A stretch of DNA of 64,000 nucleotides from an uncultured Candidatus Saccharibacteria bacterium (GTDB lineage Bacteria; Patescibacteriota; Dojkabacteria; SC72). The position numbers were made by a program, and so were the translations under genes. The stretch lies in assembly GCA_964480345.1 (NCBI GenBank), contig CAYZNW010000002.1, positions 64,524 to 128,523 of the forward strand. The letters run 5' to 3'. Shown here piece by piece: positions 1-64,000 of the stretch. Positions within the stretch are counted from its first letter, which is position 1. Each line of letters starts with the position of its first letter. The notes beneath the pieces were generated by a model. The model was not told the DNA's origin, did no database searches, and worked only from the letters and a program-made list of their open reading frames with translations.

Positions 1-300
1 TGGGTTAATGTGATAGTTCAAAACCACAGAAGAATCTACAGTTTGAAGATCCTTAGTACCTGCACTAGATCTACCATCTACTCTCTTAATCTTCACATCC
101 ATCTTAGTTACACTCTCCATAATAGGTAATTTCCAATTAAAACCAGCACTCATTTCTCTACCTGTAGCTCTACCAAACCTAGTAACTACACCAACCTCTC
201 CCTGCTTAATAATTTCAAATGACCCAAGGAAGATAATGAACAGAAACAAGAATAAAACAACAATTCCAAATCTTTTATCTTTCAATCTATTAGCAATCAT
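1..300 (-). CDS. SPFH/band-7 (HflK/HflC/prohibitin-like) membrane protein, 5' part only (gene runs off window start)
   Basis: Reverse-complement of 1..300 translates from ATG (comp 298-300) to MIANRLKDKRFGIVVLFLFLFIIFLGSFEIIKQGEVGVVTRFGRATGREMSAGFNWKLPIMESVTKMDVKIKRVDG... This is an N-terminal TM helix followed by the GxVGVVxRFGR...GxxFxxP signature of SPFH domains. It is not in the ORF track because the frame has no stop inside the window. Confidence 0.5.
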   Translation of the reverse strand, partial: MIANRLKDKRFGIVVLFLFLFIIFLGSFEIIKQGEVGVVTRFGRATGREMSAGFNWKLPIMESVTKMDVKIKRVDGRSSAGTKDLQTVDSSVVLNYHINP

Positions 301-331
301 ATTTGTATATTTTAAAATTATCTAATATCCA

Positions 332-973
332 TTATATCATGCTCTTAATAGGTTCAAAACTTCTTCTATGAATATCACAAATACCGTATTTCTGAATAGC
401 TTCTAAATGCTTCTTAGTACCGTAACCAACATGACAATCAAATTCATACACAGGATAAAGTTTAGAATACTCTAACATCATCCTATCTCTACATACCTTA
501 GCTAAAACAGAGGCAGCAGCAATACTGTAATGATTCAGATCCCCTTTATCAATACTCTCCATCTCATATCCATCAAGTAAATATATACCCCCATCAGATA
601 TGATATATTCAACAGAAACACCTAGTTTCTGCTCTACTTCTTTAACAGCTTTGGTCATTGCTAGAAGAACTGCATTCTTAATACCTAACTTGTCTATTTC
701 TTTCTCACTTACAATACCTATACCGTACGCAGTAGACTTTTCTCTAATCAGATCATATGCTGTATCTCTCTGTTTTTTTGTCATCTTCTTGCTGTCTCTT
801 ACAGTATCAACTACTTGATTAGCTTTAGTAATTACAACTGCCCCTGCTACTACAGGACCTGCTAAAGGACCTCGTCCTGCTTCATCTAAACCTACAACAT
901 ACTTTTTCCCTAAAGACCACAACTTTTCTTCCAATTTAATATCTGGATATATCATATAAATATATGGTAACAT
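332..973 (-). CDS. rnhB: Ribonuclease HII
   Basis: VVGLDEAGRGPLAGPVVAGAVV and DSKKMTKKQR motifs with the DGG...D acidic residues typical of RNase HII; about 200 aa. Confidence 0.9.
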   Translation of the reverse strand: MLPYIYMIYPDIKLEEKLWSLGKKYVVGLDEAGRGPLAGPVVAGAVVITKANQVVDTVRDSKKMTKKQRDTAYDLIREKSTAYGIGIVSEKEIDKLGIKNAVLLAMTKAVKEVEQKLGVSVEYIISDGGIYLLDGYEMESIDKGDLNHYSIAAASVLAKVCRDRMMLEYSKLYPVYEFDCHVGYGTKKHLEAIQKYGICDIHRRSFEPIKSMI

Positions 974-979
974 ATATTT

Positions 980-1297
980 ATGAAAATTATTCTTAAAACC
1001 ATAGCGATAGCCACAGTATTCCTTTTACCAGCGACACTCACTCTTGCTCAAGAGCAACCTACTACTCTACAAGGTCAAACAGCTGAAGTAGAAATAGAGA
1101 GTAAAGAAAGTATTGATGTACAGGAGGATGAAACTACAACTAATCAAGTTACTGAAGAACCTAAACAAGAGGAAGTAGCAAAGCAACAAGTAGTAGAGGA
1201 GAGGAAATACTCTCTTGGAACATTACTTGTAGCCTTCTTGATTCCTGCGTTTTTTCTGATAGTATTTTATTTAATACTTAAAACCGTTAAGTTCTAA
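980..1297 (+). CDS. Hypothetical secreted/membrane-anchored acidic protein
   Basis: N-terminal signal-like hydrophobic segment, E/Q/T-rich low-complexity middle, C-terminal hydrophobic anchor (LLVAFLIPAFFLIVFYLIL). No recognisable catalytic motif. Confidence 0.35.
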   Translation: MKIILKTIAIATVFLLPATLTLAQEQPTTLQGQTAEVEIESKESIDVQEDETTTNQVTEEPKQEEVAKQQVVEERKYSLGTLLVAFLIPAFFLIVFYLILKTVKF

Positions 1298-1322
1298 TAT
1301 CTAAATTTTAAATATTTAACAT

Positions 1323-1688
1323 ATGGCAGAAAACGGAAAATCTTTTGCAAAGGGAGCAATCTTCGGAGTAATTAGTGGTGCATTAGCTGGTATTCTTCTT
1401 GCACCAAAATCTGGTAAAGAAACTAGGGAGGATATTAAGAAGTTATCTGTAGAGTTACAAGATAAAGCTGAGGAGATATATACTAATGCCAAGAAACAGT
1501 TAGCTACAAAGGTAGAAAATGTAAAGAAGGCAGGTAAATCTATTGATGAGACTAAATACAAAGAATTAATAGCTGAAGTAGTTGACGATTTTAAAACTAA
1601 CCAGAAAATCACTCAACAAACGGCAGTAAAGTTAGGTGAAATATTAAGGAAAGACTGGGAGAAAGTAAAGAAACAGATAGCTAAGTAG
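1323..1688 (+). CDS. YtxH-like (DUF948) membrane-associated protein
   Basis: GAIFGVISGALAGILLAPKSGKETREDIKK matches the YtxH GxxxGxxxGxLxAPKSGKETR signature, followed by a coiled-coil K/E-rich tail. Confidence 0.6.
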   Translation: MAENGKSFAKGAIFGVISGALAGILLAPKSGKETREDIKKLSVELQDKAEEIYTNAKKQLATKVENVKKAGKSIDETKYKELIAEVVDDFKTNQKITQQTAVKLGEILRKDWEKVKKQIAK

Positions 1689-1758
1689 CTTCCTAGCAAT
1701 AAGGTAATGTAGAAGAGGAGTAGAAATACTCCTCTTTTTCTAATATACTTCAAACATT

Positions 1759-1831
1759 GCGAGAGTAGTTCATTTGGTAGAATGTCTCCTTCCCAAGGAG
1801 AAGGTAGCGGGTTCGAGTCCCGTCTCTCGCT
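1759..1831 (+). tRNA. tRNA-Gly (anticodon CCC)
   Basis: Cloverleaf read by eye: acceptor GCGAGAG/CTCTCGC, anticodon stem TCTCC/GGAGA with loop TTCCCAA, T-arm GCGGG TTCGAGT CCCGT. CCA is not encoded. Confidence 0.85.
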
Positions 1832-1843
1832 TAGAAAATCTGA

Positions 1844-2548
1844 TTAGTTAACTCTCTCACTCTTCATACTTTCGCTATACTCTTTTGTAAGCATTTCCTC
1901 TGCAGTTTCAGTGGGAATATAATTTTCATCAAAGAGATGATAGGCAGGAGTGAAATTATCCTTAACCCGATCTAGATAATGATCAAACTCCTCTTGAGTT
2001 CGACGATCTTTATATGCCCTATATCTAATAGATTCTCTAATATTCGCAGGATTATAGTTATCAATTGCAAAATGTTCCTGTTTCGAGAAGTAATTAAAAT
2101 CATCTGTGAGTTCAAGATCGACAAGTGTATCAATTTCACTATCATATGAATAATCTGCCACCCTTTTAACACAATCCATAGCATGAAATCCTCCAACAAC
2201 TAAACTTTCAACTTCTCCTAGTTGGTCTAGTAAAAACTTCTCGTTAGGATATTTCACCTCATTTGAATGTTTAACAGTTCCATTTTTGTGATATCCACTC
2301 GCTTCCTCAAAGGTTACATCTGTAAAGATGATTTTGTCTTCACTTTTAACTTCAACATTCTTTATGTTTCTGTCTGGATATACAGCAAAGACAACTTCAT
2401 AGCCTTTCTCTCTATACCTTTTCTGGATACATTCGTTTAGAGTAGATATGGGGTCTCTGTACCCATGTCTTCTGCAAAACTCCGCACTAATAAAAGAGGT
2501 GTCGAAGAACTCTTCAATTGGATATAAAAATAAAAAAAACTTCCTCAT
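1844..2548 (-). CDS. Hypothetical protein; weak resemblance to the isochorismatase-like cysteine hydrolase motif
   Basis: 234 aa with no strong motif. SLVVGGFHAMDCVKRVA resembles the VxVxGxxxxxCV nucleophile region of isochorismatase/PncA-family hydrolases. It sits between the tRNA-Gly 3' region and its duplicated copy. Confidence 0.45.
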   Translation of the reverse strand: MRKFFLFLYPIEEFFDTSFISAEFCRRHGYRDPISTLNECIQKRYREKGYEVVFAVYPDRNIKNVEVKSEDKIIFTDVTFEEASGYHKNGTVKHSNEVKYPNEKFLLDQLGEVESLVVGGFHAMDCVKRVADYSYDSEIDTLVDLELTDDFNYFSKQEHFAIDNYNPANIRESIRYRAYKDRRTQEEFDHYLDRVKDNFTPAYHLFDENYIPTETAEEMLTKEYSESMKSERVN

Positions 2549-2619
2549 AGGGCAATATTATACTACAAAAGCACCATTGATTTTCCACAATCTCTTTGTT
2601 ACAATTCCTGTTACGAAAT

Positions 2620-2674
2620 GCTGGTATAGCTCAGTCATAAGGAGAAGGTAGCGGGTTCGAGTTCCGTCTCTCGC
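2620..2674 (+). pseudogene. Chimeric tRNA remnant: 5' 16 nt of tRNA-Thr fused to the 3' half of tRNA-Gly(CCC); not foldable as a tRNA
   Basis: GCTGGTATAGCTCAGT (identical to tRNA-Thr 3311-3326, with the same upstream TTGTTACAAT..GTTACGA promoter-like block) joined to GGAGAAGGTAGCGGGTTCGAGTTCCGTCTCTCGC-TTAGAAA. The latter is a 1-mismatch copy of tRNA-Gly 1789-1838 including about 25 nt of its 3' flank. The acceptor ends cannot pair. Confidence 0.6.
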
Positions 2675-2691
2675 TTAGAAATTTTTAATAG

Positions 2692-3231
2692 TTAATCCTG
2701 ACTCTCGTTATTGGATAGATTTATCTTCAAAGAAATCTGTGATTCCTCATCTAACTGTCTATATGTAATACCACATTCATCAAAAAGTCTTTTTGATGCT
2801 TTTATTCCATCTGTATCAGCATATTTGTCACTCAAATACACCACTTCCTTAATACCTGATTGAATTATTTCCTTTGCACACTCGTTACATGGAAAAAGAT
2901 CTACATATATTCTTGCACCTTCCATATCTTTTCTACTACCACGATAGTTTAAAATTGCATTTCTCTCTGCATGTACAACATATGGGTACTTAGTTTCCAA
3001 ATATTCCCCTTCTCTACCCCAAGGAAATTTACTATCTTCAAAACCATTTGGAGCACCATTGTATCCAATTGACAGTATACGATTATCATCACCTACTATA
3101 CATGCACCTACCTGAGTATTAGGATCTTTACTTCGCATTGCTGATAGCTTCGCTATGGACATAAAGTAAACATCCCAACTTATTCTCTCTTTCCTCTCTA
3201 AATTGTATTCTTTCTCAGCTCCTTCTTCCAT
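2692..3231 (-). CDS. comEB: Deoxycytidylate (dCMP) deaminase, ComEB-like
   Basis: Cytidine/deoxycytidylate deaminase zinc motifs HAERNAI and PCNECAK; size about 180 aa. Confidence 0.85.
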   Translation of the reverse strand: MEEGAEKEYNLERKERISWDVYFMSIAKLSAMRSKDPNTQVGACIVGDDNRILSIGYNGAPNGFEDSKFPWGREGEYLETKYPYVVHAERNAILNYRGSRKDMEGARIYVDLFPCNECAKEIIQSGIKEVVYLSDKYADTDGIKASKRLFDECGITYRQLDEESQISLKINLSNNESQD

Positions 3232-3310
3232 ATTTATTCACATATTATACCAAATCAATCAAACAATGTTGTACTCCCCTCTCTCATTTGTTACAATACT
3301 TGTTACGATT

Positions 3311-3383
3311 GCTGGTATAGCTCAGTTGGTAGAGCATTCCCTTCGTAAGGGACAGGTCGTTGGTTCGACTCCAACTACCAGCT
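3311..3383 (+). tRNA. tRNA-Thr (anticodon CGT)
   Basis: Acceptor GCTGGTA/TACCAGC, D-arm TAGCTCAGTTGGTAGAGC, anticodon loop TTCGTAA, T-arm GGTTCGACTCC. Confidence 0.85.
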
Positions 3384-3398
3384 AAATATACAAAAACT

Positions 3399-4475
3399 AT
3401 GAAAACACCAAAATATACATTAACAAACCTAATGCTAAGCTACATAGTAAAATATGAGCTTGCCCTAAACGATATGAGGTACAACCCTCTTCCTGAAAAA
3501 TACATATCACCAATACTTGAGAAATTAGCAACGGAGGACTTAGATAACCTCGGAGAACTCATCTCATACCCCATTGGTTACAACAAATCATTAAGTATAC
3601 AAAGAGGACAAGAGATGCCATCAGAGAAAAAGAAATTCAAAATATTTACAAACTTTAGAAATGTTAAAGATTTTGTAAATTCATACAACGATAACAACTC
3701 ACTAAGAGCCTCTATGGAGTTAGCTACACATATAAACAGATTAATAACTAAAGACATTGTAGATGATACTGAGATAGGTAACCTAAGAACATTTTCAGAG
3801 AAGCCAAATGAAATATATGATACCTGGTACAAATGTAGAGATTTCTACCCTAACCTAGATCCAGTATCGTACTTTAATGAAATATTTGAATGGTTACAGA
3901 ATGGAAAAGATAATAACCATAAACTACTTAAAATGGGAGTATTGCTGTATGAATTCATAGACAAAGCTCCATTTACAGCAGGTAATCAAGTAACTGCTCT
4001 TCTTGTTACAGAAACCATCGCTAAAAAATATGGATACAATCCAGACAACATATTTCCATTTTTCAAATCTGTAAACAGCATAGCAGAAGACTTCACATCT
4101 GCATTCAAACTCTCAAAAGGTAAACTCGATCTAACAATATTCCTAGAAGCCTTTCTCTATACAATTTCTAAAACTGCTGTAGAAACATCAAGAGAAATTA
4201 AAGAAACATATATCAAGAAGGTAAAAAAACAGGGAGATTTAGAATTGCATTTAAATCCAAGGCAGATAAAAGTGATAGATTACTTAACAATTAATCAGAA
4301 GGTAACAAGAAGTAACTTTACTAAAATGATGGGAGTATCTTTCATGACCTCCTATAGAGATTTACAAGATATGTTGCAAAAGAAATATATTCTACAAAAA
4401 GGCAAAGGAAGAGGTACTTTCTATATCTTAAACAAAAATCAAAACCAACAAAAAGAGGATGTAGTTATTGAATAA
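3399..4475 (+). CDS. Fic/DOC-like protein with degenerate Fic motif and C-terminal winged-helix-like domain
   Basis: Track ORF starts at 3360 inside tRNA-Thr; the first ATG clear of the tRNA is 3399 (MKTPKYTL). APFTAGNQVTALLV aligns to the Fic HPFx[DE]GNGRxxR motif with H, D/E and R replaced. The C-terminus KVTRSNFTKMMGVSFMTSYRDLQDMLQKKYILQKGKGRGTFY looks like a wHTH. Confidence 0.4.
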   Translation: MKTPKYTLTNLMLSYIVKYELALNDMRYNPLPEKYISPILEKLATEDLDNLGELISYPIGYNKSLSIQRGQEMPSEKKKFKIFTNFRNVKDFVNSYNDNNSLRASMELATHINRLITKDIVDDTEIGNLRTFSEKPNEIYDTWYKCRDFYPNLDPVSYFNEIFEWLQNGKDNNHKLLKMGVLLYEFIDKAPFTAGNQVTALLVTETIAKKYGYNPDNIFPFFKSVNSIAEDFTSAFKLSKGKLDLTIFLEAFLYTISKTAVETSREIKETYIKKVKKQGDLELHLNPRQIKVIDYLTINQKVTRSNFTKMMGVSFMTSYRDLQDMLQKKYILQKGKGRGTFYILNKNQNQQKEDVVIE

Positions 4476-4503
4476 TCGACATAAAATTGCTAGTATTAAC
4501 ACC

Positions 4504-6009
4504 ATGAAATTAGAAGAGAAGTACGATGTAATCATCGGATTAGAGATACATGTACAGACCAAAACAAACTCTAAGATGTTCTGCTCATGTCCCACAGGAT
4601 ACTTTCAGCAAGAACCAAATACTCATGTATGTCCCGTATGTTTGGGCTTACCAGGAGCGTTACCAGTAGTTAACAAACATGCAATAGAGTTATGTATATT
4701 AATGGGGCTAGCAACAAAATGTAAAATAGATAACGAAATACACTTTGATAGAAAACATTACTTCTACCCAGATTTGCCAAAAGGATATCAGATTAGTCAG
4801 GGTAAAAGACCAATATGTTCCAATGGTAAAGTATCACTCCCAAACGGTACTGTTGTAGAGATTGAAAGAATACATCAAGAGGAGGATGTTGCGAAATCTA
4901 CACATCACACAGAGGCAATGACAGGAAGAGCATACACACTCATTGATTACAACAAATCAAGCGTCCCTCTCATAGAGATTGTTACTAAACCTTGTATTAG
5001 AAATGCTAAAGATGCTAAAGATTACGCTACTAGAATTAGACAGATAGCAAGATATTTGGAGATATCTGATGCTGATATGGAGAAAGGACAGATGAGATGT
5101 GAGCCTAACATATCAATACAGGAGAAAGGAAAATGGGAAATGAAAGATGGAAAAATTCTCCCCATTGGTGATTACAAACTAAATCCAAAGGTAGAGGTTA
5201 AAAATATTGGGTCCATAACTGCAGTCGAGAAAGCCATAGAGTATGAAGTTGATAGAATGTTAAAACAGATTGAGAATAATGAGGAGATGAAACAGCAAAC
5301 AAGAGGTTGGAATGCAGATAAAGGTGTAACAGAATTTCAGAGAAGTAAAGAAACAGCTGATGACTACAGATATATGCCAGATCCAGATATTCCAATTATT
5401 GATATTCCTGAAGAGGTAATAAAAAAGATTTCGAAGAACCTCATAGAGTTACCTGACGAGAAGATTGCAAGATATATTAAAGAGTGGGATTTGCCACAAT
5501 ACTCAGCTGAAGTAATATCAGCATCTAAAGAGAGCGCTAAATATTTTGAAGATCTACAGAAGGAGTTAAGTAAAAGCATGAGCGATAGCGAAGCAGCAAA
5601 AGAGGCTTCCAACTGGTTAATGGGGACTGTGTATGCAATAAATAATAAGCTTGGGAAAGAAAATGAAAAAATTGATATTGCAATATCTGAATTAGCTATG
5701 TTAATTACAGCATTTAAAGAAAAAGTATTTACAAAGAATAGAGCCGAAGAGATACTGCTGGAGAAAATAGAGAAAGGTATAGATATAACAAAAGAGATAG
5801 AGAAGATGAAGAAAGAGAGAGAGAGCAGTAGTGGTAATCTTGAGAATATTGTAAAAGAGGTTATATCTAAAAACGAGAAAGCAGTTGTTGATTATAGAAA
5901 TGGTAAATTAGCTAGTATAGGTTTCTTGTTAGGACAGGTTATGCAAAGTACTAAAGGTACAGCTAATCCTGATGAGGTTAAAAATATTTTAGAAAAAGAA
6001 TTAAAGTAA
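4504..6009 (+). CDS. gatB: Asp-tRNA(Asn)/Glu-tRNA(Gln) amidotransferase subunit B
   Basis: KYDVIIGLEIHVQ...KMFCSC...CPVCLGLPGALP GatB N-terminal signature, and a C-terminal YqeY-like tail. Start chosen at the ATG 4504 (MKLEEKYD) rather than track start 4468, which lies 7 nt before the stop of the preceding gene. Confidence 0.9.
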   Translation: MKLEEKYDVIIGLEIHVQTKTNSKMFCSCPTGYFQQEPNTHVCPVCLGLPGALPVVNKHAIELCILMGLATKCKIDNEIHFDRKHYFYPDLPKGYQISQGKRPICSNGKVSLPNGTVVEIERIHQEEDVAKSTHHTEAMTGRAYTLIDYNKSSVPLIEIVTKPCIRNAKDAKDYATRIRQIARYLEISDADMEKGQMRCEPNISIQEKGKWEMKDGKILPIGDYKLNPKVEVKNIGSITAVEKAIEYEVDRMLKQIENNEEMKQQTRGWNADKGVTEFQRSKETADDYRYMPDPDIPIIDIPEEVIKKISKNLIELPDEKIARYIKEWDLPQYSAEVISASKESAKYFEDLQKELSKSMSDSEAAKEASNWLMGTVYAINNKLGKENEKIDIAISELAMLITAFKEKVFTKNRAEEILLEKIEKGIDITKEIEKMKKERESSSGNLENIVKEVISKNEKAVVDYRNGKLASIGFLLGQVMQSTKGTANPDEVKNILEKELK

Positions 6010-6302
6010 TGAAAATAGATGTAAAGAAAATAGCAGAATTATCAAGAATAGCTCTTACGGATAAAGAGCTAAAAGAGTTTACTCCACAGATGGAGGGTAT
6101 ATTAGATTCTGTAGAGGTATTAAAAGAGGTTGATACTACAAATGTAGAACCTATGAAAGCTCATATTAAGTTTGAAGATTTACGAGAGGATGTTCCTGGT
6201 AAAACTTTATCTCAGGAAGAGGTTCTTAAAAATGCAAAACATACAGAAGATGGATATGTCAAAATATATGGAGATGTTTTTGGAAGTGAGAGCGGTGAGT
6301 AG
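6009..6302 (+). CDS. gatC: Asp-tRNA(Asn)/Glu-tRNA(Gln) amidotransferase subunit C
   Basis: 97 aa. IAELSRIALTDKEL...EDVPG matches the GatC family. The ATG overlaps the gatB stop (TAATG). Confidence 0.8.
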   Translation: MKIDVKKIAELSRIALTDKELKEFTPQMEGILDSVEVLKEVDTTNVEPMKAHIKFEDLREDVPGKTLSQEEVLKNAKHTEDGYVKIYGDVFGSESGE

Positions 6303-6303
6303 A

Positions 6304-7050
6304 TTATTTATCTTTAAAGTATCCTACTCTTTGTAATAATAGATACCATCTTTCCCAAAAAGACATAAACTCTTCGTTATTGATTTTTCCTGTGGTATCC
6401 TTTCCTGATATTTTCTCTATAGATTTTCTCACTTTCTTAACTGTAGGTTTTATAAAATATTGAGCATTGATAGTCGCATACTTAATAACATCTACTTTTC
6501 CTAGAAAAGCTATCATTCTAAAGTTTTTTCGTTCCTCTTCATCACTTTCAAGTAAATATCTGGCAACTTTCTGTAGTCTGTGATTACCATCAAGGATATT
6601 ACCTACTTTCAATAATCCTTTGTCTAATAATAATTTCTCATCTTTATTAATCGGAGAAAATAGTAGTGGAGGATCAATATCGCCTTTCCTAATTTTTTCT
6701 TCCACTTCATTTCTGTCATACTCTGAGTTTAGAATACCGTGTACCCAAATTTTTGATTGTTCGGGAATATTCTCTTCTCTTTGAATAACTTCATTAGCAA
6801 CTCCCTCTAACGTAACATTCCTTCCACACTCTTTCCAAAATATGTATGCAGGAGCTACTGTTTGTGATGTTTCTACAAAAGATTGCAAAGACAACACATC
6901 TTCAGCATTTAATTCTACAATGCTCCAATCCTCTATTCCTAATTTTTCAAAACTGTACTGTTTCCCAAATCCTTCTTCCTTCTGAGACTGAATATAATAA
7001 TTGTACTCTGATATTGCACTTGGCGATATTTCACTTTGTACTGTTTCCAT
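6304..7050 (-). CDS. ParB/sulfiredoxin-fold (DGxHR-motif) domain protein, standalone
   Basis: GNILDGNHRLQKVARYL matches the DGxHR + A signature of the ParB/Srx/DndB (DGQHR) nuclease/NTPase fold. No partner genes were recognised around it. Confidence 0.4.
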   Translation of the reverse strand: METVQSEISPSAISEYNYYIQSQKEEGFGKQYSFEKLGIEDWSIVELNAEDVLSLQSFVETSQTVAPAYIFWKECGRNVTLEGVANEVIQREENIPEQSKIWVHGILNSEYDRNEVEEKIRKGDIDPPLLFSPINKDEKLLLDKGLLKVGNILDGNHRLQKVARYLLESDEEERKNFRMIAFLGKVDVIKYATINAQYFIKPTVKKVRKSIEKISGKDTTGKINNEEFMSFWERWYLLLQRVGYFKDK

Positions 7051-7132
7051 ATTGTATTATATCATTTTCTTTTATTAACATTGTAAAAGCTATCAAAATT
7101 CCTAATAATTTAGTAAAATAATCACATCAAAC

Positions 7133-7218
7133 GCCGAGGTGGTGAAATTGGCAGACACGTATGCCTTAGGAGCATATGGGGCGAAATCCCTGTGGAGGTT
7201 CGAGTCCTCTCCTCGGCA
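7133..7218 (+). tRNA. tRNA-Leu (anticodon TAG)
   Basis: Acceptor GCCGAGG/CCTCGGC, anticodon stem TATGC/GCATA with loop CTTAGGA, long variable arm, T-arm GGAGGTTCGAGTCCTCT. CCA is encoded after the discriminator A. Confidence 0.85.
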
Positions 7219-7249
7219 CCATAAAATATAAAACTTAGATTGAAAACAT

Positions 7250-7495
7250 ATGTTAAAGAAAATAATTAAACCATTCCAAGAAGTACTTCTAGAAAGAAAC
7301 CTATGCGTAGGCTGTACTCACAGGTTAGAAAATGCAAAAAAACTAGGCAACCTATCTGATAACAGAAGCATGGTAGAGTGTAAATGTAAAAGAAGATATG
7401 TATACAACAGAGAGCTAGGAATGTTTGAAAGAGCAACATTTGCAGAAGAACAACAACTCTTAAATCAATTAGAAAAAGATAAAACAATTATTTAA
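7250..7495 (+). CDS. Hypothetical small protein with CxxC...CxC (possible zinc ribbon)
   Basis: 81 aa with CVGC and CKC cysteine pairs; lies between tRNA-Leu and tRNA-Glu. Confidence 0.35.
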   Translation: MLKKIIKPFQEVLLERNLCVGCTHRLENAKKLGNLSDNRSMVECKCKRRYVYNRELGMFERATFAEEQQLLNQLEKDKTII

Positions 7496-7549
7496 GAATG
7501 CCCCTCTGCTTCACAAAATACTCCAATTATAGTAGAATAATTCGATTAT

Positions 7550-7622
7550 GCCGCTATCGTCTAGTGGTCTAGGACAACAGGTTTTCATCCTGTAAACCGG
7601 GGTTCGATTCCCCGTAGCGGTA
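7550..7622 (+). tRNA. tRNA-Glu (anticodon TTC)
   Basis: Acceptor GCCGCTA/TAGCGGT (G-U closing), anticodon stem ACAGG/CCTGT with loop TTTTCAT, T-arm CGGGGTTCGATTCCCCG. Confidence 0.85.
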
Positions 7623-7713
7623 CTTTCCTAACCATAATAATGCTGTTTGACAAAAATATGTCATTTTAATACACTGTACTAGTTAATTTCCTCTTAATTT
7701 AGTAAACAAAAAC

Positions 7714-8322
7714 ATGTACGAAACACCGACAGATGCGCAACAAACAAACACAGAGAAAATATCATCTGTTTTCTCTTCAGTAGGACAATTTATGCTCTCA
7801 TTTCTTGAAACAATAGTGGTGGCTCTTGTAATAACAGTAGTACTCTACCTCTTCATAATGACACCACACGAAGTAGTAGGAAACTCAATGCATCCTACAT
7901 ACAAAAATGGAGAGTATCTCATGGCAAATAAAATAACGTACAGAGTAAAACAACCAGAACGAGGAGATGTCGTCATATTTAAATATTCGGACACACAAGA
8001 CTTCATAAAGAGAATCATAGGACTTCCTGGAGATACAGTTATGCTAAAAGATGGAAAGATCTACATAAATGGAAAACAGTTAGATGAGTCTGCATATCTT
8101 AGCTCTACTGTATATACCAATGGTGGAGATTTTCTTAAAGAGGGACAGAGTATAAAAGTACCAGAGGGTGAATATTTTGTTTGTGGAGATAATAGACCAC
8201 ACAGCTCCGATTCAAGAGTATTTGGCCCTATATCATTAAGCAGAGTAAAAGGAAAAGCATGGATAGTATATTTCCCTTTCTCTCAATTTAGAATAGTAAA
8301 GCATCAAAGTTACGGTATATAA
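7714..8322 (+). CDS. lepB: Signal peptidase I
   Basis: N-terminal TM helix; GNSMHPT (Ser nucleophile box), KRIIGLPGD (Lys box) and GDNRPHSSDSR boxes. Confidence 0.85.
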   Translation: MYETPTDAQQTNTEKISSVFSSVGQFMLSFLETIVVALVITVVLYLFIMTPHEVVGNSMHPTYKNGEYLMANKITYRVKQPERGDVVIFKYSDTQDFIKRIIGLPGDTVMLKDGKIYINGKQLDESAYLSSTVYTNGGDFLKEGQSIKVPEGEYFVCGDNRPHSSDSRVFGPISLSRVKGKAWIVYFPFSQFRIVKHQSYGI

Positions 8323-8357
8323 GTAGAATAAATAACCAAAAGATGTTAATCTGAACT

Positions 8358-9152
8358 ATGAAAGTTTTTGTAATAGCAAATCAAAAAGGAGGAGTTGGCA
8401 AAACAACTACAGTGATGAATTTGGGAGCTAGTTTGGCAAATAAAGGGAAGAAAATCTTAGTCGTAGACTTAGATCCACAATCCAATCTCTCCTCAGGATT
8501 AGGATTTACACAGCAGTTTGATAAACAGAGCTGGAATTCAACAGACCAAGCACCTTACAAAAATATATATGATGTATTAGTAGAGGGAGATCCAATATCA
8601 TCAGTGTTTGTTACTACAAATACAAAAAATCTTTTTCTACTTCCATCTCACCTCTCCTTAGCAGGAGCTGAAATAGAAATGGTAAACATGATATCAAGAG
8701 AGACACTTCTTAAGAAAGCACTTGAAGCTACCACAGAGAAGTTTGACTACGTCCTTATAGATTGCCCTCCTTCTTTAGGATTACTAACATTAAATGCATT
8801 AAGCGCCGCACAGAAGTTAATAATTCCAATACAGTGTGAATACTTTGCTTTAGAAGGATTAGGACAGCTAATAGAGACTACAAAATTAATAAAAGGCATC
8901 AATCCTGTACTAACTGTAGGAGGAGTAATCTTAACAATGTATGATAGCAGAACTAAGCTCTCAGAGAATGTTGTAAAAGATGTAAAAGACTTCTTTGGAG
9001 AGGTTGCATTTGATACAATAGTACCTAGAAATGTAAGACTTTCAGAAGCTCCATCATATGGAAAAACTATCTTCCAATATGACAATAAGTCTACAGGCGC
9101 TTTAGCTTACAAGAAACTGGCATCTGAATTTATAAAAAGATTTGAAAATTAA
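8358..9152 (+). CDS. parA: Chromosome partitioning ATPase ParA/Soj
   Basis: Deviant Walker A KGGVGKTTT at the N-terminus; ParA/MinD family length and layout; immediately upstream of parB. Confidence 0.9.
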   Translation: MKVFVIANQKGGVGKTTTVMNLGASLANKGKKILVVDLDPQSNLSSGLGFTQQFDKQSWNSTDQAPYKNIYDVLVEGDPISSVFVTTNTKNLFLLPSHLSLAGAEIEMVNMISRETLLKKALEATTEKFDYVLIDCPPSLGLLTLNALSAAQKLIIPIQCEYFALEGLGQLIETTKLIKGINPVLTVGGVILTMYDSRTKLSENVVKDVKDFFGEVAFDTIVPRNVRLSEAPSYGKTIFQYDNKSTGALAYKKLASEFIKRFEN

Positions 9153-9169
9153 ATTAATATAAAAGAAAT

Positions 9170-10030
9170 ATGGCAGAGAAAACAAGATTAGGTAAAGGAT
9201 TAGCTGCTCTCATTAGTTCTAATGAAATTGATAACTCGTCTAGTTCATTTGTACTAGAATTCCCAATATGGAAAATTGAAGTTAATCCCTACCAGCCAAG
9301 AATGAGAATAGATCCAGAGGAGTTGATAGAGATAGCAGATTCAATTAGGGCTCACGGTGTGATTCAGCCTCTCATCATAACAAAAAAAGAGGGAACTGAC
9401 TCCTACTACTTAATAGCAGGAGAGAGAAGATTAAAAGCCTCTCAGCTTGCTGGTCTAAATCATGTTCCTGTTGTAATCAAAGATACCTCTCCTCAAGAGA
9501 TGCTCGAAATAGCAATCATAGAGAATATTCAAAGAAAAGATCTTAACCCTCTTGAAGAGGCGTATGCATTTAAACAGATGCAAACAGAGTTTGGTCTTTC
9601 TCAAGAGGACATAGCAGACAGAATTGGAGTCAGTAGAGTATCTGTAACAAATAAGTTAAGACTTCTCTCTATACCAGAACCAATTAAAGAAGAGATTATG
9701 AACGATAGACTCTCGGAGGGACATGCTAGAGCATTACTCGGTATTAAGGATGAGACTTCAATGATTGCTGCTGCTGATCTTGTTTTGAAAAGGGAGCTTA
9801 GTGTTAGAGAGACAGAGGCGTTAGTTAGAAAGATAACATACGGTAAGACAGTAAGTACAAAAGATTGGACAAAGAGCGATGCTAGATCAAAGATGTACGG
9901 TGAACTACTTAGTCAGAAGCTAGGTTACTCTGCACATATTAAAAGGATGACAAAAGGAGGACAGGTGATAATTAGATACAATACTGTAGAAGAGCTCTCA
10001 GACTTAATGAAGAAGTTAATTAACTCTTAA
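9170..10030 (+). CDS. parB: Chromosome partitioning protein ParB/Spo0J
   Basis: PYQPR, IAGERRLKAS (ParB box) and an HTH region (EDIADRIGVSRVSVTNKLRLL). Confidence 0.9.
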   Translation: MAEKTRLGKGLAALISSNEIDNSSSSFVLEFPIWKIEVNPYQPRMRIDPEELIEIADSIRAHGVIQPLIITKKEGTDSYYLIAGERRLKASQLAGLNHVPVVIKDTSPQEMLEIAIIENIQRKDLNPLEEAYAFKQMQTEFGLSQEDIADRIGVSRVSVTNKLRLLSIPEPIKEEIMNDRLSEGHARALLGIKDETSMIAAADLVLKRELSVRETEALVRKITYGKTVSTKDWTKSDARSKMYGELLSQKLGYSAHIKRMTKGGQVIIRYNTVEELSDLMKKLINS

Positions 10031-10766
10031 CTTCCTGTCTAAGTTTTTCATATACCAATATAGCGGCACTTGAGCTTACATTTAATGAACCAATTCCTTC
10101 TCGCATAGGTATAGATATCTTTCCATCTACTCTCTCCATTATTCCAGTTGATATACCTACATCCTCTGCACCCATTACAAATGCTACGGGTCCTCTTAAA
10201 TCTTTCTCAAAATATATCTCACCATCCATATCTACTGCATAGATTGCAATACCGTTCTTCTTCAAGGTCTTAAGAGCGTTAAATAGATTTGTTTCAACAA
10301 GCGGTACTCTTTCAGCAGCTCCCATAGATATTCTAATTGTCTCATCAGAAATCAAGCTCTTGTCCTGAGTATTTACAATGATTCCATTTACTCCAGCAGC
10401 GTATGCTGTTCTCATAATCGCAGCTATATTCTGAGAGTATTTCAAGTTATCTAATACTAGAAAAAAGGGTTGTTTCTCCTCCTCATAGATGGTCTTTAGA
10501 AGTTCATCTAAATTCCAATCATTTTGAGAATACATTAAACCGATGATACTCTCTGAGGAAGATGATCTTAATCTTCTGTTAATAGCTCTCCTTGATACTT
10601 TGACAATTGGAATCTTTTTTTTAGAAGCTAATTGGAATATCTCTACACTCTTTGCATCCTTGAAAGCATTACCTACTGCAAAAATCTTTTCAAAATCTCT
10701 TCCCTCTTTTAAAAGCTCAAGAAGAGCATTTTTACTCTCTATCTGTATGAATTTGGACTTTGGCAT
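10020..10766 (-). CDS. TrmH/SpoU-family RNA 2'-O-methyltransferase (RlmB-like)
   Basis: SpoU methylase motifs: NLGAIMRTA-like (NIAAIMRTAYAAGV), AFVMGAEDVGIS and SIPMREGIGSLNVSSSAAILVYE. Confidence 0.8.
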   Translation of the reverse strand: MPKSKFIQIESKNALLELLKEGRDFEKIFAVGNAFKDAKSVEIFQLASKKKIPIVKVSRRAINRRLRSSSSESIIGLMYSQNDWNLDELLKTIYEEEKQPFFLVLDNLKYSQNIAAIMRTAYAAGVNGIIVNTQDKSLISDETIRISMGAAERVPLVETNLFNALKTLKKNGIAIYAVDMDGEIYFEKDLRGPVAFVMGAEDVGISTGIMERVDGKISIPMREGIGSLNVSSSAAILVYEKLRQEVKS

Positions 10767-10773
10767 ATATCTA

Positions 10774-11034
10774 TTATTCTACTACATCAACAAGAAACTT
10801 TCCTCTCTTGAAGCCTGTCATTCTTCTAAATTGAACAACTCCATCTTTCTGTGCGTGTATAGAGTGTGTTTTGCCTACATAGGTATTTCTACCAGAGTGA
10901 TATACTGTTCCGTTTTGTCTTACTATTATATTTCCTGCTTTTACTTTCTCTCCTGCATATTTCTTTACTCCAAGTCTTTTACCTGCGACATTTCCTGTAT
11001 TTGATGTTGTACTTCCTGCTGCAACGTGTGACAT
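10774..11034 (-). CDS. rpmA: 50S ribosomal protein L27
   Basis: 86 aa: KRLGVKKYAGEKVKAGNIIVRQNGTVYHSGRNTYVGKTHSIHAQKDGVVQF is the canonical L27 sequence pattern. Confidence 0.9.
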   Translation of the reverse strand: MSHVAAGSTTSNTGNVAGKRLGVKKYAGEKVKAGNIIVRQNGTVYHSGRNTYVGKTHSIHAQKDGVVQFRRMTGFKRGKFLVDVVE

Positions 11035-11124
11035 TCCGAATTATTCATAATTTATATATATAATCGTGCTGATGATACTATTTTTTGATCTTTATCGCAA
11101 GTACCTAAAACATTTCTTGCTCTT

Positions 11125-11667
11125 CTATATCTTTATACTGCTAAGGAAAAACTCTTTCTCTGTATCAAGAAAGCTACCACACACAGCAGAAGTTTGTACC
11201 TTACTATCCTGCTCAACACCTCTACACCTCATACAATCGTGAATACCTTCAACAACAACAATTACACCTTTCGCTTTTAAGTTTTTGTATATTAGTTCAG
11301 CAATCTCTAAAGTAACATTCTCTTGTAGTTTTGGATAACTAGCTACAGCATCAGCTACTCTAGCAAACTTGCTAAGTCCAAGAACCCAACCATCTGGTTT
11401 ATATCCTATATGTATCTTGTATGTAACTGGTAGTAGATGGTGTGGACACATACTAAAACATTTAATATCTTTCAATATAACAAGATTGTTGTTATTAGAA
11501 GGAAATACTTTAGAAAAATGTATAGTAGGATCTTCTTTTCTAAAAAAGTGATTGTACATTCTACTTAATCTCTCCGGAGTATCTTTCATATCAGAATCAT
11601 TCTCCCAATTAGGATTTAAAATAGAGAGAATATTTTCGAATTCTTTTTTTAACTTTTGATCTTTCAT
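11125..11667 (-). CDS. folE: GTP cyclohydrolase I
   Basis: SMCPHHLLPV (Cys-x-His-His zinc site), GLSKFARV, and C-terminal HDCMRCRGV...TSAVCGSF. Size is about 180 aa. Confidence 0.75.
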   Translation of the reverse strand: MKDQKLKKEFENILSILNPNWENDSDMKDTPERLSRMYNHFFRKEDPTIHFSKVFPSNNNNLVILKDIKCFSMCPHHLLPVTYKIHIGYKPDGWVLGLSKFARVADAVASYPKLQENVTLEIAELIYKNLKAKGVIVVVEGIHDCMRCRGVEQDSKVQTSAVCGSFLDTEKEFFLSSIKI

Positions 11668-11670
11668 AGC

Positions 11671-12876
11671 TTAACTTCTCTCTAATATAAATATATTCCT
11701 TGTAATAATACTATCTTTTCTAAACCATTTAAGCTGTTTATTTGGACTGTAATATGTATTCTTTAAAACCAACCTATTACTTACCAATTCATTAATTCCA
11801 ATAGTTCTCCATCCCTCATATGTTTTGTATGATGGAACAATTATTACAACCTTAATACCCCTCTTCTCTAGCCTATTATCTATCAAATCAAAAAGGCTAA
11901 GATAAAGCTTCTTGACTCCATTTAACAATTCATCTGCTCTTTCTGTAGATACAATATTTTTTTGTGGAGGACCCATAAAAGGCTCACATACAATAGCGGA
12001 AATATTGGTATTTTTTAATTTCTTAACAACCTCAGCATCAGCTCTAGTAACATCAAACTTAAAAGCCTCATACAGTACATCGCCGATTTCACCATCCCTA
12101 TTCAACCATCGTATATTCTCATCAGTAGACTTAACAGCTAAACTATCAATATCAGAAGCTAAAACATTGAAACCCATCATTGCTGATTCCATAGGGATAG
12201 TACCAGAACCACAAAATGGATCCCATATGATTCCACTATTAAGAGCTGTGAAGTTAACCATCATTCTAGCAAGCTTCGGAGGTAGTACACCCATTTTAGT
12301 ATCACTATTTGGTCTATCAATATCTCTATTTACAAAACCTTCCAAGTCTTGAATATATGTTGTATGTGCATATATCTCTTCTCTACTATTTCTAATGATA
12401 TTTAACTCAAAGCCTTTTTCTAAAATATCATTTTTTATTACCTGAGCTGCATTTAATGAAGTATTCTTTCGTATAGGAAGAACAAATCTAGATGACACAC
12501 TATTCTCTCTCAAACCTTTTTTAATCTGATTACCTAACTTTTTCAAAAAAGAGAGATCATCTCTTTTACTCTCTCCTACAATACTAATACCAAAAACAAC
12601 CTTTTTTGTACTCTGTTGATATTCACTTAGATATGTATCTAAATCTTCTATGATATACCCTGCTCTAACACAACCTCCTAATCTTTTAGCTATATTCTCA
12701 AAAAGGATATCTGTTATCTTCTCAGCTTTAATTAGAAAAATTGTATCGGAAAATTTCTGTACTAGTTCCTTTCTAATATTGAAAGATTCAAGTACACAAA
12801 GTAATTCAGTAAGGGATAATTCTGGAAAAGCACCTGCTTCAAAGAAATACTGTTTTAGCATGTTATATTTTAACAA
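11671..12876 (-). CDS. Class I SAM-dependent RNA methyltransferase (THUMP/RlmL/Trm14-like, UPF0020)
   Basis: GVLPPKLARMMVN...DPFCGSGTIPMESAMMG is the UPF0020/RlmL motif I; N-terminal half is consistent with a THUMP-type RNA-binding region. Confidence 0.6.
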   Translation of the reverse strand: MLKYNMLKQYFFEAGAFPELSLTELLCVLESFNIRKELVQKFSDTIFLIKAEKITDILFENIAKRLGGCVRAGYIIEDLDTYLSEYQQSTKKVVFGISIVGESKRDDLSFLKKLGNQIKKGLRENSVSSRFVLPIRKNTSLNAAQVIKNDILEKGFELNIIRNSREEIYAHTTYIQDLEGFVNRDIDRPNSDTKMGVLPPKLARMMVNFTALNSGIIWDPFCGSGTIPMESAMMGFNVLASDIDSLAVKSTDENIRWLNRDGEIGDVLYEAFKFDVTRADAEVVKKLKNTNISAIVCEPFMGPPQKNIVSTERADELLNGVKKLYLSLFDLIDNRLEKRGIKVVIIVPSYKTYEGWRTIGINELVSNRLVLKNTYYSPNKQLKWFRKDSIITRNIFILERS

Positions 12877-13228
12877 CTTTTACCCTGGTAATGCTAGGTC
12901 TAAATCCAAATCTTCTTCTATATCTTGATTTAGATTTAAATACAAAACCATCTATCTTCTTTCCTTTTTTCTGAGAGGTTATCTCTAATTTAACAGAAGC
13001 ACCATCTACAAGAGGATTTCCCATTTTAACATCATCTCCATTTGCAACAAGAAGTACTTCATTAATTTCTAATTTATCTCCTTTGTCTCCTGAGATTTTG
13101 TTAATTTCGTACTCTTTACCTTCATATACTTTTAACTGTACTCCTGATATTTTGATTACAGCAAATTTCTCAGAAACTGGTTCTGCTTTTTCTATCTTCT
13201 TTTCTTCTTTCTTGATTTCTTTTACCAT
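12863..13228 (-). CDS. rplU: 50S ribosomal protein L21 (with short K/E-rich N-terminal extension)
   Basis: FAVIKISGVQLKVYEGKEYEINKISGDKGDKLEINEVLLV is the L21 core; C-terminal RRRFGFRPSITRVKVVKI. Overlaps the methyltransferase gene by 14 nt. Confidence 0.85.
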   Translation of the reverse strand: MVKEIKKEEKKIEKAEPVSEKFAVIKISGVQLKVYEGKEYEINKISGDKGDKLEINEVLLVANGDDVKMGNPLVDGASVKLEITSQKKGKKIDGFVFKSKSRYRRRFGFRPSITRVKVVKI

Positions 13229-13328
13229 AGCCCTGAATTCTATGTTAATATCGCTTAAAAGTCAATGAAATGTATCAAATATATTGAAAAAAAAGCTTCA
13301 TACTGATATTATCTATCCGCAATACACT

Positions 13329-13401
13329 GGGTGTATAGCTCAACTGGTAGAGCAAACGGCTCTTAACCGTTAGGTTCAGGGTTCGAATCCCTGTACACCC
13401 A
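13329..13401 (+). tRNA. tRNA-Lys (anticodon CTT)
   Basis: Acceptor GGGTGTA/TACACCC, anticodon stem AACGG/CCGTT with loop CTCTTAA, T-arm CAGGGTTCGAATCCCTG. Confidence 0.85.
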
Positions 13402-13478
13402 CTTTAATACCCCTAAACCCCACAACATGATCTAAAAGTGTTAATATATACCAACATAATCTCATTACTCACATACTA

Positions 13479-14471
13479 ATGAAACTAATAACTGGAGCAA
13501 ATGGAAGAATTGGAAATGTATTAGTAAAAGAATTAAACAGAAGAGGAGAGAAAGTAAAAGTATTAGTAAGAAAAACATCAGACCTTACATCACTTAAAGA
13601 TTGTAACTGTGAATATATCTACGGAGATATACTTGATATAGCCTCATTTGAGGATCACTTAGATGATGTAGATATGATATTCCATCTAGCAGCACATATA
13701 AACATATCTACACATGACAAAGAGAAAACATACACTACAAATATAGAAGGAACAAAGAATATCGTAGAACTATGCTTAAGAAAAAACATCAAACTAATAT
13801 ACACCAGCTCCATACACGCCATATCCTCTCTTCTACAAGACACAGTCATAACAGAAGACACACCCCTATGTATCTACACAGGAGAAGACATAGGACCTTA
13901 CAACACTTCAAAAGCACAAGCTACCCAAGTAGTACTAGATGCAATATCTAACGGCCTACAAGCCATCATATACTTCCCTACAGGTGTGATTGGACCGTAC
14001 GACTACCAACCATCATATTTTGGTTCTAGCATCATTAATCTAATAAAAGCGGGACTCAATACAACAGTAGAAGGAAAATACGACTATGCAGATGTCAGAG
14101 ATGTAGTAGATGCCATATTAAAAGGAGTAGAATTAGAAAAGTATGGAAAGAAATATATACTCTCAGGAGAGTGTATAGATATGGTAACTATCACAAAATA
14201 TCTAAGAGAGTTTACAGAGAAAAAAGAAAAAAGAAATATCTTAAGACACATAACCGTATTAAACTTCAAATTAGCCACATTTATTGGAAAGATAGCCACC
14301 CTATTTAGCAAAAAGACCCCTATTACCCCATACAGCATGCAAACATTAAACAGTAACTGTAATATCTCACACGATCTAGCAACTAAAGAGTTAGAGTATA
14401 ATCCAAGAGATGTAAAAACCTCTCTACACGATCAATATATTTGGTTTAAAGAAAACGGATATATCAAATAA
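13479..14471 (+). CDS. NAD-dependent epimerase/dehydratase (extended SDR)
   Basis: N-terminal Rossmann motif TGANGRIGNVLVKEL and a YxxxK catalytic pair (YNTSK); about 330 aa. Confidence 0.75.
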   Translation: MKLITGANGRIGNVLVKELNRRGEKVKVLVRKTSDLTSLKDCNCEYIYGDILDIASFEDHLDDVDMIFHLAAHINISTHDKEKTYTTNIEGTKNIVELCLRKNIKLIYTSSIHAISSLLQDTVITEDTPLCIYTGEDIGPYNTSKAQATQVVLDAISNGLQAIIYFPTGVIGPYDYQPSYFGSSIINLIKAGLNTTVEGKYDYADVRDVVDAILKGVELEKYGKKYILSGECIDMVTITKYLREFTEKKEKRNILRHITVLNFKLATFIGKIATLFSKKTPITPYSMQTLNSNCNISHDLATKELEYNPRDVKTSLHDQYIWFKENGYIK

Positions 14472-14492
14472 CTTAAACCCATTTTCAACTAC

Positions 14493-15494
14493 ATGATTAA
14501 TAGTAAAAACATTCTCTTTGGAACATCTTTCTCTCCAGAGCTTACAGAGGAAATATATCAGCAAGATCCTATCCATATTCTAAAAGTCATACATAGAGAT
14601 TTAGACATTACAGATATTCGTTTCGGATTAAGATGGAACAAGATAGAACAGAACAAACAGCTTTCTCTGTCATACTATGATAAATATATTGAGTATCTAC
14701 TAAAGAATAAGGTAAAACTCTGTTTAAATGTAGGACCAATAAAAACATTTAGATGGCCAGAGGAACATATACCTCAATACCTAGTTTCAAAAGTAGAAAA
14801 AAACATATCTCCAGACAGTGAATTAGCAAAGTATGCTAATGAGTACCTACATAAACTTCTTACAATATTAAAAAAGACATATCCTGAAATAGGAGATAGT
14901 ACATCATTGCAAATAGAGAATGAGGGATACAACAGATTTGGACATTTTAAAATGAGAATGACAGACGAGTATCTATTAGAACAAATAGCTGTATTAAAAG
15001 AGTATTTCCCTGCAAATAAACTAATGATAAATAGTGCAGGTAGACAAGATTTAAAAAAAGTTATTGCTCTATTTAAATCCCTTACTGATCAAAATGTCTA
15101 TAAAGGTAATGATCTCATATTAGGATTTAATTACTATTTCAAAATTCCTGATGTACTGAAATATGTACCTTTTATGAATGCGGTAGATCCAATAAAATTC
15201 TCCTTTCCTTTTAACATGGGTATAAAGAGGCTTCATAAATATCAAAAAGATATGCAGTTTGATATGGAGATATCGGAGGGGCAGTTTGAGCCTTGGCATA
15301 CAGAAACCTCTCCTGGAAATATCTATGACGACTTAGAGTATCTGGTTGAAAAATGTTACAGATATTTCCCTGAAGATTTTGATAAGAAATTAATCAGGTT
15401 GTGGGGAACAGAAAAGTTAGCTGTTCGAATGAAAGAGAAAACTGTTAGTGAGGAGCATAGCAAAATGGTAAATAGAATAAAGAGGATAGCGTAA
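14493..15494 (+). CDS. Hypothetical protein, possible TIM-barrel glycoside hydrolase-like
   Basis: Only weak cues (IENEGYN resembling the GH5-type NEP acid/base strand; FGLRWN). No secure assignment. Confidence 0.3.
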   Translation: MINSKNILFGTSFSPELTEEIYQQDPIHILKVIHRDLDITDIRFGLRWNKIEQNKQLSLSYYDKYIEYLLKNKVKLCLNVGPIKTFRWPEEHIPQYLVSKVEKNISPDSELAKYANEYLHKLLTILKKTYPEIGDSTSLQIENEGYNRFGHFKMRMTDEYLLEQIAVLKEYFPANKLMINSAGRQDLKKVIALFKSLTDQNVYKGNDLILGFNYYFKIPDVLKYVPFMNAVDPIKFSFPFNMGIKRLHKYQKDMQFDMEISEGQFEPWHTETSPGNIYDDLEYLVEKCYRYFPEDFDKKLIRLWGTEKLAVRMKEKTVSEEHSKMVNRIKRIA

Positions 15495-15498
15495 TTAA

Positions 15499-16821
15499 CT
15501 ACTCTTCATATACTTTTAAAATATCTTTCTTCTCAGTTCTAAGTTTGAATGTTCCTTTAGAATAGATATTTTGAAGGATACCAAGAGCGGTTAGAGTAAT
15601 TAATATAGATGTACCTCCTGCACTCATCATAGGAAGTGGAATACCTGTAGCTGGAATAGTTCCTAAATTAGTTCCAATATTAATAAATACCTCTAACAGT
15701 ATTTTTACACCTATACCTACAGCAATCAATGAAAGCATAGTATCCCCTGAAAATTTTATAGCTGTCAAAAATCCAGTTATGATTAAAACCCCATACAAAA
15801 AGAAAAGTATCAGACTACCAAGTAAACCAAATTCTTCTGCATATGATGCAAATATGAAATCGGTTTGATACTCAGGAAGGAAGTTTCTCTTACTCTGAGT
15901 ACCGTTACCAAAACCTTTACCAAATAGCTGACCAGAGCCTATTGCTATTCTAGATTGGTTTACATTAAAACCTATATCTTCCTTAGTTTCTTCTGGGTTT
16001 AAGAAAGCTTCTATCCTGTTTCTCTGATAATCTTTAAAGACATCGTTCCATACTAACTTTGCAAATACTCCTAATATTGTTCCTATGACTAAAGCTATTA
16101 TGATGAATGTCTTCCAATTGTTTTTTGAATAGAATCCTAAGATTGCAAAAAGTATTGATGGTACTAATAGTAAGTACCATATTGCCCTACCTGTAATTGA
16201 ACTGATTGTAAATGCCCCAACTATACCTCCAATTATCAATAGGATCACTGTGTTTCTGAAAGGGTTATTTAAACCTAGAAATGCTGTTATGAACCATATT
16301 ATTAAAGTTAAAGTTGCCATACTTCCACTTGGCTGTATATATACTAGAGCAACTACAGGAATTGTAAGTAGAAAAGAGATGAAGAAGAGTAACAGCTCGT
16401 TATATTTATCTTTGTATGAGAGAAGTGTGGCAGTAATTAATACGACAGAAAGCTTGGCTATTTCAGAGGGCTGTATTTGAACTCCTCCTACAACAAGCCA
16501 TCTTTTTACATTAGCAATTGTGGGACCAAATAACAGTGTGGCTATTAGTAATACGATGGTAAATATATATATGAGAAGAATTACCTGCCAATGTTTTAGA
16601 TATGATAGATCTAAGTATGCAAGTATGAAATATGCAAGTATTCCAAATAGTATGAATCCTAGTTGTTTTACAACAATTGATATACTTCCTCCTTCTCCAG
16701 ATGCAGATATTGTTGTTGAATAGAGAGTAATAATTCCTATTATTATGAGAAGAATCATAGGAAGAAATACGCCAAAACTGAAAGGTTTAAACCTTTTTAT
16801 ATCAAACAGGTTAGAGTTCAT
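15499..16821 (-). CDS. ftsW: SEDS-family peptidoglycan glycosyltransferase FtsW/RodA
   Basis: About 10 TM segments. GSGQLFGKGFGNG...LPEYQTDFIFASYAEEFGLLGS...PLPMMSAGGTSIL are hallmark FtsW/RodA/SpoVE motifs. Sits next to ftsZ. Confidence 0.85.
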   Translation of the reverse strand: MNSNLFDIKRFKPFSFGVFLPMILLIIIGIITLYSTTISASGEGGSISIVVKQLGFILFGILAYFILAYLDLSYLKHWQVILLIYIFTIVLLIATLLFGPTIANVKRWLVVGGVQIQPSEIAKLSVVLITATLLSYKDKYNELLLFFISFLLTIPVVALVYIQPSGSMATLTLIIWFITAFLGLNNPFRNTVILLIIGGIVGAFTISSITGRAIWYLLLVPSILFAILGFYSKNNWKTFIIIALVIGTILGVFAKLVWNDVFKDYQRNRIEAFLNPEETKEDIGFNVNQSRIAIGSGQLFGKGFGNGTQSKRNFLPEYQTDFIFASYAEEFGLLGSLILFFLYGVLIITGFLTAIKFSGDTMLSLIAVGIGVKILLEVFINIGTNLGTIPATGIPLPMMSAGGTSILITLTALGILQNIYSKGTFKLRTEKKDILKVYEE

Positions 16822-16847
16822 GAAAATATTATACTAAATATTCCAAA

Positions 16848-18068
16848 CTACTTTTTGTTTCTCATAAATGCAGGAATATCAAATGGATCATCACTTTGAA
16901 TATCCTTTACTTTATTAGAATCATCAAATATATCTTCATCTTCAAAAGTATCCGTTGTTTGAGTACTTGTAGCATCAAAAGAGTCTAATGTTTCTTCCTC
17001 TTCTTTACTTTCTTTTGGAATAGAGATATCTACATTTTCTTTAGGTTCAAAACCAAAGTTTCTTACATTACTTCCTCCAGTAGTAATCTCTTTCTGTTTT
17101 TTAGTAAATGGTTGATCGTTAAATCCTGTTGCTACAATTGTAATAGTTAACTCATCGCCAGCTTCTGGATCTATTTGTGCTCCAAATTTAATATTTGCTG
17201 ATGGGTCAACTGCTTCTTTGATTAACTCTGAAACTAAACTAATTTCTGGCAAGGTTAGGTTTGCTCCAACGACATTGTAAAGTACTCCTTTAGCACCCTC
17301 AATAGACATGTCTAATAGCGGGCTTGTTGTAGCTGCTCTAGCAGCTTCCTCTGCACGGTTCTCTCCTGATGCTCTACCTATGCCCATTAAAGCTGTACCT
17401 GCATTTTGCATAACTGATTTTGCATCGTTGAAGTCTGCATTAATATATCCTGTTTGACTAATCAAATTTGAAATACTATTAACTCCCTCTGCTAGTACTG
17501 AGTCTACCTTTTTCATAGCATCTATAAATGAGAGGTTTTCATTTGGGTCTATTACTTCGAGAAGTCTTTGATTAGGGACTACAATTAATGTGTCTACTTT
17601 GTCTTTCAATGCTGCGATACCCTCTTCGGCGATTTCCATTCTCCTTGAGCCTTCAAAATCAAATGGTTTTGTAACAACAGCTACAGTTAAAGCTCCCATA
17701 TTTCTAGCTACCCCTGCAATGATTGGTGCTGCTCCTGTACCGGTTCCTCCACCCATTCCAGCTGTTATGAATACCATATTAGCTCCCTCTAGTAACTCCT
17801 GTATCTGATCTAAGCTTTCCTCTGCTGCTTGAGAACCCATCTCGGAATTACCGCCAACTCCTAAGCCTTTTGTTAATTCTTCACCTAATTGTAGAGTAGT
17901 AGGTGCTTCAGACATTTTTAATGCTTGTGCATCAGTATTAAATGCCATAAATTCAACTCCAGCTATGTCGTAATCAGTGATCATGGTGTTAATAGCATTA
18001 CAACCTCCACCACCAACTCCAACAACTTTTATTTTTGCCACTGGGTCTACATTTGTAGTTACTAACAT
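16848..18068 (-). CDS. ftsZ: Cell division GTPase FtsZ
   Basis: GVGGGGCNAINTM, tubulin signature GGGTGTGAAP, T7 loop region, and a C-terminal acidic tail ending DIPAFMRNKK. Confidence 0.95.
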   Translation of the reverse strand: MLVTTNVDPVAKIKVVGVGGGGCNAINTMITDYDIAGVEFMAFNTDAQALKMSEAPTTLQLGEELTKGLGVGGNSEMGSQAAEESLDQIQELLEGANMVFITAGMGGGTGTGAAPIIAGVARNMGALTVAVVTKPFDFEGSRRMEIAEEGIAALKDKVDTLIVVPNQRLLEVIDPNENLSFIDAMKKVDSVLAEGVNSISNLISQTGYINADFNDAKSVMQNAGTALMGIGRASGENRAEEAARAATTSPLLDMSIEGAKGVLYNVVGANLTLPEISLVSELIKEAVDPSANIKFGAQIDPEAGDELTITIVATGFNDQPFTKKQKEITTGGSNVRNFGFEPKENVDISIPKESKEEEETLDSFDATSTQTTDTFEDEDIFDDSNKVKDIQSDDPFDIPAFMRNKK

Positions 18069-18095
18069 ATTTTCCTTACTGTAAAATTATTTTAG

Positions 18096-19394
18096 TTAAG
18101 GCAGTAAAGACTTAAACCATTCACCTATCTTACCAAAAAAACCACCAATATCAACCTTACTCTTCTCGTTACCTGTACCAACTTCAACATCGTCTTCTAA
18201 AGCATGTTTAATCAAACCTTGAACACAAGAGTATGATGGATCAGATATCTCTTCTACCATACCAGTTAATCCTGAAGGAGTTCCTATTCTAGCTGCTACT
18301 CCAAACATTTCCTGTACAAATTTAGTAATATTTCTTAGTAATGATGTTCCTCCTGTTAAAACAATTCCTGCTGGCATAGCAATATCGTATCCTGCTTTTG
18401 AAACATTTTCTTTGACCATATCAAGTATCTCTTCACATCTTGCCTCTATAATTTTTTCAACCATCTCTTTAGCAACTACTTTATCTATACCTATTACATT
18501 TAGATCTATTTCTTCACTTTTAGTCTTCTTTGGTTTTGCAGGTTCTCTTCTCCTTAATAGTGCTGGAGTAGAATCTATCTCTTTTGCTCTTTCAACTTCA
18601 AACTTGTTATCAAACAAATCTGAAAGATTAAGTTTAATCTTCTCAGCATCTTCTAATGAGACTTGTAATCCAATTGCAATATCACTTGTAATATTGTTTC
18701 CACCTAGAGGAATTGATGCACTGTATACTATGGAGCCTTCTTGGAAAATAGCTATTCCTGTTGTTCCTGATCCAATATCGAGTAATGTTACTCCAAGCTC
18801 TTTTTCCGTATCTGTCAAAACTGCTAGTGATGATGCCCATGCTGTAAAGATGACATCATATACATTAGAGCCTACCTGCTCTATACATTTTTTAATATTT
18901 TGCCAGTATGAATTTGGTGCTGTAATTATATGTGTTTCTACTTCTAATCTTCCACCACTCATACCGATAGGGTATTTAATTCCTCCCTGTGCATCTACTA
19001 CAAACTCTCTAGGTATTATGTGGATAGGGTTAAGATTATCAGGTAATGAAAGAGTTCTCGCATTTTCAATAGCTCTGTATGTATCATCTATAGTAATCTC
19101 AGAGCCTGCTACTGCAACGACTCCTTTGTTGTTTAGACTCGTTACCTGCTCTCCATTAATTGAAACAAAGACATCTGAAACTGTAACACCTGCCATTCTC
19201 TCTGCTGCTGATACACTTTCTGATATAGCACTTGTGGCATCGTCTATATTAACTACAACTCCTTTTTTAATTCCTTTACTTGGATAAGAACAAACTCCAA
19301 TGACTGCAGGGTTCTTTCCATCTTCTACAGAAGTTATAACTGTAGTGATTTTCGAAGATCCTATATCTATAGCTGTTAATATTTTGCGTGCCAT
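18096..19394 (-). CDS. ftsA: Cell division protein FtsA
   Basis: Actin-fold phosphate-1 motif AIDIGSSKITTVI plus DIGSGTTGIAIF. Start set to MARKILTAIDIG (ATG comp 19392-19394) rather than the longer track ORF. Confidence 0.9.
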   Translation of the reverse strand: MARKILTAIDIGSSKITTVITSVEDGKNPAVIGVCSYPSKGIKKGVVVNIDDATSAISESVSAAERMAGVTVSDVFVSINGEQVTSLNNKGVVAVAGSEITIDDTYRAIENARTLSLPDNLNPIHIIPREFVVDAQGGIKYPIGMSGGRLEVETHIITAPNSYWQNIKKCIEQVGSNVYDVIFTAWASSLAVLTDTEKELGVTLLDIGSGTTGIAIFQEGSIVYSASIPLGGNNITSDIAIGLQVSLEDAEKIKLNLSDLFDNKFEVERAKEIDSTPALLRRREPAKPKKTKSEEIDLNVIGIDKVVAKEMVEKIIEARCEEILDMVKENVSKAGYDIAMPAGIVLTGGTSLLRNITKFVQEMFGVAARIGTPSGLTGMVEEISDPSYSCVQGLIKHALEDDVEVGTGNEKSKVDIGGFFGKIGEWFKSLLP

Positions 19395-19501
19395 ATTTTT
19401 ATTAGGGACAGTAATTTTACTTAATTTATTATATATTAAGAACAAGTTTTTACAAGATTTCTACTCTAATATAGTAAAATTTATCTATTTAATCAAGAAT
19501 A

Positions 19502-20320
19502 TTACCTTATTTTCATCACAGGTCTCTCAAAACGCATATCTAGAGAGTCAAAATTAGTATTGTCTCTCTTAATTCTAGCCATCACTAAATAAAATGCTTC
19601 CAACTGAGTATTAATACCCTCACCAATAGAAAATATGATCTTCCTACTATCTATATCAAATACTGTAACTATATTTTTCTCTAAACTAATACTACTTATC
19701 TGAATATCAAAAAGTTTTATCATCTTACTGATATTCTTAATATCATCCATTGCTAATAATCTGCTTTTCTTCTCTTCCTCTATGATATCTACATCTAAAG
19801 CTTTTAACATATATTTCTTGCTCTCCTTTGCGTACTCTACACAACAGTTTTCTTCTGTAGAGTCTTTACACAATTCTTCAAGAACTATTCCAGAGGATGA
19901 TAGCAAATGACATTTGTTTCCTTTGGTTAAAGCTACTAGTTCTGGAGAGTACTCTTTAAGTAGAACTGTTACTGTATTTGGAATATTTTTCTGGATTTGA
20001 ACAGTATCAATATATGAGATATTTTTTGTAAGTTCCTCTTCTAAATTTTTTATATATATTGTAAAGAAATTCTTTCCTACTACATTCCCTTTAATATACT
20101 GCTCTACCATATTAACCACTTTAGGATCTAGTTCACTTCCGTTGTATGAGTATATATTGTATTTCTGAATATTCCAGAAGCCCAATAGGTACGAAAGAAA
20201 GAAAATGAAAAGAAGAGTAAAGAGGATAATATTTTTCTTTAAGAAGACAATAGGTTTAAATCGAGATATTCTTTCTTTGAGAAAGCTTTTAGGTTTTTTC
20301 TGTATGGGTATATCTGTCAT
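19502..20320 (-). CDS. ftsQ: FtsQ/DivIB-like cell division protein
   Basis: Single N-terminal TM helix followed by a POTRA-like/beta-rich extracytoplasmic domain; positioned immediately upstream of ftsA as in dcw clusters. Confidence 0.5.
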   Translation of the reverse strand: MTDIPIQKKPKSFLKERISRFKPIVFLKKNIILFTLLFIFFLSYLLGFWNIQKYNIYSYNGSELDPKVVNMVEQYIKGNVVGKNFFTIYIKNLEEELTKNISYIDTVQIQKNIPNTVTVLLKEYSPELVALTKGNKCHLLSSSGIVLEELCKDSTEENCCVEYAKESKKYMLKALDVDIIEEEKKSRLLAMDDIKNISKMIKLFDIQISSISLEKNIVTVFDIDSRKIIFSIGEGINTQLEAFYLVMARIKRDNTNFDSLDMRFERPVMKIR

Positions 20321-20346
20321 ACTGTATGTTTTTGAATAACTAATAC

Positions 20347-22683
20347 CTATTTTTCACCGTTTAACAACTCTTGCAATGTCTTCTTGCTGTCTTCGTTATT
20401 TCTCTCATTTAATTTTCCTTCAGCTTTAAGTCTTTCGAACTGATCACCTCCAAATACATTTTTGGTAACCTCTTCTGTGGCTCCACGAGCTATTGGTATA
20501 TTGAAAGTAAATGTACTACCTTTACCTAACTCACTTGTTACTTTCATCTCACCACCGTGTGCTTTAACTAATCCGTAAACTACATAAAGACCTAACCCTG
20601 TCCCACCTGGTCTAACTAATTGTGCTGAGCCGTTATCTTCAGATATGTATTGATCTGTTCTAAAGAATTTAGTACCTAGTTTCGGAATGTTTTCTTCTGC
20701 AATACCTTTTCCAGTATCGGTTACTGAAACAAATACATTTTGATCATCATAGGTTACAGATACTGTCACAGAACCTACATCTGTATATTTAACAGCATTG
20801 TTTATCAGGTTATCAACAATCTCCTGTACTCTTCCCTTGTCTGCTAGGACATATGGAAATTCTTTTGGATTCTCTGGAGTATTAAACAGTAATGAGATTC
20901 CTTTGAGGTCTGCTTTCTTTCTCTGCCCCTCTATACCTAGTTCTATTGTATTTAATATATCAACAGGGGTCTTAAACAGTTCTAATTTCTCACCTTCTAA
21001 TTTCGCAGATACAAGTAAAACATTAATGATTCTAATTTCGTTTTCAATACTTTCCCTAATTCTTTTTGTATATATATCAAACTCATGGAAATGTTTGATT
21101 TCGGCTTCTTCTAATACTGTCTTCTCTTTCCAATTACCAAGCATCTCGACATTTATCTTAACAACAGTAGCGGGAGTTCTTAATTCATGACCCATGATAT
21201 CAATCATATTGCTTTCTTTCTTTCTAGCTTCTTCTAACTCTTTGAATTTTTTCATTAAATCTTCAGTAGCTTTGTTAATTCTTACCTGTAATGTTTCATT
21301 AAAACTTAACACCTCTTGATGCAAGTGAGCTCTTTGTAATGCGACTGATACAAGTAATGCTATGGAGTGAATATAGTCAATATCTTGAATAGAGTAGTTG
21401 CTTGAGTCTTTTTTGTCTCCCATGAAAATATATACTTTCCAATCCATATTTTGAGTAATGTTAATTGGAAATAGACACTGCACTTTTAGTGAAGACAACA
21501 TATTGGTAATCTCATAATCACCTCCCTCTAAATACAGTGATTCATCACGCAGAACTGGATTGTCCAATTTATTCAATATTCCTACATACTCATCATTTAC
21601 CTCATATGTATTAAGAGCTTGGAAATTTTTCATAATTTCACCAGAAGCAACAACTACAATGCCTGTCTTTACTGAGAAAACTCGCTGTAACAGATTCTTG
21701 CTCTCTTCTAAAACCTTGTATGTATCTAGTAAAGTATCAAGATTTTGCATTAACTTAGATTTCTCTTCTTCAGGATCAATACTAGATCCGTAGAATATCT
21801 TCTTAATGAATCCTTCTATACCTTTTGAAGTATACATATATACAAAAAGAAAGATCAGAGCATAGAAATATCCTGATATTAATGCTCCAGTAGCATATAC
21901 ACTCCCCCAAGTAACAGTTTGCAAATATACTAAGAGATGAAATATTGCATACGGAACTAATGCTAGTAACAGTGTGTACAGGAATTTACTAATGAGAAGT
22001 TTAGTACTCAAAAATCGATACCTAATTATTGAGTAGTATGTACCGAATATGAAGAATGACAAACCTAGCGGTCCTAATGAACGAATTTCTTTAAAACCAA
22101 GTATCGGTAGAACTAAGTTAGTTACAAATGTGAAGACAATGGATATCACAGAACCAACAAGTATATACAACATCTGCGTCTTTTTAACTTTGTTCTGTTC
22201 TTTTCTGTAAGCTAAAAAGAAGATTGTTACGGAAATTAGAAACAGTACTCCTGTAAATATACTGAAATACAGATGCATACTGCCTGGCTCCGATTTAAGA
22301 GCATTATCAACAATAGATACACTCTTAACTATCCTATCTGTAAATGTCATTACTACGAAAAACGCAGTTACTATACCCCATATCCACTTAGTAATATTCG
22401 AAGAAGATCCATTTTGATATTTCTTTACAAAAAAGTAGTAACTGTAAGCTATTAATGCTGATGAAGTAAAGGATAGCCTAGATGTCCAAAGGGAGAACTG
22501 TAAAGATTCATAGAAGATATCGGTTAACAGAATAGTTACAACCCAGAATATGATCCAGAAAACCATAAAAGCGAAAGTTCGCCTTTGAATAGAGCTTGAG
22601 TCTTCGTTACTAGATAAGACCCCAAACAAAATATATGAACAGAGGAATAGAATTATTGTTAATAGTAGTACTTCTATAATCAT
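20347..22683 (-). CDS. Sensor histidine kinase with about 10-TM N-terminal domain and GAF-like middle domain; no adjacent response regulator
   Basis: H-box IDIMGHELRTPATVV, N-box LINNAVKYT, and G-boxes DTGKGI / GGTGLGLYVVYGLVKAHGGEM / GKGSTFTF. N-terminal 300 aa are polytopic membrane. Confidence 0.85.
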   Translation of the reverse strand: MIIEVLLLTIILFLCSYILFGVLSSNEDSSSIQRRTFAFMVFWIIFWVVTILLTDIFYESLQFSLWTSRLSFTSSALIAYSYYFFVKKYQNGSSSNITKWIWGIVTAFFVVMTFTDRIVKSVSIVDNALKSEPGSMHLYFSIFTGVLFLISVTIFFLAYRKEQNKVKKTQMLYILVGSVISIVFTFVTNLVLPILGFKEIRSLGPLGLSFFIFGTYYSIIRYRFLSTKLLISKFLYTLLLALVPYAIFHLLVYLQTVTWGSVYATGALISGYFYALIFLFVYMYTSKGIEGFIKKIFYGSSIDPEEEKSKLMQNLDTLLDTYKVLEESKNLLQRVFSVKTGIVVVASGEIMKNFQALNTYEVNDEYVGILNKLDNPVLRDESLYLEGGDYEITNMLSSLKVQCLFPINITQNMDWKVYIFMGDKKDSSNYSIQDIDYIHSIALLVSVALQRAHLHQEVLSFNETLQVRINKATEDLMKKFKELEEARKKESNMIDIMGHELRTPATVVKINVEMLGNWKEKTVLEEAEIKHFHEFDIYTKRIRESIENEIRIINVLLVSAKLEGEKLELFKTPVDILNTIELGIEGQRKKADLKGISLLFNTPENPKEFPYVLADKGRVQEIVDNLINNAVKYTDVGSVTVSVTYDDQNVFVSVTDTGKGIAEENIPKLGTKFFRTDQYISEDNGSAQLVRPGGTGLGLYVVYGLVKAHGGEMKVTSELGKGSTFTFNIPIARGATEEVTKNVFGGDQFERLKAEGKLNERNNEDSKKTLQELLNGEK

Positions 22684-23957
22684 ACTTTTCTATATCTATT
22701 ATATACAAATTTCAAAACTTCACCAGCAGGATCAGAGTATCGTTCATTAAGCCTTAATGAGTACTCCTGAGCATTTCTTGCATAACTTTTATCTTTCATT
22801 AATACTTTAACAGCCTGAACCATCTTTTCTGGAATTTTGTTATCTACAAACTGATAGCTTTCTCTTTTAGAAAAACCTAGAAGACTAGTTTTATTTACAT
22901 TTATACCTACCTTCATCTCTTCTAGACGATTGGCAAAATATGCCTGATCTATGCCCACTGGAAATGCTACAACAGGTTTACCGTATGACAAAGCTTGCAT
23001 AATAGCTCCCTGAGATCCAGTATTAACTATAATATCTGAAAGTTTAGACAGTCTTAAACCTGGTACAAAATTTCTAATAATTAGATCATCCCTATCTTCA
23101 GGAAATTCATCTCTTTTGAAGTTTGGTCCTAGAGCAACTATTTTTTTAGCTTTAATCTTCTCCAAACCATCTAATATTCTGTAATACACATCTTTACTAA
23201 ACACACTTCCACCAAAAGTAACAAACAGTAGATGATCATCACCTTTAAACTTTAAGATGGCTTCCTCTGTTAAATCTCCATCTATTTTCTCAAAGCCTTC
23301 CCAGAATAGTGGACCTATGAATTTAGTTGTATCATTTAAATATAGTTGAGGTTCAAACTCTTCATCACCAGGGATCAGTATACTCATTTTACTGTAAAGA
23401 TCTGCACGGTTTTTGATATCATCATGTTCTATTCCAATGATTCGATAGGCATCTAATACCTCTGAGAGATACTTTTTAAGAAATTCGTAATCAAAGATGG
23501 GGCGAAGAACAGTTCTTAATATTCTACTTCTTAAAGAATCATCACAAAGACATATTCCCATCAATCCTTTTGTAGAAGGAGTATACTGACCGTTCATTAA
23601 TGCGACTGTTGGTATACCAGTAGCGTATGTAACATGAGGACCGAAAAGTGAAGAGCAACCTATGACAACATCAGCTTTAACTTCCAAAGCAGCTTCAATA
23701 TCTGCCTTAAACCACTCAACCATCTCTTTTTTGTGAGAAGCAAGATAGTTGACAGACTGGTCTTTTTCATCGTTAAGATTAAACGACGAGTATGATCGTA
23801 CTACCTTGTAACCTTCTTTTTCAATGAAATCTTTCTTTAAGGTACAAGATGTGAAGAATACTTCATCTCCATTTTCTACAAATCTTTCGGCTAATGCAAA
23901 ACTTCTAATGATATGGGCGATGGAGCTACTAGTAAGAGGAGTAAAAAGAATCTTCAT
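22680..23957 (-). CDS. GT-B fold glycosyltransferase (GT1/GT28 superfamily; possibly MurG-like given dcw context)
   Basis: C-terminal donor-binding region GSQGAIMQALSYGKPVVAFPVGIDQAYFANRL resembles the UDP-glycosyltransferase/MurG signature. The N-terminal half lacks the classic MurG GGTGGH. Confidence 0.6.
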   Translation of the reverse strand: MKILFTPLTSSSIAHIIRSFALAERFVENGDEVFFTSCTLKKDFIEKEGYKVVRSYSSFNLNDEKDQSVNYLASHKKEMVEWFKADIEAALEVKADVVIGCSSLFGPHVTYATGIPTVALMNGQYTPSTKGLMGICLCDDSLRSRILRTVLRPIFDYEFLKKYLSEVLDAYRIIGIEHDDIKNRADLYSKMSILIPGDEEFEPQLYLNDTTKFIGPLFWEGFEKIDGDLTEEAILKFKGDDHLLFVTFGGSVFSKDVYYRILDGLEKIKAKKIVALGPNFKRDEFPEDRDDLIIRNFVPGLRLSKLSDIIVNTGSQGAIMQALSYGKPVVAFPVGIDQAYFANRLEEMKVGINVNKTSLLGFSKRESYQFVDNKIPEKMVQAVKVLMKDKSYARNAQEYSLRLNERYSDPAGEVLKFVYNRYRKV

Positions 23958-24117
23958 GATTGTGGGCTTTTAATTAAAGATTAACAACAACTCATGAAAT
24001 GTAACATTTTCGGAAGAGGTTGTAAACAGGTCCGTCCTAGGTCGGACCTAGGTCTGACCTCTTTTGTAAACGAAAGAAAAGAAGGAAAGAAAGAATAACG
24101 ATTGAGAAACTGCTTGG

Positions 24118-24191
24118 AGCGAGAGACGGGGTTCGAACCCGCGACCTACACATTGGCAATGTGTCGTTCTAGCCAACTGAACTACTCTCGC
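24118..24191 (-). tRNA. tRNA-Gly (anticodon GCC)
   Basis: Reverse complement folds: acceptor GCGAGAG/CTCTCGC, anticodon stem ACACA/TGTGT with loop TTGCCAA, T-arm GCGGGTTCGAACCCCGT. CCA is encoded (TGG on + at 24115-24117). Confidence 0.85.
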
Positions 24192-24194
24192 ATA

Positions 24195-24267
24195 TGCCGA
24201 GACCCAGGATCGAACTGGGGACCCTCTGTTCTTCAGACAGATGCTCTACCAACTGAGCTATCTCGGC
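24195..24267 (-). tRNA. tRNA-Phe (anticodon GAA)
   Basis: Reverse complement: acceptor GCCGAGA/TCTCGGC, D-arm TAGCTCAGTTGGTAGAGC, anticodon stem TCTGT/ACAGA with loop CTGAAGA, T-arm CCAGTTCGATCCTGG. Confidence 0.85.
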
Positions 24268-24291
24268 ATAGGTCACAACGAGAAAATAATA

Positions 24292-25434
24292 TCAAATATA
24301 CACTCCTTTATCAACCAACACCCTCTTAATCTCTTCTTTAAAACTCTCTCTTGTATTGTAATTTCTTAATGAACTCTTTACTTTAGAATACTCCCATTTA
24401 TAATTCCTAAACCTTTCAAATATCTCATCAAAGGTATCTTTTTCAAAAAACATGCCGGACACACCATCTACAACAGTCTCCAAACAACCGCCACTATCAA
24501 AAGCTAAAACAGGGGTGCCACATGACAAAGCCTCCACTACAAAAATACCGTAATCTTCAATACCCGGCATAATATACCCAGATGCATTAGACAAGATGCT
24601 CCATTTCTCTTCCTCTGACACCCACCCCAATATCTCAATATTCTCATACTTAGAATACTTCTTTCTTAAACTGCTCAACATATTCCCTGTTCCTATTACT
24701 TTCAACTTGAAACCTAACTCCTTAGCCTTCTCAAGTAGAAAATCTCCCCTCTTGTTCTTCTCAAAAGGAGCTCCAGAAACAAAATACTCCTCTCTCTTCT
24801 TAACAAGAGCTCCTGTATATAAATTAGTAGGAGGATAGATTACTTCAACATGCTTTTTCCAATACTTCCACACTCTTTTCTTAATATAGTGAGAATTTGC
24901 AATTAAAACATCAGCTCTGTTAGAAGCAGTTACATCCCATATCCTTGCAAAATAGAAAGGAATCTTACTAAAGAAAGACACAAACGAGGAGTGACTACCA
25001 TCCCCATTTCCAAAATACTTCCTATTTAAATCCCAAATATATCTCATTGGAGAGTGAATATATGCTAAATGAAAACAATCTAAAGGTGTAATGACTCCAT
25101 GAGCAACCGAAGATGATGAAGATATCACTAAATCATAGTTAGAGAAATCAAATTTCTCTATTTCTTTAATCCATTTAGAAAAAGTATATTGATAATATTT
25201 TCTAACAAAAGGCAACCTATTTAAGTTAGAGTAAAAGAGCTTATGTTTACATATCTCCTCAGAGAGATTCTCTCTCTTTCTCTTCTCATCACCCCATCCA
25301 AAAAGAGCATAAATATCGGCATTAGGAAACATTTCACAAAAGCAATCTAACACCCTATTTGCTCCTCCCATCTTCCATAGGTGTTCCGTAACAATAGCTA
25401 CTTTGAAATTATCACTGTTTTTTTTCTTCGTCAT
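24292..25434 (-). CDS. GT4-family glycosyltransferase
   Basis: C-terminal GT4 motif EDYGIFVVEALSCGTPVLAFDSGGCLETVVDGVSG (the EX7E-type region); about 380 aa, RfaB-like. Confidence 0.8.
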   Translation of the reverse strand: MTKKKNSDNFKVAIVTEHLWKMGGANRVLDCFCEMFPNADIYALFGWGDEKRKRENLSEEICKHKLFYSNLNRLPFVRKYYQYTFSKWIKEIEKFDFSNYDLVISSSSSVAHGVITPLDCFHLAYIHSPMRYIWDLNRKYFGNGDGSHSSFVSFFSKIPFYFARIWDVTASNRADVLIANSHYIKKRVWKYWKKHVEVIYPPTNLYTGALVKKREEYFVSGAPFEKNKRGDFLLEKAKELGFKLKVIGTGNMLSSLRKKYSKYENIEILGWVSEEEKWSILSNASGYIMPGIEDYGIFVVEALSCGTPVLAFDSGGCLETVVDGVSGMFFEKDTFDEIFERFRNYKWEYSKVKSSLRNYNTRESFKEEIKRVLVDKGVYI

Positions 25435-26146
25435 ATATAACTACAGTACCTTTTCTTCTATTAAATGACCTTGGCTTTGTAAATACCATAAATCCACCAA
25501 ACAAAATCAGAGCAATGCCTGTAAACAAAATATATTTATCTATTGGGATAGCAGTATTAATATTTGAATGATCAAGTTGAGTAACATTCCCTATTTTAAA
25601 TACTGCACTACTCGGTTTAGTTACGAGAATATTTGTATTAGCAGGAGATCCATCTAAAATCATTACTGTCTCAAAAACTCCATTGTTTGTTTCGTACTCC
25701 CAATCCAAAACCGTATCTGCTTGTTTCAATGCTTTGAAATGTAGCCTAGCAAAGACATCAGCTCCACCAGTAGTTGCATACTCGTTACCACTACCACTTT
25801 GGCTAAAACCTTGTAACATCACAACTCCATTATCGTTGTCTACCGTACTTTCATCCTCTGGCCACTGAGCAAACAGTGAGTTATTCTTCTCTACTTTTGT
25901 TAATTGAATCTCTCTTGGATCAAACAGAACTGTGAATTTTGCAGAGAGTATCTGCTCTCCTCCAGTATCAATCATTACATCTACTATGAATCCCTGCGAT
26001 GCATTCACCACAACACCTCCATTAGGATAGAACGAAAAAGATGGAGAGGCTGCAGATATTTCTGATAGAGGTATTAGAAGAAAGAGAAACAGTACCATTA
26101 AAATTTTGAGAAGACCTTTGACTATCATCCTATTTAATATTAGCAT
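25412..26146 (-). CDS. Hypothetical membrane-anchored surface protein (weak cohesin-like beta-sandwich resemblance)
   Basis: N-terminal signal/TM segment, beta-rich middle (SFYPNGGVVVNASQGFIVDVMIDTGGEQILSAKFTVLFDP), C-terminal TM + basic tail (LFGGFMVFTKPRSFNRRKG). Confidence 0.35.
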   Translation of the reverse strand: MLILNRMIVKGLLKILMVLFLFLLIPLSEISAASPSFSFYPNGGVVVNASQGFIVDVMIDTGGEQILSAKFTVLFDPREIQLTKVEKNNSLFAQWPEDESTVDNDNGVVMLQGFSQSGSGNEYATTGGADVFARLHFKALKQADTVLDWEYETNNGVFETVMILDGSPANTNILVTKPSSAVFKIGNVTQLDHSNINTAIPIDKYILFTGIALILFGGFMVFTKPRSFNRRKGTVVIYDEEKKQ

Positions 26147-26176
26147 AATTATATTTAATTCAGGATAGCAAATAAT

Positions 26177-26968
26177 ATGGAAACTTTAAAGATTATATTT
26201 CTCAGCACAGTGCAAGGAGTTACAGAACTCCTCCCTGTATCAAGTTCCGCTCATCTTCTACTTCTTGGCAAAGTTTTTGAAATAGATATGTCTTCAACTC
26301 TACTTGTACTTTTTCATCTTGGTACTACTTTGGCTATTTTGATATTTTTCTGGAAAAAGATTTTTAAAGATTTTCTAACTAGAGACAGATGGAACTTCTA
26401 CTTCAAAGTCGTTGTTTCAAGTATCCCCGCAGCGATAGTAGGCTTCTTCTTTGAAGAAATCATCTCAGAGAAGCTACGAGCTACTTGGATAATATCTGTT
26501 TCATTAATCGTATGGGGAATAGTTATGATATTAATAGAGAGACGGAAGAGTAAAGTTACAAAACCAGTAACAGAAGATGTACAGAGTATTACATGGAAGC
26601 AAGCTGGTATAGTTGGGGTAGCTCAAGTCTTAGCCCTAATACCAGGAACTTCCAGATCAGGCATTTCTACCATTGCTGGAATTTTGACAGGTATGGAGAA
26701 ATATACTGCTTTGGAGTATTCATTTCTCATAGGTCTTCCTGTGCTGTTTGGTAGTTTCCTTTGGGGAGTACTAAAAGGTTCACCGTTAAGCGAGATATCA
26801 CACAATCAGTTAGATGCGTTAATAATTGTAGGAGTAACTTTCGTTGTTGGAGTAATATCATTGCAAATTCTTAAACATAACAAGAAGAAGAATTGGTTAA
26901 CAGTATTTGGAATATATAGGATTGTTGTAGGAGTAGCTATCTTAATCAGTACTTACCTTCTTAAATAA
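26177..26968 (+). CDS. uppP: Undecaprenyl-diphosphatase
   Basis: BacA/UppP motifs ELLPVSSSAHL and PGTSRSGISTIAG; polytopic membrane protein of about 260 aa. Confidence 0.85.
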   Translation: METLKIIFLSTVQGVTELLPVSSSAHLLLLGKVFEIDMSSTLLVLFHLGTTLAILIFFWKKIFKDFLTRDRWNFYFKVVVSSIPAAIVGFFFEEIISEKLRATWIISVSLIVWGIVMILIERRKSKVTKPVTEDVQSITWKQAGIVGVAQVLALIPGTSRSGISTIAGILTGMEKYTALEYSFLIGLPVLFGSFLWGVLKGSPLSEISHNQLDALIIVGVTFVVGVISLQILKHNKKKNWLTVFGIYRIVVGVAILISTYLLK

Positions 26969-28631
26969 TTGATCTCAGATCAACTCCTGTCATATTAGAT
27001 GGAATATCCATACCTAATAGACCAAGTACAGTCGGTGATACATCTGCAAGAAGTCCTGTTGTCTTTGCTTTTTCTCCGGTACCTATCTTCTTTAAAGGTA
27101 TTCCCGCTTTCCCTTCCATCTCACTCATATTCGTTAAAACTGTTAGAGGAACTGGATTGTTTGTATGGGCGATATCTATCTGTTTAGTTACTCTGTTAAT
27201 CATAGTCTCGCAGTTTCCGTGATCAGCTGTTACTACAACTGCTCCTCCTGCTTTAAGTGTAGCTTTTGCAATATCTGCACAACAGCTGTCCATAATTTCA
27301 TTACCTCTAACTGTTGCGTTAAAATTACCTGTATGAGCTAACATGTCAGGATTAGCAAAATTCAGAAGTATAAAATTCACAGGGTTGTTGTGAATATCTT
27401 CAATTCTTCTAACTGTCTCATCACGAATAATCTCTGCACTCATAGCTGGAGTTAAAGCGTAATCATCAACTCTAGGTGATGGAATATTAAAAAATATTTC
27501 ACCAGGATGAGGTTGCTCAATACCACCATTAAAGAAGTATGTAACATGCATAAATTTCTCTGTTTCGGTTAAGTGAACCTGTCTCTTACCATTAACTGAT
27601 AGATATTCAGAAAGAGATTGCTCAATCTCAAGAGGAGGAAATATTACATGTGCTGGCAGACCCTCTTCATAACCTGTCATGGTGGTAAAATATACATTTC
27701 TAGGATAGTTAACTCTTTGGAAATGTGTAAAGTTATCTACCACAAAAACTTTAGTCAACTGTCTAGCTCTGTCCTCACGGAAGTTCCAGAAGAGAACTGC
27801 ATCTTCATCTTTTACAACACCTACTGGTTTTCCATCACTTCCAACACATACTCTTGGTTTAAAAAACTGATCATACTCCTCTCTTTGATATGCCTTCTGT
27901 ATTGCATCTACTGGATCTGTAAAAGTATCGTCTGAGATTCCTACCATAGCATCGTAAGCTAACTTTGTTCTTTCCCAACGACTATCTCTATCCATTCCGT
28001 AAAACCTACCCATCATCGATGCTATTCTTCCAATGCCAAGCTCTTTAATCTTCTCCTTTAATTTACTGATATACAGATATCCCTCCATAGGACCTGTATC
28101 TCTACCGTCTAACATAATATGGATATATGGATTTACTCCATTTGCTTTACATAACTCCATTAATGAAAAAAGGTGCTTAATATGGCCGTGTACTCCTGCT
28201 GCACTAAGAACTCCAGTAAGATGTAAATCACTATTCTTGCTTTTTAATCTTTCAAACATCTCTCGAATAACTGGATTGCTGTTTAATTCATGATCGCTAA
28301 TAGCATCGTTAATTCTTGGGAGAGATTGATACACAACCTGTCCAGCTCCTAGATTCAAATGTCCTACCTCTGAATTACCTGCCTCTTCATTTGGTAATCC
28401 TACATGTGTACCTGCTGCATGAATTAAAGTAGATCTACCGAAAGTCCAAGCAGTATCAAGAAAAGGAGTTTTAGCGGCCCATACAGCATTCCCCTCTCCG
28501 TCAGGATACACTCCTAACCCATCAAGAATAATTAATGTGACAAACTTTCTGTTATCAAATACAGCATCTCCAAATTTTGATACAACAGTTGGCGAATCTT
28601 CATTCTCTTTCTTTTTCAAAAATTCAAACAT
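26961..28631 (-). CDS. gpmI: 2,3-bisphosphoglycerate-independent phosphoglycerate mutase
   Basis: iPGM hallmarks: ILDGLG, MLDGRDTGP, VVTADHGNCE; about 550 aa. Confidence 0.85.
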   Translation of the reverse strand: MFEFLKKKENEDSPTVVSKFGDAVFDNRKFVTLIILDGLGVYPDGEGNAVWAAKTPFLDTAWTFGRSTLIHAAGTHVGLPNEEAGNSEVGHLNLGAGQVVYQSLPRINDAISDHELNSNPVIREMFERLKSKNSDLHLTGVLSAAGVHGHIKHLFSLMELCKANGVNPYIHIMLDGRDTGPMEGYLYISKLKEKIKELGIGRIASMMGRFYGMDRDSRWERTKLAYDAMVGISDDTFTDPVDAIQKAYQREEYDQFFKPRVCVGSDGKPVGVVKDEDAVLFWNFREDRARQLTKVFVVDNFTHFQRVNYPRNVYFTTMTGYEEGLPAHVIFPPLEIEQSLSEYLSVNGKRQVHLTETEKFMHVTYFFNGGIEQPHPGEIFFNIPSPRVDDYALTPAMSAEIIRDETVRRIEDIHNNPVNFILLNFANPDMLAHTGNFNATVRGNEIMDSCCADIAKATLKAGGAVVVTADHGNCETMINRVTKQIDIAHTNNPVPLTVLTNMSEMEGKAGIPLKKIGTGEKAKTTGLLADVSPTVLGLLGMDIPSNMTGVDLRSII

Positions 28632-28666
28632 AAAGATGTAATTAAAATTTTACTAAGTCCAACTCA

Positions 28667-29767
28667 GTGTATAATATATTACATATGAATGATTTACGCA
28701 AAAAAGATATCGTAGATTTACAGAAAGATATTGAAAGTACTATCAAAAATTTAGATCTTGCACAGAAGCAGGAAAGATTAATACAGCTTCAAAATCAAAC
28801 ATTAGACAAAAACTTTTGGTCTAACAATGAGAAAGCTCAACAAACTATGTCTGAAATAACATATATTCAAGAAGAGATAAGTACAGCCGAAGAGTTGAAA
28901 AATGATATTGATACTCTAGTACAGATATTTAATTCAATAAAAAATGAGACAGAACAGAACTTACTAATAGAAGATTATGAATTACTAAGAAAGAAATTGG
29001 ATAAATTTGAATTAAGAAAATTTCTCTCAGGAGAATATGATAGTGCTTATGCAATACTTTCAATACACTCGGGACAAGGAGGAACAGAATCTAATGACTG
29101 GGTAGAGATGCTTTTCAGAATGTACACAATGTATTTTGACAAACAGGGATGGAGATATACTGTATCTGAAATGAGTAAAGGTAATGAAGCTGGAATATCT
29201 ACTGTAACTCTTCTAATTAATCAACCACTCGCTTTTGGAATTCTAAAGAGAGAGCACGGTACTCACAGGCTAGTACGAATATCTCCTTTTAATGCTCAAG
29301 GTTTAAGACAAACAACTTTTGCTGGAGTGGAAGTACTTCCTCAATTAAAAGAAGAAAACAATTTAGAGATACCAGAGAAAGATATTCTATTCAAAGCAGT
29401 AAAATCAGGAGGGCCAGGAGGGCAGAATGTTAACAAGACATCCTCTGCAGTTCAGATAACTCACATACCAACAAATATTACAGTTCAATCATCAAACGAG
29501 AGAAGCCAAGCTCAAAACAGAGAGAATGCTATGAACATACTTAAGGCAAAACTTTGGAGAATAAAAGAGGAACAAAGACTTACTAAAATTTCTGATATTA
29601 AAGGAGAGTACAAAATAGCCGGCTGGGGGAATCAGATTAGAAACTACATACTACATCCATATAAACTGATTAAAGATTTACGAACAGGAGTCGAATTAAG
29701 TAATCCTGAAAGTGTATTAGATGGAAATATAGATGAACTAGTTGAAGCAGAAATCAGAATGAAGTAA
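28667..29767 (+). CDS. prfB: Peptide chain release factor 2
   Basis: GGQ motif (SGGPGGQNVNKTSSAV) and the RF2-specific SPF tripeptide (RISPFNAQG). Reads through in a single frame, with no programmed frameshift. Confidence 0.9.
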   Translation: MYNILHMNDLRKKDIVDLQKDIESTIKNLDLAQKQERLIQLQNQTLDKNFWSNNEKAQQTMSEITYIQEEISTAEELKNDIDTLVQIFNSIKNETEQNLLIEDYELLRKKLDKFELRKFLSGEYDSAYAILSIHSGQGGTESNDWVEMLFRMYTMYFDKQGWRYTVSEMSKGNEAGISTVTLLINQPLAFGILKREHGTHRLVRISPFNAQGLRQTTFAGVEVLPQLKEENNLEIPEKDILFKAVKSGGPGGQNVNKTSSAVQITHIPTNITVQSSNERSQAQNRENAMNILKAKLWRIKEEQRLTKISDIKGEYKIAGWGNQIRNYILHPYKLIKDLRTGVELSNPESVLDGNIDELVEAEIRMK

Positions 29768-29806
29768 TATATACAATGTAATGTAATTAAACTGTCTTTA
29801 ACTGCC

Positions 29807-30775
29807 ATGTTACTGTTCCAAGATGTAACAAAAAAATATTCACAAGATATAACAGCACTAGATGAGGTTACTTTTAATATTGATAAAGGAGAGTTCTCTT
29901 TCTTAGTAGGACCATCAGGTGCAGGTAAAACAACCTTAATGAAACTTCTCATAAGAGAAGAAGTTCCAACTTCAGGAAGCATTTTTTTTGAAGATGTGGA
30001 GATTAATAACTTACCGAAACCTTTAATCCCTCAGTATAGGCAAAGGCTGGGAATAGTCTTTCAAGATATTAAACTTCTACAAACCAAGACATTGGAAGAG
30101 AATATCGCTTTCTCTTTAGAAATATTAGGTAAAGCCGAAAAAGAAATTAAAGAGACTACTGATTACTTACTAAATCTAGTTAAACTAGAGAACAGAAAGA
30201 CACTCTTTCCTGTGCAGCTCTCTGGAGGAGAACAGCAAAGAGGAGCTATTGCTAGAGCATTAGCAAGTAATCCTGACCTATTAGTTGCAGATGAACCTAC
30301 AGGCAACTTAGATCCAGACAATTCTTTCCAAATTCTAGATATATTAAAAAATATTAACAAAAATGGAACAACCGTAATGGTCATTAGTCACGATAAAGAG
30401 ATTGTAGATTTTATGAAAACTAGAGTCATAAGGATGGAAAATGGAAAAATAGTCTCTGACAACAAGGGTGATTACAATACAATCAAAAAACCAAAGAAAG
30501 TAAATATACATATTAAGACAGATAAAGAGGAAGAAAAGAAGAAAGAAGAAGATACAAATCAAAAGGTAGAGGAGAAAGAGATTAAGATAGAGAAAGATAT
30601 AGAAGACTTAGATAAAAAAGTGCTAAAGAAATTAAGTAAAGCAAAAATAACAAATATGGAGATGATATTGAAATTAACAGAGGATGATTTAAAAAACATA
30701 GAATTTAGCAAAGAAGATCAATCTATTTTAGAAGATTTCGTTCGAGAGTATTTAAATAAATCGAAAAACAATTAA
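29807..30775 (+). CDS. ftsE: Cell division ATP-binding protein FtsE with about 95 aa K/E-rich C-terminal extension
   Basis: Walker A GPSGAGKTT, ABC signature LSGGEQQRGAIARAL, Walker B LLVADEP. Canonical FtsE ends near residue 225; here a charged tail continues to 322. Confidence 0.9.
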   Translation: MLLFQDVTKKYSQDITALDEVTFNIDKGEFSFLVGPSGAGKTTLMKLLIREEVPTSGSIFFEDVEINNLPKPLIPQYRQRLGIVFQDIKLLQTKTLEENIAFSLEILGKAEKEIKETTDYLLNLVKLENRKTLFPVQLSGGEQQRGAIARALASNPDLLVADEPTGNLDPDNSFQILDILKNINKNGTTVMVISHDKEIVDFMKTRVIRMENGKIVSDNKGDYNTIKKPKKVNIHIKTDKEEEKKKEEDTNQKVEEKEIKIEKDIEDLDKKVLKKLSKAKITNMEMILKLTEDDLKNIEFSKEDQSILEDFVREYLNKSKNN

Positions 30776-30777
30776 TT

Positions 30778-31698
30778 ATGGCAAACAAACTTATTAACAA
30801 TGCAAAAAATAATATTAAAAGAAACAAGTGGTTATCAATATCAACTGTCTTAGTAACCTCTATTGTCATAGCCATATCATCTTTCTTCATAAGTGCAGCT
30901 ATCATTGCACAAAAAGGAGTGCAGTATTATGAGAAGAAAGCACAAGTAATAGTATTTTTCAAAAAAGACACAGAAGAATCATACATTATGCTTTTCAAAG
31001 ATAAGATATATGATTCTAATTTAATAGAGAGTATAGATTACATCTCACAAGAAGAAGCGCTAAATATATACAAAAATGATTTTGCAGAAAATCCAGACCT
31101 ACTATCTACTGTAACAGCTGATTCGTTACCACCAAGTTTAGAAATCAGAGCTAAATCAGTACAATCTTTACTTAAAGTAATTGAAAATATAAATCAGGAG
31201 AAAAAGACAAATGCAAATATAGATGAGGTGATTTACTTCAAAGATGTAGTAGAGAATCTTAAATCTCTAGCAAGAATAATCAATATTAGCTCGGTAATAT
31301 TAATAGCTTCATTAGTAATAATTACATTTTTCTTGATAAGAATAGCCATAGGATTCAATATTAACTCACATAAAGAAGAGATTAGAATCATGCACTTAGT
31401 TGGAGGTTCTGATAATTTCATAAAACTTCCATTTATATTAGAGGGACTATTCTACGGATTAATTGGAGGAGTAATAGGAGCTTCAATCCTGATAATTCCT
31501 TGGTATGTCATCATCTATTACACACAAGGAACAGATTTCGCTCTCTTCATCAACAGTTTCCTAAAAAGCTTTGGTTTAGACTTCCTACAGAGATTTAATC
31601 TTCTTTTCATTTTACTATATTATATTATTCATATAATTGTAGGAGGATTAGTTGGAATCATAAGTAGTCTTAGTGCAATTAAAAAATATTTAGAATAA
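30778..31698 (+). CDS. ftsX: Cell division permease FtsX
   Basis: N-terminal TM helix, large extracytoplasmic loop, three C-terminal TM helices; directly follows ftsE. Confidence 0.8.
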   Translation: MANKLINNAKNNIKRNKWLSISTVLVTSIVIAISSFFISAAIIAQKGVQYYEKKAQVIVFFKKDTEESYIMLFKDKIYDSNLIESIDYISQEEALNIYKNDFAENPDLLSTVTADSLPPSLEIRAKSVQSLLKVIENINQEKKTNANIDEVIYFKDVVENLKSLARIINISSVILIASLVIITFFLIRIAIGFNINSHKEEIRIMHLVGGSDNFIKLPFILEGLFYGLIGGVIGASILIIPWYVIIYYTQGTDFALFINSFLKSFGLDFLQRFNLLFILLYYIIHIIVGGLVGIISSLSAIKKYLE

Positions 31699-31700
31699 AA

Positions 31701-33014
31701 ATGAAGAAAAGGATAATAATTACAATTTTTGTTCTTCTTGTCTCTACTTTGGCCTTAGTCGTACTCGCATCTTCAAAGCAAGAGCCTGTATCAGCTCAAA
31801 CATCATGCCCACCAAATATAGATCCCAATTCATATGAATGTGTTGAGTATCTTAGAAAGCAATCCGAAATTTTAAGGAAACAGCAAGAGAGTATTCAAAG
31901 ACAATTAAAGAATGAAGAGTATCAACAGTTATCATTACAAGAGAAAATTAACTATATAAAGGATCAGATCATACAATCTGAAAAAGTCATACAATCACTA
32001 CAAGTAGAGATAGCTGCAAATGATGTAGAAATTAAACTTCTAGAGAAAGACCTTACGGAAAAAGAAGATACAATATCATTACTTAAACAAGAAATAGGGA
32101 TTTTAGAAGAAACAGTAAATGAACGAATTACAGAATCATACAAATACTCTTTCCTTGGAACTTTCGAAATATTATTAGATATTAACAATATCTCTTCTGC
32201 ATTAAGAAAAGCTAAATATTTAGCATCAACAAGAGAGAAAGATAAACAGTACTTAGAAAACTACTCAGTTAAAGTAACAGAATTAAAGGAAGAGGAGAAA
32301 GAGTTAGCTGAGAACAAGGCTAAAATTCAGATAAAGAGAAATAGTATTGAAGAAGAGAAGATTAAGCTTGCAGAGAATCAAATAGTATTAGATGGACAGA
32401 AAAAAGAAAGAGAATCTCTATTAGCACAATCTAAAGCAAAGCAGGCACAATTGTTAGCAGAAATGGTACAGAAAAAAGATCAACAGGCAGCTTTAGATGC
32501 AAAGATATTAGCCTACATTAATGCACATATGGGAGAGATGATTAAGGAGGGACCTGTACCAAGAGGTGGATTGATAGGATATCTAGATAAAGGTGTTGGA
32601 ACATGCGGATTCTCTACTGGACCTCACTTACATTTTGGAATTAGTAAATCTACCATGAGCCAAGGGTTCTACTCTAATGTTCCAATATGGAGCAATGGGT
32701 ATTTAACATGGCAGGGACCCGGTACTGCATATGACTGGGATGGTACAACTCCTCCTCAACTTGCAACCTCTGGCTCATATTTAATGCCATTAACTGGCTC
32801 GGTAGTAGTCACACAGAATGTTCACGAAAGAGATCCAAGAAACTATCACGCTGTAGACTTAGTCAGAGCAGATTACTACTCTACAGGAGGAGCAGCTGTA
32901 GTAGCAGCAGCTTCAGGTACTGTCTATAGAAGGCAGGAGTGTGGTCAAGGATATGTTGTAATAGACCACAATAACGGATATAGGACAATATACTTACACT
33001 TGAAGTTACAATAA
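31701..33014 (+). CDS. Coiled-coil M23 (LytM-type) peptidase-domain protein, EnvC/PcsB-like partner of FtsEX; M23 motifs in permuted order
   Basis: Signal peptide, then about 250 aa coiled coil. TGPHLHFG occurs first, then YHAVDL (HxxxD), then GYVVIDHNNGYRTIYLHL at the very C-terminus. In canonical M23 domains the order is HxxxD ... xYxHL ... GPHLHFE. Confidence 0.7.
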   Translation: MKKRIIITIFVLLVSTLALVVLASSKQEPVSAQTSCPPNIDPNSYECVEYLRKQSEILRKQQESIQRQLKNEEYQQLSLQEKINYIKDQIIQSEKVIQSLQVEIAANDVEIKLLEKDLTEKEDTISLLKQEIGILEETVNERITESYKYSFLGTFEILLDINNISSALRKAKYLASTREKDKQYLENYSVKVTELKEEEKELAENKAKIQIKRNSIEEEKIKLAENQIVLDGQKKERESLLAQSKAKQAQLLAEMVQKKDQQAALDAKILAYINAHMGEMIKEGPVPRGGLIGYLDKGVGTCGFSTGPHLHFGISKSTMSQGFYSNVPIWSNGYLTWQGPGTAYDWDGTTPPQLATSGSYLMPLTGSVVVTQNVHERDPRNYHAVDLVRADYYSTGGAAVVAAASGTVYRRQECGQGYVVIDHNNGYRTIYLHLKLQ

Positions 33015-33098
33015 TTCTCTTAATCATATCTATGTCCTTTATTCTTTTAGAATATTTTGCTAAACTTGTCTAACTATTAAATTTACATAAATAACTTA

Positions 33099-33941
33099 AT
33101 GAGCAAATCTAAGAAAGCTAAAAACTACCCAAAGAAGGAATCTGCTCCTAAAAAGTCTTTAAAAACTGAAGTTAAGACTGTTGAGAAGAAGATTGCTAAA
33201 AAGATAGAGGTTAAGAAACCAGATCTATCAGGATTAAAGCAGTACAATTACAAACCTGTATTAAAAATATTAGGTTTAATAATTGTAATCATAGCAACAA
33301 TTGCATTAGTAGACCTTGCAGTACAGTTCTTCAACAATTCATATAGCATCGCTGTTGTTAATAACTCTAGAATACCTAGAAATAAATGGACAAAAGAGAT
33401 AGAGAAAATCTATGGAAAAGCTATGTCAGCAAAAATGATTGATGATGAGATCATTAAGTTAGAAGCTAAGAAAGCTAATGTAGAAGTTACTGAAAAAGAT
33501 ATAGAAGATGAGTTAAATACATATAGAGAGAGGATGGGAGGAGAAGAGAAGTTACAAAGTACATTACTAGCAAATAACTTCACAGTAGAGCAATTAAAGG
33601 AACAGATAAAAACTGACTTGATGTTAAGAAAGATTTTGGAACCATCTCTTCAATATACAGAGGATGATATTAAGAACTTCTTCAATCAGTACAGTGATGT
33701 AATCTTCCCAACTGAGGCAGCAGCTTTAGAAGAGGGAGAGAAATTGGATTATGAGAAGTACAAGGAGCAAACTACTGATTGGTATAAGAGACAGTTGGTT
33801 GAGTCTAATATGAGCGATTGGTTAAATACTAAAAGAAGTGAATACAATATTAGAGATAATGCAAAGAATCAACCAAAATATGGATTCTTAACTACAACTA
33901 TTGATTTGATCAATACAGTAGTAGATAAGATTAAGAAGTAA
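33099..33941 (+). CDS. Hypothetical membrane-anchored protein, possibly SurA/PpiD N-domain-like chaperone
   Basis: Lys-rich N-terminus, one TM helix, then a helical domain with weak similarity to SurA_N-type chaperone modules. No PPIase motif. Confidence 0.35.
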   Translation: MSKSKKAKNYPKKESAPKKSLKTEVKTVEKKIAKKIEVKKPDLSGLKQYNYKPVLKILGLIIVIIATIALVDLAVQFFNNSYSIAVVNNSRIPRNKWTKEIEKIYGKAMSAKMIDDEIIKLEAKKANVEVTEKDIEDELNTYRERMGGEEKLQSTLLANNFTVEQLKEQIKTDLMLRKILEPSLQYTEDDIKNFFNQYSDVIFPTEAAALEEGEKLDYEKYKEQTTDWYKRQLVESNMSDWLNTKRSEYNIRDNAKNQPKYGFLTTTIDLINTVVDKIKK

Positions 33942-33966
33942 GTATTTCTTAATAGGTTAGCAAATG

Positions 33967-33990
33967 AAACCCCGCATATGCGGGGTTTTT
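33967..33990 (+). terminator. Rho-independent terminator (AAACCCCGCATATGCGGGGTTTTT), bidirectionally placed between convergent genes
   Basis: Perfect 8-bp GC-rich stem, 4-nt loop, T-tract on + and A-tract on the other side. Confidence 0.7.
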
Positions 33991-34010
33991 GTTTATCAAT
34001 ATAGACTTCT

Positions 34011-34595
34011 CTACTCTTGAGGTTCTACTAAACCGTAACCTCCATCTATTCGTCTGTATATCATTGTTATTTTATCTGTGCTTTTGTTCTTGAATAGATA
34101 TTGGTCGTATCCTGCCATCTCCATCCTTTCGATAGCCTCAGCTTCTTCTAGTGGCCTCATATCGTCCATTGTTTTTCTTCTTGATATCTTTGGAGTATAT
34201 GAAGTGTCTGTTGGAGAATCTTCATCATCAACTATATCGACCTCTGCTTCTGCTTCCATTATCTTCCATGGTTTCTTTCCACTCCACTGCTCTTTCATCT
34301 CACTGTATCTTGCCAATTTTCTTCCAAGGGTATCGGAAGCTAGATCTATATTGGCATACATATTCTCTCCTCTTTCCTCAACTCTTATTCTAGTCTCAGG
34401 TAAGGTAACATTCATATCAATTCTAAAATCACTACTAACTCCCTTGTTTGATTTACTCTGTTTCAAAAAAATCTCAACAAAGGTAGCATCGTCTAATAGA
34501 TTATCGTGTTTTGATATCTTCTCCTTAACATACTCTTTCAGGGCTTCTGTAGGTTCCATACCTACAAAGGATATTTTGATTTTGTCTTCTATCAT
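34011..34595 (-). CDS. hpf: Ribosome hibernation promoting factor, long form
   Basis: N-terminal YfiA/RaiA domain (MIEDKIKISFVGMEPTEALKEYVKEKISK) and C-terminal dimerisation domain (RPLEEAEAIERMEMAGYDQYLFKN...IYRRIDGGYGLVEP). Start trimmed to the ATG at comp 34595; the longer track ORF adds an implausible 41 aa. Confidence 0.85.
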   Translation of the reverse strand: MIEDKIKISFVGMEPTEALKEYVKEKISKHDNLLDDATFVEIFLKQSKSNKGVSSDFRIDMNVTLPETRIRVEERGENMYANIDLASDTLGRKLARYSEMKEQWSGKKPWKIMEAEAEVDIVDDEDSPTDTSYTPKISRRKTMDDMRPLEEAEAIERMEMAGYDQYLFKNKSTDKITMIYRRIDGGYGLVEPQE

Positions 34596-34704
34596 GTTTT
34601 TTATATTAAAGTTAGATATATTTATATGATATATTGATATTTGAATATATACAAATTGTTGCAGAAATTGGTTTAGATATATATAATGGGGCGACATCGT
34701 TGAT

Positions 34705-34775
34705 CCGCGATAGCTCAATGGTAGAGCAAACGGCTGTTAACCGTTCGGTTCCAGGTTCGAGTCCTGGTCGCGGAG
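34705..34775 (+). tRNA. tRNA-Asn (anticodon GTT)
   Basis: Acceptor TCCGCGA/TCGCGGA, anticodon stem AACGG/CCGTT with loop CTGTTAA, T-arm CCAGGTTCGAGTCCTGG. Confidence 0.85.
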
Positions 34776-34906
34776 TTGTAATCCTCTCAATATAAAACTA
34801 CAAACCCCTATGCTTAAAATACTTTTATACTACTCTATTCTAATATGTATTGCACAATCCAAAGAAACAAATAACATTTAAATAATTAAATTATTATTCT
34901 AAATGT

Positions 34907-35149
34907 ATGAGTATATTATATTGGATCATACTAGGGGTTGTAGCTGGATGGCTAGCAACCAAAATCATGAAGACATCAACAGGATTAATAGGAAATTTAG
35001 TCCTAGGTGTAGTTGGTGCTTTCATCGGAGGATTAATCATGAACCTAATCGGTAAAGTAGGAGTAACAGGATTCAATCCTTACAGCTTACTCGTAGCAAC
35101 CGTTGGTGCTGTTGTATTAATCTACATCGGCAAATTAATAAGGAAGTAA
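34907..35149 (+). CDS. GlsB/YeaQ/YmgE-family small membrane protein
   Basis: 80 aa with two to three TM helices and the glycine-zipper pattern (LGVVAGWLA...GVVGAFIGGLI) typical of this family. Confidence 0.75.
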   Translation: MSILYWIILGVVAGWLATKIMKTSTGLIGNLVLGVVGAFIGGLIMNLIGKVGVTGFNPYSLLVATVGAVVLIYIGKLIRK

Positions 35150-35157
35150 GTATTTAA

Positions 35158-35232
35158 CTGGCACCTCAGGTGGAAATCACTCTAAAAAGAGCAGATTATC
35201 ATACCCTCACAGGTGCCAGTTTTAGTTTTTTC
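35158..35232 (+). terminator. Long stem-loop (9-bp stem CTGGCACCT/AGGTGCCAG, about 44-nt loop) followed by a T-tract
   Basis: Perfect inverted repeat at 35158-35166 and 35211-35219, followed by TTTTAGTTTTTT. Lies between convergent genes. The loop is unusually long for a simple terminator. Confidence 0.35.
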
Positions 35233-35512
35233 TCATCTCTTCTCTTTTAAGTTCGTTGTAATGATCTAAAGCTGTAGTATCTTCATCAGGATTCAGCTTC
35301 AAAGCAAGCAAAAACCTTGGAAAGCTGTCCATTAAATAGGAACAATAAGAAGACTCAGAATTAAAAAATATAGTAACAACATCTGTCGCTACAACATCTT
35401 CTCTACCCACTATCTTAGAGAAAAATTCCTTCCGAAATGGTTTACACTTCTTCTTATCGTCAGGAAAAAACTGATTAAGAGCCTCATTGGCTACATCTTC
35501 AGTAACAAACAT
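35222..35512 (-). CDS. Hypothetical protein
   Basis: 96 aa ORF with no recognisable motif; retained only because it fills an otherwise empty gap with reasonable codon usage. Confidence 0.3.
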   Translation of the reverse strand: MFVTEDVANEALNQFFPDDKKKCKPFRKEFFSKIVGREDVVATDVVTIFFNSESSYCSYLMDSFPRFLLALKLNPDEDTTALDHYNELKREEMRKN

Positions 35513-35639
35513 CTACCCCTCCTTTCACACAGTATTTTGATTCGAAATGAGCTAAAACTAACACTCAAATTTTACAGTAAGAAAACAAAAAATCAATATA
35601 CAAAATACCCTTGTTCTTTGATATGATATTAAGCAGAAA

Positions 35640-37781
35640 ATGGAAAACAAGAAGAAATTTATACACATATCAATCCTAACTTTAATAGCCGTATCACTAG
35701 TATCAGCCATATCCATACTTCTTTACAACAACATAAAACAGAATAATCTAGAAAGAAAAACTCCTACAGACATACAAATAGCTAATACTACTCCAACTAC
35801 TACACAAATATATTGGAAAGCATCAAAAGATATACTGTACACACTCTCTTACAAACAGAAACAAAGTACCCTACCGTACAAAGATATGAAGAATTCAGAT
35901 ATCTTTTACGATATTCTCTCTTCAAAAAATGTTTACAGAGTAAATATAGATAATTTAACTCCCAACACAGAGTATATTTTCCGAATACAGATAAAAGATA
36001 ACACATGGTCGGAGTATTCATTCAAAACAAAAGATGTAAATAATGAAATACATATTCCAAATATAGTAACAGGGAAATCTACTCCTAAAAATTTTCTTCT
36101 TGTAAAAACAGATAGCGATACTTTAATGCTAGATACCCAATATCATGGAACATATGCTTTTGATTCTATGAATAAAGAGTACAGTATTGTTAACTATGCT
36201 GATTACACTCCTCAATTAGAATTAAACAAGAAATTTTGGAGTATGATAAATGGTACTGTTTATGCACAAGCTGGAGCTAACTGCAAAACTAATATAACTG
36301 TAAACTCCACAAGATATCCTCCAACTAAAGTAACTGTAGAACAGGTCCTCAGAAAGTGGGTACAGAACTGTGAAGGAGGCTCATACGGTCAGCAGTGCTA
36401 TGAAGATGTATATTGTAAATCATTAGAAGCTGGTATAAGTCCTGCATTTATGATGACGATCTGGTCAAATGAATCAGGAGGAAGCAACTATGCAGGGTTT
36501 AATTTAGATATTGAAGATTTTGGAATACATGGACTCGCCTCTGTTCCTCCAAAGGATTTCACTGCACAGATAGAGTGGTTTCTAAAGACTATAGCTACAG
36601 AAAAATATATATCTTCCTGCCCTGATGGAGAAGACAAATTAATACTGTGGGCTGCTAAATTCTGGACAGGTAAATGTGATAATGAGCAATCAATATTAAA
36701 AGGAAGAGAGTATATTAGCAGAATTAGTAATGTACATAGTTGGTATACTCAAAAACCTTTAGCATGGCCTTTCACTATAGAAAAAGTCGCTAATCCTTGT
36801 GATTACTCCTCAGCAATAACAAACTCCCAGTATAATAACTGTGATTCTACTTCGACCCCATCTCCTACACCTTCTCCTACTCCTACGCCATCTCCGTCAC
36901 CTACACCAAATCCAACGCCATCACCTGTACCAACTCCAGTACCTTCTCCAACACCTACGCCTCCTACTCCACCTACTCCAGGTCCAATAGATGGTAGTAG
37001 AGATGAGATGATTGTTACAGATAAAGATAGATACTGTTTAGATGCTGATGGATGCCAATGCCTATATGATATGAATAACGGCAATGCAGGATACAGAATG
37101 AACATAGACTTTGGATATACATGTACTCCTGATAGAAAATCAGTAAAAACTGAAGCCGTGTGTTGTGAAAACAACTCTAATAGATCATTAAAAATGCCGT
37201 ATGATTGCAACGGAGAAATTAGAAAAGATATAGATAACAACTCATGCTTCACAGAAACAATCGCATATAACTTTGATGCAGGAATCAATTTCATAACAGT
37301 TGCTGAAATAGTAGACTATTCAAAAACAGCAATAACTACTGCGAAAGGAATAATCCAGTATTCTAACAACAAAATAATAGCTGTAGGTAAATTCACAAAT
37401 GGCTCATGGATAGACATCATTAAATATGAAAATGGAGCCATCAATGGAAAAGACTTTACTTTAGAACCAGGAGAAACATATCTATTCATCTCATCAGAAA
37501 AGTTCTCCATCCAATCTTTAGGACGAAAAGTTCAAAATCAAAAAGACATATCATCTCTGACAGGATGGAATCTCATATCTGCGTCTACTCTGATTCAAAA
37601 TAACAGTACATCTACACAAATACTCGAACAAAACAGTACTTACAATATAGTGCAAGTCGCACTATGGAAAAAAGATAGTGCAAAATTCATATATACACTC
37701 AAAGATTCAGAGAACCAAATATATGGAGATGGAATAAATGTATTAACATCAGACTCTATATTTATAAAATTAGATAAATAA
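35640..37781 (+). CDS. Large secreted multidomain protein: FN3-like N-terminal domains, GH73-like (N-acetylglucosaminidase) region, Pro/Thr linker, one 6-Cys module, conserved C-terminal beta domain (paralog 1)
   Basis: N-terminal TM/signal; FN3-like strands (TQIYWKAS...YTLSYKQK...NLTPNTEYIFRIQ). IWSNESGGSNYAGFN...FGIHG resembles the GH73 ESGWG...N.FGIKG motif. PT linker TPSPTPSPTPTPSPSPTPNPTPSPVPTPVPSPTPTPPTPPTPGP. Cys module DRYCLDADGCQCLYD...GYTCTPDRK...VCCENN...YDCNG. C-terminal 200 aa align with the 39124 protein. Confidence 0.6.
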   Translation: MENKKKFIHISILTLIAVSLVSAISILLYNNIKQNNLERKTPTDIQIANTTPTTTQIYWKASKDILYTLSYKQKQSTLPYKDMKNSDIFYDILSSKNVYRVNIDNLTPNTEYIFRIQIKDNTWSEYSFKTKDVNNEIHIPNIVTGKSTPKNFLLVKTDSDTLMLDTQYHGTYAFDSMNKEYSIVNYADYTPQLELNKKFWSMINGTVYAQAGANCKTNITVNSTRYPPTKVTVEQVLRKWVQNCEGGSYGQQCYEDVYCKSLEAGISPAFMMTIWSNESGGSNYAGFNLDIEDFGIHGLASVPPKDFTAQIEWFLKTIATEKYISSCPDGEDKLILWAAKFWTGKCDNEQSILKGREYISRISNVHSWYTQKPLAWPFTIEKVANPCDYSSAITNSQYNNCDSTSTPSPTPSPTPTPSPSPTPNPTPSPVPTPVPSPTPTPPTPPTPGPIDGSRDEMIVTDKDRYCLDADGCQCLYDMNNGNAGYRMNIDFGYTCTPDRKSVKTEAVCCENNSNRSLKMPYDCNGEIRKDIDNNSCFTETIAYNFDAGINFITVAEIVDYSKTAITTAKGIIQYSNNKIIAVGKFTNGSWIDIIKYENGAINGKDFTLEPGETYLFISSEKFSIQSLGRKVQNQKDISSLTGWNLISASTLIQNNSTSTQILEQNSTYNIVQVALWKKDSAKFIYTLKDSENQIYGDGINVLTSDSIFIKLDK

Positions 37782-37783
37782 AT

Positions 37784-39061
37784 ATGGATACATACAACAA
37801 CTATGAGAAAGAAGATCAAGTTGCCATAGAATTAGAAGATGCAAAGTACCAAGAACAGCTAGGAGCGAGATTAACCCTTTCTCAACTAGCATCTATTTCT
37901 GAAAAGATAACAGCAGGAAACGAAATAAACAAAGAAGAATCTAAAGAGAATCTTAAAGAAGAAGCATCAAGAGAAATCTTTGAACAACAGACAAGAAATC
38001 TTATATACTTCACTCAAATATACCAACGAGCAGGACAGCTAGATAGAGATCCTACAACAAGAGATTTTCTAAATACATTTCCATCTAAAGGCATAGACCA
38101 TATAGCCGATCTTCATAATATTGCAAAACAGAAAGAAGTCAAAAGCCAGTCTACTCCAGAACAGAAAGCAGAGAAATTTTGGGAAGTATGGAAAGATTCT
38201 CAAATATTCCACCCTATAAAAAAGCAATTTACATACTCTGCACCAACAAAAAAAATTAAATTGGCAGAGAGCACAATCCTCTCACCAACTGAAGTAAAAA
38301 ACTCCTGGAATAACAACACATTAATGAGAGAGAAACTAGACAGAATACTTTACAATGCTCATAATCCGAAGAAATTAAAAGATATAGATGTTCATAAATA
38401 CTTAATCATCAACGATGTTAACATTATTTCAAATATCACTTTAGAAAACAGTAGATTACAGATAGTTCCATTAATTCATGGAATACATATACCTATCAAT
38501 TATCCAGAGGAACCTATGGAAATAATCTATTACAAAACTGGTACAGTACCAAACAGAGCAGACAATTTAAAAACATCACAAAAATTACAGCTATTTCTTT
38601 CAACACTCTGTACCAAAATGACAATAGATTCTCTCATAGATAAAGGTATAGTCACTTATACCGCTTGGGATTTATTAGATTCATCAAAAAAAGAATTCCC
38701 ACAATTTTCTAAACATAACATGTCATTTTCAAATCCATTTCTTAATAAGATGAATATAGAAGAGATATTAGAGCACTCCTTAGGGGACAGAAGCATACGA
38801 AATTCAGTAGTTACAACTATGTATAACCCTATTACAAACAGAAAACTGACATTAAGACCTAAAGATATCTTCCTTGGAGACAGAAAAGATATCCTCTGCG
38901 CATTATCAAAAATAGAAGAGATAACAAAATACTATATAGAGCATAAACAAGAATTGAAAAAGCTATCAAAATCGAAAGTAAAACATTACAATATGCCAAA
39001 GTTCACAACAGATAAAGAGCAGAGTGTTGAACCAGTACAATTAACATTAGATCTGTTTTAA
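37784..39061 (+). CDS. Hypothetical cytoplasmic protein (no signal peptide, no recognisable motif) embedded between the two paralogs
   Basis: 425 aa, hydrophilic, long uninterrupted frame starting 3 nt after the upstream stop. Confidence 0.45.
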   Translation: MDTYNNYEKEDQVAIELEDAKYQEQLGARLTLSQLASISEKITAGNEINKEESKENLKEEASREIFEQQTRNLIYFTQIYQRAGQLDRDPTTRDFLNTFPSKGIDHIADLHNIAKQKEVKSQSTPEQKAEKFWEVWKDSQIFHPIKKQFTYSAPTKKIKLAESTILSPTEVKNSWNNNTLMREKLDRILYNAHNPKKLKDIDVHKYLIINDVNIISNITLENSRLQIVPLIHGIHIPINYPEEPMEIIYYKTGTVPNRADNLKTSQKLQLFLSTLCTKMTIDSLIDKGIVTYTAWDLLDSSKKEFPQFSKHNMSFSNPFLNKMNIEEILEHSLGDRSIRNSVVTTMYNPITNRKLTLRPKDIFLGDRKDILCALSKIEEITKYYIEHKQELKKLSKSKVKHYNMPKFTTDKEQSVEPVQLTLDLF

Positions 39062-39123
39062 CATCTACAAGTTCTGAATAAAATATATTAGAATTATATA
39101 AGCTAATAAAATAATTAAAACAT

Positions 39124-41130
39124 ATGAAAAAAAATCTAAAAAAAGTGTGGCCTCGCTTAGGTATTGCTATGTTACTAACAATAGCTTTGTCATTACTGGT
39201 TCCTGATACTCTCAAAAAGTTAAAAACTATGGAAGAGAAGCCTATGCAAATTGTTGTTACTAACATATCGACTGTAGATGCAAAAATATTTTGGCAAACA
39301 GATACCAAATCTTCATACAAAGTTCATTACAAAGACTCTACTAACTCAGGAGTCTTCAAACAAGCAGATAGCATCACAGTATATGGAGATGAATCAAATA
39401 ATAGACCAATAACATATTCGGTAAAGATTGATAAATTAGAACCAAATACTAAATATGATTTTAGAATCTCCTCTTCAAATAAGATATGGGAGGAGAAATA
39501 TACATTTGAAACAGATCAAATTGGAGAGAAAGTAGATTTGCCAAAGACAATAACAGGTAAGGGAGATATTGAATCTCTCTATCTCCTTGATTCTGATGGG
39601 AGTAGATATATGTTTGATACTCAATATCACGGTACTTGGGCTTTTGATGCTAAGGAGAAGGAGTTTACGATAAAGAAATACGCTACATACTCACACAAAG
39701 ATAGCAAATTAACTTTACTAAAGAACAAACTCATTGGTAAATTGCTTGCTCATGAAGATTACAAGACAAAAGACGGTGTAAGAGATGGAATATTAATAAA
39801 TGATGCTAATCCAATAAGGCACTGTGCAGACGCAGATGGTTGTGTATGTATTTTCGGAGATCAGAATTCCACTGATAGAAGAGATATAAATATGGGGGAA
39901 TCATGCTCTAAAGATAGGACAGTGGCTGATTCTATGAGATGTTGTAGATCAGCAGATGGTACAACTGTAAAATGGATGAATGCTAAAGAGTGTTTAAGAG
40001 TTCCAACAAATACCATTAATTTGTATGAGGAACAGAGTGTATGTATAGAGAAGACTCCTACACCTATCCCTACTCCTCGTCCTACCCCTCCATCAAGCGA
40101 GCCTACAGTAATTCCAGGGTTTGATCCAAAGGTATATGCTAAGTTCCCATCAGATGGCTATGTATATGATGCGGAAGATATCTTCTTTAGATTAATTACG
40201 GGAGATTACAAAAACAAAGATAATGATGTTGACACGAATCTAGTAAATGAAGCATGGAGTTGGAGAAGGGTTTGCAAAGATGTTGATGGATGTATCTGTC
40301 AGTATCCAGATGGTTCAACTATCAGAGTAGTTGTAGGAGAGACCTGTATTAAGGATAGGCAGAAGGAAGACACCATGGAGTGTTGTTTGTATGAGAGCAG
40401 AACAAAGAGATCATATATTACAGTTAAAGAGTGTATGCAAAAGAGTGGTTTTGAAATAATAGAGCAATCTACAAAGGAGAAATGTGAGTCAGAGTATGTG
40501 TGTTGTTCACTAAATGGTAATTTGAAATATAAATTAGATGTGAATTGTCAAAAAGCAGGAGGTGTTTCAATATCTGGAGTAACTTCACAGAACTGTAAGG
40601 CTCAAACTAAAGAGATAGTGATATCTAAAGGTGTAAACTTCATCGAAGCATACTATATCCTTTCAGCTAATACCCCTATCAGAACAGCAAAGGAATTAAT
40701 CGTATTCTCTCAGAATAAAGTAACTGCTGTTGGAATATTTAGAAATGATAAATGGGAGAAGTTAGTAGTTCAAGAGAACGGTACTATTAGTGGAGAGGAC
40801 TTCCCTCTTCTACCTAATGAATCGTATTTGATAATTGCTACAGAAGAGGTAAAAATACCTACCTCAGTTGTTGTTTCGCAAAAGAGTATTAATCTAGCAG
40901 ATTATACTGGCTGGAACCTGTTTGCATCTTCATCAGTTACTTCATCTTCAGCAAGAACATCTGAGCAGATATTTAATGATGCTAAATACAATAATGTCAG
41001 GCAGATTGCACAGTGGAGCTCAGACTCCTCTAGTTTTAAATACGCTGTTAGAGATATAGATAACAGTCTTTACGGGGACAAGCTAACAATAACTGATCAA
41101 CAAGGAGTATTCATTAAAACAACGAAATAA
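39124..41130 (+). CDS. Large secreted multidomain protein: FN3-like N-terminus, two 6-Cys modules, short Pro/Thr linker, conserved C-terminal beta domain (paralog 2)
   Basis: Signal/TM. IFWQTDTKSSYKVHY...LEPNTKYDFRI (FN3-like). FDTQYHGTWAFD block shared with paralog 1. Cys modules IRHCADADGCVCIFGD...GESCSKDRT...RCCRSADG...KEC and RRVCKDVDGCICQYPDG...GETCIKDRQ...ECCLYES...KEC. Linker TPTPIPTPRPTPP. C-terminal VNFIEAYYILSAN...GWNLFASSS...FIKTTK parallels paralog 1. Confidence 0.6.
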   Translation: MKKNLKKVWPRLGIAMLLTIALSLLVPDTLKKLKTMEEKPMQIVVTNISTVDAKIFWQTDTKSSYKVHYKDSTNSGVFKQADSITVYGDESNNRPITYSVKIDKLEPNTKYDFRISSSNKIWEEKYTFETDQIGEKVDLPKTITGKGDIESLYLLDSDGSRYMFDTQYHGTWAFDAKEKEFTIKKYATYSHKDSKLTLLKNKLIGKLLAHEDYKTKDGVRDGILINDANPIRHCADADGCVCIFGDQNSTDRRDINMGESCSKDRTVADSMRCCRSADGTTVKWMNAKECLRVPTNTINLYEEQSVCIEKTPTPIPTPRPTPPSSEPTVIPGFDPKVYAKFPSDGYVYDAEDIFFRLITGDYKNKDNDVDTNLVNEAWSWRRVCKDVDGCICQYPDGSTIRVVVGETCIKDRQKEDTMECCLYESRTKRSYITVKECMQKSGFEIIEQSTKEKCESEYVCCSLNGNLKYKLDVNCQKAGGVSISGVTSQNCKAQTKEIVISKGVNFIEAYYILSANTPIRTAKELIVFSQNKVTAVGIFRNDKWEKLVVQENGTISGEDFPLLPNESYLIIATEEVKIPTSVVVSQKSINLADYTGWNLFASSSVTSSSARTSEQIFNDAKYNNVRQIAQWSSDSSSFKYAVRDIDNSLYGDKLTITDQQGVFIKTTK

Positions 41131-41155
41131 AAAGAACTAGATAAGGAGTTACTTC

Positions 41156-42811
41156 TTATCTAGCATTCTTTAGAAGCTTCATTAAAAGATCACCCTCTTC
41201 CTGAGTAGCAAATCTTGGCTGTAGATTACTTCCCATATATATAGGAGTAATTTTAGTCTGAACATATTTCCCATCATAGAAATAGTTAGACAAAACAAGA
41301 CCCTGTCTTGTACCTATCCATATTGACTGATCAAAGAAAAGATTTCCTAAACCGTAGAAAATCATCCCACCGTTGTATGACTCATATGTCTGAGGTTGGT
41401 GAGCTTGAGTCCCAACCACTATATTAGCCCCTAAATCAATTGCTTTTCTAAACACGCCTTTTTGATCTGGATTTCCAATAGGTTTGTAACAGATTGGATA
41501 GATCACATCAGAAGCAGGATAACAGTAACACTCTTGAAACTGAAAAGAGACGGTTACAACATCTGCTTTCTCTTTAGCTTCTTTAATATCCTTTTCTAAT
41601 TTCTCTACTGAGTACCAATTACCTCCTGCAGTTTTCTCTCCAGCTAAAGCGTATGTATGATTATATATAGAATCGTAATAGTTATAGCCAATAAAAGCTA
41701 ATTTTGTACCATTTACCTCTTTGTACAGTATCTTACTTGCATCCTCCTTATTTAAACCACCACCAAAATACTCCATGCCAAGAGCCTTATACATCTCAAT
41801 GCTTCGAGTGTTATTTGAACTACCAAAATCATTATTATGATTACCTGTTAGCTCTACGATATCTACTCCACTCCTTTTCAACACATCAATATGTTCATCT
41901 TTAGTACAAAATCTCATTCCATTACTCGCAGTACAATTACTTACAAAAGAAGCTTCATTGGAAACATGAGTCAAATCAGCATCTCCAAGAAAATCCCCTA
42001 AAACATCAGCAGGATATGTTGTACTTTTAACAGCTACCATCTTACTCAAAAGAGCCCGACTAATTGCTACAACTCCACCCATGTTTACCTTTGCTAACTT
42101 TGTTTCATCTATACTCTTCTCATACATATTTAGATTCTTTTTAATCACATCGAGTATAAATTCATCAGAAGAATCAATATTTGAAGCGTAGAATTTTAAT
42201 GAAACAGCTCCCTCAAAATCATCTAAGAAGTATTTCTCATCCAAAGTTAATATTTTTAAATCAAATCCAATATCTTTGAACTCCAATAAAGCTATCTTCT
42301 CAGTATCCTCTTTTAATTTTGTAATTAATGATTCGGCAGATTCTACAACTTCTGCTTCTATACCGTAAGAACTTTGTAAGAAATCTTTATACAAAGAGTT
42401 AAGAATATATACATGTTTGTTCTTTAATTCATCTAATTTAATAGAATCAGTTAATGAATATGTATGAACAACAGGAATCAAATCCAGTGATGCTAATACC
42501 TTTGCTTTTTCCTTCTCTTCAGTAGAGATAATAATCCCTTTATTGTTATCTACAAAATCAAATCTTTTTTTATCTTTATATTTAATAGGATCAAGAGAAT
42601 CGTAAATCTCTTTTTTAAATCCCTCTGCTACACTGCTGTCAAAAGAGACATCGTAAGTATCATACTTGACAGAGTATCTTCTAAATCCAAGTAGATCAGT
42701 AAAAATAACAGTAGGATTTCTTTTCTCAAAAATCCAAAGATAAAGGAAAGATAGTATGAGAGAGTAAAGAAGAATCTTAAACACTCTGCCAAATGATATT
42801 TTGTTTTTCAT
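41156..42811 (-). CDS. CapA/PgsA-family (poly-gamma-glutamate capsule synthesis-type) metallophosphoesterase-fold protein with N-terminal TM anchor and extra N-terminal domain
   Basis: ADLTHVSNEAS...GVDIVELTGNHNNDFG parallels the CapA ADLTxVNLE...GxDVVSLANNHxxDYG motifs. Has about 250 extra N-terminal residues. Confidence 0.65.
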   Translation of the reverse strand: MKNKISFGRVFKILLYSLILSFLYLWIFEKRNPTVIFTDLLGFRRYSVKYDTYDVSFDSSVAEGFKKEIYDSLDPIKYKDKKRFDFVDNNKGIIISTEEKEKAKVLASLDLIPVVHTYSLTDSIKLDELKNKHVYILNSLYKDFLQSSYGIEAEVVESAESLITKLKEDTEKIALLEFKDIGFDLKILTLDEKYFLDDFEGAVSLKFYASNIDSSDEFILDVIKKNLNMYEKSIDETKLAKVNMGGVVAISRALLSKMVAVKSTTYPADVLGDFLGDADLTHVSNEASFVSNCTASNGMRFCTKDEHIDVLKRSGVDIVELTGNHNNDFGSSNNTRSIEMYKALGMEYFGGGLNKEDASKILYKEVNGTKLAFIGYNYYDSIYNHTYALAGEKTAGGNWYSVEKLEKDIKEAKEKADVVTVSFQFQECYCYPASDVIYPICYKPIGNPDQKGVFRKAIDLGANIVVGTQAHQPQTYESYNGGMIFYGLGNLFFDQSIWIGTRQGLVLSNYFYDGKYVQTKITPIYMGSNLQPRFATQEEGDLLMKLLKNAR

Positions 42812-42873
42812 GCTATCATAGTAACATGAAATTAGTAGTTAAGCTATGCTAACTGTACACTATAGGCCTAATA

Positions 42874-42882
42874 TGGTATAAT
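42874..42882 (+). promoter_or_regulatory. Extended -10 promoter element TGGTATAAT upstream of the GH73-like gene
   Basis: TGnTATAAT at 42874-42882. Its position (5 nt before the track ORF start at 42887) implies translation starts at the downstream ATG 42920. Confidence 0.4.
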
Positions 42883-42919
42883 GTAGTTGTATTGCTTAAT
42901 TAATTTTAAAAGCAAACAT

Positions 42920-43507
42920 ATGAAATTCTTGCTCTTAAAAAGTAAAAGATTACTAGCAATTGCAACTGGAATTATATTTGCTGGAGTACTTGTTGTTACC
43001 TTTTCTGAGAAAATGACTATGGAGCTTGCAGAAGCTCATCAAACAGAGAATATTACTGAGTCCGTTCTTTCAGTAACAGAGGTAAATGTTAATGAAGATA
43101 TGAATATTGCTGAAGTTGAGAAAGAACCAGGTTATATTCCTGATGCTGAGAAGGTAGAAAGAGTACGAGTATATCTTGCAAACAGAAAATCTCCACTTGC
43201 TGATTATGCATTAGAATTTGTAAAAGCTTCTGATTTCTACGGTATTGACTACAGATTAGTAGCTTCGATATCTATTATGGAGTCAGGTGGTGGTAAACAC
43301 TGCTTTAAGCCTTACAATGCATGGGGATGGGGTAAAAAAGGTTTTGCTAACTGGACAGATGGTATCTGGACAGTATCAAAAGGTTTGGCTAAGTATTACC
43401 AAAATGGTCTTACTACACCAAAACTAATTAGTAAATTCTACTGTCCTTCTAATGCAGTAAACTGGGCTAACAAAGTTCAGTTTGTAATGAATGAAATTGC
43501 TAAGTAA
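42920..43507 (+). CDS. Small secreted GH73-like (FlgJ/AcmA-type N-acetylglucosaminidase) domain protein
   Basis: Signal/TM at N-terminus (MKFLLLKSKRLLAIATGIIFAGVLVV). SISIMESGGGKHCFKPYNAWGWGKKG matches the glucosaminidase ESGWG...N.FGIKG catalytic region. Start chosen at 42920 because of the promoter position. Confidence 0.45.
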   Translation: MKFLLLKSKRLLAIATGIIFAGVLVVTFSEKMTMELAEAHQTENITESVLSVTEVNVNEDMNIAEVEKEPGYIPDAEKVERVRVYLANRKSPLADYALEFVKASDFYGIDYRLVASISIMESGGGKHCFKPYNAWGWGKKGFANWTDGIWTVSKGLAKYYQNGLTTPKLISKFYCPSNAVNWANKVQFVMNEIAK

Positions 43508-43516
43508 AATTTTCAA

Positions 43517-43549
43517 AGGCCTAGTCTTATACTAGGCCTTTTTTTTTGT
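43517..43549 (+). terminator. Rho-independent terminator (AGGCCTAGT-CTTAT-ACTAGGCCT + T9)
   Basis: Perfect 9-bp stem with 5-nt loop followed by nine T residues, directly after the 42920 gene stop. Confidence 0.7.
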
Positions 43550-43551
43550 TT

Positions 43552-44232
43552 ATGGAACCAAAGACATTTCAATTCAAAAAATATCAGATAACTTTTTTTT
43601 GTAAGGAGGAGCTTAAGACTCTTATTAAAGAGATCTTCTCCCAGAGAATATATGATATAAAGCTTGATTCTAAAACTCCTATAATTATAGATGCAGGAGC
43701 TCATATTGGATTAAGTACTATATATTTCAAAGAACAATATCCTCAAGCAACTATTTTAGCTTTTGAGCCTAATCCCAATACTCTCCCTATATTAGAAGAG
43801 AACATAGAAATGAATTCGTTACAGAATGTACAGATATACGGTATCGCACTAGGGAAAAAGAAATGTAAGAGAGAATTTTATATTGATTCTTCAGGTAATT
43901 GTGCTTTCTCTACATCTAGCTTTAACAAAAATGCATGGAATGGTAAACAGCAAACAGTTCCAATTGAGGTTGAGGTTCATAAACTAAGTGAATATATTAA
44001 TACAGATATTGATTTACTAAAAGTAGATATAGAGGGTGCAGAAGAAGAGGTTTTAAAAGATTTAAAGCAAAGTGGGAAGATTAAATATATTAAGAATATA
44101 GTAGTAGAGTATCATCCTAATAAAAGGAAACCTTTAAACAAGCTGCTATCTGAATATTTTTCCGATATGGAAATAGAGACGAGAGAGCTAGGAGAGGGTT
44201 TAATCCTTATACTGGGAAAGAAAAGATTTTAA
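43552..44232 (+). CDS. FkbM-family SAM-dependent methyltransferase
   Basis: IIDAGAHIGLSTIYF...ILAFEPNP corresponds to the FkbM-domain motif (DxGAnxG...xFEP). Start set to the ATG at 43552 (the track uses an upstream TTG inside the terminator). Confidence 0.7.
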   Translation: MEPKTFQFKKYQITFFCKEELKTLIKEIFSQRIYDIKLDSKTPIIIDAGAHIGLSTIYFKEQYPQATILAFEPNPNTLPILEENIEMNSLQNVQIYGIALGKKKCKREFYIDSSGNCAFSTSSFNKNAWNGKQQTVPIEVEVHKLSEYINTDIDLLKVDIEGAEEEVLKDLKQSGKIKYIKNIVVEYHPNKRKPLNKLLSEYFSDMEIETRELGEGLILILGKKRF

Positions 44233-45231
44233 GAAAGAGAGAATCTTATTTCTATCTCTATTAAATATATTCATCAAAGCTTTAGCTAACTTATCACTAT
44301 CATGTCTAACGAGACTTCTAACGAGAACATCTCCTTTATCTTTCTTAATTGTTCCACTAGCGACTAAATCCTCTCTTATCACAACTGATTTTCTATTATC
44401 ACTCAAGTCATCTTTTATTAAATCTTCTCCATCTTCTAAATATCTCTCATATGCTTTTTGTGGAATCATTCCGTTATTAACAAGAACAAAATCAACTTTC
44501 CTTCCAATATATCTTTCCATTATCTTCAGACACTCTGACTGACCTTTACCACGAGTCTGTCCAATTTTACTCATTAGATTAGCAATATATATGATCTTTC
44601 CTTTAGATTCACAAATAGCATCCGATATTCCATTTACCAAAATATTTGGAATTGTTGTTGTATATATATCACCAGGACCAAGTATAATATAATCAGCTTT
44701 GAGGATTGCATCTATTGCATTTTGAGTAGGTTTAGCAGGAGAATCTAATGATACTTTAGTAATATTTTTATGCTCACTCGGCTCATCTATTAGATGCTCA
44801 CCTACTACACTACTTCCATCATCATACTGCGCAACTAATTTAACTTTATCTACTGTAACTGGAAGAATATCCCCTCTCACACCAAACATATTCTTAAACA
44901 TCTCGATAGATTCAATCTCCGAGCCTAAAGTATCTGCCATCGCTATCATCAACAAATTACCCAAAGTATGCCCCTTTATACCCTCCCCATTAGCAAATCT
45001 ATACATGAATAGTTTTCGAAGTACTTCGTTATCTCCATTAGTAGAAAGAGCTAGTATGGATTTACGCACATCGCTTAAAGGAAGAAGACCAAATTCATCT
45101 CGAATTACTGCATTACTACCCCCATCATCCATCATTCCCACTATGACTGAAAGACTTAAATCCTTATGCTTCTTTAATCCTTCTAATACTACAGAAGTAC
45201 CTGTTCCTCCACCAATTATAGTAATTTTCAT
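44200..45231 (-). CDS. YvcK/CofD-like (UPF0052, gluconeogenesis factor family) protein
   Basis: N-terminal MKITIIGGGTGTSVVLEGL plus GMMDDGGS and later GPGDIYTTTIPNIL motifs typical of the YvcK/CofD family. Start trimmed to comp 45231. Confidence 0.75.
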   Translation of the reverse strand: MKITIIGGGTGTSVVLEGLKKHKDLSLSVIVGMMDDGGSNAVIRDEFGLLPLSDVRKSILALSTNGDNEVLRKLFMYRFANGEGIKGHTLGNLLMIAMADTLGSEIESIEMFKNMFGVRGDILPVTVDKVKLVAQYDDGSSVVGEHLIDEPSEHKNITKVSLDSPAKPTQNAIDAILKADYIILGPGDIYTTTIPNILVNGISDAICESKGKIIYIANLMSKIGQTRGKGQSECLKIMERYIGRKVDFVLVNNGMIPQKAYERYLEDGEDLIKDDLSDNRKSVVIREDLVASGTIKKDKGDVLVRSLVRHDSDKLAKALMNIFNRDRNKILSFLKSFLSQYKD

Positions 45232-45293
45232 CAGGGCAAGTATAACATCTTTTATGGTATAATACGATAATAAAATAACCACAGACACGATAT

Positions 45294-45818
45294 ATGACAC
45301 TCAAGATTGGTTCTAAAGTATTCTATCCTTCACACGGTGCAGGAAAGATTAAAGATGAAAAAGATATTGAATTTAATGGGCAGAAGAAAAGATATTTCGA
45401 GTTTGAGTTAATTACAAATCCCTTAACTATTTCGACTCCTGTAGAAAATATAGAGTCTCTTGGAATCAGACCTGTCATGTCAGTTAAAGATATAACAGAG
45501 GCTATTAAAGTCCTAAAGAAGACTCCAGCTGTAGACCCAAAGGTTAAGGATTTCAATATTATGCTAAATATTTTTAAAGAGTTAGAGAGTAGCTCAGATA
45601 TAAATGATTCAATCAAGATAATTCAATACTGTAATTTTGTTAAGAAGAATAGAGAGAAAGATGGAAGATTAATTCCTGTAAGTATTGAAAAGCAGTTAGA
45701 GGCTGCTACAAAAAACATTGTAGGTGAGTTAGCTATGTCTAGCGGAGTAACTCTCAAGACTGCTTCAGCTAATTTCACTAAGATTACAGGTATTAAAGCA
45801 GAAATAGATCAGTATTAA
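45294..45818 (+). CDS. CarD/CdnL-family RNA polymerase-binding transcription factor
   Basis: LKIGSKVFYPSHGAGKIKD matches the CarD_CdnL_TRCF N-terminal Tudor-like signature (KxGDxVVYPxHGxGxI); about 170 aa. Confidence 0.7.
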   Translation: MTLKIGSKVFYPSHGAGKIKDEKDIEFNGQKKRYFEFELITNPLTISTPVENIESLGIRPVMSVKDITEAIKVLKKTPAVDPKVKDFNIMLNIFKELESSSDINDSIKIIQYCNFVKKNREKDGRLIPVSIEKQLEAATKNIVGELAMSSGVTLKTASANFTKITGIKAEIDQY

Positions 45819-48736
45819 TTTATTTCTACTCCTACATCTTTACCATTTACAGAGATTTTCAGCTTTAATGGTTCTGTCGAGAAGGAAACTTCTTTTGCAT
45901 GCAATTCTTCAAGATTCTCTTCAGCATACTCTTTCAATGAATCTAGTGTATCTTTATCCTCTACATAAAGTTTCAAAACAACTAGATCAGACATCTTAAG
46001 ACCCTCTTTCTTCCTTAAATCTCTATATCTTCTCATAAACTCATTAATCAAACCCTCTTTTCTCAATTCATCAGTTAAATTACTATCAATTGTAACTAAT
46101 TTAGAGCCCTCTCCTGAAGAGAACATTCCCTCTCCTTTTACCTCTTTTTCAGAGTATTCAATATCTCTTACATTTAGCTCTTCTTTTACAATAGATTTGG
46201 TTAACTCATCATCAGAACCTATGTATGCTTTAGATAAAGGCTGACGCAAGCTCGTTCTTGCGATTTCTCTAGCTTTCAATCCGTTAGAACATATCTCTCT
46301 AATATCTTTCATTCCATTTAATACCTCCATATCTAAATCTTTCTCTTCAAATAGAGGATACTCCTCTAAATGAACTGATTCTTTCTTTTCACTTAAATCT
46401 ATATTTACAACTAGGTTTTGATAAATTTCTTCAGAAACAAACGGCATAAATGGAGCAAGTATTTTTGAAAGTAGAACTAAGCTGTAATGTAAAGTTCCTA
46501 TTGCATCAACATCTCCACTCTTAAATCTATTTCGACTTCTTCTGATATACCACTGTGATAGATCTTTCACATACTCCTCAATATCTCTGGAAGCCATAGC
46601 CATGTTATAGCTATCGAGTGATTTTCTACTCAGCACCACAAGTTCTTTCCCTCGCTCAACTATCCATTTGTCCATAGGGTTTGATAAGCTGTTAACAGAG
46701 TATTTATCTATATCAAAATCATGAAGTTTCGCATAAGTTACCAAGTAGTTGTATGAATTCCACAGAGGTAAATAGAATCTTCTTCTTACATCTTCTAAGA
46801 TAGACCAGCCAAATCGCATATTTGAACCAACCGAAGCTCCAGCATAGTTCCATCTAATAATATCAGCTCCTATTTTGTCTGCTGCATCATCAAATTTAAT
46901 ATAGTTTGGTTTAGTCTTGCTCATCTTTTCATTCTTTTCATCTCTTAACTCAGCTGAGCCCAAAACCTCTTTGTAAGGAGCTTTCTTCTCAAGCACTACT
47001 CCAAAAACAAGCATAGAGTAAAACCATAATCTAACCTGTTCTATCATCTCAGTAATAAAATCAGCAGGGAACCACTTCTCCCAATATTTTCTGTCTTCAA
47101 GATATTTCAATGTAGAGAAAGGAACCACTCCTGCATCCAACCAACAATCTCCAACATCTGGAATCCTTTTAACACTCTCTCCACACTTTGGACATTTAAT
47201 TTCGATTTCATCTATCCAAGGTCTATGTATACTCTCCAATTTATCAACCATCTCAGGCTTAACAGCAAGCTTCTTTAACTCTTCTAAACTTCCTACAACA
47301 TGGAAAGTACCACACTTCTGACACTCATAGAAAGGTAATGCAAGACCGTAAAATCTTTTTCTACTAATCATCCAATTGCCCATACTCTCAAGCCACCCTA
47401 ACATTCTTTTGCCTACAAATTCAGGATTCCACTTAACCTCCATTGATGCTTTCTTCAGATCTTCTTTGATACTCTGTACATCCAAGAACCAGTTATCTTC
47501 AAGTCTAAACAAACACTTTGTCTGACATCTCCAACAGTGAGGATAGCTATGCTCGTACTCCTCTTTTTTGTAAAGAGAACCTTGCTTCTCAAGCATATCT
47601 ATTACCATATCCTTAACATCATGAGCGTACATACCATCTAATTCACCAAAACCCTCAGTGAAATTTCCTGCAGTATCAATCGGAGAAATCATATCAGCAT
47701 TTAACTTTAAGCCTAGCTCAAAGTCTTCCTGACCACAACCAGGAGCAATATGTACAACTTCTGATCCACTTGTAGATTCAACCAATTCCCACTCTACAAT
47801 ACTGTGTTTAATTCCTTTCTGTGCAGGGATATCAAATAGAGATTCATACTCTTTACCTACAAGTTCTTTCTTTACATCTATGACATTATATTTAGAGATA
47901 TTTAATCTCTTTGCCGCATCCAGACCTAAATACACCGTCCTACCATCTATATCTGTTCTCACATATTCCAAAGCAGGATTTACTGCCAACAATACATTCG
48001 ATGTTAATGTCCAAGGTGTAGTTGTCCAAGCCAAAACATACTCATTCTCTTGCCCTTTCAACTTAAAGAAGACATACAAAGCAGTATCAGTTACCATTTG
48101 ATAACCATCAGCTTGCTCATGTTGAGAAAGCCCAGTCTCACATCTAGGACACCATGTAGTTGCTGATTTGTTTTTGTAAAGCAAACCCTTATCTTGACAT
48201 ATCTTCAAAAAATTCCAGATGTAGAGGTTATTCTCTCGAGACATTGTATAGTAGCTGTTATCCCAATCCATAAACATACCTAGCCTCTTAGACTGCTCTG
48301 TTTGAATACCAGCAAACATCTTCACTCGCTCAATACATTTTTTAGTAAAGTTATCCAAGCCGTACTCTAAAATATCTTTCTTACTATTGAAACCAAGCTC
48401 CTTTTCCACACCAACCTCTACCCAAAGACCCTGACAGTCAAAACCGTTCTGAAATCTCTGCTCATAGCCCAACATATTTTTGTACCTTTGCACAATGTCC
48501 TTATATGACCTGCCCCATGCATGATGAATCCCCATAGGATTATTTGCTGTAATTGGTCCATCTATGAAAGAAAACTTCTCCTTTGCACTCTTATTTCTAT
48601 CAAGATATTTCTGCACTATCCCATTTTTATTCCAAAACTCCATAACAGCTTCTTCCATTTTTACGATATCCACATTAGGCTGAACCTGCTTAAGATTTTC
48701 TAGCTTGCTCATATGTTTTTCCATTAATTTAAACAA
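45815..48736 (-). CDS. ileS: Isoleucine--tRNA ligase
   Basis: Class I aaRS: HIGH-region variant PMGIHHAWG, WTTTPWTL (IleRS-specific), KMSKT (KMSKS), Zn-finger cysteines CWRC...C..C and C..C; 973 aa. Track start is a TTG at comp 48736; in-frame ATGs 12 and 24 nt downstream are alternative starts. Confidence 0.85.
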   Translation of the reverse strand: MFKLMEKHMSKLENLKQVQPNVDIVKMEEAVMEFWNKNGIVQKYLDRNKSAKEKFSFIDGPITANNPMGIHHAWGRSYKDIVQRYKNMLGYEQRFQNGFDCQGLWVEVGVEKELGFNSKKDILEYGLDNFTKKCIERVKMFAGIQTEQSKRLGMFMDWDNSYYTMSRENNLYIWNFLKICQDKGLLYKNKSATTWCPRCETGLSQHEQADGYQMVTDTALYVFFKLKGQENEYVLAWTTTPWTLTSNVLLAVNPALEYVRTDIDGRTVYLGLDAAKRLNISKYNVIDVKKELVGKEYESLFDIPAQKGIKHSIVEWELVESTSGSEVVHIAPGCGQEDFELGLKLNADMISPIDTAGNFTEGFGELDGMYAHDVKDMVIDMLEKQGSLYKKEEYEHSYPHCWRCQTKCLFRLEDNWFLDVQSIKEDLKKASMEVKWNPEFVGKRMLGWLESMGNWMISRKRFYGLALPFYECQKCGTFHVVGSLEELKKLAVKPEMVDKLESIHRPWIDEIEIKCPKCGESVKRIPDVGDCWLDAGVVPFSTLKYLEDRKYWEKWFPADFITEMIEQVRLWFYSMLVFGVVLEKKAPYKEVLGSAELRDEKNEKMSKTKPNYIKFDDAADKIGADIIRWNYAGASVGSNMRFGWSILEDVRRRFYLPLWNSYNYLVTYAKLHDFDIDKYSVNSLSNPMDKWIVERGKELVVLSRKSLDSYNMAMASRDIEEYVKDLSQWYIRRSRNRFKSGDVDAIGTLHYSLVLLSKILAPFMPFVSEEIYQNLVVNIDLSEKKESVHLEEYPLFEEKDLDMEVLNGMKDIREICSNGLKAREIARTSLRQPLSKAYIGSDDELTKSIVKEELNVRDIEYSEKEVKGEGMFSSGEGSKLVTIDSNLTDELRKEGLINEFMRRYRDLRKKEGLKMSDLVVLKLYVEDKDTLDSLKEYAEENLEELHAKEVSFSTEPLKLKISVNGKDVGVEIN

Positions 48737-49010
48737 AAAGCCCCTTAATGAATATTACTACATCACGTACTAATACACATCAAGGGGCGAATTATCGCGT
48801 TACCACCCTATTTTCAGAATTTCATTACTGAAATTCCCTTCTCAGCCAAACTTTGCGAGCCGTGCCTGGCATAGTCTATGATCTCGGAGACCTACCGTCG
48901 GATTCTACTTGCCTAGCAGCTTTCTTTCCGATACTCACCAGCGATACTGGGTCACAGTGTTACCACGATTATACCACATAACCCCATCTTACGTCGGACC
49001 TAGGTCCGAT
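48737..49010 (-). promoter_or_regulatory. T-box-like riboswitch leader of ileS with intrinsic terminator, plus promoter (-10 TATAAT at + 48968-48973 read on minus)
   Basis: Minus strand reads ...AAAATAGGGTGGTAACGCGATAATTCGCCCCTTG...CATTAAGGGGCTTTTTG. AGGGTGGTAACGCG matches the T-box consensus AGGGTGGNACCGCG at 13/14. It is followed by a GC stem CGCCCCTT/AAGGGGC and a U-tract immediately 5' of the ileS start. Region GC is well above the local average. Confidence 0.55.
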
Positions 49011-49015
49011 ACAAG

Positions 49016-50797
49016 ATGGAGTGGTATAATCTTCCCATGGTTTGGAATTTCGAAAAACTTTACAAAGGTACATCGGATCCTCAAATAGCAAAAGACATCA
49101 AACTCTCGGAGCGTCAGAATTTTCTCTTTGTTTCAAAGTGGACAAAGGATCACAGGTATTTAAACAATCCCAAGGTTTTGTTGTCAGCGTTGACTGAGTA
49201 CGAGGATTTGCAGCGTAGATATGGTCAGTGTACCAAACCTCATTACTACTTTTTCCTTTTGAATTCGCTGGATCAGACGAATACGGAGGTAAAGGCGAAA
49301 CTAAATCAGATTTCGGAGATTGCTACAAGGCTTGAGAATCAAATTCAATTTTTCGAGTTGAATATTTCTAAGATAAGTGTTGCCCAACAAAGGAAGTTTC
49401 TCACTTCCCCCCTTTTGAAGAATTACAAGCATTACTTGGAGCGGTTATTTGCTGTATCAATGTATCTTCTCTCGGATAAGGAGGAGCAGGTTTTCAATTT
49501 GACTTCAAAGACGTCTTACTCCAATTGGGTGAATATGGTTTCGGAGTTGTTGGACAAGCAGAAATTAACTGTCATAGATGAAAAGAGCAAGAAGAAAGAT
49601 ATTTCATACAATGAGATTGGGAAGTATTTAGACAGTAAGAGTAGTAAGGTTCGAAGATATGCATCAAAGCAGTTTAATTCTGTAAATGAGAGATATTTAG
49701 AGATAGCTGAGTTTGAATTGAATTCTATTCTTGAGAACAAGAAGGTTTCAGATGAGTATAGAGGTGTATTTAGGCCTGATTTAACAAAATATATTGCTGA
49801 TGATATAGAGACAGATATTGTTGATACCCTTTGTTCTGTTGTTACAAAACATTTTGATATTTCTCAGCGATATTATGCTTACAAAGCAAAACAGCTTAAG
49901 CAAAAAAAGATTAAATACTATGAAAGAAATGTACCTGTTGGAGCTATTGAGTTGGAGTATTCATACGATCAAAGTATGAATTTGGTGAAGAGAACTTTTG
50001 AGAATTTAGATAGTAGTTTTTTGAATATTGTTGAAGGTTTTCAGCGAAATGGACAGTATGATGTGTTTCCGAAAGAGGGTAAATGTGGAGGAGCTTTTTG
50101 TGTTACCGTTGGTAATAATTTGCCTACATACATTCTCCTTAATCATACAAATAAACTTAATGATGTTTTAACGATTGCTCATGAGAGTGGTCATGGGATA
50201 CATTCTGAATTTTCTAAATCACAGAGTGAACTTAATTCTGGTTATCCGACTTCTCTAGCAGAGGTAGCTAGTACTTTTTTTGAGGATTTTGTATTAGAAG
50301 AGATTTTAAAAGAAGCTCCTGAGAATCAACAAATGACTATTTTAAATCAGAAGATGAATAATGATATTTCTACAATATTCAGACAGGTTGCTTTTTTGAA
50401 TTTTGAAAAGGAGTTGCATTACGAGTTTAGAAAGAAAGGGTATCTAAGTAAAGAGTATATTTCTGAGCTTTTTGTAAAGCATATGAAGGCATATTTGGGA
50501 GAGGCGGTAGTAGAGGATGATTCTATGCGATACGGTTGGATTTATGTTAGTCACTTTAGAAGTTTCTTCTATGTATATTCTTATGCTAGTGGATTGCTTA
50601 TATCAAAAGCACTGCAAAGTATGGTGAGAGAGGATGGGAAGAATATAGAATTGGTGAAGAGATTTTTAAGTTCTGGAAGTACTAAATCACCTAAGGATAT
50701 TTTCAGTGATATGGGTATTGATATTACAAAGAAAGAGTTTTGGTTAAAGGGTATTAAAGAGATAGAGAGAAACTTGCCGGACCTAGATTCGAACTAG
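49016..50797 (+). CDS. pepF: Oligoendopeptidase F (M3B family)
   Basis: Zinc motif TIAHESGHGIHSE (HExxH) with downstream E; about 590 aa, M3-family layout. Confidence 0.85.
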   Translation: MEWYNLPMVWNFEKLYKGTSDPQIAKDIKLSERQNFLFVSKWTKDHRYLNNPKVLLSALTEYEDLQRRYGQCTKPHYYFFLLNSLDQTNTEVKAKLNQISEIATRLENQIQFFELNISKISVAQQRKFLTSPLLKNYKHYLERLFAVSMYLLSDKEEQVFNLTSKTSYSNWVNMVSELLDKQKLTVIDEKSKKKDISYNEIGKYLDSKSSKVRRYASKQFNSVNERYLEIAEFELNSILENKKVSDEYRGVFRPDLTKYIADDIETDIVDTLCSVVTKHFDISQRYYAYKAKQLKQKKIKYYERNVPVGAIELEYSYDQSMNLVKRTFENLDSSFLNIVEGFQRNGQYDVFPKEGKCGGAFCVTVGNNLPTYILLNHTNKLNDVLTIAHESGHGIHSEFSKSQSELNSGYPTSLAEVASTFFEDFVLEEILKEAPENQQMTILNQKMNNDISTIFRQVAFLNFEKELHYEFRKKGYLSKEYISELFVKHMKAYLGEAVVEDDSMRYGWIYVSHFRSFFYVYSYASGLLISKALQSMVREDGKNIELVKRFLSSGSTKSPKDIFSDMGIDITKKEFWLKGIKEIERNLPDLDSN

Positions 50798-50844
50798 GAT
50801 TAACGGTTCCAGAGACCGTCGTCCTACCATTAGACGATCCGGCA
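50774..50844 (-). tRNA. tRNA-Gln (anticodon CTG)
   Basis: Reverse complement: acceptor TGCCGGA/TCCGGCA, anticodon stem ACGGT/ACCGT with loop CTCTGGA, T-arm CCTAGTTCGAATCTAGG. Overlaps the last 24 nt of pepF on the opposite strand. Confidence 0.75.
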
Positions 50845-50858
50845 ATATTACAGAGATA

Positions 50859-52520
50859 TTATATCATCTTGGATATATACTGTTCCAACCTTTCTTTAAC
50901 TTTCTTCTCGCCTAATACTGTCATTACCTGACACAAATCAGAAGTTTTAGTTCTACCTGTCAGAGCAACTCTCAAAACCATAGCGACATCTCCCACGACT
51001 CCCTTGTATTTTTCACTGTGTAACTCATACTCTTTTCTGTCATCACAATATCCTAACTCTCTAGAAATTTTCTTAATATTTTCAAACCAAGCATCAGAAT
51101 CATCTGTAGAGAAGTAATTAGATAGATACTCTTTAACTATCCTAACCTGTTCATCTTTAGCAATCCTGTCTGATATATCTTCAAACTCCATCAGTTCGTC
51201 AAAAAACATTTTGAATTGACTGTATATATCCTCATATTTAACAATATCTTTCCTAATCTTGTTACCTGTTCTCTCTATGTTAAGGATAGATATACTGTAC
51301 TCTCGATTCTCAGCAAGTAATGTATGCAACTCTTTATGATATTTCTCAGCCCAATTCAAAGCTTTGTTGTACAGATCTTCAGCAGAGAGAGTTGCTATGT
51401 ACTCTTTACAAGTATCATCTAATTTAACAATATCAAACAAAGCTCCAGATTTATTTAATTTTTCTACTGAAAGATGAAATTCTTTCAAATCTTTATCTGG
51501 ATTCTGTTTCCTCCAGTCGTAGAAATTAGAATTTGCTAGATTCAAAAGATACTCTATGAATCCTTCTGTTGGATATCCATGTTTACTGTAATACTCTATG
51601 CTAGCTTCTGGATCCTTCCTTTTACTTAGCTTCCGTTTGCCTCCGTTTTCCATTTTCATCAAAGGAGAGATATGAACATAGGGAATCAGTTTGAATCCTA
51701 GCTTTTCAAACAATTCAACATGTAAAGGAACAGATGAGAACCATTCATCTCCTCTAAATATATAGGTTATACCCATCAATGTATCATCTATAGGGTGAGC
51801 AAAGTGATAGGTAGGAAATCCATCTGATTTAAGAAGTACTGCGTTCATATCGTTTTGATGAAGTGTTACTCTACCCTTTACTAAATCGGTCAATTCAAAT
51901 GTTCTCTCAAAATCACCTGTAGAGTTCAATCTAATTACATACTTTTCTCCTTTATTTAACTTTTCTGATATTTCATTAAATGATGCATCTTTCCATTTAG
52001 CCCAATCACAGTAGCAACCTGTTCTTACTCCTAACTCTGTTTGTTTCTTTCTAATATCTTCTAGTTCCTCTTCTGAAAGAAAACATGGGTATGCATAACC
52101 CTTCTCTACGAGATCTTTGGCAAACACATGATATATATCCAATCTTTTACTCTGCATGTATGGGCCGTAATCACCTCTCTCTTCTTCTTCATTAAGCATA
52201 CCTTCGTCAAATGATATTCCAAATTCATTTAAACCATTAACTATTAATGAAACTCCATTTTCTACCTCTCTGTTTTTGTCTGTATCTTCAATTCGTAGAA
52301 TAGAGATTCCTTTTGTTTGTCTAGCAAGCCATGTAGAAATTAAGCTAGTAAATACTCCCCCTATATGCAAAAACCCCGTAGGACTAGGTGCAAATCTTAA
52401 AACCATAGCTCCTTCATCAACGTTTCTTTGAGGATACTTTTCTAAGATATCATTAACTGTTTTAGTAACATCTGGAAAAAGTAGTTCTGCTAACTTTTTG
52501 TTCTCATCGTTTGTTCTCAT
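50859..52520 (-). CDS. gltX: Glutamate--tRNA ligase (likely non-discriminating)
   Basis: RFAPSPTGFLHIGG (HIGH region) and GGKRKLSKRK (KMSKS) with GluRS-type catalytic core. tRNA-Gln lies immediately downstream and gatB/gatC are in the window. Confidence 0.85.
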   Translation of the reverse strand: MRTNDENKKLAELLFPDVTKTVNDILEKYPQRNVDEGAMVLRFAPSPTGFLHIGGVFTSLISTWLARQTKGISILRIEDTDKNREVENGVSLIVNGLNEFGISFDEGMLNEEEERGDYGPYMQSKRLDIYHVFAKDLVEKGYAYPCFLSEEELEDIRKKQTELGVRTGCYCDWAKWKDASFNEISEKLNKGEKYVIRLNSTGDFERTFELTDLVKGRVTLHQNDMNAVLLKSDGFPTYHFAHPIDDTLMGITYIFRGDEWFSSVPLHVELFEKLGFKLIPYVHISPLMKMENGGKRKLSKRKDPEASIEYYSKHGYPTEGFIEYLLNLANSNFYDWRKQNPDKDLKEFHLSVEKLNKSGALFDIVKLDDTCKEYIATLSAEDLYNKALNWAEKYHKELHTLLAENREYSISILNIERTGNKIRKDIVKYEDIYSQFKMFFDELMEFEDISDRIAKDEQVRIVKEYLSNYFSTDDSDAWFENIKKISRELGYCDDRKEYELHSEKYKGVVGDVAMVLRVALTGRTKTSDLCQVMTVLGEKKVKERLEQYISKMI

Positions 52521-52599
52521 ATATGCATAGCTAGGTAATTTTGTGTTTGAATTATACCATGGTATTTTTCACTTTCATATTGATATGTGAATGAGAAGT

Positions 52600-52646
52600 A
52601 AGGTGAGATATGTAACTCTATTTAGAGAGAATATCTCACCTTTTTT
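52600..52646 (+). terminator. Perfect 12-bp hairpin (AAGGTGAGATAT/ATATCTCACCTT) with T-tract on the + side
   Basis: Lies between the SPFH-like gene stop (52665, minus) and the gltX start (52520, minus). Orientation of the U-tract fits + strand transcription, yet no + strand gene precedes it. Confidence 0.35.
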
Positions 52647-52664
52647 AAAATCAAATAGCTTCTT

Positions 52665-53291
52665 TTAAATCTTCTGAAGACTTACCATTCCATCTTCGGT
52701 CAGCATAGTAATCAAATGAATTGAGTGACTAATTACTTTAAATCCTAAAGTCTCAAAATGATGCTCAACTTTTTTGAATATTTTTTGGTTAAAGGCTTCC
52801 CTATCAGTACGAATTTCTTCTAAAGAAAACTCCTTAGTTATATCTGACACGACGGAATCAATTGCAAGATCTAACAACATCGGCAAGTCTAATTCATCTT
52901 TATTAGAGTAGAGTAAGAATGCTTTATCACAAGCACTTTCCGTGCGCTCTATTTGTGCTTTAACACCACCCCAGATATTAAGTTTTATGAGGTCTGCCGT
53001 TTTTGAAAAACTACCGTAAGGGACAGTAACTACTCCTGCATAGAGAAAGTCTTCCCTCTCCAGCGGATGGATATAGATAGCTATCTCATTAGTCACATAA
53101 CGACGTTTTCGTCCACTAATAACAATAACTTTATCTAGTTCTGGCACAGCGAACTTAATAAAAAAAGAAAGTATTATTATACAGAATAATACAATGAATA
53201 CTACCTGCATAATTAACCAAATTTCCATCAACATTTTCTCCTCCATATTTACTATTTGATTTTTGAATGATCGTATGAACATAATGTCCAA
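52665..53291 (-). CDS. Short SPFH/band-7 (flotillin/slipin-like) membrane protein
   Basis: N-terminal TM helix then VPELDKVIVISGRKRRYV...AGVVTVPYGSF and a C-terminal ...TLGFKVISHSI pattern resembling SPFH cores. The true start is probably an internal Met. Confidence 0.45.
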   Translation of the reverse strand: MDIMFIRSFKNQIVNMEEKMLMEIWLIMQVVFIVLFCIIILSFFIKFAVPELDKVIVISGRKRRYVTNEIAIYIHPLEREDFLYAGVVTVPYGSFSKTADLIKLNIWGGVKAQIERTESACDKAFLLYSNKDELDLPMLLDLAIDSVVSDITKEFSLEEIRTDREAFNQKIFKKVEHHFETLGFKVISHSIHLITMLTEDGMVSLQKI

Positions 53292-53407
53292 TACACCTAT
53301 ATTTTATCACAAATACAACTGTCTTACTATAGGACAAACAAGAGCTTTGCCATTTAGAAAGAGAAGACAAATTTGATAGTTAATTCAACTACTGCTAAAA
53401 TCATATT

Positions 53408-54739
53408 ATGACATTAACAGAGGCAGCGTTCTGGACAAAAAGGTTTGGAGTAATAGCAATAGTAGCGGTAGTTGTATTCTTCATAGTAATATTAATCATC
53501 ACATTACAACCCAAGCAATCCTTACCCCCTGAGTATTTAACAGCTAATTACGCATGCACTGAAACAAGAGAGCAGTTTCTAAGTGAAGCTGAGCTTAAAA
53601 TACCATCTTTACCCCTCGCATCTGGATCAGAAATGGTATTTGAAATAAGTACAGATACAGGAAAGATTGACTCCTTCCAAAGAGTTGTAAATGTATATCG
53701 ATTTAATAATCCAACACAATCTCTTAATTCCATAGGAGATTCTAAAGCTTTAGCAAACAAAATGGGATTTGATCCAGAAAAAATGGTAAGAAATGGAACT
53801 AAAAGCTATATCTGGGAAGATAAAGTATCTGGTAGAACTTTGGAGATACAAGCAAAAAACCTCAACTTTAATATGAAGACTTCAGTAGATGTAATGAAGA
53901 AAATGACAAGCACAGCATCTGTGCCATCTGAACAAGAAGCAAAAACTTTAGCCGCAAGCGCACTGAGAGCAATAGGAAGATATACCGCTGACTATATGGC
54001 AGGTACTCCAGCAACTACATATATTAGAATTGCTCCTGATGGCTCATTTACTAGAGCTGGCTCTGCTTCAGAGGCTCATTTAATAAAGGTAGATTTCACA
54101 AGACAGAAATCACTAGCAACAATTCCTTCAAATCTAGTTGGAGCAGATGATATGGTAGATAACTTAACGAAAAGATTTTCCATAAAAGCAACAAAAAGCT
54201 CGCAGATTGTTAATGAGAAAAAGATTGAGATGTTTACATTTGATACCCCTGTAGCACTACCTAATTCACAGAATTCAAACATCTCTGTATATGTAGGTGT
54301 AGAGAACAAACCAGAAGATGATAGGAATGAGATATCCCTATCTAATATCTACCAAATAGATTACATATATTGGCCAGTAGATATAGAAGCATGTGGTACA
54401 TACGAGTTAGTTTCTCCGCAATACGCTTTAGAAATGATACAGTCAGGGAATGGAAGTTTAGTATATCTATATGAGAAAGATGGAGACTACATCTCCGATT
54501 ATCAACCAAGAAGTGTAAAGAAATTCATAGTTAACAAGGATATCTTCGTCGTATATTATGAAGGGTATGATGAGCTACCGTATATGGAGCCTGTATACTT
54601 AATCTCTGGGGAAGCAATATTCTCAAATGATACAAAAGGAGAGTTTGAATTCTACTATCCAGCTATTAACTACGGAGTTGTCCAAAACAAGATAGTACTA
54701 CCTAAACCTCAGATAAAAGAAAGTTCCAGTATACTTTAA
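53408..54739 (+). CDS. Hypothetical membrane-anchored extracytoplasmic protein
   Basis: One N-terminal TM helix (GVIAIVAVVVFFIVILIITL) then 400 aa of mixed alpha/beta sequence without recognisable motifs. Confidence 0.45.
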   Translation: MTLTEAAFWTKRFGVIAIVAVVVFFIVILIITLQPKQSLPPEYLTANYACTETREQFLSEAELKIPSLPLASGSEMVFEISTDTGKIDSFQRVVNVYRFNNPTQSLNSIGDSKALANKMGFDPEKMVRNGTKSYIWEDKVSGRTLEIQAKNLNFNMKTSVDVMKKMTSTASVPSEQEAKTLAASALRAIGRYTADYMAGTPATTYIRIAPDGSFTRAGSASEAHLIKVDFTRQKSLATIPSNLVGADDMVDNLTKRFSIKATKSSQIVNEKKIEMFTFDTPVALPNSQNSNISVYVGVENKPEDDRNEISLSNIYQIDYIYWPVDIEACGTYELVSPQYALEMIQSGNGSLVYLYEKDGDYISDYQPRSVKKFIVNKDIFVVYYEGYDELPYMEPVYLISGEAIFSNDTKGEFEFYYPAINYGVVQNKIVLPKPQIKESSSIL

Positions 54740-54747
54740 TAAAGTAA

Positions 54748-56496
54748 CTACTTTTTCTTCTTAATATCAATACTTAATATATCCAAATCAGCTTTATCAA
54801 CCTCTCTAGGAGCACCTGTCATTAACTCCTGTGCATTACTCTTTGGGAAAGCATAAACCTCTTTGATATTCTTTTCATCAAACAGAATCATCATGAATCT
54901 GTCATACCCTACTGCAAAACCACAGTGTGGAGGTGCACCGTACTCAAAAGCAGAAATCATATGACCAAACTTTGATCTAGTTTCTTCTTCTGAATAACCA
55001 CAAACTTTAAAAGCTTCTATAAACGAATCAGGATGATAGTTTCGAACAGAACCACTAGCTAATTCATAACCATTACATGCTACATCATACTGCTGAGCAA
55101 ATATCTTGTCTGGCTTCTCTTTCTTTAATGCTTCCAAACCACCCTTTGGCATAGAAAACGGATTATGAGCAAAATCCCACTTCTTGTTCTTCTCATCCCA
55201 TTCAAACATAGGGAAATCTACTATCCATGCAAAAGCAATCACATCAGGATCTTTCAATTCCAATAAATCTCCCATCTTACTTCTCAAAATACCTGCTAAC
55301 TTACATGCCTTCATATACTCATCTCCAAATGCAAAAATATACTGCTTCCCACTAAGCTTGTATCCACCTTTCTTGAACTTTTCGATTATCTTCTTCTGAG
55401 TATCATCATTGAAAAGTTTAGCCATAGAACCTGAAAGCTTGTTATCTTCTAATGCAAACCACACCATACCTTTAGCTCCCTCTAATTTCATATCTGCTGT
55501 TAATTTATCAATCTCTTTCTTACTAAACTCTCTATCAACCATAATTCCTTGTACACCTTCAATATCTTTGAAAATATTTACGCCTGAATTTTTGAATTCA
55601 TCAGTAAGATCTACAAGCAACATCTCATATCTTAAATCAGGCTTGTCTGTACCATACTTTTCCATTACCTCTTTGTAAGGAATCTGAGGAAATACTTTGC
55701 TTTTTACTTTCTTTTTAGTCAAGTTTTCAACTATATATGTGAAGTAAGGCTCCATAGTTTCAAAAAATTCTTGCTGGCTCAAAAAAGAAGTTTCTACATC
55801 TACCTGATAGAATTCTCCTGAATGCCTGTCTGCTCTAGGATCTTCATCTCTAAAACATGGAGCTAACTGGAAATATTTATCCACACCACCAACCATTAAT
55901 AGCTGTTTGTACTGTTGAGGAGCTTGAGGTAAAGCATAAAATTTACCAGGATAGATTCTGCTTGGTACAAGATAGTCTCTTGCTCCCTCTGGAGAGCTAA
56001 CTGTCATTAAAGGAGTCTGAACCTCTGTAAATTCTGCATCAGAGAACCATTCTCTTGTAGCCATCGCCATCTTATGACGATACTCGATTAAGTCTCGAAG
56101 TCTCTTTCTTCTGATATCAATATATCTGTATTTTAATCTCATACCCTCATCAATATCAGTTCCCTCTGTTTCCAAAGGAAATGGAGGAGTTTTTGATGCA
56201 TTTAGAATCTTAACCTCTTCCACTACTACTTCTATATCTCCTAGCTCCATATTTTTGTTAACCAGAGCCTTATCTCTTTTCTTAACTGTACCCTCTACAT
56301 CTAACACATACTCCAACCCTATTTTTCCTGCATCACCCAACTTACTTGAATCTAGTACTAGTTGTAATTTGCCGCTCCAATCTCTAAGATCAACAAATAC
56401 TAAAGATCCATGATCTCTAATTTTAGAAGCCCAGCCACAAAGTCTAACTTTCTCTCCTACAAATTCGGGAGTTCTTTTTACTAAGATTCTTTTCAT
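54748..56496 (-). CDS. aspS: Aspartate--tRNA ligase (bacterial type)
   Basis: N-terminal OB-fold (VRLCGWASKIRDHGSLVFVDLRD), class II motif 2 FRDEDPRADRHSGEFYQVDVE, motif 3 GAPPHCGFAVGYDRFMM; about 580 aa. Confidence 0.9.
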   Translation of the reverse strand: MKRILVKRTPEFVGEKVRLCGWASKIRDHGSLVFVDLRDWSGKLQLVLDSSKLGDAGKIGLEYVLDVEGTVKKRDKALVNKNMELGDIEVVVEEVKILNASKTPPFPLETEGTDIDEGMRLKYRYIDIRRKRLRDLIEYRHKMAMATREWFSDAEFTEVQTPLMTVSSPEGARDYLVPSRIYPGKFYALPQAPQQYKQLLMVGGVDKYFQLAPCFRDEDPRADRHSGEFYQVDVETSFLSQQEFFETMEPYFTYIVENLTKKKVKSKVFPQIPYKEVMEKYGTDKPDLRYEMLLVDLTDEFKNSGVNIFKDIEGVQGIMVDREFSKKEIDKLTADMKLEGAKGMVWFALEDNKLSGSMAKLFNDDTQKKIIEKFKKGGYKLSGKQYIFAFGDEYMKACKLAGILRSKMGDLLELKDPDVIAFAWIVDFPMFEWDEKNKKWDFAHNPFSMPKGGLEALKKEKPDKIFAQQYDVACNGYELASGSVRNYHPDSFIEAFKVCGYSEEETRSKFGHMISAFEYGAPPHCGFAVGYDRFMMILFDEKNIKEVYAFPKSNAQELMTGAPREVDKADLDILSIDIKKKK

Positions 56497-56541
56497 ATCC
56501 TCAAAGGTATTTTTGAAATTAACTGCTCCGATTTTAGCAGT

Positions 56542-58245
56542 TTAATGGGCAAATTTCCACTCTTTCACATTAAATTGGATATTCGCAATTCCGTTCCATG
56601 TATTGATGTCAGGATACCCTACTACATCTAAGACACTGTTTTCATTAATCTTCTCAATATCCTCTCCACAATTGAACAGAGTAAGTGTAAGTAAATCTAT
56701 ACCGTTTCCTTTAACTAGAAGCTTCATATGGTTTTTCTCCTGTCCCATTATCTGTTTTTTGAAAACGATTAGTTCAGTTAGACCGATTAAAGGTTTAGAG
56801 TTTCCATATCCAAAAGGTTCTAGCTTTGTAAGCGAATCTATTAAACTAATATTAATATCATCACTTTCAAGTAGTGCATCAATCCTTAACTCACCCTGTA
56901 GCTGTTCATCTGATATTTTTTTGTTAGCATACTTAACCAATGCCTCTTTGAAAGAATCTACACTCTCTTTTTTCAGAGTGAAGCCAGCAGCTAGTTCATG
57001 GCCTCCGTATCTTTCTAAATATTTAGAATATTTCTCTAGTACTTTAGTTATATTGAAGCCAGATATGCTTCGTGCAGATCCTTTTACTACTCCGTTGTTG
57101 TTTGACGCTACAAGAACTGGTCTGTGATATCTTTCTAAAAGTTTTCCTGCAACTAAACCTATTACTCCTTCATGCCAATTATCTCCAAGTACAAAAATGA
57201 GCTTGTTATCTAAATCTTTCTCTATTTGTTTCTCTGCTGATGTAAGCATATCCTCTGTCATTCGTTGTCTGTCAAAGTTTAAGCTCTCTAATTCATTTGC
57301 TACTTCTGAGCATAGCTTTTCGTTATCACTTACTAAAAGTTTAACAGCATTAAGTGGGGAGCCTATTCTACCAGCAGCATTTATTCTTGGCCCAAGAACA
57401 AAACCTAAATGATATGAGGTTATATTTTGAGGATCTAGTTTTGCTCTTAAAGCAAGCATCTTCAAGCCGAATCTCCCACCTTCCTGTATCTGTTTTAATC
57501 CTAGTTTTACAAAGCTCCTATTTGCACCTAATAGAGGCATCATATCGGTAACTGTTGCTAATGCAACTAGATCTAATCCTTTTGTAGATGCAGTGATATT
57601 TGAATCTAATCCGTATTTATCTTTAATAGCTTGGGTAAGTAGAAAGACAACAGCTGTACCACACATTTCTCTCTCAGGATACTCATGAGAAGGATACAGT
57701 TGATGTACTAATGGATACTTTACATTTTTTGGTAAGTCAGATGGAGGTTGATGATGGTCTGTAATTACAAAATCCAATCCCTTTTTCTTATACTCTTTTA
57801 TTAATTCAAAATCTCGGACTCCACAATCTACAGATATTACTAAATTAGCTCCGAGAGATATGACATCATCCAAAGACTCTTTTGTTAATCCGTAACCTTG
57901 ATCTATCCTACTAGGGATATATGGAACTACATCTATTTTTCTGTTTAACTGTTTTGCCAGATCTCTATACAGAAATTCCCAAAGTATACTTGAAGCACAT
58001 ATCCCATCAGCATCAAAATCTCCATGTATAACTATCTTAGAACCTTTATCTATATGTTTAGCTATTTCATCTGAAGCTGACTTAGTATCAAAGAGCTCTT
58101 TAAATGACGGTATGTCTTCAGGATTAGATGAGAAGAAGGTATCTAGATCATCTATATCTCTACTTTTCAAAATATATTCAATTATTTTTTCCTTCTCCCC
58201 TATCTTTTCAGGAAGAATCCATTTTCTTCTACTCTCTAGTGTCAT
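56542..58245 (-). CDS. recJ: Single-stranded-DNA-specific exonuclease RecJ
   Basis: DHH phosphoesterase motifs IVIHGDFDADGICA and ITDHH, plus DHHA1-like GGH..AAG region; about 570 aa. Confidence 0.85.
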   Translation of the reverse strand: MTLESRRKWILPEKIGEKEKIIEYILKSRDIDDLDTFFSSNPEDIPSFKELFDTKSASDEIAKHIDKGSKIVIHGDFDADGICASSILWEFLYRDLAKQLNRKIDVVPYIPSRIDQGYGLTKESLDDVISLGANLVISVDCGVRDFELIKEYKKKGLDFVITDHHQPPSDLPKNVKYPLVHQLYPSHEYPEREMCGTAVVFLLTQAIKDKYGLDSNITASTKGLDLVALATVTDMMPLLGANRSFVKLGLKQIQEGGRFGLKMLALRAKLDPQNITSYHLGFVLGPRINAAGRIGSPLNAVKLLVSDNEKLCSEVANELESLNFDRQRMTEDMLTSAEKQIEKDLDNKLIFVLGDNWHEGVIGLVAGKLLERYHRPVLVASNNNGVVKGSARSISGFNITKVLEKYSKYLERYGGHELAAGFTLKKESVDSFKEALVKYANKKISDEQLQGELRIDALLESDDINISLIDSLTKLEPFGYGNSKPLIGLTELIVFKKQIMGQEKNHMKLLVKGNGIDLLTLTLFNCGEDIEKINENSVLDVVGYPDINTWNGIANIQFNVKEWKFAH

Positions 58246-58885
58246 CGTTAATTAACTGTTCAATTAAATCCCAATTAAATCCTTTTCTTAACAGATACCC
58301 TATCTTTTTAGTATCGTTTTTTGTAATCTTCCCATCTTTAAACTTCTTCATAAATACATTTTTCAATACTGTATACTCATCATCCACACACTCATCTATT
58401 TTTTCCTGCGCAACTGATTTTTCTACACCTTTTGAAAGCAATTCACCAAGTAATACGGATTTTCCTCTCGGTTTGTTTTTTAATCTTGAATTAATAAAAG
58501 ACTCTGCATATTTCTCATCATTTATGTATCCATATTTCTTCAAATTCTCTATGACTTTTTCTGTTAACTCTTCTATCTCAGGTTTGCTAAGATCAGCATA
58601 CCACTCTCCCTTTTTCTTAATTAGAGTAATTAGTATATATTTTTTGACTTGCGTTTCTGTCTTCTGAGCATCTGCTAGATATGAGATGACTCGCAAGGTT
58701 AATCTCTCACGAAGATCATCTTTAAATATATGATCTAGTTCCTCGTCATGAAGTTCTTTTCCATCGTAAAGTGAGTATTTAGCAAAGGTACTTAGTGATA
58801 GGCCACAAAAGAAATTGCCATCAATGAATATATTAACCCTAGACTTATCCTTCTTCTGTATAGAAACTTTAGTAATCTTAGCCAT
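58229..58885 (-). CDS. recX: RecA regulator RecX
   Basis: Directly downstream of recA on the same strand. Tandem helical repeats with YINDEKYAESFINSRL, characteristic of RecX. Confidence 0.65.
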   Translation of the reverse strand: MAKITKVSIQKKDKSRVNIFIDGNFFCGLSLSTFAKYSLYDGKELHDEELDHIFKDDLRERLTLRVISYLADAQKTETQVKKYILITLIKKKGEWYADLSKPEIEELTEKVIENLKKYGYINDEKYAESFINSRLKNKPRGKSVLLGELLSKGVEKSVAQEKIDECVDDEYTVLKNVFMKKFKDGKITKNDTKKIGYLLRKGFNWDLIEQLINDDTRE

Positions 58886-58886
58886 C

Positions 58887-59909
58887 CTACTTCAGCTTAC
58901 CTTTAATATCTTTAACAATCTTCTCTCTTAATTTAGTATCGTTTTTTAGAAGCTCGGAAGTGGCATCTTTTCCTTGAGCTAACTGTTGATCTCCGTATTT
59001 GAACCAAGCTCCAGATTTCTGAACAACATCTAATTGAAGAGCAGCATCAAGAATACTACTCTCTTTATCAATACCCATAGGGTAGATCATGTCAAAAGTA
59101 GCCTCTTTAAACGGAGGAGCAACTTTATTCTTCACTATTTTAACCTTCCTAGAGTGTCCAATAACTTCACCATCTTTCAAAATCTTATCCTTCTGTCTAA
59201 TATCCATCCTTACAGACGCATAGAACTTTAATGCATTACCACCTGTTGTAGTTTCTGGATTTCCAAACATTATTCCTATTTTCATCCTTAACTGGTTAAG
59301 GAAAATTATTGTTGTACCTGTCTTGTTGCCAATTGCTGTGATCTTTCGCAAAGCTTGAGACATAAGTCTTGCTTGAAGACCCATATGACTATCTCCCATA
59401 TCTCCTTCTATCTCTGCTCTAGGAGTTAAAGCAGCAACAGAGTCTACAACAATTACACCAAACGCTGCAGATCTAACCAATGTTTCTAATATTTCCAAAG
59501 CCTGCTCTCCAAAGTCCGGTTGAGCCATATACAGCTCATCTATATTTAAACCAATATTTTTAGCATACACAGGATCAAAGGCATGCTCTGCATCTATGAA
59601 CGCAACTGCCTCACCCATTTTCTGAGCTTCTGCAAGTATATGTATAGCCAGTGTAGTTTTACCAGAAGATTCAGGACCGTAAATCTCAATAATCCTACCC
59701 TTTGGAATACCTCCTACACCAAGAGCAATATCTAAAGACATAGCTCCTGTAGGAATTACATCAATATCTACCTTCTTCTGCTCTCCTAGCTTCATGATGG
59801 AGCCTTTACCAAACTGTTTCTCTATCTGAGCTACCGCCATCTCTATAGCTTTTTTCTTTGGAGATTCTACTTTACTGTTAACTTCGGTTTTTTGTGTATC
59901 TTCTTTCAT
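58887..59909 (-). CDS. recA: Recombinase RecA
   Basis: Walker [11 protein letters not shown]1/L2 loop regions, and [19 protein letters not shown]...VVDSVAAL, the classic RecA core. Confidence 0.95.
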
Positions 59910-60007
59910 AATTATGGGATAGAAAATTTAGATCTTAGTAGAGAATATCAAACAGCAATACTTCAGTCAAAAAGCAAAAACTGTTTTTTAATTAACCGAT
60001 AATATTT

Positions 60008-60598
60008 TTATACAAACTCTTTATTTACAATATCGGAGAGGTTTTCAACAAAAGCTTTAAACAGTACCTCATCCTCTCTAATATATTTAGCTACCTCTAT
60101 TTGTATTGCAGGAACACGTAATTTAGAAGCTACAAATTCAGCTAAGGATTCCCCCATACTGTTTGGAAGCTTAAATATCTGAGTATTTAAACCTAACAAC
60201 TTTCTTCTCCCTATCTTTTCAGATATTAACCTAGCTATCTTCATAGATTTGGAGTACTTTGTTGCACAAAAAATACCTATATCATAGCCACAATCATCAA
60301 GTACGCCATGTATATCTATGAAATATTTAATCTTGTTCTCTTCTATAATTTGCCTTACCTCTTTTTTGTAAACATTTCTTCTCTCCTTGTGATAGTTCGG
60401 GTCGTATTCAAGTTCAGAATCTAGTATTATTCCAAAAGATTTAGTATTAGCACAAAGCTCTCTAACTATAGTATCGGTGTACGGCTCTGGCTGTTTATAC
60501 CCCATACTAAGTTTCGGTCTTTTATGAATCTTACAGTGTGGTGCTGAAAATAGAACTGGTCTCTTTCCTTCTATTAATATTACTGAACTCTCTTTCAT
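60008..60598 (-). CDS. Hypothetical protein (possibly N-formylglutamate amidohydrolase-like fold; unsupported)
   Basis: 196 aa with no clear motif. Only its neighbourhood and frame length support it. Confidence 0.35.
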   Translation of the reverse strand: MKESSVILIEGKRPVLFSAPHCKIHKRPKLSMGYKQPEPYTDTIVRELCANTKSFGIILDSELEYDPNYHKERRNVYKKEVRQIIEENKIKYFIDIHGVLDDCGYDIGIFCATKYSKSMKIARLISEKIGRRKLLGLNTQIFKLPNSMGESLAEFVASKLRVPAIQIEVAKYIREDEVLFKAFVENLSDIVNKEFV

Positions 60599-60697
60599 AT
60601 TAATAACTTATCATACTTTGTTATCTCTTTTCAAATACCTATATTTAAGTTGTGATATACTTAAAAAGTTAAATATAATTTAATTATTTATTTAAAA

Positions 60698-60910
60698 ATG
60701 AAAAAGTTACTACTTTCATTTTTCCTAGCATTAACAATGCTTCTACCTTTATCTTCTCTAACATATGCACAAGGAAGATATCCATATAGATATGATTATG
60801 ACTATGGATACAACTATCAGTATTCTCAAAGTGATTTAGAGGATTCTATAGCAGTCTTCCTACTAATATCATTTGTATTTGCTCCTATACTGCTTGCCAC
60901 ATATGTATAA
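60698..60910 (+). CDS. Small secreted/membrane protein with Tyr-rich repeat (RYPYRYDYDYGYNYQY)
   Basis: Signal peptide, aromatic YD/YG repeat, C-terminal hydrophobic anchor. Confidence 0.35.
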   Translation: MKKLLLSFFLALTMLLPLSSLTYAQGRYPYRYDYDYGYNYQYSQSDLEDSIAVFLLISFVFAPILLATYV

Positions 60911-60925
60911 TACTCATTTACATTA

Positions 60926-61216
60926 ATGAAGGTAGCTAAGAAATTAGAAGATCCAAATCCATGGTTTGCTTGGATACCAATTTTAAATGTCATATTACAG
61001 TTTAGATTAGGAGACAAAAGTCCGTACTCAATATTCCTTGTATTAGTACCATTCATTGGACCTGTTGCTGTTTTTGTAGTCTCTATCATGGCATATATGA
61101 ACATATGTGAAAAGTTAGGAAGAGATAAGATGCTTGGATTACTAAAATTAGCTCCTATTGGAGAAGCTGTACTGCTTGGAGTATTAGCCTGGGGTAATCC
61201 TGAGGAGAAGAAATAA
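60926..61216 (+). CDS. Small integral membrane protein, family unassigned
   Basis: 96 aa, three predicted TM helices (NPWFAWIPILNVILQF...). Confidence 0.35.
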   Translation: MKVAKKLEDPNPWFAWIPILNVILQFRLGDKSPYSIFLVLVPFIGPVAVFVVSIMAYMNICEKLGRDKMLGLLKLAPIGEAVLLGVLAWGNPEEKK

Positions 61217-61219
61217 CTC

Positions 61220-62362
61220 CTACTGATCAGAATCTATGGGATAATCAAGGATACTATTTATACCAGTATCCTTATTTTCCAACCCTTCATCTCTTACCTT
61301 GTCTATTCTTCTTGTTAATTGATTAAATCTTGTTGTACTCACAGTATCATACTGCTTCTGTAAAGCTCCTATTCTCTCACCAATCTTAAAGAAAGAATCC
61401 GAAAAGTTGTCAAACTCTTTCTCAAAAGCTTTTACATGACCAATAATATGATAGATATTTTTCTGTACCCTGAAATTCTCATACGCCTGCTTAATCATTC
61501 GCAGTATAGCTGTAAAACTAAATGGTCCTGCTAATACTACCCTGTTTGCCATAGCAGCTTCAGAGATCTCAGGCATCTTGTCATAGACATAGGAAAAGAT
61601 CATCTCATTAGGAATAAACAAAATTACGAAATCTACAGTCTTGTCTTCTGGATTAATATAGTCTCTTGTTGTTACCTGCTTAATCTTCTCTTTTACATCT
61701 CGGGCAAAATCATTCATATACTTCTCTTTCATACCTTTATCCTCCGTCTCAGACATCTTCTGTAAGTTAGCATAAGGAAACTTAGAATCAACATTCACCC
61801 TAGTCTTGTCAGGTAGAAATATGGCAAAATCAGGTCGTGTTTTAGATCCTGCCTGCTCCTTGTTAAATTCATAATCAACACCTCGTACAAATCCAGCCAT
61901 CTTTAGAAGATCATCTGCAACTTTTTCACCAAATTGACCTCTTACAGAGTTGTCCGACAGAACTTTCTTCAAACCCTCTGTACTCACCGATAGCTGCTCA
62001 GTTATTTTTCTACTCTCTTCTACTGAAGTTTTCAAAGTAGCATACGAATCAATTCTCTCCTTTTCAGCAATCTTCAAATACTCCTCCAAATTCTTCACCA
62101 TCCTGGATATCTCCTCTCTCTTATTCTCTAAATCAATCCTGTTCTGCTTAGTTTCAGAAGATAGCTTCTCATTTGCCATACGAACAAGATCCTCATTAGC
62201 TTGATTAAGAACTACAGGAAGAAGCTCAGTTAGCTTACCTTCAATAGTTTCGGTTATCTCTTCACTACTACCTGATTGATTTTTTCTCAAAAGATAGAAG
62301 ATTCCAACACCTAATAGCACTCCTCCAATTAAACACACAACTCCTATTATTACTTCTGTCAT
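61220..62362 (-). CDS. rmuC: DNA recombination protein RmuC
   Basis: N-terminal TM helix, long coiled coil, C-terminal RmuC nuclease-like domain (DFVILFIPNEMIFSYVY). Start trimmed to MTEVIIG (ATG comp 62362). Confidence 0.75.
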   Translation of the reverse strand: MTEVIIGVVCLIGGVLLGVGIFYLLRKNQSGSSEEITETIEGKLTELLPVVLNQANEDLVRMANEKLSSETKQNRIDLENKREEISRMVKNLEEYLKIAEKERIDSYATLKTSVEESRKITEQLSVSTEGLKKVLSDNSVRGQFGEKVADDLLKMAGFVRGVDYEFNKEQAGSKTRPDFAIFLPDKTRVNVDSKFPYANLQKMSETEDKGMKEKYMNDFARDVKEKIKQVTTRDYINPEDKTVDFVILFIPNEMIFSYVYDKMPEISEAAMANRVVLAGPFSFTAILRMIKQAYENFRVQKNIYHIIGHVKAFEKEFDNFSDSFFKIGERIGALQKQYDTVSTTRFNQLTRRIDKVRDEGLENKDTGINSILDYPIDSDQ

Positions 62363-62430
62363 AATGTTACAATTCATCCAATTTAAGTATATGATTATAT
62401 ATAACTTTAAGAAGAAAAACACTAAAGAAA

Positions 62431-63660
62431 ATGAAATTACTAAAAGAAAGAGAACTCATATTTGTCCGTAATCTATTCTTCACAACAGTACTTGGAGGTA
62501 TAGTGGGAGTGCTAAACTATCTCTTCAATATCTTCGTAGTTAAATATACAGACAGAGAGATATTTAGTACATTTACAGCAGCTTTAGGAATCATATACTT
62601 AGTACAGATTCCAGCTATATCCATACAATCTCTACTTACAAAGATAGTTGCTAAAAATGACAAGAACAACCTGAATAAATATAAGTGGAGTTCTCTTCTT
62701 CATCTCACTATCATTGGTATAGCCCTCTCACTCTTTTTCTTCTTGCTAAAAGGTCCAATATCCTCTCTAGCCTCTATACCTACAGATATTGTCATATATC
62801 TTGCAATCACTCTTTTTTTCTCTTTCATATCTCCAATATCAAAAGCGTTTCTTCTTGGAGAGGAGAAAATCATCTCTGTTAATCTTCTGCTTCTTTTGGA
62901 AACAGTACTTAAATTTGCAATTGGGGCAGTAGCTATCAAGCTTGGAGGAGAGATTTCATTACTCATTTTAGCTAACTCAATACCTCAAATTCTTACTACA
63001 CTTGTAATCTTACCAAAACTGAAAGTAAACAAAACAGGAAAAGAGATTAAAACAGATTTCAAGGAATTAATACTTATCACTATATTTATGTTACTTCTAA
63101 CAGTACCGTATACGATTGATTTGGTATTAGTAAATCAATCATTTAGAGCAGAGTACGGTGCGGTTTCCCTTCTAGGGAAACTAGTATATTTCAGCTGTAT
63201 CATGACAGCCTCTGTTATGTTTGCAAGGGTATCCAATGAACAGGAGCATAGAAGTAAAAGAAAGAGTTTAATAATATCGCTCATGTTAGCTTTAGGAATC
63301 GGTTTAGTAATATCACTTGCTTACTTTGTTATGACAAATTTCATAATTTCATTAACTGTAGGAGAGCAGTATCTATCCATTGGAAAATATCTTGGTATAT
63401 TTGGACTATGTATGACTGGTTTCGCAATGGTATATATGATAGCAAACTACTTCATCTCTCAAAGTATATACAGATATATGTTCATACTACTGTTAGTCTC
63501 ATCTCTTCAAGTCCTGTTATTCTACTACCGCAATGATTCCTTGGAGCAGGTTATTCGTAACCAAGTCATTGTTTATGGTATATTACTCCTGTCGACTATC
63601 ATATTTTTAATATATAAATTTAAAACAAAAAAAGATGGAGAAACAGAACGTAAATTTTAG
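62431..63660 (+). CDS. MOP-superfamily flippase (Wzx/MurJ/polysaccharide biosynthesis protein-like)
   Basis: About 12 predicted TM helices, about 410 aa, typical size and hydropathy layout of oligosaccharide flippases. No catalytic motif expected. Confidence 0.55.
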   Translation: MKLLKERELIFVRNLFFTTVLGGIVGVLNYLFNIFVVKYTDREIFSTFTAALGIIYLVQIPAISIQSLLTKIVAKNDKNNLNKYKWSSLLHLTIIGIALSLFFFLLKGPISSLASIPTDIVIYLAITLFFSFISPISKAFLLGEEKIISVNLLLLLETVLKFAIGAVAIKLGGEISLLILANSIPQILTTLVILPKLKVNKTGKEIKTDFKELILITIFMLLLTVPYTIDLVLVNQSFRAEYGAVSLLGKLVYFSCIMTASVMFARVSNEQEHRSKRKSLIISLMLALGIGLVISLAYFVMTNFIISLTVGEQYLSIGKYLGIFGLCMTGFAMVYMIANYFISQSIYRYMFILLLVSSLQVLLFYYRNDSLEQVIRNQVIVYGILLLSTIIFLIYKFKTKKDGETERKF

Positions 63661-64000
63661 AGAAAGATCTGGTAATTTCTTACAAGAGTTTAAGAAATTT
63701 GCACTGAAAGACTCAACATTAACAATAGCTATCGGACTTATGTTAGCTACTGCAGTTAAGAGTGTCATAGATTCATTAGTACAGGATGTTCTGACTCCCC
63801 CTATTGCGAAATTAATATCAGGTATAGATTTTAGTAATCTATATATTTCATTAAGTTCACAAAAATACGAATCTTTACAAGCAGCTCAAGAAGCAGGTGC
63901 AGTTGTGATTACTTACGGTAATTTCATTAACGCATTAATCTCTTTCATCATTACAGCTTTAGTACTTTTCTTAATAGTTTCTGCAGCACAGAAATTTAGT
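63635..64000 (+). CDS. mscL: Large-conductance mechanosensitive channel MscL (3' end beyond window)
   Basis: Not in the ORF track, because no stop occurs before the window end. Translation from ATG 63635 gives MEKQNVNFRERSGNFLQEFKKFALKDSTLTIAIGLMLATAVKSVIDSLVQDVLTPPIAKLISGIDFSNLYISL...GAVVITYGNFINALISFIITALVLFLIV, matching the MscL TM1/periplasmic loop/TM2 pattern. Overlaps the upstream gene by 26 nt. Confidence 0.75.
   Translation, partial: MEKQNVNFRERSGNFLQEFKKFALKDSTLTIAIGLMLATAVKSVIDSLVQDVLTPPIAKLISGIDFSNLYISLSSQKYESLQAAQEAGAVVITYGNFINALISFIITALVLFLIVSAAQKFS

Follow-up and report, generated by a model that had tools for sequence, protein, structure and literature searches.

A tRNA-Thr/tRNA-Gly hybrid pseudogene at the joint between two transposed gene blocks in a Dojkabacteria genome

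Within the 64,000-nt stretch of Dojkabacteria DNA analysed here (the window), positions 2620-2676 hold a non-functional hybrid pseudogene that joins the 5' end of a tRNA-Thr gene to the 3' half of a tRNA-Gly gene. We consider it probable (roughly 62%) that this chimera arose as a joint when tRNA-Thr and tRNA-Gly recombined non-allelically, by tandem duplication and loss or by unequal crossover. A sequence-only reading of the same DNA had proposed the footprint of recombination between two tRNA genes, and this proposal is supported: the Thr-5'/Gly-3' joint lies at the breakpoint of a block transposition, and the two tRNAs are immediate neighbours in many relatives. The chimera is a well-documented example of an already known type of scar, not a new system or mechanism.

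The slot between the two tRNA genes holds two minus-strand genes, called X and Y here (Table 1), which were correctly described as not paralogous (BLASTP E = 0.23); the Pfam match of Y likewise bears out its earlier identification as a dCMP deaminase. At its C-terminus, Y exceeds all homologs by 4-7 aa. X has a predicted fold that distantly resembles isochorismatase-like cysteine hydrolases, and its comparison with PHROGs and PADLOC gave no match. The spacer between X and the chimera carries a minus-strand -10-like box for X (ATATTATAC) and the extended -10 promoter of a tRNA-Thr gene (TGTTACAAT), and a promoter scan placed a promoter-like site at 2577-2605. On the left side of the locus, the YtxH hairpin and its flank are kept in all relatives.

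Table 1. Features of the locus in window coordinates, followed by the blocks aligned with locus L005.
Feature	Position	Strand	Evidence or similarity
Promoter-like site upstream of tRNA-Gly, after the YtxH terminator hairpin (GAGGAGTAGAAATACTCCTC + T-run)	1721-1749	+	Consensus scan
tRNA-Gly(CCC), intact, left anchor of the variable slot	1759-1831	+	ARAGORN; Rfam 65.5 bits; cloverleaf fold z = -2.9
Repeat copy 1: Gly 3' half, starting just after the anticodon and ending 6 nt beyond the 3' end	1795-1837	+	42/43 to 2639-2681
Gene X, 234 aa, no Pfam family	1844-2548	-	
Native X-to-tRNA-Thr spacer	2549-2619	.	~87-90% identical to the spacer between X or another gene and tRNA-Thr in L005 and L023
Chimera, Thr-derived part (tRNA-Thr nt 1-16)	2620-2635	+	16/16 to 3311-3326
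Chimera junction, CATAAGG	2636-2642	+	Thr nt 34-40 (CGTAAGG) 6/7; Gly nt 34-40 (CCCAAGG) 5/7
Chimera, Gly-derived part, repeat copy 2 (Gly nt 37-73 + 6 nt)	2639-2681	+	42/43 to 1795-1837, E = 4e-17 (BLAST within the window)
Weak downstream repeat flank; holds TAGTTAA, which supplies the Y stop codon and resembles the X 3' end	2682-2702	+	13/21
Gene Y, dCMP deaminase, 179 aa	2692-3231	-	PF00383, E = 1e-26; homologs in the same slot of many Dojkabacteria
Y-to-tRNA-Thr spacer with a second Thr promoter copy (3287-3310)	3232-3310	.	~65-70% similar to any other copy
tRNA-Thr(CGT), intact, right anchor of the slot	3311-3383	+	ARAGORN; Rfam 68.6 bits; 100% identical to the L023 tRNA-Thr
Block matching L005 psiGly-X-spacer-Thr nt 1-16	1741-2635		77.6%
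Block matching L005 real Gly 3' half-Y	2639-3254		78.2%
Window flanks vs L005			74.7% and 81.5%

Both parts of the chimera can be traced, each to a different resident tRNA gene (tRNA-Thr including its promoter, and tRNA-Gly). The identity of 2620-2635 to the first 16 nt of tRNA-Thr, reported before, was confirmed and extends to the preceding T (2619-2635 and 3310-3326, 17/17), and the near-identity claimed for the nucleotides upstream was borne out, with 20/22 matches between 2595-2616 and 3287-3308; for the Thr-derived half, BLAST within the window gave E = 2e-6. The description of the right part as a copy of the Gly 3' half with one mismatch holds for the mismatch count, but the match begins at 1795, just 3' of the anticodon, and not at 1789. 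Its sole mismatch turns a G-C pair of the T-stem into G-U. The copy had also been said to run on into the downstream flank; similarity is present there but far weaker than in the tRNA part, and the fall from 42/43 to 13/21 over the next 21 nt, where chance is ~28%, is significant (Fisher p = 3e-4). As the junction matches nt 34-40 of both tRNAs, it implies one of two histories: the tRNAs crossed over in the AAGG that both have just after the anticodon and 17 nt were deleted internally, or the two parts were joined directly and illegitimately with 3 nt of filler. BLAST of all 9 tRNAs with their flanks found no other tRNA fragments in the window apart from ordinary similarity between tRNAs, and scanning the genome and metagenome contigs with a degenerate pattern of the Gly 3' half returned intact tRNA-Gly only, one per locus. 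In contig scans, the chimera is known from the read sets of this strain only.

The sequence-only reading had itself raised an assembly artefact (a collapsed repeat) as the explanation that would undo it. The genome is metagenome-derived, and tRNA genes, at which the repeats sit, are frequent break points in assemblies; the Logan contigs that cover the locus also end inside tRNAs. Nevertheless, the contigs from two other sequencing runs, SRR15237811 (window 1776-3347) and SRR15237809 (2268-3347), carry an exact copy, 100% identical across the chimera, and the chimera is therefore not an artefact of assembly. In addition, the junction CTCAGTCATAAGGAG is unique and shows no splice at a shared k-mer (the longest word common to tRNA-Thr and tRNA-Gly is 8 nt), and the chimera has a substitution and a 17-nt deletion of its own. 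A collapsed or mis-joined repeat, or the co-assembly of two strains, is thus effectively refuted.

That the element cannot fold as a tRNA, as had been asserted, was borne out by three approaches: ARAGORN made no call, the Rfam tRNA model gave no match at the gathering threshold or at E <= 10, and the minimum free energy (-12.5 kcal/mol) was no better than that of shuffled sequences (z = +0.38, compared with -2.9 and -3.0 for the real tRNAs). The acceptor ends are unpairable (5' GCTGGTA vs 3' TCTCGC), and the search for other RNA families in Rfam returned noise only. The hybrid has probably decayed since its formation, with 17 nt gone, and is probably inert even though its Thr promoter looks intact. 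It is very unlikely that the chimera is instead a maintained functional element, such as a promoter plus T-arm module giving a small RNA, or a transcript antisense to the dCMP deaminase gene. The element does retain an extended -10 promoter-like site (TTGATT-17-TACAAT with TG), and the T-arm is still pairable because the only substitution gives G-U. Against this, there is no conservation beyond the read sets of this strain, the fold is that of a shuffled sequence with no Rfam family, and the equivalent joint in the sister lineage holds a different relic.

The probable origin of the chimera emerges from comparison with the closest relatives (L005-L010 and L015; GatB 87% and Fic-like 86% identical), in which the order is Gly-Y-psiGly-X-Thr, that is, with the two genes of the window reversed. 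Here psiGly is a decayed full-length tRNA-Gly between Y and X (35-40 bits vs 64.5), and the duplication in this sister lineage spans the whole tRNA-Gly and ~24 nt upstream. When the window is aligned with L005, the two blocks (Table 1) break exactly at 2635/2639, inside the chimera. Relative to L005, two blocks bounded by tRNAs have cleanly changed places (A-B-C-D to A-C-B-D), and the chimera sits where C now meets B. Divergence of the X and Y blocks from the sister lineage equals that of the flanking housekeeping genes, and the linkages X-promoter-Thr5' and Gly3'-Y are conserved. As equally diverged, tRNA-bounded blocks have been cleanly transposed, we take the chimera to be the tRNA-Thr/tRNA-Gly recombination joint. 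The outgroup L011 carries Y before X, which makes the window order the derived one. The left half of the chimera can further be recognised as the start of a native tRNA-Thr gene, because its spacer is ~87-90% identical to those of sister lineages, while the two Thr-promoter spacers within the window are only ~70% alike. A decayed tRNA-Thr remnant was also sought in the Y-psiGly spacer of L005 and rejected, as local alignments were no better than shuffled ones except for the shared Y promoter.

Across Dojkabacteria, the interval between tRNA-Gly and tRNA-Thr is hypervariable, with at least 8 states and the dCMP deaminase gene as a frequent occupant. The two tRNAs show their ancestral adjacency (47-103 nt apart) in 7 loci (L003, L004, L013, L016, L017, L018 and L028), which have the same flanking genes as the window (RNase HII and YtxH on one side; Fic-like, GatB and GatC on the other). 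Elsewhere, the slot holds an AF_1845 gene (L024), another gene (L023), a small ORF and Y (L029, L036, L037), an acetyltransferase and Y (L033), or 108aa-APH-acetyltransferase-Y-X (L011). X and APH prove to be clean indels when L011 is compared with L033, the Fic-like proteins of the two being 100% identical. In the synteny comparison proposed earlier, which asked whether close relatives lack the two genes between intact tRNAs, the 7 loci named above lack both, and the sister lineage has both genes in reversed order. It is too simple to see the two genes as new insertions between intact tRNAs, as had been implied, considering that the deaminase occupies this gap in many Dojkabacteria. A broader proposal, which we regard as quite unlikely, is that the Gly/Thr pair with its conserved promoters is a recurrent, recombinase-independent site of gene capture and shuffling in Dojkabacteria, a group with tiny genomes and a scarcity of mobile elements. 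Cargo units bounded by complete or partial tRNA copies would then be stacked, swapped and resolved repeatedly through tRNA-tRNA recombination, and the Thr/Gly hybrid and the sister psiGly would be independent by-products of one process.

The Y side of the locus raises the question of foreign DNA. A Gly-Y-Thr fragment from another Dojkabacteria lineage could have been captured by homology-facilitated illegitimate recombination, anchored in tRNA-Thr and with its Gly end joined illegitimately into the resident tRNA-Thr. Such haplotypes are common, the Y-side Thr promoter spacer is unlike the native one in the chimera (~70% vs 87-90%), its core TGTTACAATACTTGTTACGATT is one base off that of L029, and Y is 88% identical to its L029 homolog in amino acids vs 82% for L005. 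However, Y is nearest the sister lineage in DNA and third-codon positions (L005 62% vs L029 54%), the Gly3'-Y block matches L005 at a level with the backbone (78.2%), and the flank after the Gly copy is like the window's own Gly flank and not like that of L029. We consider such a capture unlikely. A foreign origin of Y was dropped as the leading idea, as overall DNA and third-codon identity favour the sister lineage and block divergences are uniform.

The earlier alternative of integration and partial excision, with a tRNA 3' end as the attachment site, was not supported. A tyrosine integrase directed at the anticodon loops of tRNAs, its gene now lost or located elsewhere, might have put a small circle into tRNA-Gly or recombined the anticodon loops of tRNA-Thr and tRNA-Gly as secondary sites; either variant would leave the Gly 3' half as a direct repeat of 43 nt that resembles an att site, and the two are improbable even when taken jointly. 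The high-identity repeat does begin immediately after the anticodon and extend 6 nt beyond the tRNA, where identity drops sharply, an extent typical for the anticodon-loop att core of tRNA-targeting integrases; the inferred crossover lies in AAGG beside the anticodon, and relatives have empty sites. Yet the flank retains some weaker similarity, and the Thr promoter and 5' end form another repeat that overlaps this one. Pfam found no integrase or recombinase family among the 37 window proteins, including X, Y and every gene of the locus, in agreement with the earlier statement that no integrase gene remains. The supposed element is 0.8 kb long and would enclose the native X-Thr promoter junction, which is backbone in sister lineages. 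Its cargo does not look foreign: it has diverged as the backbone has, and GC is flat (0.34-0.36, the same as the surroundings). Moreover, the sister lineage duplicates the whole tRNA-Gly and upstream sequence, with no att pattern. A phage or island origin was rejected, with 0 matches when viral contigs were scanned for the Gly 3' half core and with X unmatched in the phage and defence collections given above. As regards an integron-type cassette array, the repeat listing held no attC-like imperfect inverted repeats at the boundaries, where the repeats are tRNA-derived, and no integrase was found among the 37 proteins. The chimera is probably no att scar from the recent integration of a foreign island.

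Under the preferred reading, recombination between the two tRNA genes, the window order can be derived from Gly-Y-(psiGly)-X-Thr, as in L005 and L011, by duplicating one contiguous block and deleting one copy of each gene. The tRNA genes bounding the slot would recombine out of register, the tRNA-Thr of one copy with the tRNA-Gly of another. Such an exchange would duplicate or stack everything between Gly and Thr and leave one Thr5'|Gly3' joint mid-way, and redundant copies might then be lost via recombination between the repeated tRNA sequences, giving Gly-X-[Thr5'|Gly3']-Y-Thr. We infer the order of events, which may have been duplication followed by losses, a single unequal exchange between two haplotypes, or a circular intermediate, and likewise the enzymology. 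The window encodes RecA, RecX and RmuC, but no more than 4-8 nt of homology exist at the joint, and on this reading the join itself must have been illegitimate or microhomology-mediated; the crossover also does not fall at a clean homologous position, because 17 nt are missing. No intermediate (a full tandem duplicate, or the double stack Gly-Y-Thr-Gly-X-Thr) was found among the 38 loci examined, and lost X or Y copies have left no visible trace, the only remnants being tRNA-derived, though the spacers are too short to hold any. The spacer before the functional tRNA-Thr is far more diverged than a recent intragenomic duplicate would be, which requires either an older two-unit ancestor or a second haplotype as the partner. 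A simple recent tandem duplication of a single unit was rejected, as X and Y are unrelated and the Thr-promoter spacers differ as noted above.

This locus gives a sequence-resolved case of accessory-gene reshuffling in a Candidate Phyla Radiation (CPR) bacterium without visible mobile-element machinery, in which neighbouring tRNA genes are both conserved anchors and recombination partners. The relics matter for annotation, as they can skew tRNA counts (ARAGORN calls the decayed tRNA-Gly copy of the sister lineage a "tRNA-Leu(CAA)") and can be confused with the att scars of integrases. The remodelled 3' end of the dCMP deaminase gene illustrates that tRNA joints are able to change coding sequence.

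Several known systems resemble this arrangement in part. Genomic islands and prophages that target tRNA genes leave att duplications of the tRNA 3' end, and the present locus shares with them a direct repeat starting from the anticodon loop, variable cargo beside a tRNA and empty sites in relatives. It differs from them in having no integrase among the window proteins, in a segment that holds the native Thr promoter and 5' end, in cargo that is not foreign by composition or phylogeny, and in the second, overlapping repeat, derived from the Thr 5' end, that integrase models would not lead one to expect. Bacterial pangenomes also contain hotspots of gene flux that lie between conserved core genes or tRNAs. 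As in these, one interval between conserved anchors holds different genes in each lineage; unlike them, its scale is tiny (0-5 genes in a genome of ~0.7 Mb), it has no mobile-element genes, and the anchors have themselves recombined together. Tandem duplication-random loss is a model of change in gene order, with tRNA pseudogene remnants, known from animal mitochondrial genomes. The swap of adjacent blocks relative to relatives, the tRNA pseudogenes at the new joints and the retention of one copy per gene agree with this model, whereas the duplicated intermediate and protein-gene pseudogene remnants are not seen here and the duplication boundaries would have been defined by recombination between two different tRNA genes. 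In the sister lineage the relic is another one (the full-length psiGly), which suggests repeated events. Finally, a chimeric tRNA pseudogene marks the endpoint of a rearrangement in the rice plastid genome (Hiratsuka et al, 1989, as described in PMC12371153). According to that description, it is likewise a hybrid of two tRNA genes exactly at a breakpoint, with the parental tRNA genes intact, and was explained by illegitimate recombination between tRNA genes. The plastid event, as recounted there, was a large inversion in an organelle, while ours is a direct-orientation stacking or transposition of two 0.6-0.9 kb blocks in a CPR bacterium, and the present hybrid, compared with the one in that account, has lost a further 17 nt.

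Seventeen nucleotides at 2619-2635 are identical to 3310-3326, namely tRNA-Thr nt 1-16 plus one base 5' of the gene, and the Thr promoter region (3287-3308) is likewise copied at 2595-2616 (20/22). These are followed at 2639-2681 by a copy of the tRNA-Gly 3' half (1795-1837, 42/43, BLAST E = 4e-17). The sequence-only reading had described this Thr/Gly chimera between gene X and the dCMP deaminase gene Y, and alignment bore it out, with two corrections. The single mismatch of the Gly copy stands, but the copy starts at 1795, directly 3' of the anticodon, instead of 1789. Likewise, the roughly 25 nt of downstream flank thought to be repeated match well only over the first 6 nt past the tRNA end; beyond them identity is 13/21, which is significantly lower (Fisher p = 3e-4). 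The 57-nt chimera is not a tRNA, in agreement with the claim that it cannot fold as one: it received no ARAGORN call, Rfam had no match for it at any E up to 10, and in folding energy it does not surpass shuffled sequence (z = +0.38; the parent tRNAs score about -3). That it is maintained as a functional RNA or promoter module is very improbable, considering that a promoter-like site is kept but neither conservation nor structure was found. The junction reads CTCAGT/CAT/AAGGAG, in which CATAAGG matches nt 34-40 of Thr at 6/7 and of Gly at 5/7. Read most simply, this reflects a crossover in the AAGG that both tRNAs have beside the anticodon, then a 17-nt deletion and one substitution; alternatively, the halves were joined directly and illegitimately with 3 nt of filler. 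An assembly artefact, the one objection the sequence-only reading had allowed, can be practically dismissed: Logan contigs from two other sequencing runs (SRR15237811, covering window 1776-3347, and SRR15237809, covering 2268-3347) are 100% identical across the chimera, and the longest word common to the two tRNAs is 8 nt, so a k-mer mis-join cannot make this junction.

Coordinates of features in the window and in related loci (L numbers)
Feature	Position	Strand	Evidence or remark
tRNA-Gly(CCC)	1759-1831	+	ARAGORN, Rfam
X, 234 aa	1844-2548	-	no Pfam family
Y, dCMP deaminase	2692-3231	-	PF00383, E = 1e-26
tRNA-Thr(CGT)	3311-3383	+	ARAGORN, Rfam
Fic-like protein, 358 aa	3399-4475	+	weak Fic-domain match, E = 4e-5; near full-length PADLOC SoFic model match, E = 1e-10
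tRNA-Lys(CTT)	13329-13402		52-nt stretch in common with tRNA-Asn(GTT), 90% identity
tRNA-Phe, tRNA-Gly(GCC)	24115-24268	-	separated by only 2 nt
tRNA-Asn(GTT)	34704-34775		
psiGly	L005 3763-3836	-	ARAGORN label tRNA-Leu(CAA); Rfam 39.7 bits
psiGly	L015 817-890	-	ARAGORN label tRNA-Gly; Rfam 34.9 bits
X indel, 769 nt	L011 5976-6744		
APH + 108aa indel, 1289 nt	L011 7846-9134		aminoglycoside-phosphotransferase-family gene; 108-aa ORF
AF_1845-family gene, 258 aa	L024 5056-5832	+	PF27226; weak PADLOC PD-T4-6 match
Unrelated gene	L023 1-480	-	no family; adjoins tRNA-Thr, uses the same ~70-nt promoter module
Small ORF, 77-89 aa	L029 ~5519-5770	-	one hydrophobic segment; Cys-rich tail CPVC...CVECE.C
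Small ORF, 77-89 aa	L036 ~5503-5736	-	as in L029

Related loci come from two sources: a scan for the Gly 3' half across public genomes and metagenomes, and contigs that encode a homolog of X, of Y or of the Fic-like neighbour. The closest form a sister lineage (L005-L010 and L015; GatB 87%, Fic-like 86% and YtxH 79% identical) with the order Gly-Y-psiGly-X-Thr, that is, the same two genes in opposite order. Here psiGly is a full-length tRNA-Gly copy with ~24 nt of upstream flank (the promoter) and ~20 nt of downstream flank, damaged by substitutions and, in the 3' strand of the acceptor, by the loss of 2 nt. In the slot between tRNA-Gly and tRNA-Thr it is thus a tRNA relic of a second kind, and an annotation trap (Rfam about 35-40 bits vs 64.5 for the real tRNA-Gly(CCC)). 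We compared the window with L005 DNA block by block. Window 342-1835 aligned with the backbone up to the real Gly (74.7% identity); 1741-2635 (Gly promoter, Gly, X, spacer, Thr nt 1-16) with the psiGly promoter, psiGly, X, spacer and Thr nt 1-16 (77.6%); 2639-3254 (Gly 3' half copy, Y) with the real Gly 3' half and Y (78.2%); and 3287-6270 with the Thr promoter, Thr, Fic-like gene and GatB (81.5%). The window therefore corresponds to the sister arrangement with two tRNA-bounded blocks transposed (A-B-C-D to A-C-B-D), and on this alignment the chimera is the C/B joint. This supports the first alternative of the sequence-only reading, recombination between two tRNA genes. The window order is considered derived, as the more distant L011 also has Y-X with X beside Thr.

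Divergence from L005 is about equal in all blocks and GC is flat (0.34-0.36), so X and Y both appear to have been inherited, not brought in recently. That a foreign Gly-Y-Thr fragment was captured with the help of homology is accordingly unlikely; the divergence of the Thr spacer and the 88% identity of Y to L029 at the amino-acid level would fit such a capture, but overall DNA identity and identity at third-codon positions speak for the sister lineage. We consider att duplication by an integrase, the second alternative of the sequence-only reading, equally doubtful. The 43-nt extent of the core is typical of anticodon-loop att sites, but no integrase family was matched among the 37 window proteins (that none is left had been remarked before), none of the viral contigs scanned carries the Gly core, native backbone would lie inside the putative island, the cargo is not foreign, and psiGly duplicates an entire tRNA with its upstream flank. 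Membership in the integrase-island class was rejected, as neither its defining integrase (among the 37 window proteins) nor foreign cargo was found.

The joint also remodelled the 3' end of Y. The flank 3' of the Gly copy has TAGTTAA, which is similar to the 3' end of X and now provides the Y stop codon, and the Y C-terminus extends 4-7 aa further than that of any homolog, which places the right boundary of the copied segment at the very 3' end of Y. The extension, read from the duplicated tRNA-Gly flank, is unique (…INLSNNESQD, where relatives have …INLSEK or a shorter end).

If tRNA-Thr of one DNA copy recombined out of register with tRNA-Gly of a second copy, the product would be exactly a Thr5'/Gly3' joint. 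Such an exchange would duplicate or stack the interval, after which the repeated tRNA sequences could recombine and delete redundant copies. From a two-unit ancestor, Gly-Y-Thr'-Gly'-X-Thr (primes mark inner copies), such an exchange followed by two deletions between full-length tRNA repeats would yield the window exactly, and loss of Thr' with decay of Gly' would yield L005. This route would explain why the X-Thr spacer at the chimera is native (~87-90% identical to L005 and L023) while a different one, only ~65-70% similar to any other, now lies at the functional tRNA-Thr. The same product would come from one unequal exchange between Gly-X-Thr and Gly-Y-Thr haplotypes present together, or from a circle that was excised by recombination of Thr with Gly and then integrated in the Campbell manner; in product the three are equivalent. 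As common words are only 4-8 nt, the join must have been illegitimate or microhomology-level. RecA, RecX and RmuC, all encoded in the window, could be agents of the later repeat-mediated deletions. An exact 21-mer is common to the window's tRNA-Thr and tRNA-Phe.

The window (34% GC, nine tRNA genes) has genes that are usual for small genomes of the Candidate Phyla Radiation (RNase HII, YtxH, GatB/GatC, FtsZ/FtsA/FtsW, RecA), and the database entries closest to it bear the label Candidatus Dojkabacteria. X and Y are not related to each other (BLASTP E = 0.23), as previously stated. X had no match in PHROGs or PADLOC searches and has >200 homologs of ~212 aa from Bacilli, Clostridia and Ignavibacteria MAGs. 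Its AlphaFold model is confident (pLDDT 92.7), with isochorismatase-like cysteine hydrolases (N-carbamoylsarcosine amidase, nicotinamidases) as top PDB matches at a TM of only 0.35-0.5, and its invariant segment VVGGxHxxDCVK is similar to their nucleophile motif. X adjoins dCMP deaminase in three Dojkabacteria lineages. The Fic-like protein, annotated as a DeoR-family regulator in some sources, holds the same position beside tRNA-Thr in essentially all Dojkabacteria loci examined; homologs indicate its ATG start at 3399, and the mechanical call (TTG at 3360) overlaps tRNA-Thr.

The slot flanks are conserved throughout (RNase HII, small protein, YtxH, then Gly ... Thr, then Fic-like protein, GatB, GatC). 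The sequence-only reading had suggested looking for relatives that lack X and/or Y between intact tRNAs; this holds for seven loci with Gly and Thr only 47-103 nt apart (L003, L004, L013, L016, L017, L018, L028), but not for the sister lineage, which has both genes in reversed order. Elsewhere the slot holds an AF_1845-family gene (L024), an unrelated gene (L023), a small ORF and Y (L029-L031, L036, L037; several lineages have this conserved ORF between tRNA-Gly and the dCMP deaminase), an acetyltransferase and Y (L033-L035), or 108aa-APH-acetyltransferase-Y-X (L011). L011 and L033 differ by clean indels of X and of APH + 108aa despite 100% identical Fic-like proteins (GatB 99%). Counting these differing contents, the slot occurs in at least eight states, dCMP deaminase being a frequent occupant. 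The dCMP deaminases of L011 and L033 are only 88% identical; the DNA of the two loci is 95.7% identical on the Thr side of the slot and ~90% on the Gly side. A ~70-nt module upstream of tRNA-Thr, with a -10-like box on the minus strand (ATATTATAC) and the extended -10 promoter of Thr (TGTTACAAT), is kept regardless of the adjoining gene.

The variable Gly-Thr slot is similar to hotspots that pangenome studies have described on bacterial chromosomes. For the swapped order with its tRNA relics, tandem duplication and random loss, a model of mitochondrial gene-order change, is a parallel. The chimera belongs to a known kind of scar, to which it adds a well-resolved case from a phylum that has been little studied.

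What the first reader, a model, noticed from the sequence alone, without database searches (positions are those of the whole stretch)
29807..33014. ftsE-ftsX followed by a coiled-coil M23 peptidase whose catalytic motifs are circularly permuted; FtsE has a long charged tail
Established knowledge: FtsEX recruits or activates coiled-coil peptidoglycan hydrolase regulators (EnvC, PcsB, RipC, CwlO). The downstream gene has exactly that architecture (signal peptide, about 250-aa coiled coil, M23 domain). Seen in sequence: the M23 motifs appear as GPHLHFG, then HAVDL, then VIDHNNGYRTIYLHL(KLQ-stop). Canonical LytM/lysostaphin order is HxxxD, then H(L), then GPHLHFE. The protein terminates right after the HL motif. 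This is either a circular permutation of the M23 fold or a partial tandem duplication with loss of the C-terminal strand. FtsE also carries an about 95-aa K/E-rich extension absent from canonical FtsE.
Basis: partly seen in the sequence, partly recalled or inferred. Interest (0 to 1): 0.6.

Follow-up and report, generated by a model that had tools for sequence, protein, structure and literature searches.

The report
Circularly permuted M23 hydrolase beside FtsEX
In this candidate-phylum (Dojkabacteria) genome, the cell-wall-cutting enzyme next to the division ATPase FtsEX has the two halves of its M23 catalytic domain in swapped order, a rearrangement conserved across many related ultrasmall bacteria and not found described in the papers searched.

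Summary
ftsE (29807-30775), ftsX (30778-31698) and a 437-aa gene (31701-33014) lie 2 nt apart. The third protein has a membrane anchor or signal peptide, an EnvC-like antiparallel coiled-coil hairpin, and an M23/LytM domain in swapped order: canonical C-half (V..G..IG..STGPHLHF..P..GYL), a 25-aa linker, then canonical N-half (PL.G..TQ..H...D...Y.HL-stop).

It is not a frameshift or a half-duplication. More than 50 orthologues in Dojkabacteria species genomes stop 1-4 residues after Y.H[LIM]. Each segment occurs once. A family profile put back into canonical order matches ordinary M23 proteins as one stretch (median 71 vs 34 bits; 129 of 130).

H309, H311, D386 and H433 are invariant in 120 sequences. 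A His (H375) sits upstream of the Asp at variable spacing. An active zinc peptidase is therefore more likely than an EnvC-type inactive activator.

The prfB-ftsE-ftsX-M23-surA_N order is conserved throughout Dojkabacteria. Other permuted subfamilies, mostly ftsEX-linked, occur in Berkelbacteria and other Patescibacteria.

The FtsE tail is a K/E-rich linker plus a conserved SAM-like domain, found only in Dojkabacteria.

Verdict: a new variant of a known kind. Function and zinc-site geometry are inferred, not shown.

The parts
28667..29767 (+). prfB (release factor 2; a single uninterrupted ORF). First gene of the conserved block.
   Evidence: Pfam PCRF plus RF-1. Found upstream of ftsE in every Dojkabacteria locus that has enough flank.
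29807..30448 (+). FtsE ABC ATPase core (residues 1-214). Walker A GPSGAGKT, signature LSGGEQQR, Walker B LLVADEPT and H-loop ISHD are all present.
   Evidence: TIGR02673 FtsE covers 1-214 of 214 profile positions, 260.2 bits (cutoff 264.85); Pfam ABC_tran E 5e-33. Motifs read from the translation.
30449..30601 (+). FtsE K/E-rich linker of variable length (about residues 215-265).
   Evidence: Length and sequence vary among 50 Dojkabacteria FtsE proteins.
30602..30775 (+). FtsE C-terminal conserved domain of about 55 aa, SAM-like (helix-hairpin-helix type), plus the stop codon.
   Evidence: Conserved across Dojkabacteria. The family profile hits the EphA1 SAM domain 3hil at E 6.6e-4 and RpoA alpha-CTD at E 0.2-1. 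18 of 30 members hit Pfam SAM_2 and 14 of 30 hit SAM_1, best E 4e-5; the window copy scores 19.6 bits against a cutoff of 20.5.
30778..31698 (+). FtsX (four-TM permease-like subunit with an extracellular domain at residues 56-149).
   Evidence: Pfam FtsX_ECD (52.5 bits) and FtsX (36.6 bits), both above cutoff. NCBIfam FtsX models are the best hits but fall below their cutoffs.
31701..31772 (+). N-terminal hydrophobic helix of the hydrolase (residues 1-24): a signal peptide or membrane anchor.
   Evidence: Helix 2-24 in the AlphaFold model; hydrophobic sequence. No signal-peptide predictor was available.
31833..32525 (+). Antiparallel coiled-coil hairpin: helix 45-150, a six-residue helix 154-159 at the tip, and helix 164-275. 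The conserved tip region 142-185 is the presumed FtsX-binding site. It is preceded by the conserved Cys pair C36/C47.
   Evidence: AlphaFold pLDDT is about 90-97 over the helices. Foldseek's best PDB hit is 8tzl_E, EnvC in FtsEX-EnvC, at E 3.4e-5; 6tpi_A, 4cgk (PcsB) and 6ewy (RipA) also hit. Nearly invariant columns cluster at 142-185. The EnvC hairpin with its six-residue linker helix is described in PMC7668044.
32547..32705 (+). Permuted M23 domain, first segment. This is the canonical C-terminal half: the GD-box-like hairpin V286..G289..I292-G293, STGPHLHF with H309 (catalytic) and H311 (zinc ligand), and ..P..GYL (residues 283-335).
   Evidence: Aligns to the later part of canonical M23 chains. 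H309, H311 and G293 are invariant in 120 sequences.
32706..32780 (+). Linker joining the former C-terminus to the former N-terminus (about residues 336-360).
   Evidence: No counterpart in canonical M23. The lowest pLDDT of the domain (60) is at 341-350. Other permuted subfamilies manage with only 4-6 residues here.
32781..33014 (+). Permuted M23 domain, second segment. This is the canonical N-terminal half: P363-L-T-G, TQ372, H375 (probable zinc ligand), D386 (zinc ligand), G406 and Y431-L-H433-L (catalytic His), followed by KLQ and the stop codon.
   Evidence: Pfam M23 profile positions 7-53 match residues 391-435. Aligns to the earlier part of canonical chains. P363, D386, G406, Y431 and H433 are invariant, and H375 is present in 106 of 120. 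Orthologues stop 1-4 residues after Y.H[LIM].
33099..33941 (+). SurA_N-like membrane-anchored protein. Conserved downstream neighbour, probably in the same transcript.
   Evidence: Pfam SurA_N_3, 34.2 bits. Downstream of the hydrolase gene in every Dojkabacteria locus with enough 3' flank to show it, adjacent in most. No terminator-like site lies between 33014 and 33099.
33966..33989 (+). Terminator-like GC-rich hairpin followed by a T run: the likely end of the operon.
   Evidence: 10-bp stem with 6 GC pairs, and the only such site on the + strand between 28400 and 34100. This is a consensus match only.

Best explanation
The locus is a cell-division peptidoglycan-hydrolase module, ftsE-ftsX plus a secreted or anchored coiled-coil hydrolase. 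The hydrolase's M23/LytM catalytic domain is a genuine, evolutionarily fixed circular permutation.

Anatomy (shown): the polypeptide runs anchor, EnvC-like coiled-coil hairpin, canonical C-half of M23 (GD-box hairpin plus HxH), linker, canonical N-half (H...D, then Y.HL), stop. The new termini lie in the loop that normally follows the Y.HL strand. The old termini are joined by a linker.

Origin (inferred): tandem duplication of the M23 domain in an ancestral Patescibacterial FtsEX-partner protein, followed by loss of the outer halves.

Mechanism (inferred by analogy with EnvC, PcsB, CwlO and RipC):
1. ATP binding and hydrolysis by FtsE moves the FtsX extracellular domains.
2. These grip the conserved tip of the coiled-coil hairpin.
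3. The conformational change relieves inhibition of the M23 domain.
4. The M23 domain, which keeps all zinc-binding and catalytic residues, itself cuts peptidoglycan peptide cross-links at the septum. In this it resembles the Gram-positive direct hydrolases rather than the inactive EnvC activator.

In Dojkabacteria, FtsE additionally carries a flexible K/E linker and a SAM-like domain. This presumably tethers the complex to a cytoplasmic partner (divisome protein, nucleic acid, or itself). That last step is speculation.
For: Permutation:
- Pairwise HMMER alignments to solved M23 proteins show the two halves in reversed order.
- A family profile rearranged to canonical order hits 129 of 130 canonical M23 proteins better. 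The match is one continuous stretch, median 71.2 against 33.9 bits, with only 2-3 residues inserted at the rejoined junction.
- The native profile matches tandem M23-M23 proteins as one stretch across their junction (P0018: 67.9 bits, profile 3-152).

Conservation:
- 64 loci in GTDB species genomes match residues 1-435, nearly all labelled Dojkabacteria/WS6.
- More than 50 complete orthologues end 1-4 residues after Y.H[LIM].
- 327 proteins score E<=1e-10 in the 5.8-billion set.
- Forty permuted proteins from other subfamilies, including a Berkelbacteria record, were found. The linker between '..P..YL' and 'WP..ITQ.YG' was measurable in 34 of them and is only 4-6 residues in 28.

Active site: H309, H311, D386 and H433 are invariant in 120 sequences. 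A His lies upstream of the Asp in 169 of 171.

Fold and architecture: the AlphaFold model from 120 sequences has pLDDT 85.3, a hairpin coiled coil and a beta domain at 283-435 with 10-residue block means mostly 77-93 (dipping to 60 in the linker and 71 in the H375 loop). The best PDB match is EnvC in the FtsEX-EnvC complex.

Linkage:
- Gene spacers are 2 nt.
- prfB-ftsE-ftsX-hydrolase-surA_N synteny holds in all Dojkabacteria loci with flank.
- ftsEX is directly adjacent in four of six non-Dojkabacteria loci and two genes away in a fifth.

Precedent: the hybrid barrel-sandwich domains to which M23 is related exist in topologies related by circular permutation (PMC11515920).
Against: - No 3-D superposition on LytM or lysostaphin could be made, so assembly of the zinc site is not verified. 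Coordinates are not exposed, and Foldseek on the full-length model is dominated by the coiled coil.
- In the window protein the His-Asp spacing is H-x10-D, against HxxxD in canonical M23. The pLDDT of that loop is only 71.
- The FtsE and FtsX NCBIfam scores fall just or clearly below the curated cutoffs.
- Enzyme activity, FtsX binding and regulation are all inferred from homologous systems.
- One non-Dojkabacteria locus (L070) has two permuted paralogues and no ftsEX within 4 kb.
Confidence: 0.8

Rival explanations
1. The domain is permuted but catalytically inactive. Like EnvC or NlpD, it would act as an FtsEX-controlled activator of another hydrolase rather than cutting peptidoglycan itself.
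For: The best structural match of the whole protein is EnvC. The His-Asp spacing is non-canonical and variable across the family: D-6 in 77 of 171, D-11 in the window, and up to D-21. That could mean the zinc site is degenerate.
Against: H309, H311, D386 and H433 are invariant in 120 sequences, and a His upstream of the Asp is present in 169 of 171. EnvC's LytM domain lacks the catalytic residues (PMC7668044). From my own knowledge, LAS-family enzymes tolerate an H-x(3-6)-D spacing. Other permuted subfamilies keep the canonical H.G.D.
Confidence: 0.12
2. The hydrolase gene merely sits next to ftsEX. It would be a housekeeping or predatory/epibiotic lytic enzyme not controlled by FtsEX.
For: Patescibacteria are often episymbionts and carry many M23 genes; extra M23 genes appear in L065 and L066. 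L070 has permuted paralogues without ftsEX nearby.
Against: Gene spacing is 2 nt, and synteny is invariant across about 50 species-level genomes with only 35-78% protein identity. The EnvC/PcsB-type coiled-coil hairpin has its most conserved residues at the tip. Adjacency is also seen in distant subfamilies.
Confidence: 0.08
3. The domain is a relic of a partial tandem duplication: two incomplete M23 copies that do not form one fold.
For: Tandem M23-M23 proteins exist (P0018, P0039, P0051, P0061), and a permuted-order unit can be read across their junction.
Against: Each segment and each catalytic motif is present exactly once, and together they add up to one complete domain with only 2-3 residues missing. 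The beta domain is modelled with mostly high confidence (10-residue block means mostly 77-93, dipping to 60 in the linker and 71 in the H375 loop). All catalytic residues are under strong purifying conservation.
Confidence: 0.03
4. The early stop is a sequencing or assembly frameshift, or the gene is a pseudogene. The true protein would continue into a canonical GPHLHFE segment.
For: None found.
Against: Only 84 nt separate the stop codon from the next gene, and they hold no M23-like sequence. More than 50 independent assemblies stop at the same place. An identical 437-aa protein is on record from three contigs (P0153).
Confidence: 0.01

Closest known systems
EnvC (E. coli, V. cholerae): the FtsEX-bound coiled-coil LytM protein
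   Same: The gene is linked to ftsEX. The protein has an N-terminal export signal and an antiparallel coiled-coil hairpin with a short six-residue helix at the tip. The C-terminal domain is of the M23/LytM family. EnvC is the best PDB structural match (8tzl_E, 6tpi_A).
   Different: EnvC's LytM domain is in canonical order, lacks the catalytic residues and activates amidases. Here the domain is circularly permuted and keeps all catalytic residues. No separate kinked 'restraining arm' helix is predicted; helix 164-275 runs almost straight into the domain.
PcsB (S. pneumoniae), CwlO (B. subtilis), RipC (mycobacteria): FtsEX-activated direct hydrolases
   Same: All are coiled-coil proteins whose own catalytic domain cuts peptidoglycan under FtsEX control in bacteria without an outer membrane. 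JGI labels relatives of this family 'CwlO-like'. Pfam CC_PcsB gives weak hits in sister subfamilies. PcsB 4cgk appears among the Foldseek hits.
   Different: Their catalytic domains are CHAP or NlpC/P60 cysteine peptidases, not M23 zinc peptidases.
Canonical M23 peptidases (LytM, lysostaphin, ShyA, Csd3, MepM)
   Same: The sequence motifs are the same: H..D, Y.HL and G.H.HF, plus the GD-box hairpin. The Pfam M23 match is above threshold. The un-permuted profile aligns end to end with canonical proteins.
   Different: The order of the two halves is swapped. There are new termini next to the catalytic-His strand, an added 25-aa linker, and H-x10-D spacing in the window protein.
Canonical-order coiled-coil M23 proteins of Paceibacteria/Portnoybacteria (for example P0296, P0331)
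   Same: They belong to the same phylum and have the same coiled-coil plus M23 architecture. The domain begins 'G.L.WP..ITQ.YG' and ends exactly at 'NP..YL'. These are the two sequences found fused in the permuted proteins.
   Different: Their domain order is canonical. They are the likely ancestral state. Their ftsEX linkage was not checked here.
Circularly permuted families of NlpC/P60 (YaeF/poxvirus G6R, LRAT-like)
   Same: They are a precedent for natural circular permutation of a cell-wall peptidase catalytic domain that swaps the order of the catalytic residues (PMC6403190).
   Different: They have an unrelated fold and chemistry (papain-like cysteine peptidase).

Membership tests
Peptidase M23 / LytM (LAS zinc metallopeptidases) | Significant match to the family profile (Pfam PF01551 above its gathering score) | tested here: met
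   43.2 bits against a cutoff of 28.7, E 4.7e-11, in two stretches.
Peptidase M23 / LytM (LAS zinc metallopeptidases) | HxH motif (catalytic His plus zinc-ligand His) | tested here: met
   H309-L-H311 is invariant in 120 family members.
Peptidase M23 / LytM (LAS zinc metallopeptidases) | Catalytic His in the Y.HL strand | tested here: met
   Y431 and H433 are invariant.
Peptidase M23 / LytM (LAS zinc metallopeptidases) | HxxxD zinc-binding motif | tested here: inconclusive
   D386 is invariant. A His lies upstream in 169 of 171 members, but the spacing varies: D-4 in 29, D-6 in 77, and D-11 (H375) in the window, which also has a subtype-specific H383 at D-3. Geometry was not verified.
Peptidase M23 / LytM (LAS zinc metallopeptidases) | Canonical linear order H..D, then Y.HL, then HxH | tested here: not met
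   The order here is HxH, then H..D, then Y.HL, which is a circular permutation. The protein belongs to the superfamily but has a different topology.
Peptidase M23 / LytM (LAS zinc metallopeptidases) | M23 three-dimensional fold with a single zinc site | not testable with these tools
FtsEX-regulated coiled-coil hydrolases and activators (EnvC/PcsB/CwlO/RipC class) | Gene linked to ftsE-ftsX | tested here: met
   Spacers of 2 nt. Conserved in all Dojkabacteria loci with flank and in L065-L069.
FtsEX-regulated coiled-coil hydrolases and activators (EnvC/PcsB/CwlO/RipC class) | Exported protein with an antiparallel coiled-coil hairpin ahead of the catalytic or activator domain | tested here: met
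   Helices 45-150 and 164-275 with a tip helix at 154-159. Best PDB hit is EnvC in the FtsEX complex at E 3.4e-5.
FtsEX-regulated coiled-coil hydrolases and activators (EnvC/PcsB/CwlO/RipC class) | Physical binding of the coiled coil to the FtsX extracellular domain, and ATP-dependent activation | not testable with these tools
   Supported only indirectly: the hairpin-tip region 142-185 is the best-conserved part of the coiled coil.
EnvC-type amidase activator (degenerate LytM) | Loss of the M23 catalytic and zinc residues | tested here: not met
   All are retained and invariant, so the protein is not filed as an EnvC orthologue.
FtsE (NCBIfam TIGR02673 equivalog) | Score above the curated cutoff | tested here: inconclusive
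   260.2 bits against a cutoff of 264.85. It is the best hit by 90 bits and covers the full profile. Adjacency to ftsX supports the assignment.
FtsX | FtsX_ECD plus the FtsX permease domain | tested here: met
   Pfam 52.5 and 36.6 bits, both above cutoff. The NCBIfam FtsX equivalogs fall below their cutoffs (158 against 225).
SAM domain (the FtsE C-terminal domain) | Match to the SAM_1 or SAM_2 profiles | tested here: inconclusive
   The window copy scores 19.6 bits against a cutoff of 20.5. 18 of 30 orthologues hit SAM_2 at E<=0.1, best 4e-5. The family profile hits the EphA1 SAM domain in the PDB at E 6.6e-4.

The most novel reading that the evidence does not exclude
The permutation is not a neutral rearrangement but a rewiring of how FtsEX controls the enzyme. 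The coiled coil now joins the GD-box hairpin that leads into the HxH motif. The strand bearing the catalytic His becomes a free C-terminus 1-4 residues long. Movement of the coiled coil driven by FtsEX could therefore open or close the active site directly, without an EnvC-like restraining arm. This would be a new mode of mechanical gating of a peptidoglycan hydrolase, fixed in several Patescibacteria classes. In Dojkabacteria it would be coupled to a cytoplasmic SAM-like module on FtsE that links the machine to a polymer or nucleic acid.
Probability: 0.15. Interest if true: 0.75.

Novelty: new variant of a known kind. Interest (0 to 1): 0.55.

Why it matters
M23/LytM domains are among the most studied cell-wall hydrolases (lysostaphin, LytM, EnvC, ShyA), and the order of their motifs is used as a diagnostic. 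I found no description of a natural circular permutation of this domain in the searchable literature.

- **Protein design.** The permutation shows that the fold tolerates new termini next to the catalytic His, and that the native termini can be joined by as few as 4-6 residues. That is useful for engineering M23 lysins.
- **Annotation.** Databases label these proteins only 'CwlO-like', 'MepM/NlpD' or 'hypothetical', and Pfam covers only half of the domain. Motif-order checks could wrongly score the proteins as truncated or inactive.
- **Cell division in Patescibacteria.** The finding gives a concrete, testable candidate for the septal hydrolase of FtsEX in largely uncultured ultrasmall bacteria. 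It also offers a natural experiment on how the attachment geometry between coiled coil and catalytic domain affects FtsEX control.
- **FtsE.** The FtsE-SAM-like fusion points to an unexplored cytoplasmic connection of FtsEX in Dojkabacteria.

Tried and rejected
Searches and tools that gave nothing useful:
- The word-index homologue search with the domain alone found nothing at E<=1e-3. The exhaustive HMMER search was needed.
- Single-sequence AlphaFold of the domain was useless, pLDDT 32.
A closer 8-sequence alignment worked.
- Foldseek of the full-length model against the PDB and against viral structures returned mostly coiled-coil proteins and no informative M23-domain superposition.
- The context look-up for P0070 returned no DNA.

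Hypotheses rejected:
- Frameshift or truncated gene.
- Partial tandem duplication.
- EnvC-like degenerate activator: unlikely but not excluded.
- H383 ('HAVD') as the conserved zinc ligand. It is subtype-specific, whereas H375 is family-wide.
- The FtsE tail as pure low-complexity sequence. It ends in a conserved domain.

The simple native-versus-unpermuted HMM score comparison did not classify the distant subfamilies cleanly. Motif position relative to the C-terminus was used instead.

Full report
**1. What is in the sequence**

Three + strand ORFs lie at the reported coordinates, each separated from the next by 2 nt:
- ftsE, 29807-30775, 322 aa.
- ftsX, 30778-31698, 306 aa.
- A 437-aa gene, 31701-33014.

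prfB (28667-29767) lies upstream and a SurA_N-like gene (33099-33941) downstream. The only strong terminator-like hairpin on this strand is at 33966-33989. The five genes therefore probably form one transcript; this is an inference.

Family assignments:
- FtsE. Pfam ABC_tran. The best NCBIfam model is TIGR02673, which covers residues 1-214 at 260.2 bits, just under its cutoff of 264.85.
- FtsX. Pfam FtsX_ECD plus FtsX, both above cutoff.
- Third protein. Peptidase_M23 at 43.2 bits (cutoff 28.7) in two stretches. The better one places residues 391-435 on profile positions 7-53 of 96. In other words, the first half of the Pfam model matches the very end of the protein.

**2. The permutation is real at sequence level**

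phmmer of residues 275-437 against PDB sequences shows each canonical M23 chain (2gu1, 4rny, 3slu, 6muk) matching in two pieces with reversed order. The query's C-terminal part (..DL..AA.SGTV...G.GYVVIDH.NGY.TIYLHL) aligns to the earlier part of the chain. The query's N-terminal part (V.RGGLIG...G..G.STGPHLHFG) aligns to the later part.

I then built family profiles from 52 orthologous domains, once in native order and once with the two segments swapped back. I searched 130 canonical M23 proteins with both.
- The re-ordered profile gives one continuous match, median best-stretch score 71.2 bits and span 101 positions.
- The native profile gives 33.9 bits and 78 positions.
- The re-ordered profile wins in 129 of 130 cases.
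- Alignments across the rejoined junction need only 2-3 extra residues in the canonical proteins: '..YlHLk--klvnegpVkaGevIG..' against '..YFHLSaySVGNGQQVSQGQQIG..'.

Each segment and each catalytic motif is present once. The cut is a clean one in the loop after the Y.HL strand.

**3. It is not an artefact**

- Only 84 nt separate the stop codon from the next gene, and none of it encodes M23-like sequence.
- An exhaustive HMMER search of 1.84 billion cluster representatives found 17 proteins of 407-453 aa (plus fragments) that match the whole domain in one stretch ending at their own C-terminus.
- A scan of GTDB species genomes found 64 loci, nearly all labelled Candidatus Dojkabacteria or WS6. 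Some records carry automatically assigned 'Saccharibacteria' or 'Patescibacteria group' labels. The matches cover residues 1-435.
- In more than 50 complete orthologues the ORF stops 1-4 residues after Y.H[L/I/M].
- A profile search of the 5.8-billion-protein set gave 327 relatives at E<=1e-10. One is identical to the window protein (P0153, on record from three contigs). Sources call these proteins 'CwlO-like', 'MepM/NlpD', 'metalloendopeptidase' or 'hypothetical'.

**4. Catalytic residues**

In a 120-sequence alignment the invariant columns of the domain are G293, H309, H311, P363, D386, G406, Y431 and H433. By established knowledge of LytM and lysostaphin:
- HxH supplies one catalytic His and one zinc ligand.
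- The His of Y.HL is the second catalytic His.
- The H..D pair supplies the other two zinc ligands.

A His upstream of the invariant Asp is present in 169 of 171 sequences. It is anchored to the preceding 'TQ(D/N)xH' strand, and its distance from the Asp varies:
- D-6 in 77 sequences.
- The canonical D-4 in 29.
- 11, 14, 19 or 21 in the others.

The window protein has H375 at D-11. It also has H383 at D-3, which occurs only in its own subtype.

Retention of all five residues argues for an active metallopeptidase. It argues against an EnvC-type activator, whose LytM domain lacks them (PMC7668044). The geometry could not be checked.

**5. Architecture and structural resemblance**

AlphaFold2 with the 120-sequence alignment gave mean pLDDT 85.3. 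The model contains:
- Helix 2-24, an anchor or signal peptide.
- Helix 45-150, a six-residue helix 154-159, and helix 164-275, which together form an antiparallel hairpin.
- A beta-rich domain at 283-435 with 10-residue block means mostly 77-93. These dip to 60 in the linker (341-350) and 71 in the H375 loop.

Foldseek against the PDB ranks EnvC from the V. cholerae FtsE/FtsX/EnvC cryo-EM complex first (8tzl_E, E 3.4e-5). E. coli EnvC (6tpi_A), PcsB (4cgk) and the RipA N-domain (6ewy) also appear. EnvC's hairpin likewise has a six-residue helix in its tip linker, and its two FtsX-binding sites flank the tip (PMC7668044). In this family, the nearly invariant coiled-coil residues cluster at 142-185, around the predicted tip.

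**6. Linkage to ftsEX**

In every Dojkabacteria locus with enough flank, the order prfB-ftsE-ftsX-hydrolase-surA_N-like is kept, although hydrolase identity falls to 32-40%.

The permutation extends beyond Dojkabacteria. Forty further coiled-coil proteins of about 310-430 aa from other Patescibacteria end in Y.H[LM] with the HxH motif about 100 residues upstream. Examples:
- P0284, labelled Candidatus Berkelbacteria.
- P0267, labelled 'Patescibacteria group'.
- The P0332 and P0358 types.

Six of their loci were read:
- ftsE-ftsX lies directly upstream in three (L065, L066, L067).
- ftsE-ftsX lies two genes upstream in L068.
- ftsE-ftsX lies directly downstream in L069, followed by a PcsB-like CHAP protein.
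- L070 has two permuted paralogues and no ftsEX within 4 kb.

**7. Origin**

Canonical-order coiled-coil M23 proteins occur in Paceibacteria/Portnoybacteria-type records. Their domain begins 'G.L.WP....ITQ.YG', and 53 of 76 end exactly at 'NP..YL'.

In the permuted non-Dojkabacteria proteins those two sequences are fused: '..NPRNYL-GGVLA-WPMTNYRITQEYG..'. The linker could be measured in 34 of them and is only 4-6 residues in 28.

This is what the junction of a tandem duplication would look like. Tandem M23-M23 proteins exist, and the native permuted profile matches them in one stretch across the junction. Un-permuted P0284 scores highest against the Patescibacterial canonical set (maximum 140.8 against 100.9 bits).

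I infer duplication followed by loss of the outer halves. Because all subfamilies share the same cut site, this probably happened once, but no phylogeny was made. The short linkers also imply that the native termini of the fold lie close together. As context, the hybrid barrel-sandwich domains related to M23 occur in topologies related by circular permutation (PMC11515920).

**8. The FtsE tail**

The extension is 108 aa (215-322). Across 50 Dojkabacteria FtsE proteins (median length 318 aa) it consists of a K/E-rich linker of variable length and a conserved domain of about 55 aa, 'L.k.l..KL.kakI...d.iLNLTe.DL.Nlkls.ke...LE.FVk.YL'.

Evidence on the identity of that domain:
- A profile of it hits the EphA1 SAM domain (3hil, E 6.6e-4) and, more weakly, RNA polymerase alpha-CTDs.
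- 18 of 30 members hit Pfam SAM_2 and 14 hit SAM_1, best E 4e-5. The window copy scores 19.6 bits against a cutoff of 20.5.

I call it SAM-like with moderate confidence. Its partner is unknown. FtsE in the other permuted-hydrolase loci is 226-247 aa, so the tail is a separate, Dojkabacteria-specific feature.

**9. Comparison with what is known, and novelty**

- Functionally the protein belongs with the FtsEX-controlled coiled-coil hydrolases.
- In chemistry it is M23, like EnvC.
- In retaining catalytic residues it is like the direct hydrolases PcsB, CwlO and RipC.
- In topology it differs from every M23 described in the papers I could search.

Searches combining circular permutation or 'permuted' with M23, LytM or FtsEX, and Dojkabacteria, Patescibacteria or CPR with FtsE or FtsX, returned nothing on this. 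The nearest precedent is the permuted NlpC/P60 families (PMC6403190). I rate it a new variant of a known kind.

**10. Limits**

Activity, zinc binding, FtsX binding and regulation are inferred. No structural superposition of the domain was possible. Taxon labels come from record titles. The Cys-pair statistic in the side notes is not corrected for phylogeny.

Noticed in passing
window 30449-30775 (FtsE residues 215-322): The FtsE 'charged tail' is a K/E-rich linker of variable length plus a conserved SAM-like domain of about 55 aa. It occurs in all Dojkabacteria FtsE proteins examined and is absent from FtsE (226-247 aa) in other Patescibacteria that also have the permuted hydrolase.
   Followed up: partly
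L003:5001-6281 compared with window 31701-33014: The catalytic domain looks as if it has been exchanged as a cassette. The closest relative by FtsE and FtsX (86-87% identity) is 75% identical in the coiled coil but only 37% in the M23 domain. More distant L001 and L002 (75-79% in FtsEX) are 85-86% identical in the domain. This suggests recombination or diversifying exchange of the hydrolase head.
   Followed up: partly
window 31806-31841 (C36, C47); 32601-32603 (C301) and 32940-32942 (C414): A CP...C pair ahead of the coiled coil is present in 156 of 162 family members. A second pair, one Cys before HxH and one before the G.GY strand, co-occurs: 71 have both, 53 neither, 33 only one (Fisher p 4e-14, not corrected for phylogeny). 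These may be disulfides, the second one stapling the two permuted halves together.
   Followed up: partly
window 33099-33941 and 33966-33989: A membrane-anchored SurA_N-like protein lies downstream of the hydrolase gene in every Dojkabacteria locus with enough 3' flank to show it, adjacent in most. The only strong terminator-like hairpin comes after it. It may be a dedicated extracytoplasmic chaperone in the same operon.
   Followed up: partly
L069:300-4447; L068:2694-5299; L070:2763-5128: Other Patescibacteria show variations on the theme. In L069, ftsEX is flanked by a permuted M23 protein and a PcsB-like coiled-coil CHAP protein. L068 has an extra coiled-coil Peptidase_C39_2 protein between ftsX and the permuted M23. 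L070 has two tandem permuted-M23 paralogues.
   Followed up: no
proteins P0018, P0039, P0051, P0058, P0061 (not in the window): These are proteins with two tandem canonical M23 domains. The permuted-order profile matches them as one stretch across the junction between the copies. They are plausible models of the duplication intermediate.
   Followed up: partly
window 28667-29767: The release factor 2 gene (SPF motif, PCRF plus RF-1 domains) is one uninterrupted ORF starting at GTG. It shows no sign of the programmed +1 frameshift common in bacterial prfB.
   Followed up: no
window 35640-37781: A 713-aa protein with an N-terminal hydrophobic segment and a long Pro/Thr/Ser-rich linker (PSPTPSPTPTPSPSPTP...). 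It was not analysed.
   Followed up: no

Follow-up and report, generated by a model that had tools for sequence, protein, structure and literature searches.

A pair of paralogous, membrane-anchored surface proteins from an uncultured Dojkabacteria bacterium represents a probable lineage-specific variant of the modular cell-wall hydrolase

The GH73 N-acetylglucosaminidases (PF01832), represented by Ecd09610 of C. difficile (8yxk) and AtlE of S. aureus (4pi7), are mostly autolysins (PMC9405191). Their fusion partners include LysM, SH3b or choline-binding repeats, and modular Gram-positive autolysins likewise have a catalytic domain linked to wall-binding repeats that serve as targeting modules. 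Division hydrolases of the M23/PcsB/EnvC type are activated by FtsEX, and a catalytically null paralog is a pattern seen among known hydrolase regulators. Here, we describe a locus within a window of 64,000 nucleotides (the whole stretch of DNA analysed) that encodes two related membrane-anchored surface proteins, paralog 1 (par1) and paralog 2 (par2), of an uncultured, ultrasmall CPR bacterium (Dojkabacteria). The paralogs combine known parts, namely an FN3 stalk and, in par1 only, a GH73-type cell-wall-cutting enzyme, with small Cys-rich units and a C-terminal domain without a match to described families. We regard the locus as a variant, specific to this lineage, on the theme of the modular cell-wall hydrolase and no new kind of system.

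The open reading frames given in a first-pass annotation of this DNA were all present as stated; the paralogs, which it had called giant, measure 713 aa (par1, 35640..37781) and 668 aa (par2, 39124..41130; all genes and domains lie on the forward strand unless noted otherwise). Their relationship, proposed there, is borne out by three separate aligned blocks, comprising par1 16-192 and par2 14-192 at the N-terminus (32% identity, E 1e-28, BLASTP), par1 464-713 and par2 382-668 (29% identity, E 2e-33), and par1 451-518 and par2 217-283, the latter covering the first Cys module of par2 (34% identity, E 5e-10, BLASTP). This similarity is far above chance and independent of the low-complexity linkers. 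The architecture is common to 36 aligned family sequences and runs from a helix through an FN3 domain, a small beta domain, an exchangeable cassette and a Pro/Thr linker to Cys-rich units and a bipartite C-terminal domain. AF2 models of the two proteins had a mean pLDDT of 79.5 (par1) and 79.1 (par2). Par2 has the par1 scaffold, but a Cys module stands where par1 carries its GH73 cassette.

Secretion and topology were judged by hydropathy, using the best 19-aa Kyte-Doolittle window. A single hydrophobic helix was found at the N-terminus, and none elsewhere, in 35 of the 36 family members. In par1 it spans aa ~10-28 (35667..35723; Kyte-Doolittle 2.61 at residue 10; AF2 helix 2-40), consistent with a signal-anchor or an uncleaved signal peptide, and in par2 aa ~12-30 (39157..39213; 1.98 at residue 12; AF2 helix 2-37). 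The CapA-like and small GH73-like proteins encoded nearby also have one such helix, and the 425-aa protein encoded between the paralogs has none; we therefore predict an extracytoplasmic location with an N-terminal anchor for par1, par2 and these first two neighbours, in agreement with the secretion first proposed for the paralogs. The FN3-like assignment of the following domain likewise held, with FN3 / Pur_ac_phosph_N matches above Pfam cut-offs in both par1 (FN3 / purple-acid-phosphatase-N-like, aa 41-130, 35760..36029) and par2 (aa 39-130, 39238..39513; PF16656 47.1 bits, PF00041 28 bits), and Foldseek matched the par2 domain to purple acid phosphatase N-domains. In par1 a second small domain (aa ~135-190, 36042..36209), all-beta in the AF2 model, carries the DTQxHGTxAFD block noted in the first-pass annotation; this block (DTQYHGTxAFD) is invariant across a 10-sequence alignment, with D165, T166, Q167, H169, G170, T171, A173, F174 and D175 of par1 as the invariant columns.

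The all-helical cassette of par1 (aa 196-402, 36225..36845) corresponds to the region annotated as GH73-like. It remained below every Pfam threshold, its profile had no match among PDB sequences, and sequence searches returned nothing beyond weak matches to SLT, obtained for 4 of 17 homologs; the GH73 call therefore rests on the predicted structure and a short motif alignment. The predicted fold agrees with the assignment, and the motif E-[ST]-G ... F-G-[IM]-[HK]-G is in register with GH73, sharing both the catalytic Glu motif and its spacing to F-G-[IM]-[HK]-G (single-target tests gave E 0.005 and 3.5e-4). Glu278 (36471-36473) is a candidate catalytic residue; no counterpart of the second catalytic residue of GH73 enzymes was identified. 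Together with eight cassette Cys, Glu278 is invariant over 17 divergent sequences. The cassette thus resembles GH73 enzymes in motif, in predicted extracytoplasmic location and in modular fusion to non-catalytic domains, but differs from them in being too divergent for PF01832, in its eight invariant Cys, and in its fusion partners, which are an N-terminal anchor, an FN3 stalk and undescribed C-terminal modules.

The cassette is followed by a Pro/Thr/Ser linker (aa 403-450, 36846..36989). As first noted, Pro/Thr linkers occur in both proteins, and they are predicted to be disordered (pLDDT <50 at par1 403-443 and par2 309-329); the par1 linker is also the source of spurious low-complexity database matches. 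What had been described as a 6-Cys module contains eight Cys arranged as two 4-Cys units, in par1 unit A (aa 464-498, 37029..37133; Cys 466, 472, 474, 495) and unit B (aa 507-537, 37158..37250; Cys 508, 509, 523, 536). The copy count of one module in par1 and two in par2 was correct. The first par2 module (A1 aa 232-264 and B1 aa 271-309, 39817..40050; domain E 4.3e-9 with the family profile) occupies the place of the GH73 cassette of par1, and the second (A2 aa 382-411, B2 418-456, B3 458-493, 40267..40602; pLDDT 85-92) contains an extra unit B. Among 36 sequences, all four Cys of unit B are invariant, as are three of the four in unit A, the fourth being at least 90% conserved. Copy numbers vary from 0 to 6 for unit A and from 0 to 3 for unit B, with no match in 92 unrelated controls, and Cys accounts for ~10% of residues in the modules vs 0.78% in 48 other window proteins.

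Even, invariant Cys counts suggest that the units are disulfide-bonded. With ~30-40 aa, four Cys, tandem repetition and a predicted extracellular location, they resemble EGF-like, thrombospondin type 3 and Myxococcus Cys-rich repeats, but their spacing, C-x5-C-x-C-x(14-24)-C, is unlike that of any of these. Unit A also has a D-x-D-G motif resembling that of calcium-binding repeats; since G-W-N-T-Y replaces it in one sub-clade, the motif is not essential. The earlier failure to place the module in a known family was upheld, with no match to Pfam or NCBIfam models at E up to 1 or among PDB sequences. The shared C-terminal domain (par1 aa 539-713, 37254..37778; par2 aa 494-668, 40603..41127, pLDDT about 85-94) is beta-rich, as stated previously, with a size of about 175 aa in place of the ~200 aa reported, and weak evidence suggests that it is an internal duplication. 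It had no Pfam, NCBIfam or PDB-sequence match. Neither the Cys units nor the C-terminal domain had a structural neighbour, which makes their binding role a conjecture.

In profile searches, no fewer than 569 clusters (50% identity) carried the C-terminal domain at their extreme C-terminus; they also share the N-terminal FN3 domain and differ in their middles. This wider superfamily is restricted to CPR bacteria, and the par1/par2 family is specific to Dojkabacteria. We identified 28 true homologs of par1, which is near-universal at the syntenic locus across about 20 genomes, and eight homolog clusters of par2 in addition to the window's own. In the tree, par2 sequences form a single clade nested within the par1 radiation, and par2 is confined to one sub-clade.

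The gene between the paralogs (37784..39061) encodes a 425-aa protein that had been described as cytoplasmic and featureless. It indeed lacks a hydrophobic segment, but at the family level it has PD-(D/E)xK (RecB/Cas4-type) relatives, and of six members, three match PDDEXK_1 (E 0.0075) and two match the phrog_69 exonuclease (E 5e-7). Its orthologs carry DEI...IIDYKTGK...QLFL, in keeping with the pattern D...(D/E)-Y-K-T-G...Q-L-x-x-(L/Y), and match the models for PDDEXK_1, phrog_69 and the AddA/RecB nuclease domain, whereas the window copy (HGI...IIYYKTG) is degenerate, having lost both acidic residues, and matches no model; the long N-terminal half also sets the family apart, being without assignment. 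The protein is a probably inactive PD-(D/E)xK homolog unrelated to the surface module. Its gene occupies this position in some lineages only; other lineages lack it, have it ahead of par1 or show a third paralog in its place. The surface and cell-wall module first proposed is supported by the predicted anchoring and by GH73 folds or motifs, but the arrangement of two paralogs around an unknown gene is not conserved as a unit.

Downstream, a hairpin with a 12-bp stem (41137..41163), terminator-like without a clean T-run, separates par2 from the convergent CapA-like gene (41156..42811, reverse strand). Its product, identified correctly at first pass, has a PGA_cap metallophosphoesterase fold (PF09587, 136.8 bits, E 1.2e-39, residues 250-495) and an N-terminal membrane helix (Kyte-Doolittle 2.10 at residue 10). 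It resembles CapA in both respects, but unlike in PGA_cap systems its constant partner is a GH73-like protein; because the locus showed no genes for a poly-gamma-glutamate synthetase of the CapB or CapC kind, a capsule role is doubtful. The partner is a small membrane-anchored hydrolase of 195 aa (42920..43507), whose orthologs begin at the ATG at 42920, making this the correct start and the mechanical ORF start at 42887 wrong. Although its Pfam Glucosaminidase score is 13.6 bits vs a cut-off of 30.2, a 4-ortholog profile matched 8yxk (the Ecd09610 GH73 domain) with E 3.6e-6 and AtlE with E 0.53, supporting the GH73-like call, and the Glu of its ESGGG motif, the candidate catalytic residue (43280-43282), is invariant.

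About 20 loci share the order par1-(par2)-x-PGA_cap-smallGH73-FkbM-CofD-CarD-IleRS, and those extending far enough also have M23 and PrsA upstream; FtsE, FtsX and M23 were confirmed in the window. The conserved core of par1, CapA-like protein and small GH73 sits inside a block whose synteny reaches from FtsE/FtsX/M23 to CofD/CarD/IleRS. As the whole neighbourhood is syntenic, housekeeping genes included, adjacency alone is no proof of functional coupling. This setting is no less compatible with remodelling of the bacterium's own wall than with an attack on a different cell, and we favour, with a probability of roughly 55%, an anchored par1 GH73 enzyme, a non-catalytic par2 and a CapA-like/small GH73 set that most probably serve to remodel or split the cell's own wall.

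Alternatively, the C-terminal domain and Cys units could bind another cell's envelope, with the par1 GH73 digesting its peptidoglycan locally for attachment or nutrient extraction and par2 as the matching adhesin. We regard this host-directed role as possible, if less probable. The hypervariable middles and sheer size of the superfamily are typical of interaction proteins, its restriction to CPR bacteria is suggestive given that all cultivated members are described as episymbionts in 10.1101/2024.11.25.624915, the models place the enzyme on a long stalk with the conserved domain at the distal end, and some loci (L016, L017, L020, L021) show additional par1-like genes in a different genomic setting. 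However, par1 is near-universal and usually single-copy at the locus (two par1-type copies in L007-L009) and lies in a housekeeping block beside FtsEX-M23, a pattern typical of autolysins; GH73 enzymes are mostly autolysins (PMC9405191), and Dojkabacteria have no known host. A chromosomal insertion of a lysis cassette of mobile or phage origin, suggested by a prophage endolysin as best structural match and by the nuclease-fold gene between par1 and par2, is effectively refuted by the lack of matches among 50,697 phage records or in IMG/VR contigs, by flat GC content across the region and by chromosomal synteny in about 20 genomes.

Two further readings concern the modules themselves. The Cys units might be metal-binding knuckles (e.g. 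for Zn, one ion per unit) or redox-active sites in an anaerobic, reducing habitat, as their exactly four Cys with C-x5-C-x-C...C spacing, the origin of relatives from anaerobic-digester-type MAGs and the lack of a disulfide-forming enzyme among those window ORFs that were scanned would allow. We consider this unlikely, given the predicted extracytoplasmic location of the units, and given that the eight invariant Cys of the GH73 cassette fit disulfide stapling of the whole ectodomain, that the AF2 models show them, with no cofactor present, as small beta structures of high confidence (pLDDT 82-92), and that they lack conserved His or Asp residues of the kind that partner Cys in zinc sites. Less likely still is a structural coat, a surface layer or fibril self-assembled from FN3 stalks and C-terminal domains with the cassette as an inactive or vestigial wall-binding module; many paralogs do share the same ends, par2 dispenses with the enzyme, and the possible C-terminal duplication could support symmetric contacts, but the invariance of the catalytic-motif Glu and its surrounding motif in 17 divergent sequences argues for retained catalysis, and the single N-terminal anchor comes with no evidence of assembly motifs.

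Under the favoured reading of own-wall remodelling, par1 would be a Cys-stapled GH73-type N-acetylglucosaminidase with its catalytic Glu retained, most likely cutting the glycan strands of peptidoglycan, where stalk and linker would determine how far from the membrane it acts, with the Cys units and C-terminal domain as a putative targeting or binding end. It would resemble modular Gram-positive autolysins in joining a predicted wall hydrolase to accessory targeting modules, but these are unrelated to known wall-binding repeats, and anchoring is through the N-terminal helix. Par2 arose by one duplication of a par1-type gene, with a further A-B Cys module swapped in for the enzyme; with only the stalk and putative binding modules kept, it is a non-catalytic version and, similar to known hydrolase regulators, may act as a competitor, regulator, scaffold or adhesin. 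The locus also lies near an FtsE-FtsX-coiled-coil-M23 set, in which it resembles autolysins that work alongside FtsEX-activated division hydrolases. Together with its two anchored neighbours, the CapA-like protein and the small GH73, par1 forms a conserved cell-envelope set downstream of FtsE/FtsX/M23, whose most probable job would be the remodelling or splitting of the bacterium's own wall.

The two surface proteins of this locus, par1 (35640-37781, + strand, a 713-aa ORF) and par2 (39124-41130, + strand, 668 aa), share three independently aligning stretches, with E values of 1e-28, 2e-33 and 5e-10, bearing out the paralogy proposed in the first-pass annotation, although at these lengths neither is the "giant" protein it described. 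The FN3-like N-terminal domains that had been noted were recovered in both proteins as FN3 / Pur_ac_phosph_N at approximately aa 40-130; these were the sole Pfam matches, reaching the gathering score and having the FN3 beta-sandwich fold. The shared block first read as FDTQYHGTxAFD is likewise genuine, DTQxHGTxAFD being invariant across a 10-sequence alignment. NCBIfam and PDB-sequence searches of both proteins returned nothing beyond noise from the Pro/Thr linkers, and the linker was also the source of par1 matches to TRRAP, SslE, TonB and about 90 unrelated proteins. Matches to Med15_C, dCTP-deaminase and LA_0364 were discarded as sub-threshold noise.

AlphaFold2 (AF2) models with mean pLDDT of 79.5 (par1) and 79.1 (par2) predicted a plan common to both proteins: a helix at the N-terminus, the FN3 domain and a further small beta domain, linkers modeled as disordered, Cys units that are small and rich in beta structure, and a C-terminal domain likewise rich in beta structure. 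An all-helical cassette (192-370) was exclusive to par1. Foldseek searches of the full-length models against the PDB yielded FN3 / purple-acid-phosphatase N-domain matches only, the multidomain queries having swamped the remaining domains, and the lack of a structural match for either the Cys units or the C-terminal domain with these queries is at best a weak negative. By hydropathy, 35 of the 36 family members carry a single N-terminal hydrophobic segment and none elsewhere; one such segment was also found in the CapA-like neighbor and in the small GH73-like protein.

The cassette of par1 is predicted to adopt a lysozyme-like fold that is superimposable on a solved GH73 domain. Glu278, within W-S-N-E-S-G-G, and the eight cassette cysteines were invariant in 17 sequences; this residue occupies the general-acid position of the E-[ST]-G motif and aligns with H-E-T-G of the C. 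difficile Ecd09610 GH73 domain (8yxk). The cassette profile ran in register with the 8yxk fragment over G-[IV]-x-P-A-F...I-W-S-N-E-S-G-G...D-F-G-I-H-G (hhalign E 0.005; hmmsearch 3.5e-4 against this single target), and aligned over the same Glu with the profile of the small protein (E 0.045). Neither par1 nor its 17 homologs matched PF01832 at E<=1, weak SLT matches appeared in Pfam searches for 4/17 homologs, and the cassette profile found zero matches among PDB sequences.

The small protein (195 aa) is encoded at 42920-43507 (+), with its start placed at the ATG at 42920 because orthologs begin MKFLLLKSK. A four-sequence profile of this protein and three syntenic orthologs matched 8yxk_A at E 3.6e-6, placing E-S-G-G-G on E-T-G-N-G, with the candidate catalytic Glu invariant among the orthologs; a comparison with AtlE was weak (E 0.53), and with PF01832 the protein scored 13.6 bits, short of the 30.2-bit cut-off. 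A 201-aa protein at locus L010 was considered as a further ortholog and rejected. The earlier GH73-like calls thus hold for both the par1 region and the small gene, and since neither reaches the Pfam threshold, we call them GH73-like, on the basis of fold and motif, and not demonstrated family members.

Cysteine makes up 2.2% of residues in par1 (16) and 3.0% in par2 (20), compared to 0.78% in 48 other window proteins, and reaches a local density of about 10% inside the modules. The repeated pattern seen at first pass is real, but a 36-member alignment and unit-level HMMs resolved what had been read as one 6-Cys module into two separate 4-Cys units: unit A, R-x-C-x-D-x-D-G-C-x-C-[ILF]-[YWF]...G-x-x-C-x-x-[DN], of about 30-35 aa, and unit B, CC-x(10-18)-C-x(10-18)-C. 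In this alignment all four unit-B cysteines and three of the four in unit A were invariant, the remaining one being at least 90% conserved. The order is A-B in par1 and A-B, linker, A-B-B in par2, whereas retrieved homologs carry 0-6 copies of A (six in P0142, four in P0137) and 0-3 of B. Given this copy-number variation and the absence of both units from 92 unrelated control proteins (0/92 with the unit-level HMMs), A and B behave as independently repeatable modules, each with an even Cys count. AF2 rendered them as small, beta-rich bodies (pLDDT ~82-92). Consistent with the initial failure to place the module in any known family, searches of Pfam (E<=1), NCBIfam (E<=0.1) and PDB sequences, which included the multi-copy proteins P0137 and P0142, gave no match of either unit to a curated profile, whether EGF, TSP3, the Myxococcus repeat or any DUF. 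Beyond units A and B, the family seems to reshuffle Cys-rich spacers of various types. Three par1-type homologs (P0016, P0022 and P0035) have a ~55-aa insert, K-C-G-T-R-A-T...W-P...L-C...W-x-C...C, between units A and B, and P0183 carries tandem I-C-T-P-x-x-C-E...C...C repeats.

When a profile spanning the Cys units and the C-terminal domain was run against 1.84 billion representatives, 569 matched at E<=1e-3, including 122 at 1e-10 or better and 36 at 1e-30 or better. The Cys units were covered in about 45 of the top matches, and the remainder were restricted to profile positions ~80-254, corresponding to the extreme C-terminus of proteins mostly 900-1300 aa long. Of nine such domain-only proteins sampled, eight had the same N-terminal FN3, the ninth being a fragment that lacks its N-terminus. 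Because the C-terminal domain and the FN3 are thus common to proteins with other middles, the superfamily has a plan of constant ends and a swappable middle. Members with a source name were all Dojkabacteria, bar one older "Parcubacteria group" label. In distant members the C-terminal domain is plainly readable as two ~85-aa repeats of the pattern G-W-N-L-[IV]...T-A-x-x-L...[IV]-x-x-[YW]-x-x-G-x-[WFY]...G-x-[DN]-F-x-[IL]-x-P-G-x-G-Y-F-[IV]; among close family members the alignment of one half with the other is weak yet in register (E 0.0097). A broad alignment of this bipartite domain found no match in Pfam or PDB sequences. Some distant members (P0170, P0172 and P0183) continue past the domain into a short two-Cys tail, C-K-S-[IVL]-[IL]-W-x-P-x-G...C-G, and another distant sub-branch ends in G-G-G-x-x-F-[KT]-P; the window proteins have neither tail.

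To place the locus, we inspected the contigs of homologs, used the cassette alignment to scan ~185,000 species genomes, which yielded 24 loci, all in CPR MAGs, and annotated all loci from both sources with local profiles. The order that recurs among them is M23(coiled-coil)-PrsA-...-(425-aa gene)-par1-(425-aa gene)-(par2)-x-PGA_cap(-)-smallGH73-FkbM-CofD-CarD-IleRS, where parentheses around gene names mark genes present in some lineages only. The genome of the window itself belongs to Candidatus Dojkabacteria (CPR/Patescibacteria), and its nearest named homologs are all Dojkabacteria. Par1 is near-universal among the loci, L004 having lost it, and par2 is confined to the clade of the window (window, L001-L010 and L012-L013). 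A neighbor-joining tree of the shared domains, computed without support values, placed all par2 sequences in one clade within the par1 radiation, which is consistent with one duplication event, after which an A-B module took the place of the GH73 cassette; the first Cys module of par2 sits at the alignment position of the par1 cassette. GC content is flat over the window (~0.31-0.36), with no island sign along its profile, and searches of phage records and IMG/VR contigs turned up no relatives.

The paralog-unknown-paralog order is not consistently kept across relatives, as the 425-aa gene (37784-39061, +, starting 2 nt past par1) occurs in some lineages only, and in L007-L009 its place between par1 and par2 is taken by a third paralog, 912 aa long and of par1 type (2989-5727 in L007). 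Besides a GH73-like cassette, this paralog contains a long insert; the same clade has a 243-aa ORF overlapping the end of the PGA_cap gene. Where present, the 425-aa gene is invariably followed, as the next gene downstream, by a family member, either par2 (window, L001, L004) or par1 (L024, L026, L033).

Orthologs of the 425-aa protein were collected from syntenic loci, a word-index search having returned the window copy alone despite the existence of a 41%-identical ortholog. The six aligned sequences display D-E-I-x-I-P...I-I-D-Y-K-T-G-K...K-L-Q-L-F-L-M, which is the motif signature of RecB/Cas4-type PD-(D/E)xK nucleases. Model matches comprised PDDEXK_1 in 3/6 members (E 0.0075), DUF2800 in 1/6, phrog_69 "exonuclease" in 2/6 (E 5e-7) and AddA at E 0.02; Gasdermin-B matches over 60 residues (E about 0.01-0.03) were discarded as chance. 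From the matches of its orthologs, the protein is assigned by sequence homology to the PD-(D/E)xK superfamily. The catalytic D...(D/E)-x-K motif is kept as D-E-I...D-Y-K in L004 (2292-3515), L024 (6055-7341), L026 (935-2218) and L033 (6095-7354), and reads H-G-I...Y-Y-K in the window copy and H-S-L...I-Y-R in that of L001. With both acidic residues replaced and no model match for either copy, these two are probably inactive nucleases. The earlier description of a cytoplasmic protein without recognizable features therefore stands in its first half, since no hydrophobic segment was detected, but not in its second; the gene product is cytoplasmic and lies outside the surface module.

The CapA-like metallophosphoesterase reported as a neighbor is secure (551-aa ORF, 41156-42811, - strand, convergent with par2), scoring 136.8 bits with PF09587, for which the cut-off is 27 (E 1.2e-39). 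No Pfam families of CapB/CapC-type synthetases were present among the window neighbors or in orthologous loci. In P0079, an unrelated protein found via the Pro/Thr linker, PGA_cap occurs together with YkuD (L,D-transpeptidase) and PG_binding_1 domains, a hint, relevant to this neighbor, that PGA_cap domains can serve in connection with peptidoglycan instead of capsule synthesis. A hairpin with a 12-bp stem (41137-41163) lies between the convergent genes, which are 25 nt apart; it overlaps the CapA-like stop region and is possibly a bidirectional terminator; its position is occupied in most relatives by an HSP20 gene that is missing from the window. A promoter scan was uninformative (31 sites found versus 37 expected).

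The genes upstream of par1 encode RF, FtsE, FtsX, a coiled-coil M23, a PrsA/SurA-like protein, HPF and Transgly_assoc. The block at 28667-33941, about 2.6 kb from par1, comprises RF, FtsE (ABC_tran), FtsX (FtsX_ECD+FtsX), the EnvC/PcsB-like M23 peptidase and the PrsA/SurA-like protein, and is a divisome wall-hydrolase activation set. M23 and PrsA are also syntenic in many relatives. Shortly upstream of par1 lie an 80-aa Transgly_assoc membrane protein of the GlsB/YeaQ type (34907-35149) and a 96-aa ORF that matched no family (35222-35512, - strand). On the other side, a CofD-family gene (PF01933, 44200-45300, - strand) shows constant synteny with the locus; this family includes YvcK-type proteins, tied to cell-wall and morphology functions in Firmicutes.

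Our preferred reading, to which we assign a probability of roughly 0.55, is that par1 is a tethered GH73-type glucosaminidase, that par2 is its enzyme-less derivative, and that par1 belongs to an envelope-remodeling set acting most likely on the cell's own wall. Judged from sequence and models, par1 would be membrane-tethered and Cys-stapled, with an FN3/linker stalk presenting the enzyme and the distal Cys units and C-terminal domain serving as putative targeting elements; par1, the CapA-like protein and the small GH73-like protein would form the conserved set. Own-wall action is favored by the near-universal presence of par1 and its housekeeping synteny beside FtsEX-M23. These same features weigh against a system directed at a host, a less probable alternative that draws on how large and variable the superfamily is and on the episymbiotic life of cultivated CPR bacteria. 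A bolder extension, which we regard as unlikely, holds that the two Cys units, A and B, and the bipartite C-terminal domain represent novel extracellular folds that, with FN3, make up a Dojkabacteria-specific modular toolkit (at least 569 clusters) for episymbiosis in a CPR lineage without a cultured representative. The C-terminal domain would then recognize the envelope of another cell, and the middles, GH73 here and others elsewhere, would deliver different activities to it.

Par1 resembles a modular Gram-positive autolysin in combining a catalytic domain with targeting modules, but differs in its N-terminal anchor and FN3 stalk and in its highly divergent 8-Cys GH73 cassette. Par1 and par2 differ further in the two undescribed 4-Cys units and in the undescribed bipartite C-terminal domain, found in at least 569 clusters from one CPR class. 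We found no description of this family in the literature. Its biochemical core, a modular peptidoglycan hydrolase, is of a well-known kind; what is new are the domain families and the lineage biology, not a principle.

Dojkabacteria are uncultured, and to our knowledge nothing is known about how they build their envelope, divide or attach. A tethered GH73-like enzyme with an obvious candidate active-site residue (E278), a natural enzyme-less paralog and two undescribed module types offer a concrete, testable set in this setting. The upside rests on the C-terminal domain and Cys units turning out to be host-recognition modules, if that is true, and the superfamily of constant ends and variable middles could mark surface-protein diversification in the Dojkabacteria class.
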